In this document: piece after piece, positions 1 through 23,521 of the stretch | How the letters are laid out: each line of letters opens with the position of its first letter | How positions within the stretch are numbered: the stretch's first letter is position 1 | Source of the DNA: a virus | Lineage: Duplodnaviria; Heunggongvirae; Uroviricota; Caudoviricetes | Strand: one strand, 5' to 3' | DNA length: 23,521 nt | IMG/VR virus record: IMGVR_UViG_2529293249_000013 | Location: 1 to 23,521 of that record | Made by a program: the position numbers and the translations under genes | Notes under the pieces: generated by a model | What the model saw: only the letters and a program-made list of their open reading frames with translations | Told to the model about the DNA's origin: nothing | Databases searched by the model: none

Positions 1-1158
1 ATGCTCACCGTTAAGCAGATTGAAGCAGCAAAGCCGAAAGAAAAACCATACCGCCTTCTCGATGGTAATGGCCTGTACCTTTATGTCCCTGTATCAGGGA
101 AAAAGGTATGGCAGCTTCGCTACAAGATTGACGGTAAGGAAAAAATACTGACCGTAGGAAAATATCCGCTAATGACTTTGCAGGAGGCAAGGGATAAAGC
201 ATGGACTGCGAGGAAAGACATCTCGGTTGGCATCGATCCGGTAAAGGCGAAAAAGGCTTCGTCTAACAACAATTCCTTTAGTGCGATTTACAAGGAATGG
301 TACGAGCACAAGAAGCAAGTCTGGTCAGTAGGCTATGCAAACGAACTTGCCAAAATGTTTGATGACGACATTTTACCCATCATCGGCGGTCTTGAGATTC
401 AGGATATTGAGCCGATGCAACTGTTGGAAGTAATCCGCAGATTTGAAGATCGCGGTGCAATGGAGCGAGCAAATAAAGCCCGCAGAAGATGCGGCGAGGT
501 TTTCCGTTACGCTATTGTCACTGGTAGGGCTAAATATAACCCGGCACCTGACCTTGCTGACGCCATGAAGGGATACCGCAAGAAGAACTTCCCGTTTCTT
601 CCTGCAGACCAGATCCCTGCATTCAACAAAGCACTGGCAACATTTTCAGGAAGCATCGTATCGCTCATTGCGACTAAAGTTTTGCGCTACACAGCCCTAA
701 GAACGAAAGAGCTTCGTTCCATGCTATGGAAGAACGTCGATTTTGAAAACAGGATTATCACCATCGACGCCAGTGTGATGAAGGGACGCAAAATTCATGT
801 GGTCCCGATGTCAGACCAGGTGGTTGAACTTCTCACTACGCTAAGCTCCATCACCAAACCAGTATCAGAGTTTGTTTTTGCCGGGCGCAACGATAAGAAG
901 AAGCCAATCTGCGAGAACGCGGTTCTACTTGTGATCAAACAAATCGGCTATGAGGGTCTGGAAAGCGGTCACGGATTCAGGCATGAATTCAGCACGATTA
1001 TGAACGAGCACGAATGGCCTGCTGACGCTATTGAAGTGCAACTGGCACATGCCAACGGCGGATCTGTGCGTGGAATTTACAACCATGCTCAGTATCTCGA
1101 TAAGCGCAGAGAAATGATGCAGTGGTGGGCGGACTGGATTGATGAAAAGGTGGGCTAA
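1..1158 (+). CDS. int: Tyrosine integrase, P4/Sf6-type (N-terminal arm-binding domain plus catalytic domain); may be complete or clipped by a few codons at the window edge
   Basis: 385-aa ORF starting at base 1. N-terminus MLTVKQIEAAKPKEKPYRLLDGNGLYLYV is typical of P4-family integrase arm-binding domains; C-terminal catalytic motifs HGFRHEFST and RGIYNHAQY (tyrosine nucleophile) are present. Family assignment from recalled motifs, not a search. Confidence 0.9.
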   Translation: MLTVKQIEAAKPKEKPYRLLDGNGLYLYVPVSGKKVWQLRYKIDGKEKILTVGKYPLMTLQEARDKAWTARKDISVGIDPVKAKKASSNNNSFSAIYKEWYEHKKQVWSVGYANELAKMFDDDILPIIGGLEIQDIEPMQLLEVIRRFEDRGAMERANKARRRCGEVFRYAIVTGRAKYNPAPDLADAMKGYRKKNFPFLPADQIPAFNKALATFSGSIVSLIATKVLRYTALRTKELRSMLWKNVDFENRIITIDASVMKGRKIHVVPMSDQVVELLTTLSSITKPVSEFVFAGRNDKKKPICENAVLLVIKQIGYEGLESGHGFRHEFSTIMNEHEWPADAIEVQLAHANGGSVRGIYNHAQYLDKRREMMQWWADWIDEKVG

Positions 1159-1265
1159 CCAACGCTATATCTCTGACAGCACTAAGCCTTGCAATCCAGT
1201 GCAAAGCTTTGTGTGTATAAGTTTTGTCTCATCAACCACAGTAAGTGTGTTTAATATGCTAACCG

Positions 1266-1292
1266 TTGACAATTACGCATAATAAATATAAA
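1266..1292 (+). promoter_or_regulatory. Putative sigma70-type promoter upstream of the acetyltransferase gene
   Basis: Perfect -35 TTGACA at 1266-1271, then a 15-nt spacer and TATAAA at 1287-1292, in an AT-rich intergenic region. Sequence pattern only. Confidence 0.25.
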
Positions 1293-1445
1293 AAATACTC
1301 ACAGCAATTAAACGCAACTAATAGTTACGCAAGAGATTATTTAGTTACATTTAGGCTATACACCAAACTATTAGCTTAAATCAATATGTTTTAATTATAT
1401 TTCGATTTATGTGAACCATGTCACATTTTCAACGGAGCGAATATA

Positions 1446-2033
1446 GTGAATATTTTTAGGTCTTTTAAAGAAAGGTTAATCCCTATTGTTTATCTTTCAT
1501 GCATAAAAAGAACCGCAGACATTACAGTTGGGAAAAATGTCAAATTTAGGGGTGTCCCTGACTTATCAATAGGAAAAGGCTGTTCATTGATAATAGGAGA
1601 TGGTTCATTTATAAACTCATCAAACAAATACTATCATGTAAATATGTTTTCCCCAGTTAAAATATTTGCTGAAAGGGAAGGAACTATTATTTCGATAGGT
1701 AAAAACACAAGAATACATGGGGCATGCTTACATGCCTATAATAAAATATCAATTGGAGATAGATGTCTGATAGCAGCGAATGTACAGATAATTGATTGCA
1801 ACGGTCACGAAAGTTCATTTGAAAATGTGGAAAATAGAATCAATACTTCGAGCGATGGGGTCCCAGTTATTATTGAAGATGATGTGTGGATAGGTACAGG
1901 CTCCATCATTTTGCCTGGAGTAACCATTGGTAGGGGATCAATCATAGCTGCCGGTAGCGTGGTTGTAAAAAGCATACCGCCAATGTGTATAGCTGGGGGA
2001 AACCCAGCTAAAGTTATAAAAATGGCGGACTAA
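1446..2033 (+). CDS. Hexapeptide-repeat (left-handed beta-helix) acetyltransferase, WbbJ/NeuO-like; candidate O-antigen or capsule O-acetyltransferase (lysogenic conversion)
   Basis: 195-aa ORF with GTG start at 1446 and ACGGAG about 10 nt upstream. Hexapeptide repeats visible (IGKNTRIHGACLHAYNKISIGDRCLIAANVQI; VWIGTGSIILPGVTIGRGSIIAAGSVVVKSI). GC about 30-35 percent versus about 47 percent in the late genes. Sits between integrase and tailspike, as oac does in Sf6 and neuO in CUS-3. Confidence 0.8.
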   Translation: MNIFRSFKERLIPIVYLSCIKRTADITVGKNVKFRGVPDLSIGKGCSLIIGDGSFINSSNKYYHVNMFSPVKIFAEREGTIISIGKNTRIHGACLHAYNKISIGDRCLIAANVQIIDCNGHESSFENVENRINTSSDGVPVIIEDDVWIGTGSIILPGVTIGRGSIIAAGSVVVKSIPPMCIAGGNPAKVIKMAD

Positions 2034-2046
2034 GTCCGCCTGTTCA
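2021..2046. terminator. Bidirectional hairpin terminator between convergent acetyltransferase and tailspike genes
   Basis: Perfect inverted repeat GGCGGAC-TAA-GTCCGCC (2024-2040) with the acetyltransferase stop codon in the loop. On the minus strand the hairpin is followed by CATTTTTAT. Confidence 0.5.
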
Positions 2047-4470
2047 TGATTGATAAACACCACTATTTACATAGTTAGCCTGAATTCGTGTACGGAATGT
2101 TGAATCAGCAATCTGATATGAATTTAACTGAACAGGAATAGCGCATCCGGAATATTTACCAGTAGCACTATTACCAGACTCATACTCACCAAATAGCAGT
2201 CCTATGGTTGTAATAGATGTCTCCGCAACTCCTGTGATTGTAGACAACCATCCAAATACACAACTTGTAAAATCAAATATACCTGTTCGTTTTCCACCAC
2301 TACTGTTCCAACCCAATCCATAGATTCGACAGTTGTTAAAGTAAATTCTGTTGTATGAACCGGAGGTGCGGGGAAGCGCTCCATCAATATATCCCATCGC
2401 CATATCTTGATTTGAAACACGCACCGTCATGTTACCCCATGCATTGATATAAGGAACGCAGTTGTAACTGTTATCAATAGTCACATCCTGTGGAACATCA
2501 TAGGAAGTAAACATGAATGTTTGTACGTTATAGCGAGGGTTGGATGGCGAAGTGGTTTTCCCAAGACGAGCAAGGTCTACATCCTTCACTGTGAGCTTAT
2601 ATTTTTCTCTGCCTACGATAGTTGAAAGCTGAGCATCTGTTAGGCTTGAGTAGTTCCTTTGGTTGTAGACAACGCTGACGGATAAAGTGGAATCATAAGA
2701 ACGTGTCCCTACAACCTTTACATTTTCAATGTAATGGCTGTTTGGCAGAATCATATATTGCTCATAATTATTTTTGCTTGACACGCCGAGATCCAATATT
2801 CTAAGTTCCAGAAGTCCAGAGGCATTAGTCAGATCAAGAGACACGTCCTTTATCACTACATCCGGGCTTGTGGCGATATAATTACCATTATATTTTGGTT
2901 CAAGACTGCTTACCAAGAAATAACCTTCACACGTAGACGGTAACGTGACTCGTAAACCTTCAACTCGAATCTCGCCATCCCATGATGACATGTAATCTCG
3001 CTTCACAGAGAAAAATTCAAGAGTTTTTTTCCCGTACATGCCGAGGTGCTTGCATTTAGTGGCCACCCATTCTCCCCAACCTTGCGCCGCACAATGATAA
3101 CGAACTGTCGATTCATTGAGATAAATGTCAGACATACTGAAGTGACCGCCAACGCCAGGTAAGTCGCATCGATTAATATGTATATTTCGTGATTTATTAC
3201 CATCAAAGCCGCTCCACCCATTGATGCAGCAGCAATTATCCATTGTTACATCAGAACATTTTTCAGTGAGGATAAAATAGGCTGCCTCATTTCTTCCCGC
3301 GGGGATGGAAGGTGCAGTACCATCAAGATATCCAACAGGACTCATGTATAGGTTATTAACATAAACTCTTGAGCATCGTTGGAAGTTTACTACCTGCCTT
3401 GTGCAACCATTATTTATTACCTCAACTGTATTTCCATGTATTATAGTATTATTCCTTGAGCAAAGAACAACATTATTGATTCTTGCCCCATCCAAAACAA
3501 CCTTTGGCATTTTAAAATACAGGTTATTTGTAAAAGGTTTATATTTTATAACAGGTCGATCTTTATAGGTATAATAGTTCCGATAACGCAAGTTACCGTC
3601 AGCGTCAATCTCGTGAACTTCTGTTTTTAGCTGGTCTGATAAAGTACCACCATTATTTCTCACCATCACAACATCTTTAGAATCAAGAATAATAGTTCCC
3701 TGTAATCCATTAACAGGGAAGCTCACCTGCCCTTTCATGTAGCTTACTGCGGAAAACATTTCAGTGACATCATTTTCATCCTGAGAGATTTCAAATAGTG
3801 TCTTGTCCAAAGACCAGACATCTCCACCCTGATATGTAGAGCATGTCACTGTTGCATCACTCATATCTGAGCTAACTGTTATTTCAATAGGGTCTGTGGA
3901 ACTTGCCGTGAGAACATAATTCCCTGTAGCAACAACCGATTTTTTCAATATCTTTGCGTCTGCATACATTTTTTTAAACGCTAATGTATGATCCACCTCA
4001 TTCCCATCAAAATAGAGCTCTGGATACAGAAAAGGAAGACTCTTTAACTTATTTAACTCTTCCTGAACAGTAGTGCCAGTTGCCGTCCCTATTATTGATG
4101 CGCCCCCATTACTTTCAATTTGCTGACGCAATTGGTCGGGGTCATACTTCAGCACATTCGGAAAATAGAACTGCTGCGCACCATACGCATCATAAACAGC
4201 CATAGAATGGCCTTGCACAGTTACGAACTTGGCAATCTGTCCGTTATATACCGGATATCCAGCAGCGTTAATGATGATTGGTTGCGAAACAGGAACGTGA
4301 GAACCGTCTTCGTTCTCCACATAAACCTGAATCTGGTTTTCAGGATTTACCGGGTCCGTGTCAATTTTACCGATATAGATTTTGCCATTGGCTACGGCTT
4401 TAAAAGAACGAGCCATAGTGAAGAGTTGCGAAGGCATGCTCACTACAACATTGGCTGTAATGTCTGTCAT
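2044..4470 (-). CDS. Tailspike protein: P22 gp9-type head-binding N-terminal domain fused to a divergent receptor-binding/depolymerase body
   Basis: 808-aa ORF. First ~115 aa ([11 protein letters not shown]...[21 protein letters not shown]...[13 protein letters not shown]...VLKYDPDQ) closely match the P22 tailspike head-binding domain as recalled; the rest is unrelated to P22 gp9 and AT-rich (~30-40 percent GC). RBS GGAG 9 nt upstream of ATG at 4470. Confidence 0.9.
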
Positions 4471-4602
4471 TTAATTTGCTCCAGATACAATGAATCGCCG
4501 CAGCATGGCTACGGTTGATGTTTGTTGCATACCGAAATGGTACGATTGTTGATTTGTACAGTAGGTTTTACGATGCCATTCCACCCATTTGGTGAGGCAT
4601 TG

Positions 4603-4860
4603 ATGATGTACAGCAAATACGATGAGGCGCAGTTCCACTTGAGGCTTACGCACGAGTTGCACGCTAAGATTAAGCAGCGTGCAAAAATGAATAACAGGTC
4701 TATCAATTCCGAAATTGTGGCTACGATGGAAGAATCACTCTCCAAACCATCACCTGTAAGCGGGTATCGTGATGAAGAAGAGAGGTTGGCCTCATTAATC
4801 TCGGAGCGAGTAAAAGAAGTTGCGGCTGATATCCTTAGAAAAGAAAAAACCCGCGATTAA
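4603..4860 (+). CDS. mnt: Mnt-like ribbon-helix-helix repressor (immI region)
   Basis: Six-frame ORF 4522-4860 trimmed to ATG at 4603, which has RBS GGTGAGG upstream. The 85-aa product has RHH motif NNRSINSEIVATMEESL and a C-terminal SKPSPVSGYRDEEERLA close to P22 Mnt (SKPSPVTGYRNDAERLA, from memory). Confidence 0.8.
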   Translation: MMYSKYDEAQFHLRLTHELHAKIKQRAKMNNRSINSEIVATMEESLSKPSPVSGYRDEEERLASLISERVKEVAADILRKEKTRD

Positions 4861-4869
4861 GCGGGTTTA
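4843..4869. terminator. Bidirectional rho-independent terminator between convergent mnt and the 73-aa ORF
   Basis: AAAAAA-CCCGC-gattaa-GCGGG-TTT: 5-bp GC stem flanked by an A-run and a T-run; the mnt stop codon lies in the loop. Confidence 0.6.
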
Positions 4870-4874
4870 GTTGG

Positions 4875-5096
4875 TTAGTTATCAAAAAGTCCGTACGTTT
4901 CTTCTTCTTCAGGTGTAAGGGGAAGAATCTCTACTCTATCTATAGATATCTTTTCAATGTACCCATGAGGTCTACTTAAAATTAAAGCTCTCTCATGCCA
5001 CAGAACTCCAAGAATGTGATACCTTCCAGCATCGCCTTTTACCCTGGCTCTTCCTTTGATTCTTGGCGGCATAATGCCATATTTTTTCTTTGCCAT
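4875..5096 (-). CDS. Hypothetical 73-aa protein, translationally coupled to the upstream KilAC-domain gene
   Basis: Its ATG overlaps the stop of the upstream gene (TAATG). Basic N-terminus MAKKKYGIMPPRIKGRARVKG. No family recognised. Confidence 0.45.
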   Translation of the reverse strand: MAKKKYGIMPPRIKGRARVKGDAGRYHILGVLWHERALILSRPHGYIEKISIDRVEILPLTPEEEETYGLFDN

Positions 5097-5824
5097 TATG
5101 CAACATTACTCCCATGAATCAGGTGTTGTAGTGCTTTAACACCTTCCTCATTGTAGCGGAATGCTTCCACCTGTTTGCTGGAATGCGCAGATTTATCCAG
5201 GAAGAACTTCCCGTACTGCTCAGTTTTGAGGTTGTTTGCGTTAGCAATGCGACCAATCTTGTTGGCCGTTACCCCAAGCTGCTCTGCAACCTCCCCTGCT
5301 GAGTAGTAATGCTCTTCTATTGCTGGAAGAGGTATTGCATTAAAACCAACGATCGGGTTGATTATGCTTGCTGCCGCAGTCTGCTTTGCTTCCGGCGCAA
5401 GATTTGGCATCAAATCGAACAGATTGGTAACAGCTTCAACCGTCATTTTCAATGTTCGCGCCTGGCGATACTCAACAAGTCCACTAGACGATTTACCGCT
5501 TTTAATGTGCGCTTCTTGCATACTTTCAAGTTGGTCTACAAGTGAGCGGCGAACAGCTTTAGATTCACGAGCAGCCACTCGAAGGGCTTGCTTAATTGAC
5601 ATAACAACTTTTTCAGAAGTTGTCTTGTTTGATTTTTGAACTACGAAAATTTCGTAGTGCTCACCTTCAAGTTCATCCTTAATGCGTGCAATAAAGTCGT
5701 TATTGCGGACTTCTTTTTCCCCGCACTGTCTACGAGCATGATTGACCATCTCTAACAGGTACTGGCTATCAATGGTTTTATCCGTGACAACGGATCCGAT
5801 GTTTGCTACATTCTTAAAAGTCAT
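5096..5824 (-). CDS. Phage antirepressor/regulatory protein with KilAC-like C-terminal domain
   Basis: Six-frame ORF 5096-5875 trimmed to ATG at 5824 (MTFKNVANIG...) with RBS AAGGAA 8 nt upstream. N-terminus TIDSQYLLEMVNHARRQCGEKEVRNNDFIARIKDEL resembles phage antirepressor N-domains; C-terminus (YSAGEVAEQLGVTANKIGRIANANNL...) looks like a KilAC domain. Assignment from memory, moderate. Confidence 0.6.
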   Translation of the reverse strand: MTFKNVANIGSVVTDKTIDSQYLLEMVNHARRQCGEKEVRNNDFIARIKDELEGEHYEIFVVQKSNKTTSEKVVMSIKQALRVAARESKAVRRSLVDQLESMQEAHIKSGKSSSGLVEYRQARTLKMTVEAVTNLFDLMPNLAPEAKQTAAASIINPIVGFNAIPLPAIEEHYYSAGEVAEQLGVTANKIGRIANANNLKTEQYGKFFLDKSAHSSKQVEAFRYNEEGVKALQHLIHGSNVA

Positions 5825-5912
5825 TAGGCATTCCTTATGTGGTAGTAAGGGTGTGACATAGGCCGCCAGCAGCACACTGGCGGTTTTCTTTTTGCGCCGT
5901 CCGGCGCACCAA

Positions 5913-6539
5913 TCAATGAATCCATTCCTCGCCGCGCAGTTTTGCCAGCATTGGCTGAGCGTTCTTTACGACAAAATTGTTGGTATCAAGATTCTTCATT
6001 TCACGAAGAAGTGATTTCTTGGTTTCTTCTGACATGTAGCGAGTCTCATATGCAATATCGTAAATCCTTCCTGAAAGCTCAGAACCAATTTGCTTCATTC
6101 CTGGGTAGATGTGTTTGCACATTTGTTGACTCTTCTCCATCCACAATTGTAAGTAGCAGAGATTAACCAGTTCTTCGTCAGTAAACTGTTTTGCAATCGG
6201 TGAGCATTCTGCCTGCCGATCCAAAATATCCAGCACCCAGCGGCGGAACTCTTTGGCTACCTGAGTGCGAGCAAACATCGCGATTAGGTGGGCACCGCGT
6301 AGTGAGAAAACACGCACTTTTTTGCGATAATTTCCTGAGGTACTCACTTCGAGTACCTGAGTCATTCCGGCGCTAAACTCATCGCTATACTTGTTATAAA
6401 TCATTGTTACTGCACGACTATTTGCGTATTTAAGTGCAGATGCAATATTAGATGATGTAAACCAAACACCATGCATATCACGGGTGGGCACCAATTCAAC
6501 TCCGTGGAAGTTATAATCTGATTTTGCTACAATATTCAT
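5913..6539 (-). CDS. Bro-N-type antirepressor-like protein (ant analogue downstream of arc)
   Basis: Bro-N-like motif YNFHGVELVPTRDMHGVWFTSSNIASALKYANSRAV...RVFSLRGAHLIAMFARTQVAKEFRRWVLDIL. Start set at ATG 6539 (MNIVAK..., RBS AAGGAAA). An upstream in-frame ATG at 6623 also has a plausible RBS and would overlap the arc stop. Confidence 0.7.
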   Translation of the reverse strand: MNIVAKSDYNFHGVELVPTRDMHGVWFTSSNIASALKYANSRAVTMIYNKYSDEFSAGMTQVLEVSTSGNYRKKVRVFSLRGAHLIAMFARTQVAKEFRRWVLDILDRQAECSPIAKQFTDEELVNLCYLQLWMEKSQQMCKHIYPGMKQIGSELSGRIYDIAYETRYMSEETKKSLLREMKNLDTNNFVVKNAQPMLAKLRGEEWIH

Positions 6540-6608
6540 GTTAGTTTCCTTGCATACGGTTACTGACATAGAGGCCCGGTTTGTGTTCACGCACTGCCGG
6601 GCTTCACT
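6525..6608 (+). ncRNA. Possible sar-like small antisense RNA, complementary to the ant-analogue RBS and start codon
   Basis: Plus-strand consensus -10 TATAAT at 6512-6517 (weak -35). Downstream, a hairpin GAGGCCCGG-17 nt loop-CCGGGCTTC (6571-6605) is followed by ACTATTTTTACT. The predicted ~80-nt transcript would be antisense to the RBS/ATG at 6539-6552. P22 has a sar RNA in the equivalent arc-ant interval. Confidence 0.25.
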
Positions 6609-6612
6609 ATTT

Positions 6613-6786
6613 TTACTGGGCATTAGCTCTTTCCTCTCTCAGGCTTTTAGCCAGTCGCTGCACAATCGCAGAGTTGATAGAAATTCCATCCATTTCAGCA
6701 ACACGTCTAATCTCCTCCTTCATTCGCGCTGGCAAACGAAGCTGGAAACTTTGACTTTTACGACCTGTGTAAAGCACATCTTTCAT
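6613..6786 (-). CDS. arc: Arc-like ribbon-helix-helix repressor
   Basis: Six-frame ORF 6613-6801 trimmed to ATG at 6786 with RBS GGGAGGA. The 57-aa product has RHH motif SFQLRLPARMKEEIRRVAEMDGISINSAIVQRL, resembling P22 Arc (QFNLRWPREVLDLVRKVAEENGRSVNSEIYQRV, from memory). First gene of an arc-ant-like operon. Confidence 0.75.
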   Translation of the reverse strand: MKDVLYTGRKSQSFQLRLPARMKEEIRRVAEMDGISINSAIVQRLAKSLREERANAQ

Positions 6787-6897
6787 AAGTAATCCTCCCA
6801 CAATGATACCAACTTGGTTCTAGAACCAATTTAACACCATTTATTTTGATGTCAAGTTGGTGCTATTGTTTAGCGAACATCTTTACGTTGAGGTCAT
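6787..6897. promoter_or_regulatory. Divergent promoter/operator region between arc-like (minus) and second mnt-like (plus) genes
   Basis: Perfect 16-bp palindrome TTGGTTCTAGAACCAA (6814-6829), flanked by 9-bp inverted repeats ACCAACTTG (6808-6816) and CAAGTTGGT (6853-6861). Minus-strand promoter: -35 TTGACA (6850-6855), 16-nt spacer, -10 TAAATT (6828-6833); the palindrome covers the -10 and predicted start site. Confidence 0.6.
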
Positions 6898-7218
6898 ATG
6901 AGCAAGTTCCCTAGTCATGAAATGGATAGGTTCAATATCAGGCTTCCTGCAGGAATGCGGGATGCTATAGCTGAACGAGCCAAACGTAACGGCAGATCAA
7001 TGAACTCAGAGATTGTTCAGATACTGGAAGATGCCTTGAATGCAGAAAATACACTCGGGGAAATAGCAGATAAAATCAACAGCGTCTCGGTTCCGCTAAA
7101 TGTTGATGCGCTAGTTCAACTTCAAGCCCAGGTTATCGCCATGCAAAAAGAAATACAGGAAAAGTTCAGAGAGCAGAACGAAAAGTTGAGAGAACTGCTA
7201 AACAAAAAAACCACCTGA
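6898..7218 (+). CDS. Second Mnt-like RHH repressor (N-terminal RHH plus C-terminal coiled coil)
   Basis: 106-aa ORF. RHH motif FNIRLPAGMRDAIAERAKRNGRSMNSEIVQILEDAL, then a heptad-rich C-terminus (LVQLQAQVIAMQKEIQEKFREQNEKLRELL). Divergent from the arc-like gene, in the position P22 mnt occupies. Confidence 0.7.
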   Translation: MSKFPSHEMDRFNIRLPAGMRDAIAERAKRNGRSMNSEIVQILEDALNAENTLGEIADKINSVSVPLNVDALVQLQAQVIAMQKEIQEKFREQNEKLRELLNKKTT

Positions 7219-7240
7219 CGGTGGGTTAATTTTTGCCTTT
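7204..7240. terminator. Putative terminator after the second mnt-like gene
   Basis: AAAAAAA-CCACC-tgac-GGTGG followed by GTTAATTTTTGCCTTTTTT. Short stem. Confidence 0.4.
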
Positions 7241-7316
7241 TTTGGACCATATTGACTACTCATAAAATGAGATCAATATTTAATCGCCCAATAACGGGTG
7301 CATGTTGAGGTATATC

Positions 7317-7496
7317 ATGGCGAAAAAACCAGGTGAAAACACAGGAAAAAACGGCGGAATATACCAAGAAGTTGGCCCGCGCGGAGGTAAGAAAGACAAT
7401 TTTGCCACCGTCAAGGACAACGAAAGGCTTCCGCCAACAACAAAGCCAGGTCATGGCTGGGTATTAGATAAGCGAACTCCAGACAGCAAAAAGTAA
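7317..7496 (+). CDS. Small conserved hypothetical protein, YjzC-like (59 aa)
   Basis: Six-frame ORF 7302-7496 trimmed to ATG 7317 (RBS GAGG about 8 nt upstream). KPGENTGKNGGIYQEVGPRGG...RLPPTTKPGHGW resembles the YjzC-like small protein family as recalled. Upstream TTGACT at 7252-7257 and an inverted repeat CTCAT-AAA-ATGAG could be a promoter/operator. Confidence 0.5.
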   Translation: MAKKPGENTGKNGGIYQEVGPRGGKKDNFATVKDNERLPPTTKPGHGWVLDKRTPDSKK

Positions 7497-7502
7497 TAAT
7501 CA

Positions 7503-17090: not shown

Positions 17091-17975
17091 TTATTCGATT
17101 TTTGCGCCGGGGCATAATTTGTTGAATTCGTCTTGTTTCGCATCAGCACCGCCACCACGTACTTCCGGCTCTGGCTTGATGGCTTTCTTTGGTTTTGGAG
17201 CAAGGCTTACCTGTTTGCTAATCTGCCCCAAGAGGAATGCTGCGCGAATTGGATCTGTCTCAGCGGCTACACGCTGGCGTAATTGCTGGCTCTTACCTAA
17301 GCCATAGGCGAGTAGTTCAGAGCCTTCGTCTGCACAGTGAATGATGATTTCCTGCTGAATTGGTGGTAGCTCACTAAGAACAATGGCCTCCATTTCCTGA
17401 TAATCTTTCACAGGAAGTTTGGCTGCCCGTTGTTTATGCGCTTCTACCCTTTGCTGGAAACGCTGTTGGTATTCCTGTTGCTGACGTAGTTTTTGTTGCT
17501 GCTGCTGTTCGACACGGCCTTTTTTCTCATGCCAATCAGTCAATGCCTGTTCAAACGCCTGTTCGTCATAATCACACGACTCAAGAGTCGGTTTTGGTGG
17601 AATAGCGTCTGGTTGTGGTTGCTGATGTTCCGCAGGCTTGGCTAATGCTTCCTCAAGCTGGCGGCGCAACTCACGGTTTTCTTTCTGTGTTTCTTTGAAG
17701 CCTTTGCGAAGATCTTTCACCCATTGCGGTGCAGGTTGCCCGTCAATGTGATCATCATCGTCAGCGTTAAGCTGAATTTCTTCATCACCAATACGCAAGG
17801 CGTAATCTTCTGGTGTCTCTTCGGTTTTTTCAGGCTCAGTTGCCACCTCTTTACCGTTGTCATCCTGGCTTTCATTCTCAGGCTGTGACTCTGTTTGGAT
17901 GATGGTTTCTTCTGCATTTTCCTGTGTTTCAGACAGGCCAATAACCTGACCGTCGATGATCAGTTCGTTTTCCAT
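17091..17975 (-). CDS. Scaffolding protein
   Basis: 294-aa ORF between portal and coat. Highly acidic N-terminal third and a Gln/Arg-rich helical region (EQQQQQKLRQQQEYQQRFQQRVEAHKQR), typical of scaffolding proteins. RBS AGGAG. Confidence 0.8.
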   Translation of the reverse strand: MENELIIDGQVIGLSETQENAEETIIQTESQPENESQDDNGKEVATEPEKTEETPEDYALRIGDEEIQLNADDDDHIDGQPAPQWVKDLRKGFKETQKENRELRRQLEEALAKPAEHQQPQPDAIPPKPTLESCDYDEQAFEQALTDWHEKKGRVEQQQQQKLRQQQEYQQRFQQRVEAHKQRAAKLPVKDYQEMEAIVLSELPPIQQEIIIHCADEGSELLAYGLGKSQQLRQRVAAETDPIRAAFLLGQISKQVSLAPKPKKAIKPEPEVRGGGADAKQDEFNKLCPGAKIE

Positions 17976-17988
17976 TGATTACTCCTAG

Positions 17989-20115
17989 TTAACTCGGCAT
18001 TAAGTCTGCCGGAGACTGTGGTGGTGACTGGAATTGCTGTTGTTGTGACTCGGAGACATCTTTCAGAAGGCGTATTGCCTCCATCACTGCTTTGTCATCG
18101 ATGTTTCTGGCTTGGGCCAGTTTATAGACAGTGTTTGCCTGACTCTCCATCGCATCCTGCTGGGCAGTAAATGCTTTGATTTGAGTTTGAGCAGTTTCGT
18201 TAGTTGCTTTTTGCGCTTCTGCCTGCGCTGCTACCATTTGCGCCTGAGCGAGAACCATTTCAGGATTTGGCTGGCTTTGTGCTGCCATTTGCGCCTGTTG
18301 AACAATCTGCTGCTCTTTCTCATTGCGTGGTTTTGCAATACCAGATATCAGCAGTTGGTTTCGGTTGTACTCTTTGAAGTCATCAAGGCCTTCGCCATCG
18401 ATATTGTCCAGAATAATACCCTGAATTGCCGGGCGCATTGGGTCTGTTGGAAGCATAGAGCTAAGGACATTTGTCAGTACAGAAACCGTTGCATCACGTC
18501 GTGCTGTGTAGCTTGGTCCAACATCAACCGTCACATCGTATCGACCGACAGAAAGGTCATTTAACGCAACAACAGCCCCTGTTTGCCTGTCAACAACCTG
18601 TGCGCTCAGGACAGCGATATCATCACTTCCATCTTCGTTAACGATGCGCACTTCACGTTCTGAACCGTACACTTCACGCGCCATTGACAGCCATACTTCA
18701 CCAGCGCGTTTAAGACTTTTCGCCATATTGTCCAGATAGATAAACGAAGCCATATCTGCTCTGTTCATCAAGTTGTTAACCGTTTCCTGAGCAATATTAC
18801 TTGGCATCTGCTGCATGGCCTGACTGCCGCCTGTAACCTCCTGAATATCTGCACTGGTTTGCTGTAGTAATGCAGCCAATGCCTGATTCATAACCGCAGG
18901 CTGTGTATATCCTGCCGGGGTAGCTCCAGCGATAATGTTGCCAGATTTATCTCTCACTTCGCGCAACGGCAAGAACGCTGGGCGTTTCTTGTTGCGAGCC
19001 TCCCAGTGCTTCTCAAGTCCACGAATTTGCTCCATGCCAACTATAGGGATCTGACCGGGGTCTTGCGCTGCAGTATCAGCCAGCATTGAAACCTGAAGGT
19101 TGTACAAACGCTGTGGATCCATTGCTTTTGCAATGTGCCCTTCGACACGCTCAATGTCATCAATGAACCAGCGTTTTCCATAAACCGGGATGAGGGGGAT
19201 ATGCTCACCAGGAATACGTCGAGGTTTCTCAAGGAAACCATCACCATCCACTACGGATACATACACACGACGGCGCTTCACTGAGCGCCTTGCCACTTCC
19301 TGAAATCCAGCTATTGCCAGTTCATCTTCTATATCTTCAACCTGATCACTGTCGTATGTTGCAACCTCTCCAGTGATTGGATGTCGATAACTGATGACGT
19401 CAACAGACTCTTTACGAACTTCGTAATACTTCGCTATGTAAATAACATCTTCATCAAACCAGTCATATTCCCAACTGGTCATAGACGTTACGTCCAGAGA
19501 AGCAGGAGGTTTCTTTCCGTATTCAGCCTCATATTTTTCAGGTGACAACGAATACATGCAGAACGCCCACAACGCGTCAGATTTGTCGTACTTCTTAGCG
19601 TCAGGGTCAAACCACACAGAGCGCGACGGGTCGTATATTGGTTCAATAGCAATACGCTGACGATCGTCCATGGGGTCGTATTCATTGACCAGCATCGACG
19701 TCAAACGGAAGCAACCGAAACCACCAGTAGCAGCGTCGTCAAATGCATTATCGCAAGCCTCACCGCCATCAGTTTCTTCGTAGTCAGCACGGAACAGACC
19801 ATTTAATTTATTGGCTAACTCTTCGCTTGCCTCTCTGTCACCAGGACGAAACTTAACGGTGATTCTATTATTGCGGTATTCTGCAATGATGCGGTTAAGT
19901 TCAGTTGCTACCTTATTGATTTCAAACTTAGGATACTTCTCGAACTGCTCATCAAGCTTAGTTCCAGCCGCCGTTGCTCCTTCCCATTGACCTCCGGGGA
20001 CACGAGCAAACCTCGTAGCTTCAATGCACTTTTCGCGCACTTCCTTCTGTGGAGAATAGGCGCGGTCAAACCTGAGCATGATCCGCTCATGTTTTTTCTC
20101 TAATGTCTCTGCCAT
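17989..20115 (-). CDS. Portal protein
   Basis: About 708 aa from ATG at 20115 (MAETLEKKHERI...), which sits just after the large terminase stop. The six-frame ORF extends to 20187, so a longer 732-aa form is possible. Size and position match a P22-like portal. Confidence 0.9.
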   Translation of the reverse strand: MAETLEKKHERIMLRFDRAYSPQKEVREKCIEATRFARVPGGQWEGATAAGTKLDEQFEKYPKFEINKVATELNRIIAEYRNNRITVKFRPGDREASEELANKLNGLFRADYEETDGGEACDNAFDDAATGGFGCFRLTSMLVNEYDPMDDRQRIAIEPIYDPSRSVWFDPDAKKYDKSDALWAFCMYSLSPEKYEAEYGKKPPASLDVTSMTSWEYDWFDEDVIYIAKYYEVRKESVDVISYRHPITGEVATYDSDQVEDIEDELAIAGFQEVARRSVKRRRVYVSVVDGDGFLEKPRRIPGEHIPLIPVYGKRWFIDDIERVEGHIAKAMDPQRLYNLQVSMLADTAAQDPGQIPIVGMEQIRGLEKHWEARNKKRPAFLPLREVRDKSGNIIAGATPAGYTQPAVMNQALAALLQQTSADIQEVTGGSQAMQQMPSNIAQETVNNLMNRADMASFIYLDNMAKSLKRAGEVWLSMAREVYGSEREVRIVNEDGSDDIAVLSAQVVDRQTGAVVALNDLSVGRYDVTVDVGPSYTARRDATVSVLTNVLSSMLPTDPMRPAIQGIILDNIDGEGLDDFKEYNRNQLLISGIAKPRNEKEQQIVQQAQMAAQSQPNPEMVLAQAQMVAAQAEAQKATNETAQTQIKAFTAQQDAMESQANTVYKLAQARNIDDKAVMEAIRLLKDVSESQQQQFQSPPQSPADLMPS

Positions 20116-20117
20116 GT

Positions 20118-21530
20118 TTACCAACCGGAGGATGAGGGAACGTATATTTCTGTTTCTTCGCGGACCAATGCCGGGCAATGCATACACATCATCAGCGCAT
20201 CAGCCAGGTTAGGAGATGGAATACCGAGCTTCTGCTTCATTTCGACCTTAGTCATTAGCTCAAGCTTCCCGTTGTTATTGAATTTGCGCTGAATCTGCGT
20301 CAGTTCTGCAAACAGCTTCTCCAGCATCTTCTCGCCTATCGCTTCTTTGTCGAAACTCAGCATGTCGTCGGGGTCTGCATACTCACCGTGAACAACCGCC
20401 CGATATGTCAGATACAGCCTGTCAGCCAGCGCGTAATAGAATTGCGCTCGCTTATTGCGGAACACATCGCCAATAGTGCGAACGTTGTCGCCCTGTACGA
20501 CTTCATCGGCCCATGCTCCGGCCTGATATGGTGCATCTTCATCGAATGGCGATTCGCTACCCTTGAACATCGTGGCGGTGATTTTCTTGCCGGAGAACGC
20601 TTCCGTTGTCTGTCTGCGTAGCCCCGCACCAACACCATCACCATCCCACAGGTAATGGTCAGCGCTGTCTTCAATCGCCAGCAAAGTAGCCCAGTCAGCA
20701 CCCTCGTTGATGTCCATCAGCAGACCTTCGGCAATGCGCTTAACCACCGAACCGTGACGCGATGCGTAACCTTTAGCATCTGGCCCTGTATCTGACGGGT
20801 CATGTGCAGAAACAACCGCGCCTTTCGCTTTCCATCCGAGTTTCTTGTGCGCATCGGTTGCGGCTTCAAGCCATTCACGTTTGATGATTGCCATATCACT
20901 TGCGCTTACTGGCTCACCAAGCCAGATGTGACGATACAGTGTCGGATTTCTGCGTTTGCACTCTTCCATCTCCAGACGGAGAACTTCAGGAAAGTGCGGA
21001 TTGTCGGTGTAGTTCACCGTCAGCAGACAAATATCATCAGGAGGGTTTACGACGAATCGCTGATAGGTATCGTCGAGGATGTTTTTCGGGTTAAAGCTCA
21101 CCCATATTTCAGAGAACGGCTTACGGATGGTTGGTATCAGGATATCCCATGATTCCTTCGTTACCGCTTCCGCTTCTTCCACCCAGCAGATATCAATGCC
21201 TTCGAGCGATTTAATCTTCGTCGGGTTGTTTTTGATGCCGTAGAACATGAATTCAGCATTCGTTCCGAGATGACGAATCATTGAACGCTGAATTTCAAAC
21301 TCAGCCGAATACCCTTCCCGCTCTATGGTGTCTTCAAGCAACCGGATTACCGAATCGCTGATACTGTTTTGCAGTTCACGAGCGCAGAGAATACGCACAG
21401 GCTGCCGGCGCGCCGCTTCAACAAGCAGCCTCGCAATTGCCCATGATTTACCGCTACCTCGACCGCCTTTGGCAACTTTGTAGCGATGCGCCTCAATGAA
21501 CGGTTCAAAGATAGGATTAATCGAGGTCAT
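20118..21530 (-). CDS. Terminase large subunit
   Basis: 470-aa ORF with Walker A motif KGGRGSGKSWA near the N-terminus. Start overlaps the small terminase stop (ATGA). Confidence 0.9.
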   Translation of the reverse strand: MTSINPIFEPFIEAHRYKVAKGGRGSGKSWAIARLLVEAARRQPVRILCARELQNSISDSVIRLLEDTIEREGYSAEFEIQRSMIRHLGTNAEFMFYGIKNNPTKIKSLEGIDICWVEEAEAVTKESWDILIPTIRKPFSEIWVSFNPKNILDDTYQRFVVNPPDDICLLTVNYTDNPHFPEVLRLEMEECKRRNPTLYRHIWLGEPVSASDMAIIKREWLEAATDAHKKLGWKAKGAVVSAHDPSDTGPDAKGYASRHGSVVKRIAEGLLMDINEGADWATLLAIEDSADHYLWDGDGVGAGLRRQTTEAFSGKKITATMFKGSESPFDEDAPYQAGAWADEVVQGDNVRTIGDVFRNKRAQFYYALADRLYLTYRAVVHGEYADPDDMLSFDKEAIGEKMLEKLFAELTQIQRKFNNNGKLELMTKVEMKQKLGIPSPNLADALMMCMHCPALVREETEIYVPSSSGW

Positions 21531-21949
21531 TTTCCGAATAGAGTGCTCATCGGTGATGTTTCAATCTGAATTGCGCCGCCGTCCTTACCGACAAGCTCGT
21601 TAGTTACCTTGTCGCCATACTTACGGGGATTCATTCGGGCCAGCGCCCATTTGCGGGTATCAACGCGAAGTCTTGCCTTTGCCACCTCAGCAGCATCTGG
21701 AATCGCATTGTCAGCAATTTCGAATATCTCTTCGAAAATAGAATCAGCTCGTGCCTCAGTTGCCTTCGCGTACTTGTCGCGAAAATCCTCATGCTTTGCC
21801 AACCAGCGGAAAACAGTGGACTTATCCGGCATACCAGGACGCTTACATACTTTCAGCAAACTTTCGCCAGAAGAAAGCAACGAGCAGATATCGTCAGCCA
21901 CCTCCGGCATATAATCAGAGGGGCGACCAGCTTTTGGTTCAGTCGCCAT
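21527..21949 (-). CDS. Terminase small subunit (Sf6 gp1-like)
   Basis: Six-frame ORF 21527-21955 trimmed to the second ATG (21949), which has better RBS spacing. The 140-aa product MATEPKAGRPSDYMPEVADDICSLLSSGESLLKVCKRPGMPDKSTVFRWL matches my recollection of the Sf6 small terminase. Confidence 0.85.
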   Translation of the reverse strand: MATEPKAGRPSDYMPEVADDICSLLSSGESLLKVCKRPGMPDKSTVFRWLAKHEDFRDKYAKATEARADSIFEEIFEIADNAIPDAAEVAKARLRVDTRKWALARMNPRKYGDKVTNELVGKDGGAIQIETSPMSTLFGK

Positions 21950-21972
21950 ATTCATCTCACTTAGTTGTTATT

Positions 21973-22152
21973 TCAGGTTGAGGACTCTTTCGCGCTTTCA
22001 ATCAGTGACTGCTTCAGCAATTCGAGTGTGCCAATCGCCTCGCATAAACTGATTTCACCATCGTAATCATGAATGACGCTTTCCAGCCTCTCGTATAGCT
22101 CTTGAGTAATTGGGAATTTCTTCTCCTTACCCAAATTGATTACGCGGCTCAC
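21973..22152 (-). CDS. Hypothetical small protein (59 aa), possibly ribbon-helix-helix-like
   Basis: Not in the six-frame list (under 60 aa). GTG start at 22152 with GGAG 6 nt upstream, stop TGA at 21973. My translation: (M)SRVINLGKEKKFPITQELYERLESVIHDYDGEISLCEAIGTLELLKQSLIESAKESST. Confidence 0.3.
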   Translation of the reverse strand: MSRVINLGKEKKFPITQELYERLESVIHDYDGEISLCEAIGTLELLKQSLIESAKESST

Positions 22153-22153
22153 A

Positions 22154-22396
22154 TCATGCTCCGGTAGTGAACAGGTCTAACGCTTCCTTCGATTTACGCA
22201 CCGCTTCGATAGTGCGAGATGTGAAGTCTGGATTTGCACCGCCATCGTTGTAGTGCAACTTGAACAATTCCAGTTTCAGCTGGTCAGCACCAATGAATGC
22301 AAAAGCTTCCTCTGCCGCTGAATTGTTCTTAGATAGCAGTCGGTAAATTTCTAACTTGAATTTCTGTTCTTCAGTCATGGGAATAATCTCTGCCAT
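22154..22396 (-). CDS. Hypothetical 80-aa protein upstream of the terminase genes
   Basis: ORF with ACGGAG 8 nt upstream of ATG at 22396. Acidic, predicted helical; no recognised family. Confidence 0.5.
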   Translation of the reverse strand: MAEIIPMTEEQKFKLEIYRLLSKNNSAAEEAFAFIGADQLKLELFKLHYNDGGANPDFTSRTIEAVRKSKEALDLFTTGA

Positions 22397-22417
22397 TGTT
22401 GGCTCCGTTTATCCGTT

Positions 22418-22447
22418 AAAAGGGATATCAGTTAAGTTATCCCGTGT
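22418..22447 (-). terminator. Hairpin with T-run on the minus strand, upstream of the 80-aa ORF (possible terminator or RNA element)
   Basis: Minus strand: GGGATA-acttaactga-TATCCC followed by TTTTAACGG (plus strand AAAAGGGATATCAGTTAAGTTATCCCGTG). Confidence 0.25.
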
Positions 22448-22844
22448 AGGGTATAAGCCATTGTCGAGACCACTCATTGAATGGCCTCTGCAATAACCGA
22501 TGTCTTTCCATCAGTCCGCCACCACAAAGAATCTTTTTTTGCCATAAGGCAGGAGGTTCATCTTTCAGTGGCTGCCAGTGTTATTTCCCCACTTACTGGC
22601 TTGGGTTGTTTCGCTGTACTGCCGTAACTGGTTGCCCAGAATAAATTCCGGTTTCATTATCAAGCCCACCCGTAGATAGGCTTTGTAATGAACTGGCTCT
22701 TATCTCAACGCAGCCCCTTACCGCGCGCCAGATGCTCAATATCAAGCATCAGCAATGAGATGTTTAATCTGGATTCACTCCAGAAGTGATCATCACCCTG
22801 TCTACAGAGCCAGATGTGAAGGATGATGAGTAAAATTATCGCTA

Positions 22845-23312
22845 TCATCGAAGGCATTGCGTCCTGATGTATTCCTGAAGCGTTCTCAGTGCTGTTTGGT
22901 CGCGGATAATTCCGTCCCGGACACCGAGAACGTTTCGTCCAGCAACTGGAGAGAGTTCGACGGTGGAATCATTGCCCATGCCGGAGGCGCCGGAGGTTTC
23001 GGCTGAGGATGGCACATGGCATTTTCCTTTGACGAGCACCCTGCCACCATTATCAAGCTTGCGCCGAAGAGCATCATTTTCAGCTTTCGCATCAGCTAGC
23101 TCCTTCGTGTATTTAGCATCGAGTGCATCAGCAGCACGCTGGCGTTGCTGCATGTCAGTAATGGTGGCGGTCGCCTGCTTCAGCTCACTGACTTTTTTAT
23201 CACGCTGTTCTTTGTAGGCGATGGCATTATCACGGTAATGATTGACCGCCCACGACAGGCAGACGATGATGCAGATAACCAGAGCGGAGATAATCGCGGT
23301 TACTCTGTTCAT
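22845..23312 (-). CDS. rz: Rz i-spanin (lambda Rz-like)
   Basis: 155-aa product [39 protein letters not shown]...[19 protein letters not shown] is nearly identical over long stretches to lambda Rz as recalled. Start overlaps the endolysin stop. Confidence 0.9.
22886..23092 (-). CDS. rz1: Rz1 o-spanin lipoprotein, embedded in the +1 frame of Rz
   Basis: [21 protein letters not shown] (signal peptide plus lipobox LIMVAGC) followed by a proline-rich segment [11 protein letters not shown]; wholly inside Rz, as in lambda. Confidence 0.8.
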
Positions 23313-23521
23313 ACCTCAATCTCTCTGACCGTTCCACCCGCTTCTTTGAATTTTGCAATCAGGCTGTCAGCCTTATGCTCGAACTGACCATAACCAGCGC
23401 CCGGCAGTGAAGCCCAGATATTACTGCAACGGTCGATTGCCTGACGGATATCACCGCGATCAATCATCGGTAAAGCGCCACGCTCCTTAATCTGCTGCAG
23501 TGCAACAGCGTCCTGGCTTTT
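23309..23521 (-). CDS. Endolysin C-terminal fragment (lambda R-like transglycosylase); 5-prime part lies beyond the window
   Basis: My translation of the minus strand gives ...[62 protein letters not shown]-stop, essentially the lambda R C-terminus as recalled. Stop at 23309 overlaps the Rz start. Confidence 0.85.

Follow-up and report, generated by a model that had tools for sequence, protein, structure and literature searches.

The DNA analysed here, termed the window, is a stretch of 23,521 nucleotides of a P22-like E. coli prophage in which a small gene lies between the integrase gene and the tailspike gene. The locus raises the question of what the product of this gene (AT, for acetyltransferase) modifies, and whether it changes the serotype of the lysogenic host. 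The first-pass annotation, which had been made from the sequence alone, regarded AT as a candidate serotype-converting acetyltransferase.

An exchangeable cassette between integrase and tailspike

The slot and its flanks consist of the following features; elsewhere, the window encodes a virion module of the P22 type.

Positions 1–1158, plus strand: IntS-type tyrosine integrase gene (int), with the Pfam domains Phage_integrase, Phage_int_M and Arm-DNA-bind_3; left flank of the slot.
Positions 1159–1246, plus strand: conserved segment 3' of int, outside the cassette and common to other lambdoid and P22-like prophages.
Positions 1247–2048, no strand: exchangeable acetyltransferase cassette (moron) of 802 bp, comprising an A+T-rich leader, the AT gene and a terminator hairpin.
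Positions 1446–2033, plus strand: AT gene, an open reading frame with a GTG start and 195 codons for a soluble hexapeptide-repeat (left-handed beta-helix, LbH) O-acetyltransferase of 195 aa.
Positions 2044–4470, minus strand: tailspike gene, 808 aa, with a Pfam Head_binding domain (P22) in residues 1–113 and a receptor-binding domain.

The borders of the cassette were deduced from a sister prophage of E. coli NCTC11121 (L030). Relative to this prophage, the breakpoints lie at 1246/1247 and 2048/2049 of the window, homology continues on both flanks, and the interval matching the cassette is filled by gtrA-gtrB-gtrC. Together with the occurrence of neuO in the same int-tailspike interval of phage CUS-3, this supports the proposal that AT occupies a slot for receptor-modifying genes. 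The GC content of the cassette is 0.32–0.37, compared to 0.46 for the window. The low GC content noted previously was thus correct in direction (the AT gene has 0.367, int 0.477 and the window overall 0.462), but the quoted 30–35% is slightly too low for the gene as a whole; values in this range occur in the upstream region 1159–1445 (0.324) and in 300-nt windows across 1201–1800 (0.29–0.34).

Parts of the segment 1159–1246, with matches reaching up to the first 88 nt, were found in 717 E. coli genomes. A hairpin after int in this segment is no more stable than in shuffled sequences (z = -1.07). In a host locus that is 100% identical (L001), intS is annotated directly downstream of tRNA-Arg (argW). 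The integrated order is therefore tRNA-Arg, int, AT, tailspike, which places attP upstream of int, and a location of attP within 1159–1445 was rejected. The window contains no tRNA fragment, and an Rfam scan of 1100–2100 yielded nothing except one match with E = 0.24, far under the gathering threshold.

The open reading frame is identical to the RefSeq entry WP_001020284.1 ("acyltransferase"); a literature search found no paper that mentions this accession. Near-identical DNA was not detected among 50,697 phage records, and the best relative of AT in IMG/VR shares 48% identity over half of the protein. A gene of phage Kapi1 annotated as "acyltransferase-like" and located between tailspike and int (hyp24) proved to be a 34-aa open reading frame unrelated to AT.

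Expression signals

Three features are relevant for the expression of AT.

Positions 1266–1292, plus strand: promoter-like TTGACA-15 nt-TATAAA (TTGACA 1266–1271, TATAAA 1287–1292), literally present; candidate only.
Positions 1434–1437, plus strand: Shine-Dalgarno sequence GGAG, 8 nt 5' of the GTG start codon, identified by direct reading.
Positions 2024–2040, minus strand: GC-rich terminator hairpin GGCGGAC-TTA-GTCCGCC followed by a T-run; terminator of the tailspike gene, overlapping the AT stop codon.

The promoter motif named in the first-pass annotation does exist, but its use as a promoter is not supported. A sigma-70 scan restricted to spacers of 16–18 nt and to -10 elements ending in T did not report the site, because its spacer of 15 nt is outside the scanned range. 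The scan found no canonical promoter for AT, and the number of hits in the region (7) is not above chance (4.8 +/- 1.9 in shuffled sequences). The hairpin is the sole terminator-like site in 1100–2150 and may also stop transcription of AT. Tandem Repeats Finder (TRF) detected neither a heptanucleotide nor any other meaningful tandem repeat in 1100–2100, the only hit being a 9-nt A-rich repeat in two copies (1279–1297). As had been claimed, a phase-variation tract like that of neuO is therefore absent from this region. The constitutive expression proposed in the first-pass annotation is a conjecture.

AT is a soluble left-handed beta-helix protein

The AT sequence matches Pfam Hexapep with E = 3.8e-14 and 52.1 bits (cut-off 27) and Hexapep_2 with 42 bits (cut-off 27). 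The AlphaFold2 monomer is a beta-helix with short, evenly spaced strands, a mean pLDDT of 95.3 and a pTM of 0.90. When this model was compared with the PDB by means of Foldseek, the best match was NeuO (3jqy), followed by VCA0836, Maa, LacA and OatWY; these top matches are all LbH acetyltransferases and have a probability of 1.00. In a PDB sequence search, Maa (2e-18) ranked at the top and NeuO reached 1e-17. Reading frame, profiles and modelled monomer thus agree with the earlier assignment of a 195-aa LbH acetyltransferase to 1446–2033. AT probably uses acetyl-CoA and probably forms a homotrimer, the members of this superfamily being homotrimers that bind acyl-CoA at the interfaces of their subunits.

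Enzymes of the superfamily possess a catalytic His, to which the NeuO/OatWY group adds a Trp about 24–27 residues downstream. H121 and W148 of AT are conserved without exception among 57 homologs. In the alignment with NeuO 3jqy they fall on the His within "sdgh" and the Trp within "yvwvg", the catalytic pair of NeuO; OatWY has such a pair as well.

Profiles, fold and hydropathy likewise agree that AT belongs to the soluble type (the group of NeuO, Maa, LacA and WbbJ) and not to the membrane type of Oac. A Pfam match to Acyl_transf_3 was not found in AT, and the maximal 19-residue Kyte-Doolittle mean is 1.63, located inside the beta-helix sequence, which gives no transmembrane helix. The best-scoring NCBIfam model is WbbJ (NF007240) with 74.1 bits versus a cut-off of 243, covering residues 84–194 only; judged by this score, AT is not a WbbJ ortholog. 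The detoxifying equivalogs are all sub-threshold, namely LacA with 66.3 versus 347, Maa with 64.7 versus 314, Vat with 58.3 versus 300 and CatB with 55.8 versus 350 bits.

Chromosomal homologs reside in polysaccharide clusters

AT belongs to an unnamed subfamily with more than 7000 homologs. The closest chromosomal homolog is from Siccibacter colletis (P0004), shares 68% identity over the full length and is encoded between a GT2 gene and gnd. The homolog of Enterobacter hormaechei (59%) occurs in the arrangement ugd-AT-ATPgrasp-wzx, and further homologs were located in Scandinavium, in Cronobacter turicensis and in an ABC-transporter-type cluster. All five chromosomal contexts examined, with homologs 55–68% identical to AT, are O-antigen or polysaccharide clusters. 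None of these contexts is a detoxification locus, and the postulated connection of AT to surface polysaccharides is substantiated.

The six genes of the E. coli O46/O134 cluster recur in the same order in Siccibacter, where the AT homolog follows as an extra seventh and last gene. The identities of the six common gene products are 62% (ATP-grasp), 50% (Wzx), 49% (GT2), 41% (Wzy), 60% (Branch-type GT) and 53% (GT2). Polymannan genes are absent near this wzx/wzy cluster. At 68% identity, AT and the Siccibacter enzyme need not share their acceptor. An apparent co-occurrence of AT homologs with an ATP-grasp amidoligase does not hold throughout, as Cronobacter turicensis lacks the latter, and no acceptor was deduced from it.

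AT carriers and their O-antigen clusters

AT was found in 7 of 5426 complete E. coli genomes. A wzx/wzy cluster of the O46/O134 family is present in 17 of the 5426 genomes, among them five of the seven AT carriers (Fisher p = 3.3e-12, with genomes treated as independent and clonal relatedness uncorrected). These five are DETEC-E601 (100% identity to the window), A28, TUM1887, 41 and FCI51. A7, STEC005 and H15 are examples of strains that have the cluster but not AT. The other two carriers, TUM12355 (O160 and O8) and WL164 (O160 and O9), have an O160-family cluster instead. In TUM12355 the AT reading frame is intact within a four-gene prophage remnant (L016; int, AT, tailspike and mnt); for WL164, the inspection covered the cassette and the tailspike. 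The O160 mismatch of these two strains may reflect a later replacement of the O-antigen locus.

The tailspike was found in 9 of the 5426 genomes, seven of which contain the O46/O134 cluster. Its receptor-binding part has no close relative in deposited phages (best tblastn hit, 27% identity). At the protein level, the tailspike of the sister prophage in NCTC11121 shares 85% identity with it. AT itself is 100% identical across contexts whose adjoining tailspike has diverged to 79–86% identity.

All five O46/O134 carriers also contain an O8 polymannan cluster, and six of the seven carriers are O8. The AT-positive genomes alone can therefore not separate O46/O134 from O8. The two polymers are separated by NCTC11121, which possesses the O46/O134 cluster but no O8/O9 cluster and speaks for the tailspike, and by the Siccibacter synteny, which speaks for AT. 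Furthermore, the association of AT with O46/O134 persists if only O8 genomes are considered (p = 1.5e-8): among about 300 O8 genomes without the O46/O134 cluster there is one AT carrier, which has the remnant prophage, compared to five carriers among at least eight O8 genomes with the cluster.

Strains 41 and A28 carry two AT-tailspike cassettes each, which is hard to reconcile with a strong exclusion of the cognate phage. The superinfection immunity suggested by the first-pass annotation is therefore doubtful, and in our estimate the odds that AT excludes its cognate phage are at best even.

Alternative explanations

The O8 polymannan was the first target considered, the first host being O8, and it was demoted once a second cluster, O46/O134, had been recognized in the hosts, along with the Siccibacter synteny and the lack of O8 in NCTC11121. 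An O8 or O9 polymannan acetylated by AT in the way in which NeuO acetylates polysialic acid is conceivable, since these polymers are completed in the cytoplasm prior to export by Wzm/Wzt and a soluble enzyme could decorate them. NeuO, the best fold match in the PDB, is a direct precedent for the modification of an ABC-transporter-dependent polymer by a cytoplasmic enzyme; moreover, all seven carriers contain an O8 or O9 cluster adjoining his, and AT is associated with O8 (Fisher p = 2e-7). We nevertheless consider this target unlikely. It does not account for the near absence of AT from O8 genomes that lack O46/O134, for the related tailspike in a strain without any O8/O9 cluster, or for a closest homolog whose wzx/wzy cluster has no polymannan genes nearby. 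In addition, the repeat units of O8 and O9 differ.

Two further explanations were considered. AT could be a passenger that is silent or has no cognate substrate and is kept only through its linkage to the tailspike. The lack of a canonical promoter in the scan would fit this idea, as would the persistence of AT in at least one O160-cluster strain whose prophage has been reduced to a remnant. However, the reading frame is intact even in this remnant, the protein has remained identical next to diverged tailspikes, the cassette provides a leader of its own and a good Shine-Dalgarno sequence, and the His and Trp aligned with NeuO are conserved; we thus regard a mere passenger as very unlikely. Still less probable, in our view, is a Maa/LacA/Vat/CatB-type enzyme detoxifying a sugar or antibiotic, or a modifier of colanic acid, ECA or capsule. 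The models of Maa, LacA, Vat and CatB do score significantly, and Maa is at the top of the PDB sequence search. Yet the scores are far under the curated cut-offs (LacA 66 versus 347 bits, CatB 56 versus 350 bits), the 55–68% homologs are all in O-antigen or polysaccharide clusters, sister phages have gtrABC and neuO in this slot, and AT is strongly associated with the O-cluster of the host.

Proposed function and its implications

The reading that we prefer, with some but by no means full confidence, is that AT is a cytoplasmic LbH acetyltransferase predicted to O-acetylate the O46/O134-type O-unit and hence to convert the serotype. The lysogen would express AT from the 802-bp cassette. The enzyme, acetyl-CoA-dependent and probably trimeric, would work in the cytoplasm and add an O-acetyl group to the O46/O134-type repeat unit during the assembly of this unit on undecaprenyl pyrophosphate, on the cytoplasmic side of the membrane and before flipping by Wzx; the in-cluster enzymes of the same family serve as a model for this step. 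As a result, the O-antigen of the lysogen would be altered chemically and serologically, and this O-antigen would be the polymer targeted by the neighbouring tailspike family, so that phage adsorption may be affected. Linkage to the host cluster and collinearity with Siccibacter make the O46/O134-type unit, a repeat that contains GlcA(D-allothreonine), the most likely target, one of its sugars being the putative acceptor.

The clusters of O46 and O134 are 98–99.9% identical, yet the corresponding sera do not cross-react (PMC4732683). Because of this identity, in-silico O-typing cannot tell O46 from O134. In the open literature, we found no paper that gives the chemical difference between O46 and O134 or ties it to a prophage, and our searches did not retrieve the serotypes of NCTC11121 and NCTC9966. 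Perepelov et al. reportedly presented a structural study of O46/O134 in 2015. It is conceivable, albeit rather doubtful, that O46/O134 strains fall into two non-cross-reacting serogroups because of a determinant outside the cluster, namely AT, either alone or contrasted with the gtrABC genes that sister phages have in this slot. AT would then be the first documented soluble LbH phage enzyme converting a Wzx/Wzy-dependent O-antigen.

If AT modifies the O46/O134 O-unit, it would explain the serological split mechanistically and serve as its genetic marker, and the precedent of NeuO, which concerns an ABC-exported capsule, would be extended to an O-antigen of the Wzx/Wzy type. One phage slot with acetylation and glucosylation cassettes for one O-antigen backbone, adjoined by tailspikes of 79–100% identity, would constitute a compact system of receptor/anti-receptor co-evolution. 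Genes of this class are expected in this slot, which makes the finding useful rather than surprising: among the surface-modifying genes of phages AT is of an ordinary kind, yet it is a concrete candidate for the difference between O46 and O134.

Comparison with known systems

Oac of Shigella phage Sf6, like OacB, OacC, OacD and the Oac of phiV10, is a prophage-encoded O-acetylation moron situated by int and tailspike in a P22-like phage and causes serotype conversion. Oac is an integral membrane protein of the Acyl_transf_3 type with about 10 transmembrane helices, whereas AT has neither this domain nor a hydrophobic segment, so that its expected substrate is the lipid-linked unit in the cytoplasm. 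The gtrABC genes of P22 and of the NCTC11121 sister prophage, whose host is also O46/O134, occupy exactly the same slot with homologous flanks. They encode three membrane proteins for the periplasmic addition of glucose via Und-P-Glc and thus differ from AT in both chemistry and compartment.

WbbJ, the rhamnose O-acetyltransferase of the E. coli K-12 O16 antigen, is a soluble LbH enzyme like AT and has a Wzx/Wzy O-unit as its substrate, as predicted for AT; AT is, however, far under the cut-off of its model. The enzymes of Siccibacter (68%), Enterobacter, Scandinavium and Cronobacter are members of the same subfamily as AT. These in-cluster homologs are chromosomal and co-transcribed inside the galF-gnd cluster, in contrast to AT, which is phage-borne, unlinked to that cluster and equipped with a leader and a terminator of its own.

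NeuO, the polysialic-acid O-acetyltransferase of the P22-like prophage CUS-3 in E. coli K1, is also a soluble LbH protein and modifies the polymer that is targeted by the tailspike of CUS-3 itself. The neuO gene is located in the same interval, between an IntS integrase 97.7% identical to that of the window and the tailspike. NeuO and AT share 37% identity over 68% of the protein (residues 60–192), and neuO lies on the opposite strand, convergent with int, which AT does not. Many chromosomal enzymes from O-antigen clusters are far closer to AT (55–68%). The low identity and the inverted orientation indicate that AT was acquired independently. The 5' end of neuO contains an AAGACTC heptanucleotide repeat, with 19 copies in CUS-3, that mediates phase variation, and AT lacks such a tract. 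Finally, the substrate of NeuO is an ABC-exported capsule, whereas that of AT is most likely a Wzx/Wzy O-unit.

A predicted soluble acetyltransferase between integrase and tailspike

The interval between the integrase and tailspike genes contains the gene of a 195-residue acetyltransferase (AT). The following features were found:

1-1158, + strand: IntS-type tyrosine integrase, left neighbour (domain search)
1446 (GTG) to stop codon at 2031-2033, + strand: AT, 195 aa (ORF call)
8 nt upstream of the AT start, + strand: GGAG (read from the sequence)
2024-2040, - strand: hairpin with T-run, the sole terminator-like element found
2044-4470, - strand: tailspike, 808 aa, with P22 head-binding domain, right neighbour (domain search)

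The hairpin overlaps the AT stop codon; because its T-run lies on the minus strand, it was assigned to the tailspike gene as a terminator. The remaining window encodes P22-type proteins (coat, portal, ejection proteins, Sf6-type needle knob, terminase). In a chromosome matching the window at 100%, RefSeq annotates exactly the AT ORF as "acyltransferase" (WP_001020284.1).

The first-pass annotation had put the GC content of the gene at 30-35%. The region is indeed GC-poor, with 0.324 upstream of AT (1159-1445) and 0.29-0.34 in 300-nt windows across 1201-1800, compared to 0.477 for int and 0.462 for the whole window; the gene itself, at 0.367, lies above the claimed range. The suggested promoter TTGACA-N15-TATAAA is literally present at 1266-1292, but its 15-nt spacer is non-canonical, and a promoter scan upstream of AT yielded nothing convincing (7 hits versus 4.8 +/- 1.9 in shuffles, not above chance). 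As had been proposed, no neuO-like heptanucleotide tract was found around AT in a tandem-repeat search.

Two further regions of the window deserve mention. An immI-like region (4522-7700) is placed between the tailspike and ejection-protein genes, as in P22, and contains several Arc/Mnt-family repressor genes and an antirepressor (Bro-N/P22_AR_C) according to the RefSeq and Pfam annotation of the identical locus. A 707-aa ORF (8130-10253, - strand) without a Pfam match at E <= 1e-5 adjoins a gp20-like Inj_translocase gene, roughly at the gp16-type ejection-protein position of related prophages.

AT matches the Pfam families Hexapep and Hexapep_2. The best NCBIfam models were WbbJ, LacA, Maa and WcaF, all far under their curated cut-offs (WbbJ, 74 versus 243 bits), and a PDB sequence search yielded Maa (2e-18) and NeuO (1e-17). 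The AlphaFold2 model, based on 57 homologs, is a beta-helix (pLDDT 95.3, pTM 0.90) whose top PDB fold match is NeuO, the polysialic-acid O-acetyltransferase of the CUS-3 prophage, followed by VCA0836, Maa, LacA and OatWY. H121 and W148 are invariant across the 57-homolog family; in the alignment with NeuO they correspond to a His and a Trp that serve as catalytic residues in NeuO and OatWY. Hydropathy analysis revealed no hydrophobic segment. Based on these domain and fold matches and on the lack of a hydrophobic segment, AT is predicted to be an LbH O-acetyltransferase that is soluble and cytoplasmic, unlike the membrane enzymes of the Oac type. ORF call, RefSeq, Pfam and structural model thus agree with the first-pass assignment of gene and enzyme class.

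Cassette exchange in the int-tailspike interval

The sister prophage of strain NCTC11121 carries gtrA-gtrB-gtrC in exactly the position of AT. DNA homology between the window and this prophage stops at 1246 and restarts at 2049, which delimits an 802-bp cassette (1247-2048) that includes its own AT-rich leader and the terminator hairpin. In CUS-3, the corresponding interval adjoins an integrase of 97.7% identity and holds neuO, which bears out the view of this interval as a slot for receptor modification. The neuO gene is oriented opposite to AT and only 37% identical; both genes were therefore acquired independently.

The segment 1159-1246, directly 3' of int, is conserved and lies outside the cassette. 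Stretches of it recur in 717 of 5426 E. coli genomes, among them K-12 strains (at ~1.4156 Mb), and several lambdoid or P22-like phages match it as well; its hairpin is no more stable than those of shuffled sequences.

AT directly adjoins the same tailspike family in every context read. The protein is 100% identical beside tailspikes of 100% down to 79% identity, variants that were likewise seen in the receptor-binding part (2044-4110, - strand). Such identity points to a cassette that has spread recently or is strongly constrained. Among deposited phage genomes, the receptor-binding part has no close relative; the best match is a Vibrio phage protein (27% identity).

AT homologs in surface-polysaccharide clusters

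The AT family is very large (>7000 homolog matches, many at 55-68% identity). A DNA-level search of 50,697 phage records did not find the gene, nor does IMG/VR contain close relatives. Of 5426 complete E. coli genomes, 7 carry it, and it is recorded in >1000 blocks of the assembly collection. All five chromosomal homolog contexts examined are surface-polysaccharide clusters. The Siccibacter colletis homolog (68% identity) is the final gene ahead of gnd in a galF-gnd wzx/wzy cluster, and the Cronobacter turicensis homolog is also the last gene before gnd. The homologs of Enterobacter hormaechei (59%) and Scandinavium are flanked by ugd and an ATP-grasp/wzx pair beside wzz-his, and the fifth lies within a Wzt-type cluster. 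In these five contexts the homologs are therefore not detoxifying acetyltransferases, in line with the polysaccharide link proposed initially.

A TupA-like ATP-grasp amidoligase co-occurs with the AT homolog in the O-antigen clusters of Siccibacter, E. hormaechei and Scandinavium, the two genes being adjacent in the latter two; none accompanies the homolog in C. turicensis. On a short metagenomic contig (L008, 802-2673), an 80%-identical homolog lies ~400 bp 3' of a membrane Acyl_transf_3 (Oac/OafA-type) gene; the pair may form a two-acetyltransferase module.

O46/O134-type polymer as the candidate target

Near his, strain DETEC-E601, which harbours a 100% match to the window, contains two polysaccharide clusters (see also L026-L029):

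L020, 32081-44161: polysaccharide cluster region of DETEC-E601
L025, 1565-7277: polysaccharide cluster region of DETEC-E601

One is an O8 polymannan wzm/wzt cluster. The other, between galF and gnd, is a six-gene wzx/wzy cluster of the "O46/O134 family" in the order ATP-grasp amidoligase, wzx, GT2, wzy, beta-1,6-GlcNAc transferase, GT2. The same pair occurs in A28, TUM1887, 41 and FCI51. At least eight genomes contain both clusters, the O8 genes lying between wzz and his, and these strains would give ambiguous results in in-silico typing.

The O46/O134 cluster is present in only 17 of 5426 genomes, among them five of the seven AT carriers (Fisher p = 3.3e-12, with genomes treated as independent and clonal relatedness uncorrected). 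The O8 cluster is found in 309 of the 5426, and among these O8 genomes AT still follows the O46/O134 cluster (p = 1.5e-8, likewise treating genomes as independent, uncorrected for clonal relatedness). The two other carriers are TUM12355 (O160 + O8) and WL164 (O160 + O9). In TUM12355, AT lies within a prophage remnant of four genes (int, AT, tailspike, mnt), and the same remnant sits at argW in strain 41, a carrier of the O46/O134 cluster. The simplest reading of the O160 mismatch is that a lineage which inherited the remnant later had its O-antigen locus replaced. This remnant, in which bacterial genes follow an mnt-like repressor, was seen at argW in several isolates that look unrelated (L013, L016, L039; ~4555-9975 in L016), and it retains an intact AT and an intact 808-aa tailspike.

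The O46/O134-type polymer is favoured over O8 by two independent lines of evidence. One is the Siccibacter cluster, in which the AT homolog closest to the phage enzyme is the seventh gene. This cluster is collinear with its O46/O134 counterpart in E. coli, and its surroundings contain no polymannan genes.

Identity of proteins common to the Siccibacter and E. coli O46/O134 clusters
ATP-grasp: 62%
Wzx: 50%
GT2 (first): 49%
Wzy: 41%
Branch-type GT: 60%
GT2 (second): 53%

At 68% identity, phage AT and Siccibacter AT are closer than any of these six. The other line is the receptor-binding part of the tailspike, which was found in nine genomes: the seven AT carriers, NCTC11121 and NCTC9966. The latter two both have the O46/O134 cluster. 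NCTC11121, whose prophage tailspike is 85% identical to that of the window, lacks an O8/O9 cluster, because wzzB abuts hisIE.

Proposed mechanism and consequences for the host

In a lysogen, AT would be expressed as a cytoplasmic, presumably oligomeric LbH enzyme using acetyl-CoA, and would O-acetylate a position in the O46/O134-type repeat unit during its lipid-linked stage on the inner side of the membrane. Wzx, Wzy and WaaL would then display the modified polymer, with possible consequences for serology and phage resistance. Since they are soluble, the AT-family enzymes encoded within the clusters must likewise act at the lipid-linked stage.

Superinfection immunity, as first proposed, is doubtful, because two strains carry two cassettes each. 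Strain 41 has one intact cassette within the argW remnant, plus another intact one at the end of a full prophage beside ybhB/bioA (L038, L039). A28 has cassettes at argW and near yagU/ykgJ (L002, L031); the AT C-terminus is altered in the argW copy (96% identity over 192 aa), and the tailspike is disrupted in the copy near yagU. Either the cognate phage is not excluded by the modification, or double lysogeny was made possible by the sequence of events or the state of expression.

The first-pass interpretation is otherwise largely right and is sharpened here to a named target, the O46/O134-type polymer. The O46 and O134 clusters are 98-99.9% identical, yet the serogroups do not cross-react (PMC4732683). 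Perepelov et al. 2015 (title as cited in PMC7685785) describe the two O-antigens as "closely related", with D-glucuronoyl-D-allothreonine present in both. In the papers searched, no link between O46/O134 and a prophage gene was found. Our analysis adds a directly testable hypothesis for this serogroup split, and a documented swap of acetylation and glucosylation cassettes in one phage slot for one O-antigen backbone.

Comparison with known systems

A gene of this class is expected at the int-tailspike position, so the surprise is limited. According to curated cut-offs, AT is not an equivalog of WbbJ, Maa, LacA, Vat or CatB, and by domain search and hydropathy it does not belong to the AT3 enzymes. 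NeuO is structurally closest; AT lacks its phase-variation tract and is not a close relative of it. By analogy, AT would group functionally with the serotype-converting morons of P22-like phages, namely gtrABC, oac of Sf6 and neuO of CUS-3.

Follow-up and report, generated by a model that had tools for sequence, protein, structure and literature searches.

A P22-type prophage tailspike carrying a swapped beta-helix body, most likely a lyase acting on an O46/O134-type polysaccharide, beside a predicted polysaccharide O-acetyltransferase gene

The window, meaning the whole stretch of viral DNA that was analysed (23,521 nucleotides, IMG/VR record IMGVR_UViG_2529293249_000013), begins with an integrase gene, a cargo gene and a tailspike gene. 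The last of these is a genuine tailspike gene, and the prophage to which it belongs is P22-like (Lederbergvirus-type) and inserted at argW. The features of this region are as follows.

1..1158, plus strand: IntS-type tyrosine integrase (Pfam; genomic context in Escherichia coli DETEC-E601)
1247..2043, plus strand: exchangeable cargo cassette, an AT-rich leader plus the acyltransferase gene (GC 35%, homology breakpoints)
1446..2033, plus strand: left-handed beta-helix (hexapeptide-repeat) acyltransferase, 195 aa (GTG start, GGAG Shine-Dalgarno sequence)
2024..2040, minus strand: intrinsic-terminator-like hairpin GGCGGAC-TTA-GTCCGCC plus T-run (terminator scan and sequence)
2044..4470, minus strand: tailspike ORF, 808 aa plus TGA stop (ORF list)
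2047..2577, minus strand: C-terminal beta-rich domain, residues ~632-808 (model strands at model residues 536-677)
2578..3699, minus strand: right-handed parallel beta-helix, residues ~258-631, the predicted catalytic body
3700..4122, minus strand: linker motif and helical/neck region, residues 117-257, start of the swapped-in module (motif alignment, model helices)
4114..4143, minus strand: recombination junction zone, residues 110-119 (megablast ends and blastn resumption)
4132..4470, minus strand: head-binding (particle attachment) domain, residues 1-113 (Pfam PF09008, PDB matches)

The single minus-strand reading frame at 2044-4470, which had been proposed from the bare sequence, is confirmed by E. 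coli DETEC-E601, in which window positions 1-4700 recur at 100% identity and the same ORF is annotated as "phage head-binding domain-containing protein". In that genome, the prophage occupies tRNA-Arg (argW) beside yfdC, and the annotated order is P22-type capsid, gp4, gp10, needle, injection proteins, Arc-family genes, antirepressor, spike, cargo, intS and tRNA-Arg; the spike gene is the end of the P22-type virion module, adjoining the immI region (arc/mnt/ant) and the integrase. The terminator-like hairpin starts 3 nt past the tailspike stop and overlaps the last codons and the stop of the convergent acetyltransferase gene. Its status as a shared part of the spike module was rejected, since the hairpin of relatives at the same place differs (GGGGGCT…CCCCC).

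The N-terminal domain matches the Pfam Head_binding family PF09008 over profile positions 1-113 of 113 (E 2e-67), and its PDB matches are the solved N-domains of the Sf6 gp14 (7sg7), P22 gp9 and HK620 tailspikes. The initial annotation was right to place it in the P22 tailspike type, but "near-identical to P22" overstates the case, as the identity is 77% to P22 (86/112) and 93% to Sf6 (105/113). In megablast searches, 32 P22-like phage records match only nt 1 to 329..357 of the gene, all matches ending at gene nt 326-357, and blastn against CUS-3 shows homology resuming at window position 4114. Homology to CUS-3, HK620 and Sf6 stops at residue 110-119. The phmmer alignments to 2xc1, 8tvr and 5gai end at residue 117, and homology to the P22 gp9 body (~125-666) is absent. 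In other phages, this body family follows at least three further N-terminal adapters, and the domain-swap reading therefore holds: from about residue 117 onwards, a different module consisting of a conserved linker, a neck, a right-handed beta-helix and a C-terminal domain has been recombined in. That phages swap tailspike bodies behind a conserved P22-type adapter is textbook knowledge, and the architecture itself is not new.

Within the swapped-in module, the linker motif aligns with Tail_spike_N-type tailspikes, K64-ORF41 included, and the linker and neck region, which is helical at model residues 24-64, is 50-55% identical to relatives with other adapters. Mosaicism within the gene is strongest in the C-terminal domain, where identity to the variants P0002 and P0004 falls to 42-85%, against ~100% in the N-terminal half. 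A monomeric AF2 model of the body is a right-handed beta-helix (pLDDT 84.4, pTM 0.87), and the tailspike has 16 Cys, with 0 in the first 115 residues, in agreement with the beta-helix-like, Cys-containing body expected at first reading. Beyond about residue 120, no PDB (phmmer), Pfam, NCBIfam or PHROG match was found, and a search of 50,697 phage records (megablast, tblastn) gave no close relative of the body, the best being a Vibrio phage hypothetical protein at 26.6% identity. None of these sources thus holds a characterised tailspike closely related to the body, and the earlier suggestion of a possible new depolymerase of unassigned specificity stands. Among 1.84 billion cluster representatives, only 64 belong to the body family at E<=1e-3, which newly defines a small, uncharacterised family of predicted depolymerases with no Pfam, PHROG or PDB member.

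The base composition of the body differs from its surroundings, and this shift is real but modest, smaller than first stated. The body has a GC of 40.0% and a GC3 of 34.3%, with 300-bp windows spanning 35-44%, so that it does lie below the 47% background, but the range of "30-40 percent" given in the initial annotation was wrong. In the sliding-window analysis, the shift exceeds the background (mean 47.3%, sd 2.5), and no other 2,082-bp stretch within the window falls below 41.9%; another virion gene (8130-10253) is equally low in GC3 (0.329). As the body family in other phages has a GC of 42-47%, low GC is a family trait.

The nearest structures to the body model are phage polysaccharide lyases. 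The lyase K64-ORF41 ranks best by a clear margin, and the next three include AP22 gp54, a documented lyase, and LKA1 gp49, which we take to be a lyase as well. K64-ORF41 has been listed as a beta-elimination lyase with the residues Tyr528/His574/Arg628 and grouped with the K1 lyase and AP22 gp54 (PMC11652154). When the body family was compared with K64-ORF41 by hhalign (98.8% probability), these three residues fell on Y398/H443/K490, although the sequence alignment across the helix is weak alone (hmmsearch domain 2, 4.2 bits). The candidate catalytic residues are encoded on the minus strand at the following positions.

3277-3279, minus strand: Y398
3142-3144, minus strand: H443
3001-3003, minus strand: K490

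Among 44 relatives down to ~24% identity, Y398 and H443 are invariant, being the sole invariant Tyr/His pair in the aligned segment, and position 490 holds K or R. In the Arg628 column, the tailspike has K490 followed by R491, close relatives have Lys, and most of the more distant ones have Arg. From sequence and model, the most likely role of the body is depolymerisation of a polysaccharide by beta-elimination, with Tyr398 and His443 as predicted catalytic residues and Lys490/Arg491 as the third, basic residue. Lyases of the K64-ORF41 group cleave a uronic-acid substrate and leave a 4,5-unsaturated product, and beta-elimination needs a 4-substituted GlcA. The chief competing possibility, doubtful yet deserving of weight, is a body of the glycoside hydrolase class, to which the spikes of P22, Sf6 and HK620 belong, with the receptor unchanged. 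The body family keeps several acidic residues conserved or even invariant (D423, D448, D492, D498), position 490 is Lys where solved lyases carry Arg, and a substrate whose carboxyl is amidated would be unusual for known phage lyases, all of which would suit a hydrolase; the structure ranking and the coincidence of the lyase Tyr and His with the only invariant pair of their kind argue for lyase chemistry instead.

The neighbouring cargo gene encodes a hexapeptide-repeat protein (Pfam Hexapep PF00132 / PF14602, E 3.8e-14 and 7.6e-11, each exceeding the gathering score), whose best PDB matches are maltose O-acetyltransferase and NeuO (3jqy). For WbbJ, its best NCBIfam match, the score is 74.1 bits where the cut-off is 243, and the protein stays below every curated equivalog cut-off. 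It is predicted to be a polysaccharide O-acetyltransferase. The closest relative outside Escherichia with a known genomic context (68% identity) is the last, extra seventh gene of a chromosomal O46/O134-like O-antigen cluster in Siccibacter colletis, a cluster with a GC of 32%; the family has >5,000 members, mostly chromosomal enzymes. A NeuO-like phase variation was considered and rejected, because the 5' region of the gene lacks a NeuO-type AAGACTC tract, its sole tandem array being a 2-copy A-rich 9-mer.

The cassette in which this gene lies is exchangeable. NCTC11121 carries gtrABC in this slot and CUS-3 carries neuO; homology to these two is lost at 1246/1151 and picks up again at 2049/4114, and the same int/tailspike flanks hold gtrABC in NCTC11121, P0002 and P0003 and neuO in CUS-3. 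The probable source of the acyltransferase cassette is an O-antigen gene cluster of the O46/O134-like kind. In all complete E. coli genomes having the acetyltransferase gene (7/7), it abuts the tailspike gene.

The body (2044-4113) and the acetyltransferase (~1247-2043) are separable cassettes, and their constant adjacency suggests that they are functionally coupled on one polysaccharide, not that they share an origin. Relatives of the body at 73-87% identity adjoin gtrABC instead of the acetyltransferase, and the same 473-aa GtrC (92-100% identical) follows a homologous body on three different phage backbones; as an independent test, the distribution of gtrC is informative for two near-identical NCTC genomes only. 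Spike body and matching sugar-modifying cassette thus appear to travel together across unrelated phage backbones, which is new. The earlier proposal that body and acetyltransferase were imported in one event from a single lower-GC donor is not supported in that form and is now improbable: the two are neighbours, are always together in complete E. coli genomes and both lie under the background GC (the acetyltransferase ORF at 36.7%, with a GC3 of 29.1%), and the 3' half of the spike covaries with the cargo (the window type with the acetyltransferase, the P0002/P0003/NCTC type with gtrABC), but homology breaks precisely at the stop codon of the spike gene, the body family accompanies gtrABC on three other backbones, its low GC is a trait of its own, and the acetyltransferase belongs to a mostly chromosomal family with its nearest contextualised relative in the S. 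colletis cluster.

The receptor was approached through a survey of 5,426 complete E. coli genomes. The body is present in nine of them and the O46/O134 wzx/wzy cluster in 17, and the two occur together in seven genomes, that is, in 7/9 carriers (hypergeometric P 2.5e-17, uncorrected for clonality). The carriers represent few independent lineages, namely an O8 clone-like group, a prophage-remnant lineage, an NCTC pair and S. colletis. The seven co-carriers include strains that are also O8 and strains without a mannan locus. In the carriers WL164 and TUM12355, the cluster is of O160 type instead of O46/O134; both have only an Arc-spike-acetyltransferase-int prophage remnant with the same flanks as in FCI51, so their O locus may have switched later, and their value as a counter-example to O46/O134 is weakened. 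In S. colletis GCA_000696575.1, the O-antigen cluster is colinear with O46/O134, at 41-62% amino acid identity gene by gene, and the prophage tailspike is of the same family, with a body 69% identical. A possible host-phage pair comes from SRR26673761, which has an O46-like cluster together with the acetyltransferase, and SRR26673762, a contig of an apparently non-temperate phage (neither integrase nor lysogeny genes in the stretch covered) whose spike is 73% identical. The O46/O134 polymer contains D-glucuronoyl-D-allothreonine, according to the title of Perepelov 2015 as cited in PMC7685785. A search of the open literature found no paper linking a tailspike to O46. Judged from the genome association, the receptor and substrate would most likely be an O46/O134-type polysaccharide, with its GlcA amidated with D-allothreonine; strains of O8 or O9 would present this polymer as an outer layer resembling a K antigen.

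The first idea, drawn from the first host genome, had been an O8 mannan receptor, and it was downgraded on account of the mannan-less NCTC and Siccibacter hosts and the lyase-type active site. In its fuller form, the receptor would be the neutral O8/O9 polymannan, and the acetyltransferase would act in the cytoplasm on this ABC-transporter-exported polymer, as NeuO does with polysialic acid. A mannan locus does lie between gnd and his in 7/7 E. coli with a >98% identical body plus acetyltransferase (O8 in six, O9 in one), a soluble hexapeptide-repeat enzyme would suit a polymer made wholly in the cytoplasm, and NeuO is among the top structural and sequence matches of the acetyltransferase. Yet NCTC11121, the one examined of the near-duplicates NCTC11121 and NCTC9966 and carrier of an 87% identical spike, lacks a mannan locus, as does S. 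colletis; the structures closest to the body belong to uronic-acid lyases, which share a conserved Tyr/His/basic triad, and uronic acid is absent from mannan. Moreover, the closest contextualised homologue of the acetyltransferase sits in a Wzx/Wzy O46-like cluster, and the O8 and O9 mannans differ from each other. A mannan receptor is therefore unlikely.

The best explanation as a whole, to which we assign a probability of roughly 0.62, is a swapped beta-helix lyase spike with an O46/O134-type receptor and a neighbouring gene acetylating the same polymer. Of its elements, the domain architecture, the fold, the limits of the modules and the genomic associations are shown, and the lyase chemistry, the receptor and the target of acetylation are predictions. 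The acyltransferase would most likely O-acetylate this polymer in the lysogen, which would change the serotype and block superinfection, in the manner of gtrABC in the sister prophages and neuO in CUS-3. What is new in this explanation is a concrete candidate substrate, the O46/O134-type polymer with GlcA-D-allothreonine, together with a candidate chemistry and candidate catalytic residues. A bolder extension is tentative and would more probably fail than hold in full. The spike would be the first identified depolymerase for an O46/O134-type polysaccharide, a lyase cleaving at amino-acid-amidated GlcA, and cassettes for the LbH O-acetyltransferase or for glucosylation by the 473-aa GtrC would be the basis of the serological split between O46 and O134, whose clusters are 98-99.9% identical and which show no cross-reaction; the system might also define a so far unrecognised acetylated K-type antigen in O8 strains. 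If the main explanation is confirmed, the spike could be used to type or decapsulate a rare E. coli serogroup, the serological split would have a possible explanation, and the locus would be a clean case of a phage taking a gene from a host O-antigen cluster to switch off its own receptor.

Among known systems, CUS-3, a P22-like prophage at argW with an endosialidase spike and NeuO, provides a close parallel, its integrase DNA being 97.7% identical and its head-binding domain DNA 92% identical. In both, int is followed by a hexapeptide-repeat polysaccharide O-acetyltransferase gene and then by a swapped tailspike body. The logic would also be the same, in that the CUS-3 spike degrades a surface polymer which the neighbouring enzyme acetylates, a relation predicted for the present locus. 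However, the CUS-3 body is an endosialidase unrelated to the beta-helix lyase-like module, NeuO is only 37% identical to the present acetyltransferase over 68% of the length, neuO runs in the same direction as its spike gene whereas the present gene is convergent to it, and the AAGACTC heptanucleotide phase-variation tract of neuO has no counterpart here.

P22 gp9, Sf6 gp14 and HK620 gp9 share with the present tailspike the head-binding domain (77-93% amino acid identity), the position by the immI region (arc/mnt/ant) and int, a beta-helix body and serotype-converting cargo nearby, which in P22 is gtrABC. Past residue ~119, they have zero sequence similarity to it, and the spikes of P22, Sf6 and HK620 are endoglycosidases, that is, hydrolases. 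Tailspikes of the P22 type are homotrimers, six of which sit on each virion. The catalytic beta-helix fold is instead similar to that of K64-ORF41 from Klebsiella phage SH-KP152410 (PDB 8X8M) and of its subgroup partners, the K1 lyase (7W1C) and AP22 gp54 (4Y9V). K64-ORF41 has the GAxxIG…G.TVQ linker motif in common with the present tailspike, and the catalytic Tyr and His of its group are kept, with a basic residue (Lys) at the Arg628 position, but identity to this group is 13-14%, and K64-ORF41 has a T7-like gp17 N-terminus as adapter and the K64 capsule as substrate, while the present body is known from sequence and model. The O-antigen lyase gp49 of Pseudomonas phage LKA1 (PDB 4RU4) is 13% identical, and its host, adapter and substrate all differ. 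As for the acyltransferase, the WbbJ, WcaF, NeuO and maltose/galactoside acetyltransferase group has hexapeptide repeats and a C-terminal catalytic region as found here, but the true orthologue group is that of the unnamed seventh S. colletis gene.

The tailspike encoded in the window is a genuine chimera of a well-known kind, and most probably a chimeric depolymerase (about 0.95). The genes at this end of the P22-like prophage are arranged as follows:
1-1158, plus strand: IntS-type integrase, opening the window
1446-2033, plus strand: hexapeptide-repeat acyltransferase of 195 aa, after the integrase
2044-4470, minus strand: spike ORF of 808 aa, convergent to the acyltransferase
The P22-like prophage of E. 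coli DETEC-E601, inserted at tRNA-Arg adjoining yfdC, is 100% identical to the first 4.7 kb of the window and carries, upstream of the spike ORF, P22-type capsid, gp4, gp10, needle and injection genes as well as an Arc/antirepressor region. The spike terminator, a hairpin at 2024-2040 with a 7-bp stem and a T-run, includes the last codons and the stop codon of the acyltransferase, and the termination signals of the two genes therefore overlap.

Residues 1-113 of the spike cover the whole Pfam Head_binding profile (E 2e-67) and also match the solved N-domains of the Sf6, P22 and HK620 spikes, with identities of 105/113 to Sf6 and 86/112 to P22; the homology to P22 given by the initial annotation is thus sound, while its near-identity was overstated. 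The similarity indeed stops past this domain, as had been claimed, since the alignments of all 32 matching phage records are confined to gene nt 1 to 326-357 and blastn homology to CUS-3, a P22-like coliphage with an endosialidase spike, picks up again at window 4114, which places the junction at residues 110-119. Past the junction, no match was found in PDB, Pfam, NCBIfam or PHROGs, the top tblastn match of the swapped-in body among phage records showed 26.6% identity, and a HMMER search run exhaustively over 1.84 billion cluster representatives returned only 64 relatives at E<=1e-3.

The GC content is 40.0% in the body (GC3 34.3%), 44.9% in the head-binding domain and 36.7% in the acyltransferase ORF (GC3 29.1%), while body-sized windows in the remaining sequence have a mean of 47.3% (sd 2.5, minimum 41.9%). 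The shift is therefore real, though smaller than first described. Homologous bodies in other phages (42-47%) are always a few points under their own backbone, so low GC is a trait of the body family.

Other adapters also carry this body, among them Tail_spike_N (PF18668) on lambdoid prophages, that of a 919-aa form and that of a phage contig which appears non-temperate, having DNA polymerase A and helicase genes and, in the part seen, no integrase. At its start the swapped module has the linker motif GASIIG…G.TVQEEL, which is common to many Tail_spike_N-type spikes, including the Klebsiella phage depolymerase K64-ORF41. The spike gene is mosaic even within P22-like alleles: NCTC11121 is about 100% identical to the window spike over residues 1-240 and 62-75% over 281-440, P0002 from the representative scan is near-identical up to residue 480 and 70-85% identical thereafter, and the identity of P0004 falls to 42-78% in the C-terminal half. 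Two further representatives, P0058 and P0066, match the spike only over residues about 118-190 (49-51% identity) and diverge after, so that the linker and neck may be exchangeable as a unit in themselves.

When residues 112-808 were modelled with AlphaFold2 (18 sequences; pLDDT 84.4, pTM 0.87), the prediction showed a short neck of helices followed by a long right-handed beta-helix, with a C-terminal domain rich in beta structure; this bears out the beta-helix proposed earlier. A review gives K64-ORF41 as a lyase acting by beta-elimination, with Tyr528, His574 and Arg628 as its catalytic residues, and groups it with the K1 lyase and AP22 gp54 (PMC11652154). In profile-sequence and profile-profile alignments, these residues fall on Y398, H443 and K490 of the spike, the last directly before R491. 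A 44-member family alignment that extends to about 24% identity has Y398 and H443 in every sequence and K or R at position 490 in all members, with R in most of the more distant ones. These alignments slightly favor a lyase, and a hydrolase is possible. The chimeric tailspike class is textbook; the body family is uncharacterised and now has a proposed substrate, chemistry and catalytic residues, and these predictions are specific and cheap to test.

The cassette between integrase and spike (1247-2043) behaves as a separate unit. Homology of NCTC11121 to the window covers 1-1246 and resumes from 2049, with gtrABC filling the gap, and the same gap is filled by neuO in CUS-3. Moreover, gtrABC adjoins the P0002 and P0003 alleles, and on two non-P22 backbones a homologous body is followed by the same 473-aa GtrC (92-100% identical). 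Of the complete genomes searched, the 7 with a >98% identical body, and no others, have the acyltransferase, which abuts the spike in all of them (7/7). Body and sugar-modifying cassette thus travel together with the cassette exchangeable, a pattern that fits functional coupling on one polysaccharide, and it is somewhat likely that the acyltransferase acetylates the same polymer that the spike uses as receptor. The joint arrival suggested by the initial annotation, with body and acyltransferase brought in by one import event, was not upheld and is less fitting than such coupling, because either the acyltransferase or gtrABC can stand beside the body.

The O-antigen regions were read in 8 of the 9 host genomes, NCTC9966 being judged only from the cluster match:
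DETEC-E601, TUM1887, A28, 41 and FCI51: galF-gnd, O46/O134-family wzx/wzy cluster; gnd-his, O8 mannan
NCTC11121: galF-gnd, O46/O134-family cluster; gnd-his, none
NCTC9966: galF-gnd, O46/O134-family cluster (cluster match only)
WL164: galF-gnd, O160-family cluster; gnd-his, O9 mannan
TUM12355: galF-gnd, O160-family cluster; gnd-his, O8 mannan
The O46/O134-family cluster contains an ATP-grasp amidoligase and three glycosyltransferases and has Gnu upstream; it is present in only 17 of 5,426 genomes, 7 of them among the 9 body carriers (hypergeometric P 2.5e-17, a value that treats the carriers as more independent than they are, several being clonally related in the region). WL164, TUM12355 and FCI51 hold only a four-gene remnant (Arc-family gene, spike, acyltransferase, intS) in the argW region with identical chromosomal flanks, the FCI51 spike being truncated at residue 723, and form one old lineage; the O locus of WL164 and TUM12355, the two exceptions to the O46/O134 pattern, could have been replaced later within it. 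In these three strains, spike and acetyltransferase have persisted together after the loss of the remaining phage genes, and the acetyltransferase may have been kept by selection.

The galF-gnd cluster of Siccibacter colletis GCA_000696575.1 is colinear with that of E. coli O46/O134 (ATP-grasp 62%, Wzx 50%, GT2 49%, Wzy 41%, Branch-type GlcNAc transferase 60%, GT2 53% and Gnu 84% identity), and its seventh gene is 68% identical to the window acyltransferase. This genome also contains a prophage whose spike, with a gtr set after it, is 69% identical in the body. Spike family and acyltransferase alike are therefore tied to O46/O134-like polymers, which suggests that it was from a cluster of this kind that the phage acquired the acyltransferase; GC is 35% in the cassette and 30-32% in the O46/O134-like clusters. 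The S. colletis O-antigen, whose structure is not known to have been published, should by prediction resemble the O46/O134 polymer and carry O-acetyl groups. Colinear clusters with a terminal hexapeptide acyltransferase were seen in S. colletis (JMSQ01000006.1 408805-427401) and in SRR26673761, a bacterial O46-like cluster. The adjacent run, SRR26673762, has a 44-kb, apparently non-temperate phage contig encoding a spike with a 73% identical body, DNA polymerase A, SNF2 helicase and an Enc34-type ssDNA-binding protein, and the part of this contig that was seen lacks integrase and lysogeny genes; the two runs may be a phage and its own isolation host.

Besides O8 mannan (gnd-his) and colanic acid genes, five E. 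coli O8 strains have an intact Wzx/Wzy locus of O46/O134 type (galF-gnd), as is expected of O8 strains whose K antigen belongs to group 4; the order of genes in this O46/O134-type locus presumably resembles that of the O8:K40 locus. The GlcA of O8:K40 is amidated with serine. According to its title, Perepelov 2015 (cited in PMC7685785) places D-glucuronoyl-D-allothreonine in both the O46 and O134 antigens, and this content, as far as a title conveys it, fits a uronic-acid lyase. The receptor is likely an O46/O134-type polymer. A neutral mannan does not fit a uronic-acid lyase, and a mannan locus is absent from gnd-his of NCTC11121 and from S. colletis GCA_000696575.1. The O46 and O134 clusters were reported by DebRoy et al. 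to be 98-99.9% identical without serological cross-reaction (PMC4732683), for which the prophage cassettes described above are candidate causes.

Several further features of these prophages were observed. A28 (NZ_CP028747.1 3786047-3804790) has a second P22-like prophage near yagU/ykgJ with its own intS, an identical acyltransferase protein and a disrupted spike in two pieces, a head-binding pseudogene and a 'phage tail protein' of 606 aa. In strain 41 the spike and acyltransferase genes are found at two places each, and about 1.3 Mb separate the O-antigen locus from the listed copy, instead of about 0.34 Mb, which suggests that the genome was rearranged. Window 4522-7218 resembles an immI region and has several ORFs of the Arc/Mnt family, whereas P22 itself has fewer repressor-type genes:
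4522-4860, plus strand: Arc/Mnt-family ORF
5096-5875: large ORF, matching a hypothetical-only gene in the 100% identical DETEC-E601 region
5913-6623: large ORF, matching a gene that has a P22AR C-terminal (antirepressor-type) domain in its annotation
6613-6801, minus strand: Arc/Mnt-family ORF
6898-7218, plus strand: Arc/Mnt-family ORF
As well, another virion gene, the 707-aa ORF 8130-10253, only a 'hypothetical protein' in the identical DETEC-E601 region, comes after a DNA transfer protein gene, in the slot of a gp16-type injection protein in related prophages; its overall GC is 44%, yet its GC3 (0.329) is as low as that of the spike body, and it may be another mosaic segment.

The closest known system is CUS-3, which has the same integrase, the same adapter and the same order of int, acetyltransferase and spike. 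However, its spike body is different, and the acetyltransferase in the window is distant from that of CUS-3 and has no phase-variation repeats.

Follow-up and report, generated by a model that had tools for sequence, protein, structure and literature searches.

The region between the tailspike and gene 16 homologues of a 23,521-nucleotide viral sequence (IMGVR_UViG_2529293249_000013:1-23521; the window, whose coordinates are used throughout) is the variable "ant moron" or immI (secondary immunity) slot of a P22-like E. coli prophage, and represents a variation on a system already known in detail rather than a system of a new kind. Our analysis supports its being a recombinational composite of two units. 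As judged from sequence, unit 1 (4875-7218) is predicted to be a complete immI-type switch, though of a sequence type other than that of P22, and unit 2 (4529-4860) to be an orphan Mnt orthologue with its own candidate Pmnt and Omnt. We place the probability of this two-unit explanation as a whole, including the mechanism proposed below, at about 0.7. The P22 immI region (mnt, Omnt/Oarc/Pant, arc, sar and ant) is part of the ant moron that P22-like phages carry (Villafane et al. 2008, PMC2629481), and both the hypervariability of the ant moron and the existence of orphan mnt genes are described in the literature (PMC2629481; bioRxiv 10.1101/2020.10.05.325894). Here, we computed synteny, the genes and domains present, RNA folds with the extent to which they are conserved, purifying selection, and the co-variation of operators with DNA-binding strands; all binding, promoter activity, the existence of transcripts, and what Ant208 and Orf242 do we infer.

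The region was 100% identical to E. coli strain DETEC-E601 and 99.5% identical to a prophage of E. coli 55989, with whose RefSeq gene calls all confirmed ORF coordinates agreed. It is flanked by the ejection-protein (gene 16) and tailspike (gene 9) homologues of a P22-like late operon:

2044-4470, minus strand: gene 9 homologue encoding the tailspike, which borders the ant moron on the left
4471-4528, minus strand: leader of the tailspike gene, with homology to that of P22 gene 9 (aligned to the ant-9 gap of P22)
7317-7496, plus strand: homologue of P22 orf59a
7502-7521: bidirectional terminator between the orf59a and hkcC homologues (terminator scan)
7510-7875, minus strand: hkcC homologue (HK620 annotation)
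8130-10253, minus strand: gene 16 homologue, right limit of the ant moron

The tailspike product matched Pfam Head_binding (2e-67, residues 1-113) and is named tailspike/head-binding in RefSeq. Homology to the gene 9 leader stops at a junction motif, GGCTACGGT (4507-4515). At the other end, identity to P22 (97%) restarts at 7202, within the final mnt codons (KKTT and stop), and continues into the orf59a homologue, which was 58/59 identical to P22 orf59. The orf59a and hkcC homologues (7317-7875) fill the rest of the ant moron as far as gene 16.

Unit 1 consists of the following genes and predicted control elements:

6898-7218, plus strand: rhh106, Mnt-analogue RHH repressor in the mnt slot
6861-6869, plus strand: extended -10-like element TGCTATTGT, candidate rhh106 promoter (Pmnt analogue), read from the sequence
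6808-6862: control region (promoter scan, palindromes)
6855-6850 (TTGACA) and 6833-6828 (TAAATT), minus strand: predicted Pant-like promoter, 16-nt spacer with TGn, 10/12 match with TG
6852-6862: candidate operator S3, palindrome TCAAGTTGGTG
6814-6829: candidate operator S2, palindrome TTGGTTCTAGAACCAA
6808-6818: candidate operator S1, palindrome ACCAACTTGGT
6613-6786, minus strand: arc57, Arc-like RHH gene, first of the operon
5913-6539, minus strand: ant208, Ant-type gene with Bro-N and P22_AR_C (Pfam)
5096-5824, minus strand: orf242, second antirepressor-like gene (242 aa)
4875-5096, minus strand: orf73, small coupled ORF (73 aa)
4847-4868, minus strand: terminator hairpin followed by a T-run, end of the ant operon (terminator scan)

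Rhh106 (106 aa; Pfam Arc 1.6e-20, phrog_1287 3e-47) occupies exactly the mnt slot, and the junction with P22 sequence falls in its last codons. Its resemblance to Mnt, Arc and AmrZ is confined to the RHH part, and a single-sequence AF2 model gave the tail as one long helix (residues 69-105). Comparison with Mnt (1mnt) matched residues 10-51 only, leaving the homologous C-terminal tetramerisation segment unmatched, and because the match is limited to these residues we regard rhh106 as a Mnt analogue and not as a member of the family. Arc57 (Pfam Arc 1.1e-11) matched Arc chains in the PDB and was identical to P22 Arc at 18/43 positions. A divergent RHH repressor and an Arc-type RHH gene opening an ant operon are thus both present (Pfam Arc, PDB Arc/Mnt). 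The sequence-only reading had proposed an immI-equivalent slot with an Arc-like first gene and an RHH protein in the Mnt position, which the gene 16 and gene 9 flanks and the Pfam Arc matches supported; the check it had suggested on the RHH proteins showed that all three ORFs (mnt2, arc57 and rhh106) match RHH profiles.

Palindromes S1 to S3 overlap the predicted Pant-like promoter (10/12). Comparison of related loci showed that these TTGG-type sites track the 'RFN[IV]RLP' strand of the Mnt analogue and not Arc: in one locus (L017) the Arc DNA-binding strand is identical (arc 96% overall), the rhh strand is different, and the promoter region is wholly different. This co-variation is suggestive only; S1, S2 and S3 are candidate operators for rhh106 or Arc57.

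Ant208 matched both Bro-N (9.5e-10, 39.4 bits; Pfam cut-off 25.6) and P22_AR_C (2.7e-14, 53.4 bits; cut-off 22.4), as well as phrog_245 'anti-repressor Ant' (7e-53), with 76% identity to SPN3UB Ant. We take it to be a complete Ant-type protein because both domains are present, and these profile matches place it by sequence among the P22_AR_C-bearing Ant antirepressors; its earlier description as Bro-N type was right about that domain and incomplete in omitting P22_AR_C. Orf242 aligned over residues 1-242 with the 264-position profile of phrog_1726 'anti-repressor' (9e-101), as expected of a full-length family member. It had been called KilAC type, a label we withdraw: Pfam gave zero matches even at E<=10, KilAC/ANT (PF03374) included, and hhalign against a KilAC protein of the same prophage type returned a probability of 0.2%. 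Membership of KilAC/ANT is ruled out at the sequence level, and the likeness to proteins so named is one of fold only. The model of Orf242 has an N-terminal domain that may be KilA-N/APSES-like, a helical linker and a C-terminal MerR/Par/Xis-like winged-HTH. Orf73 (phrog_4977, 1e-53) overlaps the orf242 stop codon (TAATG), as expected of the coupled 73-aa ORF described previously. It has only 8 close homologues in 5.8 billion proteins, and is present in only some related loci and missing from many otherwise identical ones. The operon terminator (4847-4868) overlaps the 3' end of mnt2.

Two predicted antisense RNAs lie opposite the start regions of ant208 and orf242:

6525-6612, plus strand: sar1, predicted antisense RNA, structural homologue of P22 sar
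6525-6533, plus strand: sar1 extended -10, TGCTACAAT
6540, plus strand: predicted sar1 RNA start, adjoining the ant208 ATG
6540-6567, plus strand: sar1 5' hairpin
6571-6605, plus strand: sar1 terminator hairpin
5804-5895, plus strand: sar2 cassette, antisense to the region around the orf242 start (terminator and promoter scan)
5804-5812, plus strand: sar2 extended -10, TGCTACATT
near 5819, plus strand: predicted sar2 start
5833-5850, plus strand: sar2 5' hairpin carrying the anti-SD UCCUUAU
5861-5893, plus strand: sar2 terminator hairpin and T-run

Predicted sar1 fills the arc57-ant208 gap (6540-6612). Its fold has the same dot-bracket shape as P22 sar (-33.3 kcal/mol, z -5.9; none of 200 shuffles was equally stable), compensatory changes preserve both hairpins across 11 distinct arc-ant gaps, that of P22 among them, and the distance from the extended -10 to the ATG is the same as in P22. 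The Rfam sar model (RF00262) gave no match at E<=10 in window positions 4300-7700, so its gathering score was not reached; as a positive control, P22 sar from the same arc-ant gap scored 97.8 bits with this model. Judged solely by its predicted fold and placement, sar1 falls in the structural class of sar, as a cis-antisense RNA of about 70 nt beginning beside the ant ATG, with the anti-SD in its 5' hairpin and a terminator hairpin at its 3' end. Sar2 is built alike, though on weaker statistics. Its extended -10 (TGCTAnAnT), the CAT and the antisense-strand terminator were invariant or compensated in 37 distinct sequences, independently of which ant gene sits upstream, and the two-hairpin fold was retained across 9 divergent versions. 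The sar2 fold was modestly more stable than shuffled sequence (z -1.84), and covariation in its terminator was slight (1/10 pairs). The boxes of Psar1 and Psar2 form a direct repeat (family D2).

Unit 2 lies between the tailspike leader and the end of the ant operon:

4529-4543: candidate Mnt2 operator ATACCGAAATGGTAC, in the P22 Omnt position just upstream of the Pmnt -35 hexamer
4546-4574, plus strand: putative Pmnt2-like promoter, TTGTTG (4546-4551), 17-nt spacer, TACGAT (4569-4574), aligned to P22 Pmnt
4574-4579 (ATGGCA) and 4552-4557 (ACAAAT), minus strand: decayed ex-Pant hexamers, aligned to P22 Pant
4603-4860, plus strand: mnt2, orphan true Mnt orthologue (RefSeq start 4606)

Mnt2 matched Pfam Arc (4e-15) and phrog_795 (6.5e-33), and 34/73 residues were identical to P22 Mnt. 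The match to PDB 1mnt (3e-16) spanned residues 7-79, including the C-terminal part with 'SKPSPVxGYR..ERLA', which bears out the earlier view that a second Mnt homologue beside the tailspike gene has the C-terminus most like that of P22 Mnt. These matches make mnt2 a member of the Mnt family, with an RHH part and a homologous C-terminal tetramerisation segment. The candidate operator aligns with those of P22 (AGGTCCACCGTGGACCT) and 720R6 (AGACCACTGTGGTCT), and varies together with the Mnt N-terminal strand. The layout of tailspike, Omnt2 and mnt recurs in Sf101, IME10, VSe13 and 720R6 and in 43/45 related IMG/VR loci, all 43 with the exact 15-mer between tailspike and mnt (the other two loci are cut off). 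When the 10 outer positions were required to match exactly, this operator was the sole such site in the genomes of Sf101 and of JEP4, the latter having in addition one unrelated match with 1 mismatch. Two related loci (L013 and L014) carry two full immI regions in tandem, and unit 2 looks like a second, P22-type immI beside the tailspike gene after loss of arc and ant. The idea that two modules had merged by recombination stands as regards the composite of two units; the contribution of the second module is the orphan mnt only, its arc-ant being gone and its Pant hexamers decayed.

That loss might suggest that mnt2 is itself a functionless remnant of a degraded immI, an option left open for the mnt-like gene of phage L (10.1101/2020.10.05.325894), and the mnt2 copy of phiKp_30 is N-terminally truncated. 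We consider this very improbable. Between the window and the phage VSe13 copy, mnt2 showed 29 synonymous versus 5 non-synonymous differences (dN/dS 0.026), which points to purifying selection and largely refutes the remnant reading; ORF, operator and promoter are intact together in the 43/45 loci, and the Mnt DNA-binding strand and the operator are conserved jointly, also in Sf101/IME10, where Mnt has an exchanged C-terminal half. Most simply, mnt2 has been kept by selection as an autoregulated repressor whose target is outside the unit 1 operon. The suggestion of layered control of one antirepressor would instead have Mnt2 bind 6806-6820 (ATACCAACTTGGTTC) at the Pant transcription start, as a second lock on ant208 and orf242. 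This site, the one weak lead, fits the Mnt2 operator pattern ATACC-N5-GGTAC at all but one position and lies at +1 of Pant, the location of Omnt in P22; such matches occur about 5 times per 98 kb of strand (55989 region), and a match inside the promoter core is therefore unlikely by pure chance. However, the identical promoter region occurs in loci that lack mnt2 (L021, L040, L061, L062 and L079), mnt2 is also found alongside very different promoters and regulators (JEP4 type), and three loci (L080/81/85) have other sequence in place of the 'ATACC' half but keep the remainder of the site. The DNA-contact strands are unlike (Mnt2 QFHLRL, rhh106 RFNIRL), and common descent of Mnt-family operators can account for the resemblance. 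Joint control of this promoter by Mnt2 and rhh106 is thus unlikely.

Alternatives also bear on the two antirepressor-type genes. That they are one gene split by a frameshift draws on nothing but their same-strand adjacency, and is refuted: ant208 alone already has N- and C-terminal Ant domains, orf242 spans its own family profile end to end, the 88-bp spacer between them has a conserved terminator, SD and start codon, and over 70 loci have the identical arrangement of the two genes. The frameshift check set by the sequence-only reading thus found two complete genes, not fragments, for which its term 'split' was a misnomer, given the conserved regulatory elements in between. An Ant-type gene lies directly upstream of orf242 in 74/78 related IMG/VR loci from P22-like and non-P22-like phages (Ant208- or P22-Ant-type in 71/78, a different Bro-N gene in 3 more); ant208 and orf242 therefore belong to one conserved operon, and did not come from different modules as had been supposed. 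Orf242 belongs to a large family, and its 'antirepressor' label may be wrong, because both modelled domains have DNA-binding-type folds. Instead of an antirepressor, Orf242 might thus be a transcription factor that binds DNA, or a Roi/Rha-like regulator of host takeover, riding in the ant operon, a reading that we regard as possible though somewhat doubtful. Domains of its class also occur in P22 Ant and other proven antirepressors, and its structural neighbours bear antirepressor annotations, names that are themselves putative. That Orf242 is so closely syntenic with ant genes and has a sar-like brake of its own suggests a product as dangerous to lysogeny as Ant.

In the mechanism that we propose for unit 1, the divergently transcribed rhh106 would take the Mnt role in the lysogen and keep the strong Pant-like promoter off, acting through the TTGG-type sites that flank or overlap Pant (S1/S2 at -10/+1, S3 at -35). 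Infection or derepression would give a Pant burst of arc57-ant208-orf242-orf73 mRNA, and Arc57 would subsequently close Pant. The cis-antisense RNAs sar1 and sar2 would hold down translation of ant208 and orf242, respectively, by pairing with their ribosome-binding regions. Ant208 would bind and inactivate C2/LexA-family primary repressors, and Orf242 may be a co-regulated second effector of an antirepressor-like two-domain class (putatively KilA-N-like plus winged HTH) that travels with Ant genes of many types.

The window shares with P22 the slot between genes 16 and 9 with its neighbours orf59a and hkcC, a divergent RHH maintenance repressor, an Arc-type RHH gene opening the operon, a predicted cis-antisense RNA of the same two-hairpin shape and promoter placement filling the arc-ant gap, and an Ant protein bearing P22_AR_C. 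It differs in that the repressor in the Mnt position carries an unrelated helix at its C-terminus and has other candidate operators, its Ant has Bro-N where P22 Ant has a P22_AR_N N-terminus, and orf242, orf73 and a second antisense cassette are added; the operon stops at a terminator facing the orphan mnt, whereas that of P22 runs straight into gene 9. The Salmonella siphovirus SPN3UB has a comparable arrangement in gp19-gp22 (Arc-like regulator, Arc-like repressor, Ant and ORF6N protein). Its divergent RHH, arc and ant genes (gp19-21) show identities of 78% (RHH domain), 58% and 76%, the promoter geometry is alike, with TGTCAAGTTGG at -35 and outer sites in inverted orientation, and ant is followed by a second gene of the Bro/KilA/ORF6N class. 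However, this ORF6N protein has no sequence relation to orf242, and SPN3UB is not P22-like and is without an orphan mnt.

The orphan mnt genes of L/ST64T/ST104, Sf101, IME10, VSe13 (Mnt protein 96% identical to mnt2) and vB_EcoP-720R6 likewise stand alone and divergent from the tailspike gene, with a palindrome in the Omnt position and a Pmnt-like promoter. In those phages mnt is the only immI remnant, whereas in the window it lies beside a complete immI of another type. JEP4 shares the mnt2-orf73-orf242-ant block (93% nucleotide identity), and L013 and L014 share the ant208-orf242-orf73 block. JEP4 and L014 differ in having an HTH plus S24 peptidase (LexA/C2-like) repressor and a ParD-like RHH in place of rhh106 and arc57, and L013 and L014 in retaining a full P22-type mnt-arc-ant beside the tailspike gene.

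The window opens on prophage genes and, between its gene 16 and gene 9 homologues, carries a region with the following layout.

1-1158, integrase, a prophage gene at the window start
1446-2033, hexapeptide-repeat acyltransferase, after the integrase
2044-4470, minus strand, tailspike gene
4603-4860, plus strand, mnt2, an orphan Mnt gene
4875-5096, minus strand, orf73
5096-5824, minus strand, orf242
5913-6539, minus strand, ant208
6613-6786, minus strand, arc57
6898-7218, plus strand, rhh106, the Mnt-analogue

The rest of the window is transcribed leftward from the tailspike gene via the ejection, head, portal and terminase genes as far as Rz. Positions 4300-7600 are 100% identical in E. coli DETEC-E601 and 99.5% identical in E. 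coli 55989. In 55989 the region is part of a P22-like prophage that is complete, sits at a tRNA-Arg gene and has a primary repressor of the LexA family (WP_000856967.1). At least 80% of the region was found in 12 of 5426 complete E. coli genomes, and parts of it in 1513. Among phage records, 4458-6619 matched JEP4, 4663-5934 matched Klebsiella phage phiKp_30, 5862-6541 matched SPN3UB-type phages and 7202-7600 matched P22 and its relatives. Since its pieces match different phages, the region is a mosaic in the slot named the ant moron by Villafane et al., for which ten types were reported in sixteen genomes, mnt-only morons among them (PMC2629481). Antirepressor modules set the prophage switch to lytic growth and enable cross-talk of co-resident prophages. 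The region is of a known, well-reviewed kind; what appears to be new, judged by sequence, is the predicted antisense cassette sar2, the conserved partnership of Ant and Orf242, and selection on the orphan mnt and its operators. All that we say of function here we infer.

Every ORF listed in the sequence-only reading was found at its locus, and RefSeq annotates each as a gene. The mnt2 product, described there as a Mnt homologue, has 85 aa, is identical to P22 Mnt at 34 of 73 positions and matches 1mnt over residues 7-79 (3e-16); it is a true homologue over its full length. The Mnt-like description of rhh106 (106 aa) holds for its RHH domain (Pfam Arc, 1.6e-20) and not for the remainder, which has no resemblance to Mnt, Arc or AmrZ; in a structure model, residues 69-105 form a single extended helix of heptad-like pattern. 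As proposed, rhh106 lies exactly in the mnt position, since the sequence returns to 97% identity with P22 in its final codons. The arc57 product is an Arc-type RHH protein; PDB 9pio chain G ("Arc family DNA-binding protein", 79 aa) matches both rhh106 and arc57 (4e-5 to 7e-5). Two labels required correction, the observation itself being confirmed. Ant208, called Bro-N type, does contain Bro-N and P22_AR_C as well, and is therefore a complete Ant-type protein. Orf242, called KilAC type, has no Pfam match at all, so that this label fails by sequence.

The merging of two modules had been offered as one of two explanations for the presence of two antirepressor-type genes. We examined 80 IMG/VR loci encoding orf242 relatives (68-100% identity), 78 of which had enough upstream DNA. 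In 71/78 the gene immediately upstream, on the same strand, was a relative of ant208 or of P22 ant, and another Bro-N protein took this position in 3 more, giving an ant-type gene directly upstream in 74/78. The pair was usually preceded by an arc57-like gene and a divergent rhh106-like gene, and the arrangement occurred in contigs both with and without a P22-type tailspike gene. This recurring synteny shows that ant followed by orf242 is a conserved arrangement and not the product of a merger. The region is indeed composite, as had been suggested, and its components are one complete immI-type operon and an orphan Mnt unit. The single operon holds both antirepressor-type genes and two predicted antisense cassettes. 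The P22 immI design of two RHH repressors and an antisense RNA is a portable cassette found in many sequence types. The siphovirus SPN3UB resembles the window in its RHH, arc and ant layout followed by another Bro/KilA-class protein; its gene after ant encodes an ORF6N-domain protein (L007 2184-2972, 6.9e-19), and hhalign found no similarity between the orf242 family and this protein, gp22. The presence of a second gene of the Bro/KilA/ORF6N class behind ant appears to be a pattern that recurs. In JEP4-type loci (L001 5164-6078; L014 2298-3212) the same ant208-orf242 block is preceded, in the places of mnt and arc, by a repressor with HTH and S24 peptidase domains (LexA/C2-like) and a ParD-like RHH protein, which points to SOS-cleavable locking of the antirepressor operon.

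Orf242 covers phrog_1726 ("anti-repressor") end to end and has 2099 homologues of 241-248 aa across Enterobacterales. Pfam, NCBIfam and PADLOC scans returned nothing useful for orf242 or orf73, and a sequence search of the PDB with orf242 gave matches at chance level only. The nin region of 55989 encodes a genuine KilAC-domain "antirepressor" (Roi-like; L213 38196-38918) in the same prophage type, which therefore has at least three antirepressor-annotated proteins; hhalign found no similarity between this KilAC protein and the orf242 family. The start of orf73 overlaps the orf242 stop codon (TAATG); orf73 has only eight close homologues, too small a set to support a useful structural model, and is absent from many otherwise identical loci. 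The large orf242 family (proteins of ~242 aa, more than 2000 members, none with a Pfam match) regularly partners Ant genes, apparently with its own predicted sar-like antisense brake.

In P22, which served as the control, the Rfam sar RNA fills the arc-ant gap exactly, its start adjoining the ant ATG and its promoter TGCTATACT lying within the first ant codons. In the gap between arc57 and ant208, TGCTACAAT stands as far from the ATG as the promoter does in P22. The predicted RNA, sar1, runs for 73 nt from 6540 and folds into the same two hairpins as P22 sar (-33.3 kcal/mol, z -5.9, 0 shuffles as stable). Both hairpins are kept by compensatory changes in 11 distinct gap versions, P22 included, for example GGCCCGG/CCGGGC to GGCCCAG/CTGGGC. 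An Rfam scan of the window gave no sar match and only a weak symR-like match, which pointed to the hairpins; as the Rfam model misses it, sar1 is a structural homologue and not a family member by the Rfam criterion. The 88 bp that precede orf242 are built alike: TGCTACATT lies within the opening codons of orf242, the 5' hairpin bears an anti-SD, and a GC-rich hairpin with a T-run behind it occurs only on the antisense strand. The promoter boxes of sar1 and of this second predicted cassette, sar2 (about 5819-5895), are direct repeats of each other. Across 37 distinct sequences, elements of sar2 either stay unchanged or carry compensating changes, and their conservation ends exactly where differing ant genes begin; its statistics are weaker (z -1.84, little covariation). 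For both families MAFFT/RNAalifold recovered the terminator stem alone because the 5' hairpins were misaligned, and folding each sequence singly was more informative.

The predicted promoter Pant, directed toward arc57, is a 10/12 match with a TG extension (TTGACA 6855-6850, TAAATT 6833-6828). Three candidate operators overlap it.

Candidate sites at Pant
S1, 6808-6818, ACCAACTTGGT
S2, 6814-6829, TTGGTTCTAGAACCAA, a perfect 16-bp palindrome
S3, 6852-6862, TCAAGTTGGTG

S1 and S3, 44 bp apart, form the two arms of a larger inverted repeat. Across loci, TTGG-type sites go with the strand by which the Mnt-analogue contacts DNA, "RFN[IV]RLP", even where the C-terminal half of that protein is swapped. 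In one locus, L017, these sites are gone and the Mnt-analogue strand reads "RFTVRMP", with the Arc DNA-binding strand unchanged (arc 96% identical overall). This co-variation and the L017 case favour rhh106 as the probable ligand of the TTGG-type sites.

Layered control of one antirepressor, the other explanation offered for the two Mnt-like genes, would have Mnt2 cross-regulate the resident Pant. The Mnt2 operator pattern does recur with one mismatch at the Pant start (6806-6820). However, the promoter region is identical in loci without mnt2, mnt2 is also found with unrelated promoters, and L080-type loci have the "ATACC" half replaced while the remainder of the site is kept. We therefore consider layered control very unlikely.

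A mnt gene alone and divergent from the tailspike gene was also found in Sf101, IME10, VSe13 and vB_EcoP-720R6, a layout equal to that of P22 minus arc-ant. Intergenic alignment placed the following sequences just upstream of the Pmnt-like promoter.

Sequences at the Omnt position
P22, AGGTCCACCGTGGACCT
720R6, AGACCACTGTGGTCT
Window, 4529-4543 (candidate operator Omnt2), ATACCGAAATGGTAC

The candidate operator type goes with the N-terminal strand of Mnt: Sf101 and IME10 have the strand and operator of the window and different C-terminal halves. A scan of IMG/VR for the exact Omnt2 15-mer gave 80 loci, and 45 of these are related to the region. The 15-mer lay between tailspike and mnt in 43/45, the other two being cut off, and beside arc-ant in none of the 45. 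Whole JEP4 and Sf101 genomes gave no plausible further site (none in Sf101, one unrelated 1-mismatch match in JEP4). Between the window and VSe13, mnt2 differs by 29 synonymous and 5 non-synonymous changes (dN/dS 0.026), so that the gene is maintained by selection. Orphan mnt genes, hitherto possible remnants, evolve under strong purifying selection, as does their matching operator, and many P22-like prophages of E. coli/Shigella retain one next to the tailspike gene. Rather than a relic, the orphan Mnt could be a trans-acting "anti-antirepressor" immunity factor that silences any Pant with a matching operator in incoming or co-resident phages, and in this prophage might also cross-repress the resident Pant via the near-match at 6806-6820. 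We regard this role as unlikely; if true, the lysogen would be shielded from induction by a foreign antirepressor. Neither the portable immI design, nor the 242-aa family, nor the orphan mnt overturns current understanding.

Two loci, L013 and L014, carry a complete P22-type mnt-arc-ant (about 5540-7300) between orf73 and the tailspike gene, after ant208-orf242-orf73 (mnt 79/60% to P22 Mnt, arc 86/76%, ant 55/42%). This arrangement, with one immI region directly after another, is the intermediate that would be expected.

Two candidate promoters near mnt2 were rejected. One would have read leftward out of the mnt2 region toward the tailspike gene; the hexamers aligned there with the former Pant are decayed (ATGGCA-N16-ACAAAT), and Sf101 has a spacer that is 2 bp different. 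The other, a match on the plus strand (4464-4491), was discarded because it is not conserved in P22 or JEP4. The motif GGCTACGGTGA (4507-4515) marks the departure from the P22 gene 9 leader; the ant-9 gap of P22 has two copies of it in direct orientation, and it is possibly a site of recombinational joining. An hkcC homologue (7510-7875; phrog_1365, without a Pfam match) and a RefSeq-called 75-aa ORF (7906-8133) separate the immI part from gene 16. In phiKp_30, a Klebsiella Lederbergvirus (L006 3956-4953), the orf242 protein is 99% and the DNA 97.7% identical, and the adjacent mnt2 is N-terminally truncated and without its DNA-binding strand; the DNA identity suggests a recent transfer between genera. 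Strain 55989 has another, larger acyltransferase in place of the gene at 1446-2033, and its 659-aa tailspike shares only the head-binding domain with the 808-aa tailspike of the window, which looks like a serotype-conversion/receptor module swap beside mnt2.

Follow-up and report, generated by a model that had tools for sequence, protein, structure and literature searches.

Positions 6540-6615 on the plus strand of an E. coli prophage, numbered within the window (the whole stretch of 23,521 nucleotides analysed here), very probably encode a diverged homologue of the sar gene of phage P22; from the sequence comparisons we put the probability of this reading at about 85%. The sar antisense RNA of this prophage is a known kind of switch that was overlooked by standard annotation, and by analogy with P22 it would regulate the synthesis of the antirepressor encoded on the opposite strand. 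P22 sar itself is represented by the Rfam family RF00262 (Liao et al., 1987; Wu et al., 1987; Schaefer and McClure, 1997, as cited in PMC2629481 and PMC11016777). The first-pass annotation had placed a sar-like antisense RNA gene in the arc-ant interval, on the strand opposite the ribosome-binding site of the antirepressor, and this proposal is supported by homology as well as by a covarying, strand-specific structure. Its description as a “functional counterpart” of P22 sar was right about the position, and the evidence now goes further, as profiles in both directions point to a sequence homologue.

The target gene is located on the minus strand at 5913-6539 and encodes an antirepressor of 208 aa with a Bro-N and a P22_AR_C domain (Pfam), which is assigned to “anti-repressor Ant” in PHROGs. 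Its start codon (6539-6537) is preceded by the Shine-Dalgarno sequence AAGGAAA at 6551-6545 on the same strand, and an identical prophage carries the same start in RefSeq. On the other side of the intercistronic region, the minus strand encodes an arc-like ribbon-helix-helix repressor of 57 aa (6613-6786, stop codon 6613-6615), which matches the Pfam Arc domain (PF03869) with 45 bits and is likewise annotated in RefSeq. For the arc-ant operon, the promoter scan reported a Pant-like promoter at 6828-6855 on the minus strand with 10 of 12 matches (TTGACA, a 16-nt spacer, TAAATT and a TG before the -10), convergent with the sar-like promoter discussed below. Inverted repeats at 6800-6869 overlap this Pant-like promoter. 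The neighbourhood of the element thus consists of the Arc-domain repressor, the Bro-N/P22_AR_C antirepressor, the Pant-like promoter and a divergent ribbon-helix-helix gene, and the entire locus sits between DNA-transfer and tailspike genes, as in P22. The region had been regarded as otherwise rearranged, but it is not fundamentally so: ribbon-helix-helix repressor, Pant, arc, sar and ant follow each other in the P22 order. The differences from the P22 locus lie in the N-terminal domain of the antirepressor, which is of the Bro-N instead of the P22_AR_N type, and in some added genes.

Evidence for homology comes from searches in both directions. Although P22 sar and plus-strand 6540-6615 are only 54.5% identical, a family sequence profile built without P22 had its sole match in the whole P22 genome at 15090-15025 (E 1.5e-10), and the P22 sar locus was still matched (E 1e-5) by a profile that also excluded all members with a P22-like terminator. 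In the reverse direction, a profile made from the four RNAs accepted by the Rfam sar model had its only window match at 6548-6615 (E 1.6e-5). With the covariance model R1, which includes the window sequence in its seed, 6540-6615 was the only significant match in the window (73.4 bits), and a model search with filters off did not find a second copy of the R1 family elsewhere in the window. The alignment between the window and P22 runs block by block from TTGCTAnAnTATTCAT/GTTrGTTT over TTACTGACA to GArGCC...GGGCTTCA, and the P22 record has sar annotated at 15021-15090, Psar at 15097-15125, the end of arc at 15022 and the start of ant at 15091.

The likeness extends to the layout of the two elements. 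Both are antisense to the arc-ant intercistronic region and overlap the ribosome-binding site of ant; both have a promoter, in the window a candidate one, in the first ant codons with an aligned extended -10 of the form TGCTAnAnT, a 5' end that abuts the start codon and a 3' end at the arc stop codon, which for the window RNA are predicted positions. Two stem-loops are found in P22 sar, in the window RNA and in 44 variants, the second one being an intrinsic terminator, and window and P22 have in common a 6-bp 5' stem with a 16-nt loop holding the anti-Shine-Dalgarno, the TTACTGACA block and the terminator stem base GArGCC/GGCTTC. In contrast to P22, the window terminator is longer, interrupted and different in its apical part, its U-tract is better (UUUUU vs UUU), the predicted RNA measures about 75 nt rather than 68-69 nt, and the target has a Bro-N domain in place of P22_AR_N.

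The hairpin at 6571-6605 and the T-run behind it had been recognised before and were recovered on reading the sequence: GAGGCCCGG (6571-6579) pairs with CCGGGCTTC (6597-6605), including one G.U pair, and ACTATTTTTAC follows directly at 6606-6616. In this terminator stem-loop of the plus strand, an outer stem of 10 bp encloses an inner one (GUGU/GCAC), and the tail ACUAUUUUUA (6606-6615) comes next. A simple terminator scan missed the hairpin because its loop is longer than 8 nt. Stem-loop I (6540-6567, plus strand) forms by pairing of GUUAGU (6540-6545) with ACUGAC (6562-6567), and the anti-Shine-Dalgarno UUUCCUU (6545-6551) reaches from the last base of this stem into the 16-nt loop. Folding of the plus strand yields -35.1 kcal/mol for 6524-6616 (z = -6.2, with none of 200 shuffles as good) and -33.3 kcal/mol for 6540-6615 (z = -5.9). 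The arrangement of a 5' hairpin with the anti-Shine-Dalgarno in or beside its loop, followed by a terminator, is predicted in all 44 distinct variants used for the structural comparison (56 were used for the promoter hexamer). All nine consensus pairs of the terminator are 100% paired over the 44 variants and five of them covary, and sliding the 3' partners by 1-3 columns lowers the pairing from 93-95% to 31-58%. For stem-loop I, 83-86% of the cells are paired in a fixed register and two to three pairs display double changes; this register is not constant, with a shifted 3' arm in some lineages. The covariation of this conserved structure is strand-specific. Shuffle controls exaggerate significance, as the compared sequences are mutually related.

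The candidate sar promoter is likely the extended -10 TGCTACAAT at 6525-6533 on the plus strand, with the hexamer TACAAT at 6528-6533, which lies opposite ant codons 3-5. It aligns with the annotated Psar -10 of P22 (TATACT, 15102-15097), and the hexamer conforms to TAnnnT in every one of 56 distinct relatives, 38 of which also have TGn in front. This pattern is kept despite the overlapping codons 3-4, which encode IV, SV, SI, SL, TV, NL or II, and across the unrelated antirepressor N-terminal domains Bro-N and P22_AR_N. A weak -35 may be provided by TGGAAG at 6505-6510 on the plus strand (three of six matches, 17-bp spacer), which is not conserved beyond the Bro-N type antirepressors. Due to poor -35 elements, the simple promoter scan reported neither TACAAT at 6528-6533 nor the TATAAT at 6512-6517 that is considered below.

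Judged by the alignment with P22 sar and its annotated 5' end, the predicted antisense RNA covers 6540-6615 on the plus strand (about 73-76 nt). It likely starts at G6540, just beyond the ant start codon, and would end in the U-tract at 6610-6614, which overlaps the arc stop codon. An RNA from 6540 would span the Shine-Dalgarno sequence and the entire leader without the AUG or any ant codon, as coverage of these would require a start near 6524. The previously suggested transcript of roughly 80 nt over both the ribosome-binding site and the start codon can therefore be retained for the ribosome-binding site, but not for the start codon, given the homology-based start at G6540. As a cis-antisense RNA, 6540-6615 is by construction fully complementary to the mRNA.

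The main alternative concerns the promoter. In the first-pass annotation, the -10 was TATAAT at 6512-6517 on the plus strand, placed between the arc stop and the ant start. This hexamer is indeed present, but it lies inside the ant coding sequence, opposite codons 8-10 (Asp-Tyr-Asn), and we rejected it as the promoter because TAnnnT occurs at the aligned position in no more than 8 of 56 relatives, in contrast to the homologous -10 at 6528-6533. An antisense RNA starting near 6524, about 7 nt after TATAAT, would be about 90 nt long and would cover the ant start and the first five codons. It would have a perfect -10 hexamer, and the fold of the RNA 6524-6616 is just as good, with stem I growing to 8 bp; TATAAT could also serve as a second, strain-specific start site. 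However, the hexamer has neither a usable -35 nor a TGn, and in 18 loci with the same encoded N-terminus a synonymous TAT/TAC change turns it into TGTAAT, which lacks the critical -11 A. Moreover, in the alignment with P22 the annotated promoter falls on 6528-6533 and the annotated 5' end on 6540, not on a start at 6524, so that we regard the upstream start as unlikely.

The probability is lower still that the hairpin acts only inside the arc-ant mRNA, for instance in processing, stability or attenuation, and that no antisense RNA is made. Most of the stem can also form on the minus strand (349 of 396 stem cells, compared to 396 of 396 on the plus strand), but the 47 G.U cells of the terminator stem would become A.C mismatches there, and only the plus strand has a U-run behind the hairpin. 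The plus-strand RNA is also the more stable one in 43 of 44 variants (mean -29.5 vs -19.4 kcal/mol), and the fold of the opposite strand is unexceptional (z = -1.45). A hairpin confined to the mRNA would leave unexplained why a -10 is kept in all 56 relatives at a fixed upstream distance, and the P22 record lists the homologue as a transcribed antisense RNA, which has been recovered in small-RNA sequencing (PMC13397905). Least probable of all in our assessment is a mere recombination linker between exchangeable phage modules or an inactive sar relic in the prophage. The ends of the element are also mosaic boundaries, as similarity extends up to 6541 for SPN3UB and up to 6619 for JEP4 and begins at 6532 for Oslo. 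This and the weak -35 would suit such an origin. Yet a linker would be plain conserved sequence, without compensatory stem changes, strand-specific wobble pairs or a TAnnnT with variable middle, and unlike a relic the window copy still has its -10 intact, together with the two hairpins and a longer U-tract than P22. We also considered and rejected the possibility that the leader is conserved because it is coding, with the ORF 5913-6623 as an ant gene extended upstream into arc. Leader variability is without an excess at third codon positions (0.889, 0.876 and 0.943 bits), the hypothetical leader peptides lack conservation and in P22 a stop interrupts the frame; we found no sign of coding selection in the leader.

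For the sar homologue at 6540-6615, a mechanism can be proposed that follows P22 with regard to promoter activity, exact RNA ends and repression of ant translation. The extended -10 TGCTACAAT, buried in ant codons 3-5, would fire toward arc and produce a roughly 75-nt RNA ending at the intrinsic terminator, whose U-tract overlaps the arc stop. Being perfectly complementary to the arc-ant leader and carrying its anti-Shine-Dalgarno in and beside the 5' hairpin loop, the RNA would pair with the arc-ant mRNA and block ribosome binding at ant. This mRNA could originate from the Pant-like promoter or from late-operon read-through toward the tailspike gene, and antirepressor synthesis would in this way be kept low after Pant shut-off. 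The P22 papers of 1987 reportedly also dealt with interference between the two convergent promoters, which may occur here as well.

The stretch 6480-6640 is 100% identical in the prophages of E. coli SBF22 and 3CM, E. coli HS (NC_009800) has a closely related prophage, and 58 distinct sequences of the element were collected. In 79 of 80 viral loci, covariance model R1 had its match on the antisense strand immediately behind the arc stop. The same holds for all 14 genome loci outside the model build, which come from more than 10 genera of Enterobacterales (Klebsiella, Rahnella, Pantoea, Erwinia, Yersinia, Citrobacter, Hafnia, Izhakiella, Lonsdalea, Serratia and Pectobacterium). By comparison, the Rfam sar model RF00262 had no match in the window even at E <= 10 and none in two near-identical loci at E <= 1, so that the window RNA does not reach the gathering threshold of 43 bits. 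P22 sar scores 97.8 bits with this model and the relatives form a gradient, from 59, 53 and 48 bits (accepted) over 38, 37.6, 32.7, 30.7 and 28.9 bits (below threshold) to window-type loci with zero matches. The Rfam sar model is too narrow for the window branch of the family. A scan of the whole window with all Rfam gathering thresholds matched nothing, and with relaxed cut-offs 6350-6950 and 5700-6000 gave nothing but weak sub-threshold hits to symR, microRNA families, Hrs13 and SgrS, which we treated as chance or common architecture. In the RefSeq annotation of the identical prophage, there is no RNA in the arc-ant gap, and a full-text search of an incomplete literature collection returned no description of sar relatives tied to Bro-N antirepressors. 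Some GenBank records stretch the antirepressor ORF over the RNA gene into arc, since no stop interrupts the frame of ant within the leader of 37 of 44 variants.

A similar design is known from SymR/symE of E. coli (RF01809), where a cis-antisense RNA of about 77 nt with two hairpins covers the ribosome-binding site and has its promoter inside the 5' end of the target. The symR model scored 21.2 bits (E 0.15) in the window and 34.8 bits for a related element in a P4-like island, far under its gathering threshold of 61, and R1 did not pick out the K-12 symR locus (only 6.3 bits, E about 4). We therefore dropped this link; the resemblance is one of architecture and not of demonstrated common descent. 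In the phages P1 and P7, a small RNA of the second immunity region, the c4 antisense RNA, prevents translation upstream of the antirepressor gene (icd-ant). Unlike the window RNA, c4 is processed from the transcript of its target and uses short complementary sites instead of being encoded on the opposite strand, and no Rfam family of the c4 kind was found at threshold in the window.

The window also contains a second, separate sar-like unit at 5803-5896 on the plus strand, antisense to the beginning of the following antirepressor gene (ATG 5824), which belongs to the PHROG 1726 “anti-repressor” family. It combines the extended -10 TGCTACATT (5803-5811), the anti-Shine-Dalgarno AUUCCUUAU (5830-5838), a stem-loop spanning 5860-5886 and a run of T residues to 5896, and was matched neither by model R1 nor by any Rfam family. 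Hence, two such units are arranged in tandem, one per antirepressor gene. A sar-type unit is also found opposite the start of an Icd-like gene in E. coli P4-like islands, in this case without arc nearby. The design comprises an extended -10 in the first codons of the target, an anti-Shine-Dalgarno hairpin and a terminator abutting the stop of the upstream gene; it occurs with antirepressors whose N-terminal domains are unrelated, and their first four or five codons are fixed by it. Whether this amounts to a portable cassette that is widespread among Enterobacterales prophages and islands and reaches far beyond the Rfam family is in our opinion an evenly balanced question.

Our data leave the knowledge of how sar works unchanged and the finding is modest in itself. 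Nevertheless, a predicted regulator missed by automatic annotation has now been identified, and the overextension of antirepressor ORFs through a sar-like RNA gene can be flagged as an annotation trap. Antisense control of antirepressor synthesis would thus be kept in P22-like and other prophages of many enterobacterial genera, where it appears to survive the swap of the antirepressor N-terminal domain, with the embedded candidate promoter constraining the first codons of the protein.

The sar antisense RNA family has a new member in the window, a diverged one that current annotation misses. The RNA, predicted at 6540-6615 on the plus strand, lies between the Arc-domain gene arc (6613-6786, minus strand; 57 aa, Pfam PF03869, 45 bits) and the antirepressor gene ant (5913-6539, minus strand; 208 aa, Bro-N and P22_AR_C domains). 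In RefSeq, an identical prophage of E. coli strain SBF22 is annotated with these same arc and ant ends, and no RNA is marked in the 73 nt between them. The surroundings are P22-like, with DNA-transfer genes and a tailspike gene flanking the locus, and the P22 record has the same arrangement (sar at 15021-15090, minus strand; its promoter Psar at 15097-15125; arc end at 15022; ant start at 15091). Read side by side, both loci present their blocks in common order, TTGCTATACTATTCAT|GTTGGTTT ... TTACTGACA ... GAAGCCC ... GGGGCTTCA in P22 and TTGCTACAATATTCAT|GTTAGTTT ... TTACTGACA ... GAGGCCCGG ... CCGGGCTTCA in the window, at an overall identity of 54.5%.

The Rfam sar model (RF00262), with which P22 sar scores 97.8 bits, found no match in the window at the gathering threshold or at E ≤ 10. 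Homology was therefore tested without that model and from either side. Across the 41.7 kb of the P22 genome, a family sequence profile built without P22 picked out one significant site only, exactly 15090-15025 (E 1.5e-10), which was also recovered by a stricter profile excluding all members with a P22-like terminator (E 1e-5). In reverse, a profile of only the four Rfam-accepted RNAs had a single significant site in the 23.5-kb window, 6548-6615 (E 1.6e-5). Rfam sar scores among the relatives are graded, from accepted RNAs (59, 53 and 48 bits) through RNAs below the threshold but all at the same position (38, 37.6, 32.7, 30.7 and 28.9 bits) to window-type loci with no match to the model. On this gradient the window RNA is at the outer limit of one unbroken family, of which the curated model covers only a part. 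The reciprocal profile matches thus bear out the first-pass annotation, which had proposed a candidate sar-like RNA, a known kind of regulator, opposite the antirepressor ribosome-binding site, and they identify it as a homologue of P22 sar rather than a mere analogue.

The promoter has to be placed differently. The first-pass annotation had taken TATAAT (6512-6517) as the -10 hexamer. It spans ant codons 8-10 (Asp-Tyr-Asn), but just 8 of the 56 distinct sequences have TAnnnT at the aligned position, and in 18 loci with the same encoded N-terminus it has become TGTAAT through a synonymous change from TAT to TAC. The annotated Psar -10 of P22 aligns instead with TACAAT (6528-6533); here TAnnnT is kept in 56/56 sequences, preceded by TGn in 38 of them. 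TACAAT overlaps ant codons 3-4, where the residues vary (IV, SV, SI, SL, TV, NL, II) around constant T, A and T positions, even where the N-terminal domains of the antirepressors are unrelated (Bro-N and P22_AR_N). This pattern argues for selection on the DNA motif and not on the protein, and the embedded -10 would fix the first antirepressor codons, clearly exemplifying how a promoter can restrict the N-terminus of a protein. Across all loci, with the window at 6525-6539 (minus strand), the ant starts read M-(N/K/S/T)-(S/I/T/N)-(V/I/L)-(A/Q). The putative -35, TGGAAG, is weak (3/6 matches), as is the aligned P22 -35. From the usual -10 spacing, +1 is predicted at G6540, which aligns with the annotated P22 5' end. 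Such an RNA would cover the Shine-Dalgarno sequence of ant (AAGGAAA, 6551-6545, minus strand) and the entire leader and leave out the AUG, so that of the proposed overlap with ribosome-binding site and start codon only the former stands.

All strings quoted in the earlier reading (TATAAT, the hairpin arms and the tail) were found at their coordinates. The terminator pairs GAGGCCCGG (6571-6579) with CCGGGCTTC (6597-6605), followed by ACTATTTTTAC. For plus-strand 6524-6616 the predicted fold has two hairpins (-35.1 kcal/mol, z = -6.2, 0/200 shuffles); plus-strand 6540-6615 reaches -33.3 kcal/mol (z = -5.9) versus -22.9 kcal/mol (z = -1.45) for the complementary mRNA strand. Taken together, the fold energies and z-scores of both strands point to a structure beyond chance, with the plus strand favoured. 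Among the 44 variants, the terminator stem has nine consensus pairs, with pairing in 100% of cells and compensatory double changes at five of them; a shift of the 3' side by one, two or three columns lowered pairing from 93-95% to 31-58%. G.U occupies 47 of the 396 stem cells; these become A.C mismatches on the mRNA strand, and pairing is therefore 396/396 on the plus strand and 349/396 on the minus strand. In 43/44 variants the plus-strand RNA is the stabler one (means -29.5 vs -19.4 kcal/mol). A 5' hairpin with the anti-SD in or beside its loop, then the terminator and a U-run are predicted in all variants, the 5' hairpin being maintained partly through register shift (83-86% of cells paired in fixed register). 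Since the variants are mutually related, the shuffle controls overstate significance, which does not affect the slide control and the strand asymmetry.

Using the Arc-like protein as query against viral contigs we collected 80 loci, and the covariance model R1, built from 44 distinct RNAs, matched once per locus in 79 of them, on the antisense strand directly after the arc stop codon. Its sole match in the window is 6540-6615, and phages JEP4, KP12 and Oslo are matched as well. When species-representative genomes were scanned, R1 further matched all 14 loci obtained, which had played no part in building it (E-values 4e-12 to 1e-4; hosts Klebsiella, Rahnella, Pantoea, Erwinia, Yersinia, Citrobacter, Hafnia, Izhakiella, Lonsdalea, Serratia and Pectobacterium).

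These data also bear on other readings of the element. A start at TATAAT may occur as a minor, strain-specific extra, for which comparative support is nil. The conserved -10, the wobble pairs and a U-run present on one side only all contradict a hairpin that acts purely at the mRNA level. A rival reading takes the element as a mere recombination linker, and the mosaic boundaries do match its ends: similarity to SPN3UB ends at 6541, the ant start, that to JEP4 at 6619, the arc stop, and that to Oslo begins at 6532 (KP12 similarity begins at 6502; window 5800-7300 compared with phage records). However, a mere linker would not covary. The sar unit seems to be located at a module junction, and it probably travels as a module.

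The analysis shows homology, position, a conserved promoter motif, a two-hairpin fold that is kept and strand specificity. By analogy with the P22 mechanism, as far as it is outlined in papers cited in PMC2629481, PMC11016777, PMC12111858 and PMC13397905, the promoter inside ant would give rise to an RNA terminating at the arc stop codon, which would pair with the ant leader and prevent antirepressor translation. The target mRNA would include read-through transcripts from the late operon. Convergent transcription from the arc-ant operon promoter Pant is reported in the 1987 P22 papers to interfere with Psar, in which case the RNA would accumulate after shut-off of Pant by Arc or the Mnt-like repressor.

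The gene content of the locus exceeds that of the P22 immI region. Two antirepressor genes stand in tandem, the second at 5099-5824 (minus strand), together with a 73-aa gene of unknown function (4878-5096, minus strand) and a third Arc-domain gene (4522-4860, plus strand), convergent with the operon and annotated as Mnt in phage JEP4. A Pant-like promoter (6855-6828, minus strand) lies between arc and a divergent ribbon-helix-helix gene (6898-7218), and this intergenic region holds inverted repeats at 6800-6869, namely 6802-6821 with 6822-6841, enclosing the perfect palindrome TTGGTTCTAGAACCAA, and 6800-6816 with 6853-6869. They overlap the promoter and may be operators at which the Arc-like and Mnt-like repressors bind. 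In the arc-ant leader (6540-6623 in the window), the ant frame is free of stops in 37/44 aligned variants and the other two frames in only 5 and 12; leader length is 1 mod 3 in 37/44. The open frame gives an ORF 5913..6623 in the window, and GenBank records of KP12 and Oslo show extended ant ORFs overlapping arc. A codon-position signal and a conserved peptide were sought in the 44 aligned leaders, and neither was found.

One gene downstream, a second antisense-RNA-like unit of like design lies at 5803-5896 (plus strand), opposite the start of the gene that follows ant (ATG 5824; PHROG 1726 'anti-repressor', E 9e-101). Its extended -10 TGCTACATT (5803-5811, plus strand) is within the first codons of that gene; the other parts are an anti-SD AUUCCUUAU, the hairpin at 5860-5886 and, on the plus strand, a T-run just past the ant stop codon. 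TGCTAnnnT is aligned in 27/28 distinct versions with differing target N-termini, and a strict pattern for the terminator is present in 62 sources. Neither R1 nor any Rfam family recognises this unit, and P22 has an ordinary sense terminator at its position. Besides, the terminator half of the window RNA has matches of 80-90% identity in 52 E. coli genomes, the listed examples lying either beneath Icd-like genes or in DNA that is unannotated. A single such locus was examined, in a P4-like island of E. coli MLI106K2 (NZ_CP117049, 1474-1547, plus strand; R1 50.6 bits, E 9e-9). The sar-type unit there has no arc gene upstream and faces, on the opposite strand, the start of an Icd-like cell-division-inhibitor gene, whose first codons contain the extended -10 TGGTATGAT. 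Rfam SymR weakly matches both this locus at 1468-1540 (plus strand; 34.8 bits, E 9e-5) and the window at 6537-6608 (plus strand; 21.2 bits), below its gathering score of 61 in each case. As the K-12 symR locus is not recognised by R1, the likeness to SymR is one of architecture only. The sar homologue itself is of modest interest; what most deserves to be pursued is how broadly the cassette occurs, along with the second unit in tandem.

Follow-up and report, generated by a model that had tools for sequence, protein, structure and literature searches.

We asked which regulator reads the repeated elements in the 111-bp spacer at positions 6787-6897 of this DNA (the window is the whole stretch that was analysed, 23,521 nucleotides). 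On the gene map the spacer is the boundary of two divergent transcription units. The arc-like gene comes first on the minus strand and is followed by ant, and the mnt-like gene is on the plus strand:

5913-6539, minus strand, antirepressor (Ant) gene, 3' of the arc-like gene (Pfam Bro-N and P22AR_C; RefSeq label: P22AR C-terminal domain protein)
6613-6786, minus strand, Arc-like gene, 57 aa (Pfam Arc, E 8e-12)
6898-7218, plus strand, Mnt-like repressor gene, 106 aa (Pfam Arc PF03869, E 1.6e-20)

A sequence-only reading had called the spacer an operator-rich divergent control region, and the immI-type gene order and the Pfam Arc matches of both regulators bear this out: it is the control region of an immI-type second-immunity (mnt / arc-ant) module of a P22-like E. 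coli prophage. E. coli chromosomes contain P22-like prophages that are 99.8-100% identical to the window. In one of them, that of strain 55989, the prophage adjoins tRNA-Arg and intS (RefSeq annotation), and the immI module sits between the DNA-injection genes and the tailspike gene, as immI does in P22 (55989 annotation compared with the P22 map). Part of the region was matched in 447 of 5426 complete E. coli genomes.

Within the spacer we distinguished the following elements (half-sites are numbered HS0 to HS5):

6803-6807, weak phased site HS0, ATGAT, 11 bp from HS2
6808-6818, 11-bp dyad ACCAAcTTGGT, made of the weaker half-site HS1 (6808-6812) and HS2
6814-6829, perfect 16-bp palindrome TTGGTTCTAGAACCAA, its own reverse complement, made of HS2 and HS3
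6828-6855, minus strand, predicted promoter of the ant operon, start predicted near 6821
6835-6842, HS4, CACCATTT, inside the ant-promoter spacer, where P22 has Oarc
6846-6850, weak phased site TTGAT between HS4 and HS5, abutting the -35
6853-6865, right-hand unit CAAGTTGGTGCTA with HS5 (TTGGT, 6857-6861), the third copy of TTGGTnCTA
6861-6869, plus strand, candidate mnt promoter, extended -10 TGcTATTGT, start predicted near 6876

The palindrome that had been noticed in the letters was confirmed in both its coordinates and its self-complementarity; the centres of its halves, HS2 (TTGGT, 6814-6818) and HS3 (ACCAA, 6825-6829), are 11 bp apart. It had been said to cover the -10 and the start of the minus-strand promoter: it does span the predicted start (about -8 to +8), but of the -10 it covers no more than the last 2 bp. 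The two 9-bp inverted repeats also lie where they had been placed (ACCAACTTG at 6808-6816 and its complement CAAGTTGGT at 6853-6861). They do not flank the palindrome as described, since the left 9-mer overlaps it by 3 bp; and of the half-site said to lie over the -35, the right 9-mer overlaps that hexamer by 3 bp but its TTGGT is just upstream. With a repeat finder the outer pair extends to 17-nt arms of 82% complementarity (6800-6816 / 6853-6869) and the palindrome to 20-nt arms of 75% complementarity (6802-6821 / 6822-6841). The right element can just as well be read as directly repeating the left half-operator (CAAcTTGGTtCTA compared with CAAgTTGGTgCTA), and HS4 is a direct repeat of ACCAATTT (6825-6832), 10 bp away; other repeat types carry their own half-site at the HS4 position when aligned by eye. 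The adjacent inverted geometry of HS1 and HS2 is that of the main dyad in other ribbon types (GGCAAaTTGCC, GTCACgGTGAC) and of P22 Omnt.

The minus-strand promoter TTGACA-N16-TAAATT, also proposed earlier, was found by the promoter scan, with its -35 TTGACA at 6855-6850, a 16-nt spacer, TGn and a -10 TAAATT at 6833-6828. It matches 10 of 12 consensus positions, has TG ahead of the -10 and is predicted in the same place as the annotated P22 Pant. The scan of this kilobase was not enriched overall (2 promoters found, 2.0 expected), and the call is based on quality, position and conservation. For the mnt-like gene, TGnTAnnnT at 6861-6869 is probably an extended -10 promoter; a Shine-Dalgarno sequence, GAGG, follows at 6890-6893, 5' of the gene. 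The scanner did not call this candidate, because it is without a good -35. The right-hand unit reaches 3 bp into the ant -35 and also takes in the TG and the first part of the probable mnt -10. Placing the mnt promoter as in P22 (TCTAGA-N17-TATTTT, 6819-6847) was rejected in favour of the conserved TGnTAnnnT, because 6843-6847 is the most variable stretch. The mnt promoter and the transcription start sites are inferred.

How unusual are the repeats for DNA of this kind? At the size and composition of the window, 0.43 perfect palindromes with 8-bp arms are expected and 36% of simulations had one, so the palindrome alone is unremarkable. In the 111-bp spacer alone the expectation is about 0.002, and TTGGTTCTAGAACCAA is the sole palindrome of the window with arms of at least 7 bp. 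TTGGT/ACCAA occurs 4 times in the 111 bp against 0.37 expected (Poisson 6e-4), and TTGGTnCTA has just three occurrences in the window, at 6814 and 6857 and, in inverted form, at 6821. The degenerate half-site A[CT]CA[AT] with its complement occurs 7 times in 6803-6861 against 0.92 expected, a statistic that is only indicative because the pattern was defined after the region had been inspected; for the same reason HS0 is weak evidence. The centres lie at 6805, 6810, 6816, 6827, 6838, 6848 and 6859. Leaving out 6810, they are spaced by 11, 11, 11, 10 and 11 bp, which puts the sites on one helix face.

Which parts of this arrangement are kept in relatives? Divergent spacers were extracted from related loci in IMG/VR and GTDB species genomes. 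Repeats of the window's type (A-type) were found in 35 distinct spacers from 88 loci, and in one more from a later genome set, counts that are biased, like those of the other classes, because the loci were picked by similarity to the two window proteins. Among the 35 distinct A-type regions the 60-bp core (6804-6866) has no insertions or deletions; its flanks differ in length and sequence. TTGGT (6814-18), CTA (6820-22), AACCAATTTA (6824-33), CACCATTT (6835-42), ATGTCAAGT (6849-57) and GGTGCTA (6859-65) are nearly invariant, and 6806, 6808-09, 6813, 6819, 6823, 6834, 6843-47 and 6858 are variable. The AACCAA of the palindrome is conserved and its inner positions 6819 (T/A/G) and 6823 (G/C/A) vary, giving TTGGTTCTAAAACCAA, TTGGTACTACAACCAA and similar versions in relatives; because of this the perfect 16-bp symmetry is lost there, and the palindrome as such does not count as the conserved element. 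Relatives keep, instead, half-sites in fixed phase: TTGGT, ACCAA, CACCA and TTGGT, with ACCAA as a weaker one. HS1 reads ACCAA, GTCAA or ACCTA in relatives, HS0 is kept as ATGrY, the right-hand unit is conserved as T[T/A]GGTGCTA, and the site at 6846-6850 is only moderately conserved (ATGAT, ACAAT or ATGGT). Both hexamers of the ant promoter and their spacing are invariant in the 35 distinct related regions, and the TG, the TA and the final T of the candidate mnt promoter are conserved in A-type regions and also in B-type ones (TGCTACTGT). Part of the conservation of HS3 and HS5 may therefore be promoter constraint, since HS3 overlaps the -10/discriminator and HS5 overlaps the mnt -10. The Salmonella phage Oslo has a core near-identical to that of the window between coding flanks that are only 76% identical.

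Which of the two regulators do the repeats follow? In the window the Mnt-like protein has an N-terminal ribbon-helix-helix (RHH) with the recognition strand MDRFNIRLP, of which R11, N13 and R15 face the DNA; the Arc-like ribbon is SQSFQLRLP, with S13, Q15 and R17 facing the DNA. We classed 75 distinct divergent spacers by repeat type and by these three ribbon residues in each protein. Repeat type agreed with the Mnt-like triad at an adjusted mutual information (AMI) of 0.97 and with the Arc-like triad at an AMI of 0.58. The pairings of Mnt-like triad and repeat were:

R/N/R with ACCAA/TTGGT, 36 of 36 regions
R/T/R with TGATG/CATCA, 16 of 16 regions
P/G/R with ATCACGGTG, 6 regions
K/M/R with GTCACnGTGAC, 3 regions
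V/N/R with P22-like CCCCACnGTGGGG, 2 regions

Locus L152 joins the window's repeat type and R/N/R ribbon to another Arc-like family. Part of this covariation could be linkage, because the Mnt-like ribbon physically adjoins the spacer. The Arc-like ribbon is about as far from the spacer as the Mnt-like ribbon, though, and it is the Arc-like one that has repeatedly been separated from it; simple linkage therefore fails to explain why the repeats stay with the Mnt-like ribbon alone.

The same pairing was seen on a single protein scaffold. From codon 18 on, the Mnt-like genes of three loci (L102, L099 and L130) have 92-98% DNA identity to that of the window, whereas in codons 1-17 and the spacer the identity is only 43-53%. 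Each has its own ribbon and its own half-sites:

L102 (Stx phages), Mnt-like ribbon K/N/R, half-sites GCCA/TGGC
L099, Mnt-like ribbon K/T/R, half-sites GGCAA/TTGCC
L130, Mnt-like ribbon K/V/R, half-sites GGCAT/ATGCC

These half-sites are at the same places as in the window, with a dyad at the ant start and, past the -35, a half-site followed by CTA/CAT; in the other three ribbon types of this scaffold, TTGCC, ATGCC or ATGGC takes the place of HS5. Because the half-site type covaries one-to-one with the Mnt-like ribbon and not with the Arc-like one, we assign the whole array to the Mnt-like repressor, whose operator set it probably is, over both the ant promoter and the probable mnt promoter. 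The covariation agrees with what is stated in PMC3413123 (citing Knight & Sauer 1989), namely that specificity in Arc and Mnt is determined by the N-terminal strand, the ribbon, which can be transferred between RHH proteins.

Comparison of the window with L102, L099, L130 and L005 shows the Mnt-like gene to be a three-part mosaic: codons 1-17 (the ribbon) travel with the spacer, and codons 18 to about 50 (the helices) and the C-terminal domain are exchanged separately. The Mnt-like gene of L005 follows that of the window to about codon 37, but its C-terminal domain is another one. Three further loci (L037, L068 and L178) combine the P22-like dyad ACCCCACsGTGGGGT with the Mnt-like ribbon DPVFNLRMP, in which Val stands at the place of P22 Mnt His6. 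His6 is the residue reported to determine the specificity of Mnt; the change there is a natural one, and operator bases are changed too. In the same three loci the ant-promoter spacer holds another copy of their own half-site, not a P22-type Oarc.

The RHH core of the Mnt-like protein is 54% identical to P22 Mnt over 37 aa, and the protein matches the PDB entries 1mnt (Mnt; E 6.6e-8) and 1arq (Arc); among solved structures, Arc, Mnt and AmrZ are the closest. Its C-terminus showed no sequence similarity to the tetramerisation domain of P22 Mnt. A single-sequence AF2 model, poor and of low confidence overall (pLDDT 66), has helices at 18-30, 36-62 and 69-105, the last with a pLDDT of about 81-85; according to this model the long C-terminal helix could mediate oligomerisation. 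The Arc-like protein, the product of the first gene of the ant operon, shares 42% identity with P22 Arc over 43 aa. Its helices are nearly invariant (RLPERMKEEIRRMAEMDGISINSAIVQRLAKSLREER) across the L006-L085 and L166-L178 loci and its ribbon residues 11-15 are strongly variable; the ribbon variants (S/Q, A/N, V/N, N/M, K/M and K/N) combine freely with the control-region types.

There are further small genes in and beside the module. A second full-length Mnt homologue of 84 aa (4606-4860, plus strand) adjoins the tailspike gene (2044-4470, minus strand), so that there are three Arc-family genes in the module. It is 47% identical to P22 Mnt over 73 aa, the C-terminal domain included, its ribbon reads EAQFHLRLT (Q/H/R), and small dyads lie 5' of its gene (TACCgaaatGGTA at 4531-4543 and CACCcatttGGTG at 4583-4595). 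We considered HS4 (ACCATTT) as a site for this homologue and rejected the idea as uninformative, because the window has 9 copies of the 7-mer. A two-way hairpin terminator, CCACCTGACGGTGG, marks the end of the mnt-like gene (7211-7224). The 3' end of the gene and the next ~80 bp (to ~7300) are 93-94% identical to the mnt 3' region of the P22-like Salmonella phages SE1 and ST-29, a similarity that the remainder of the gene does not have. Two small genes of unknown function adjoin the module: 7302-7496 (plus strand), whose 64-aa product has a weak, sub-threshold YjzC-like Pfam match (E 0.0017), and 7510-7875 (minus strand), whose 121-aa product had no match.

The stretch at 6538-6612, which separates the arc-like stop (6613) from the ant start (6539), likely encodes a sar-like antisense RNA on the plus strand, with its start predicted near 6538. 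This arc-ant junction aligns with the P22 sar region and folds into a pair of hairpins with a U-tract after the second (-35 kcal/mol, z -6.8). Stem differences among loci, read by eye, appear to preserve pairing, and a candidate -10, TACAAT, is near 6527-6532. In 6300-7300 no Rfam family, sar or other, was found at threshold.

Does the Arc-like protein have an operator of its own in the spacer? The sequence-only reading had suggested tandem operators for two RHH repressors, as in P22. Under such a scheme the Mnt-like protein would take the palindrome and the Arc-like protein either the flanking repeats or HS4, the -35-proximal site and HS5 (~6834-6862), and the Arc-like protein would repress both promoters. 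An Arc-type shut-off is biologically expected, and P22 has its Oarc between the -35 and the -10 of Pant, where the window has HS4 and a weak dyad, ACCAT-N5-TTGAT (6836-6850). HS4, however, is of the same half-site type as the array, as are the other elements that would be given to Arc, and the weak dyad is not conserved in many relatives. Two loci with an Arc-like V/N/R ribbon (L160 and L077) do have a perfect ACCAT-N5-ATGGT dyad at the Oarc position, but the link between this ribbon and the G beside the -35 is broken by L173, where an S/Q/R Arc-like ribbon occurs with GGTGTCAA, and the Oslo and L049 types do not keep the right half of the dyad; we rejected the link and keep it as a lead. The window and locus L026 have Arc-like genes that are ~97% identical from codon 8 to the stop, with an identical protein over that length, beside A-type and B-type spacers that cannot be aligned. 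More broadly, the S/Q/R ribbon stands beside repeat types A, B and C, and also D by the reading of locus L083, and the only word of at least 6 bases common to all S/Q/R contexts was (G)ATGTCAA, the -35. Comparison of the 75 regions found no element that follows the Arc-like ribbon. The tandem-operator proposal is thus not supported, as all elements share one half-site, which follows the Mnt-like ribbon only, and we consider separate operators for the two repressors unlikely. An Arc-like protein with no operator here would leave the module short of the Arc-type shut-off on which P22 depends, and the apparent lack of such an operator poses a modest question about how ant is shut off in the lytic growth of these phages.

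Alternatively, both RHH proteins might read one array, like lambda CI and Cro, with an Arc-like dimer competing or cooperating with the Mnt-like oligomer. In a few loci the two ribbons are alike (K.NLR.P in the Stx-phage type, KFMLR in L176, K.NLR in L177), which suggests that both proteins read the same sites in some modules, and the lack of a separate Arc-like operator in any type would fit. In the window, though, the ribbons differ (S/Q/R and R/N/R), and one S/Q/R Arc-like protein occurs with four half-site types and therefore cannot be specific for all of them, which makes a shared array here an outside chance. That the palindrome and the repeats are a product of chance or mere promoter elements with no operator function is barely credible: 0.43 such palindromes are expected per 23.5 kb and HS3 and HS5 do overlap promoter hexamers, but the cluster is unique within the window, the indel-free conservation reaches beyond the hexamers, and the half-sites are swapped as a set whenever the Mnt-like ribbon changes.

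How would a single repressor use the array? According to the reading that we prefer, the Mnt-like RHH repressor, with its putative C-terminal oligomerisation helix, would read TTGGT/ACCAA-type half-sites by R11, N13 and R15 in a rigidly spaced array on one helix face (centres near the positions given above, 6810 included). HS2 and HS3 would be the best sites, and their occupancy at -8 to +8 would block RNA polymerase and keep the antirepressor off in the lysogen. Together with the HS1/HS2 dyad they would mask the -10 of the arc-ant promoter as well as its start. HS4, in the promoter spacer, and the third TTGGTnCTA unit, which spans the ant -35 and the predicted mnt extended -10, would add to the repression and, at higher repressor levels, lead to autoregulation. 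The binding itself and its stoichiometry are inferred.

Beyond this locus, the immI modules of Enterobacterales phages may fall into many heteroimmune classes, of which our sample would contain at least 9. As a tentative generalisation, on which we would not insist, such classes may arise by swapping a compact cassette of the Mnt-like ribbon (~17 codons) and the entire operator array, with the Arc-like gene shuffled independently and without an operator of its own. One repressor would here read 5-7 phased sites over both promoters, and the Arc-like protein would act on another target, or on the same half-sites only in modules whose ribbons match. The region supplies an operator set and a recognition ribbon, both concrete enough to be tested, for an immI specificity class that is so far uncharacterised and occurs in hundreds of E. 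coli genomes. The four ribbons on one near-identical Mnt-like scaffold, each with its own half-site, form a natural series that is usable for studying how RHH proteins read DNA and for predicting the immunity of prophages to each other's antirepressor circuits.

Finally, we compared the module with known systems. By its sequence, the region is a new specificity class of a known module, with an architecture somewhat unlike that of P22. It shares with P22 immI the place between the DNA-injection and tailspike genes, the divergence of mnt from arc-ant, the two Arc-family RHH regulators with an antirepressor, the consensus TTGACA as the ant-promoter -35, a sar-type hairpin that is conserved where arc and ant meet, and a dyad at the ant start, in the Omnt position (a likeness by position only, of 6814-6829 and 6808-6818 relative to the predicted promoter). 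The operators themselves are unrelated: the annotated P22 record gives AGGTCCACCGTGGACCT for Omnt and ATAGTAGAGTGCTTCTATCAT for Oarc, and no half-site is common to these and 6800-6870, in line with the earlier suggestion that the half-sites differ from those of P22 and imply a different specificity. The window's dyad is 9 bp closer to the -10 than that of P22, and its probable mnt promoter lies beyond the ant -35, whereas that of P22 overlaps the ant spacer. Unlike P22, the window adds further half-sites of the same kind in phase, lacks a distinct Oarc-like dyad, and has both a Mnt-like C-terminal domain dissimilar to that of P22 Mnt and a second full-length Mnt homologue elsewhere in the module.

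A literature search for the operator strings, which mostly covered journals outside subscription, returned only unrelated papers. The region between gene 16 and the tailspike gene of P22-like phages (the 'ant moron') is highly mosaic, with ten types in sixteen genomes and arc or ant in some only (Villafane et al. 2008, PMC2629481), and the window is one more such type. That study compares gene content and leaves operators and ribbon/operator classes undefined for the types other than P22. Swaps of Arc and Mnt N-termini and portable RHH ribbons are described for engineered proteins in binding assays (Knight & Sauer 1989; Raumann et al. 1995; Zampini & Hayes 2012, PMC3413123). Here the swap is a natural one, in which one scaffold occurs with four ribbons and four half-site sets, and the evidence is comparative. 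Omega, CopG, ParG and MetJ are RHH repressors that bind several short sites about one helical turn apart over a promoter; they are without a Mnt-type C-terminal domain and belong to other systems. The putative operator array in the window would resemble those of these phased-array repressors.
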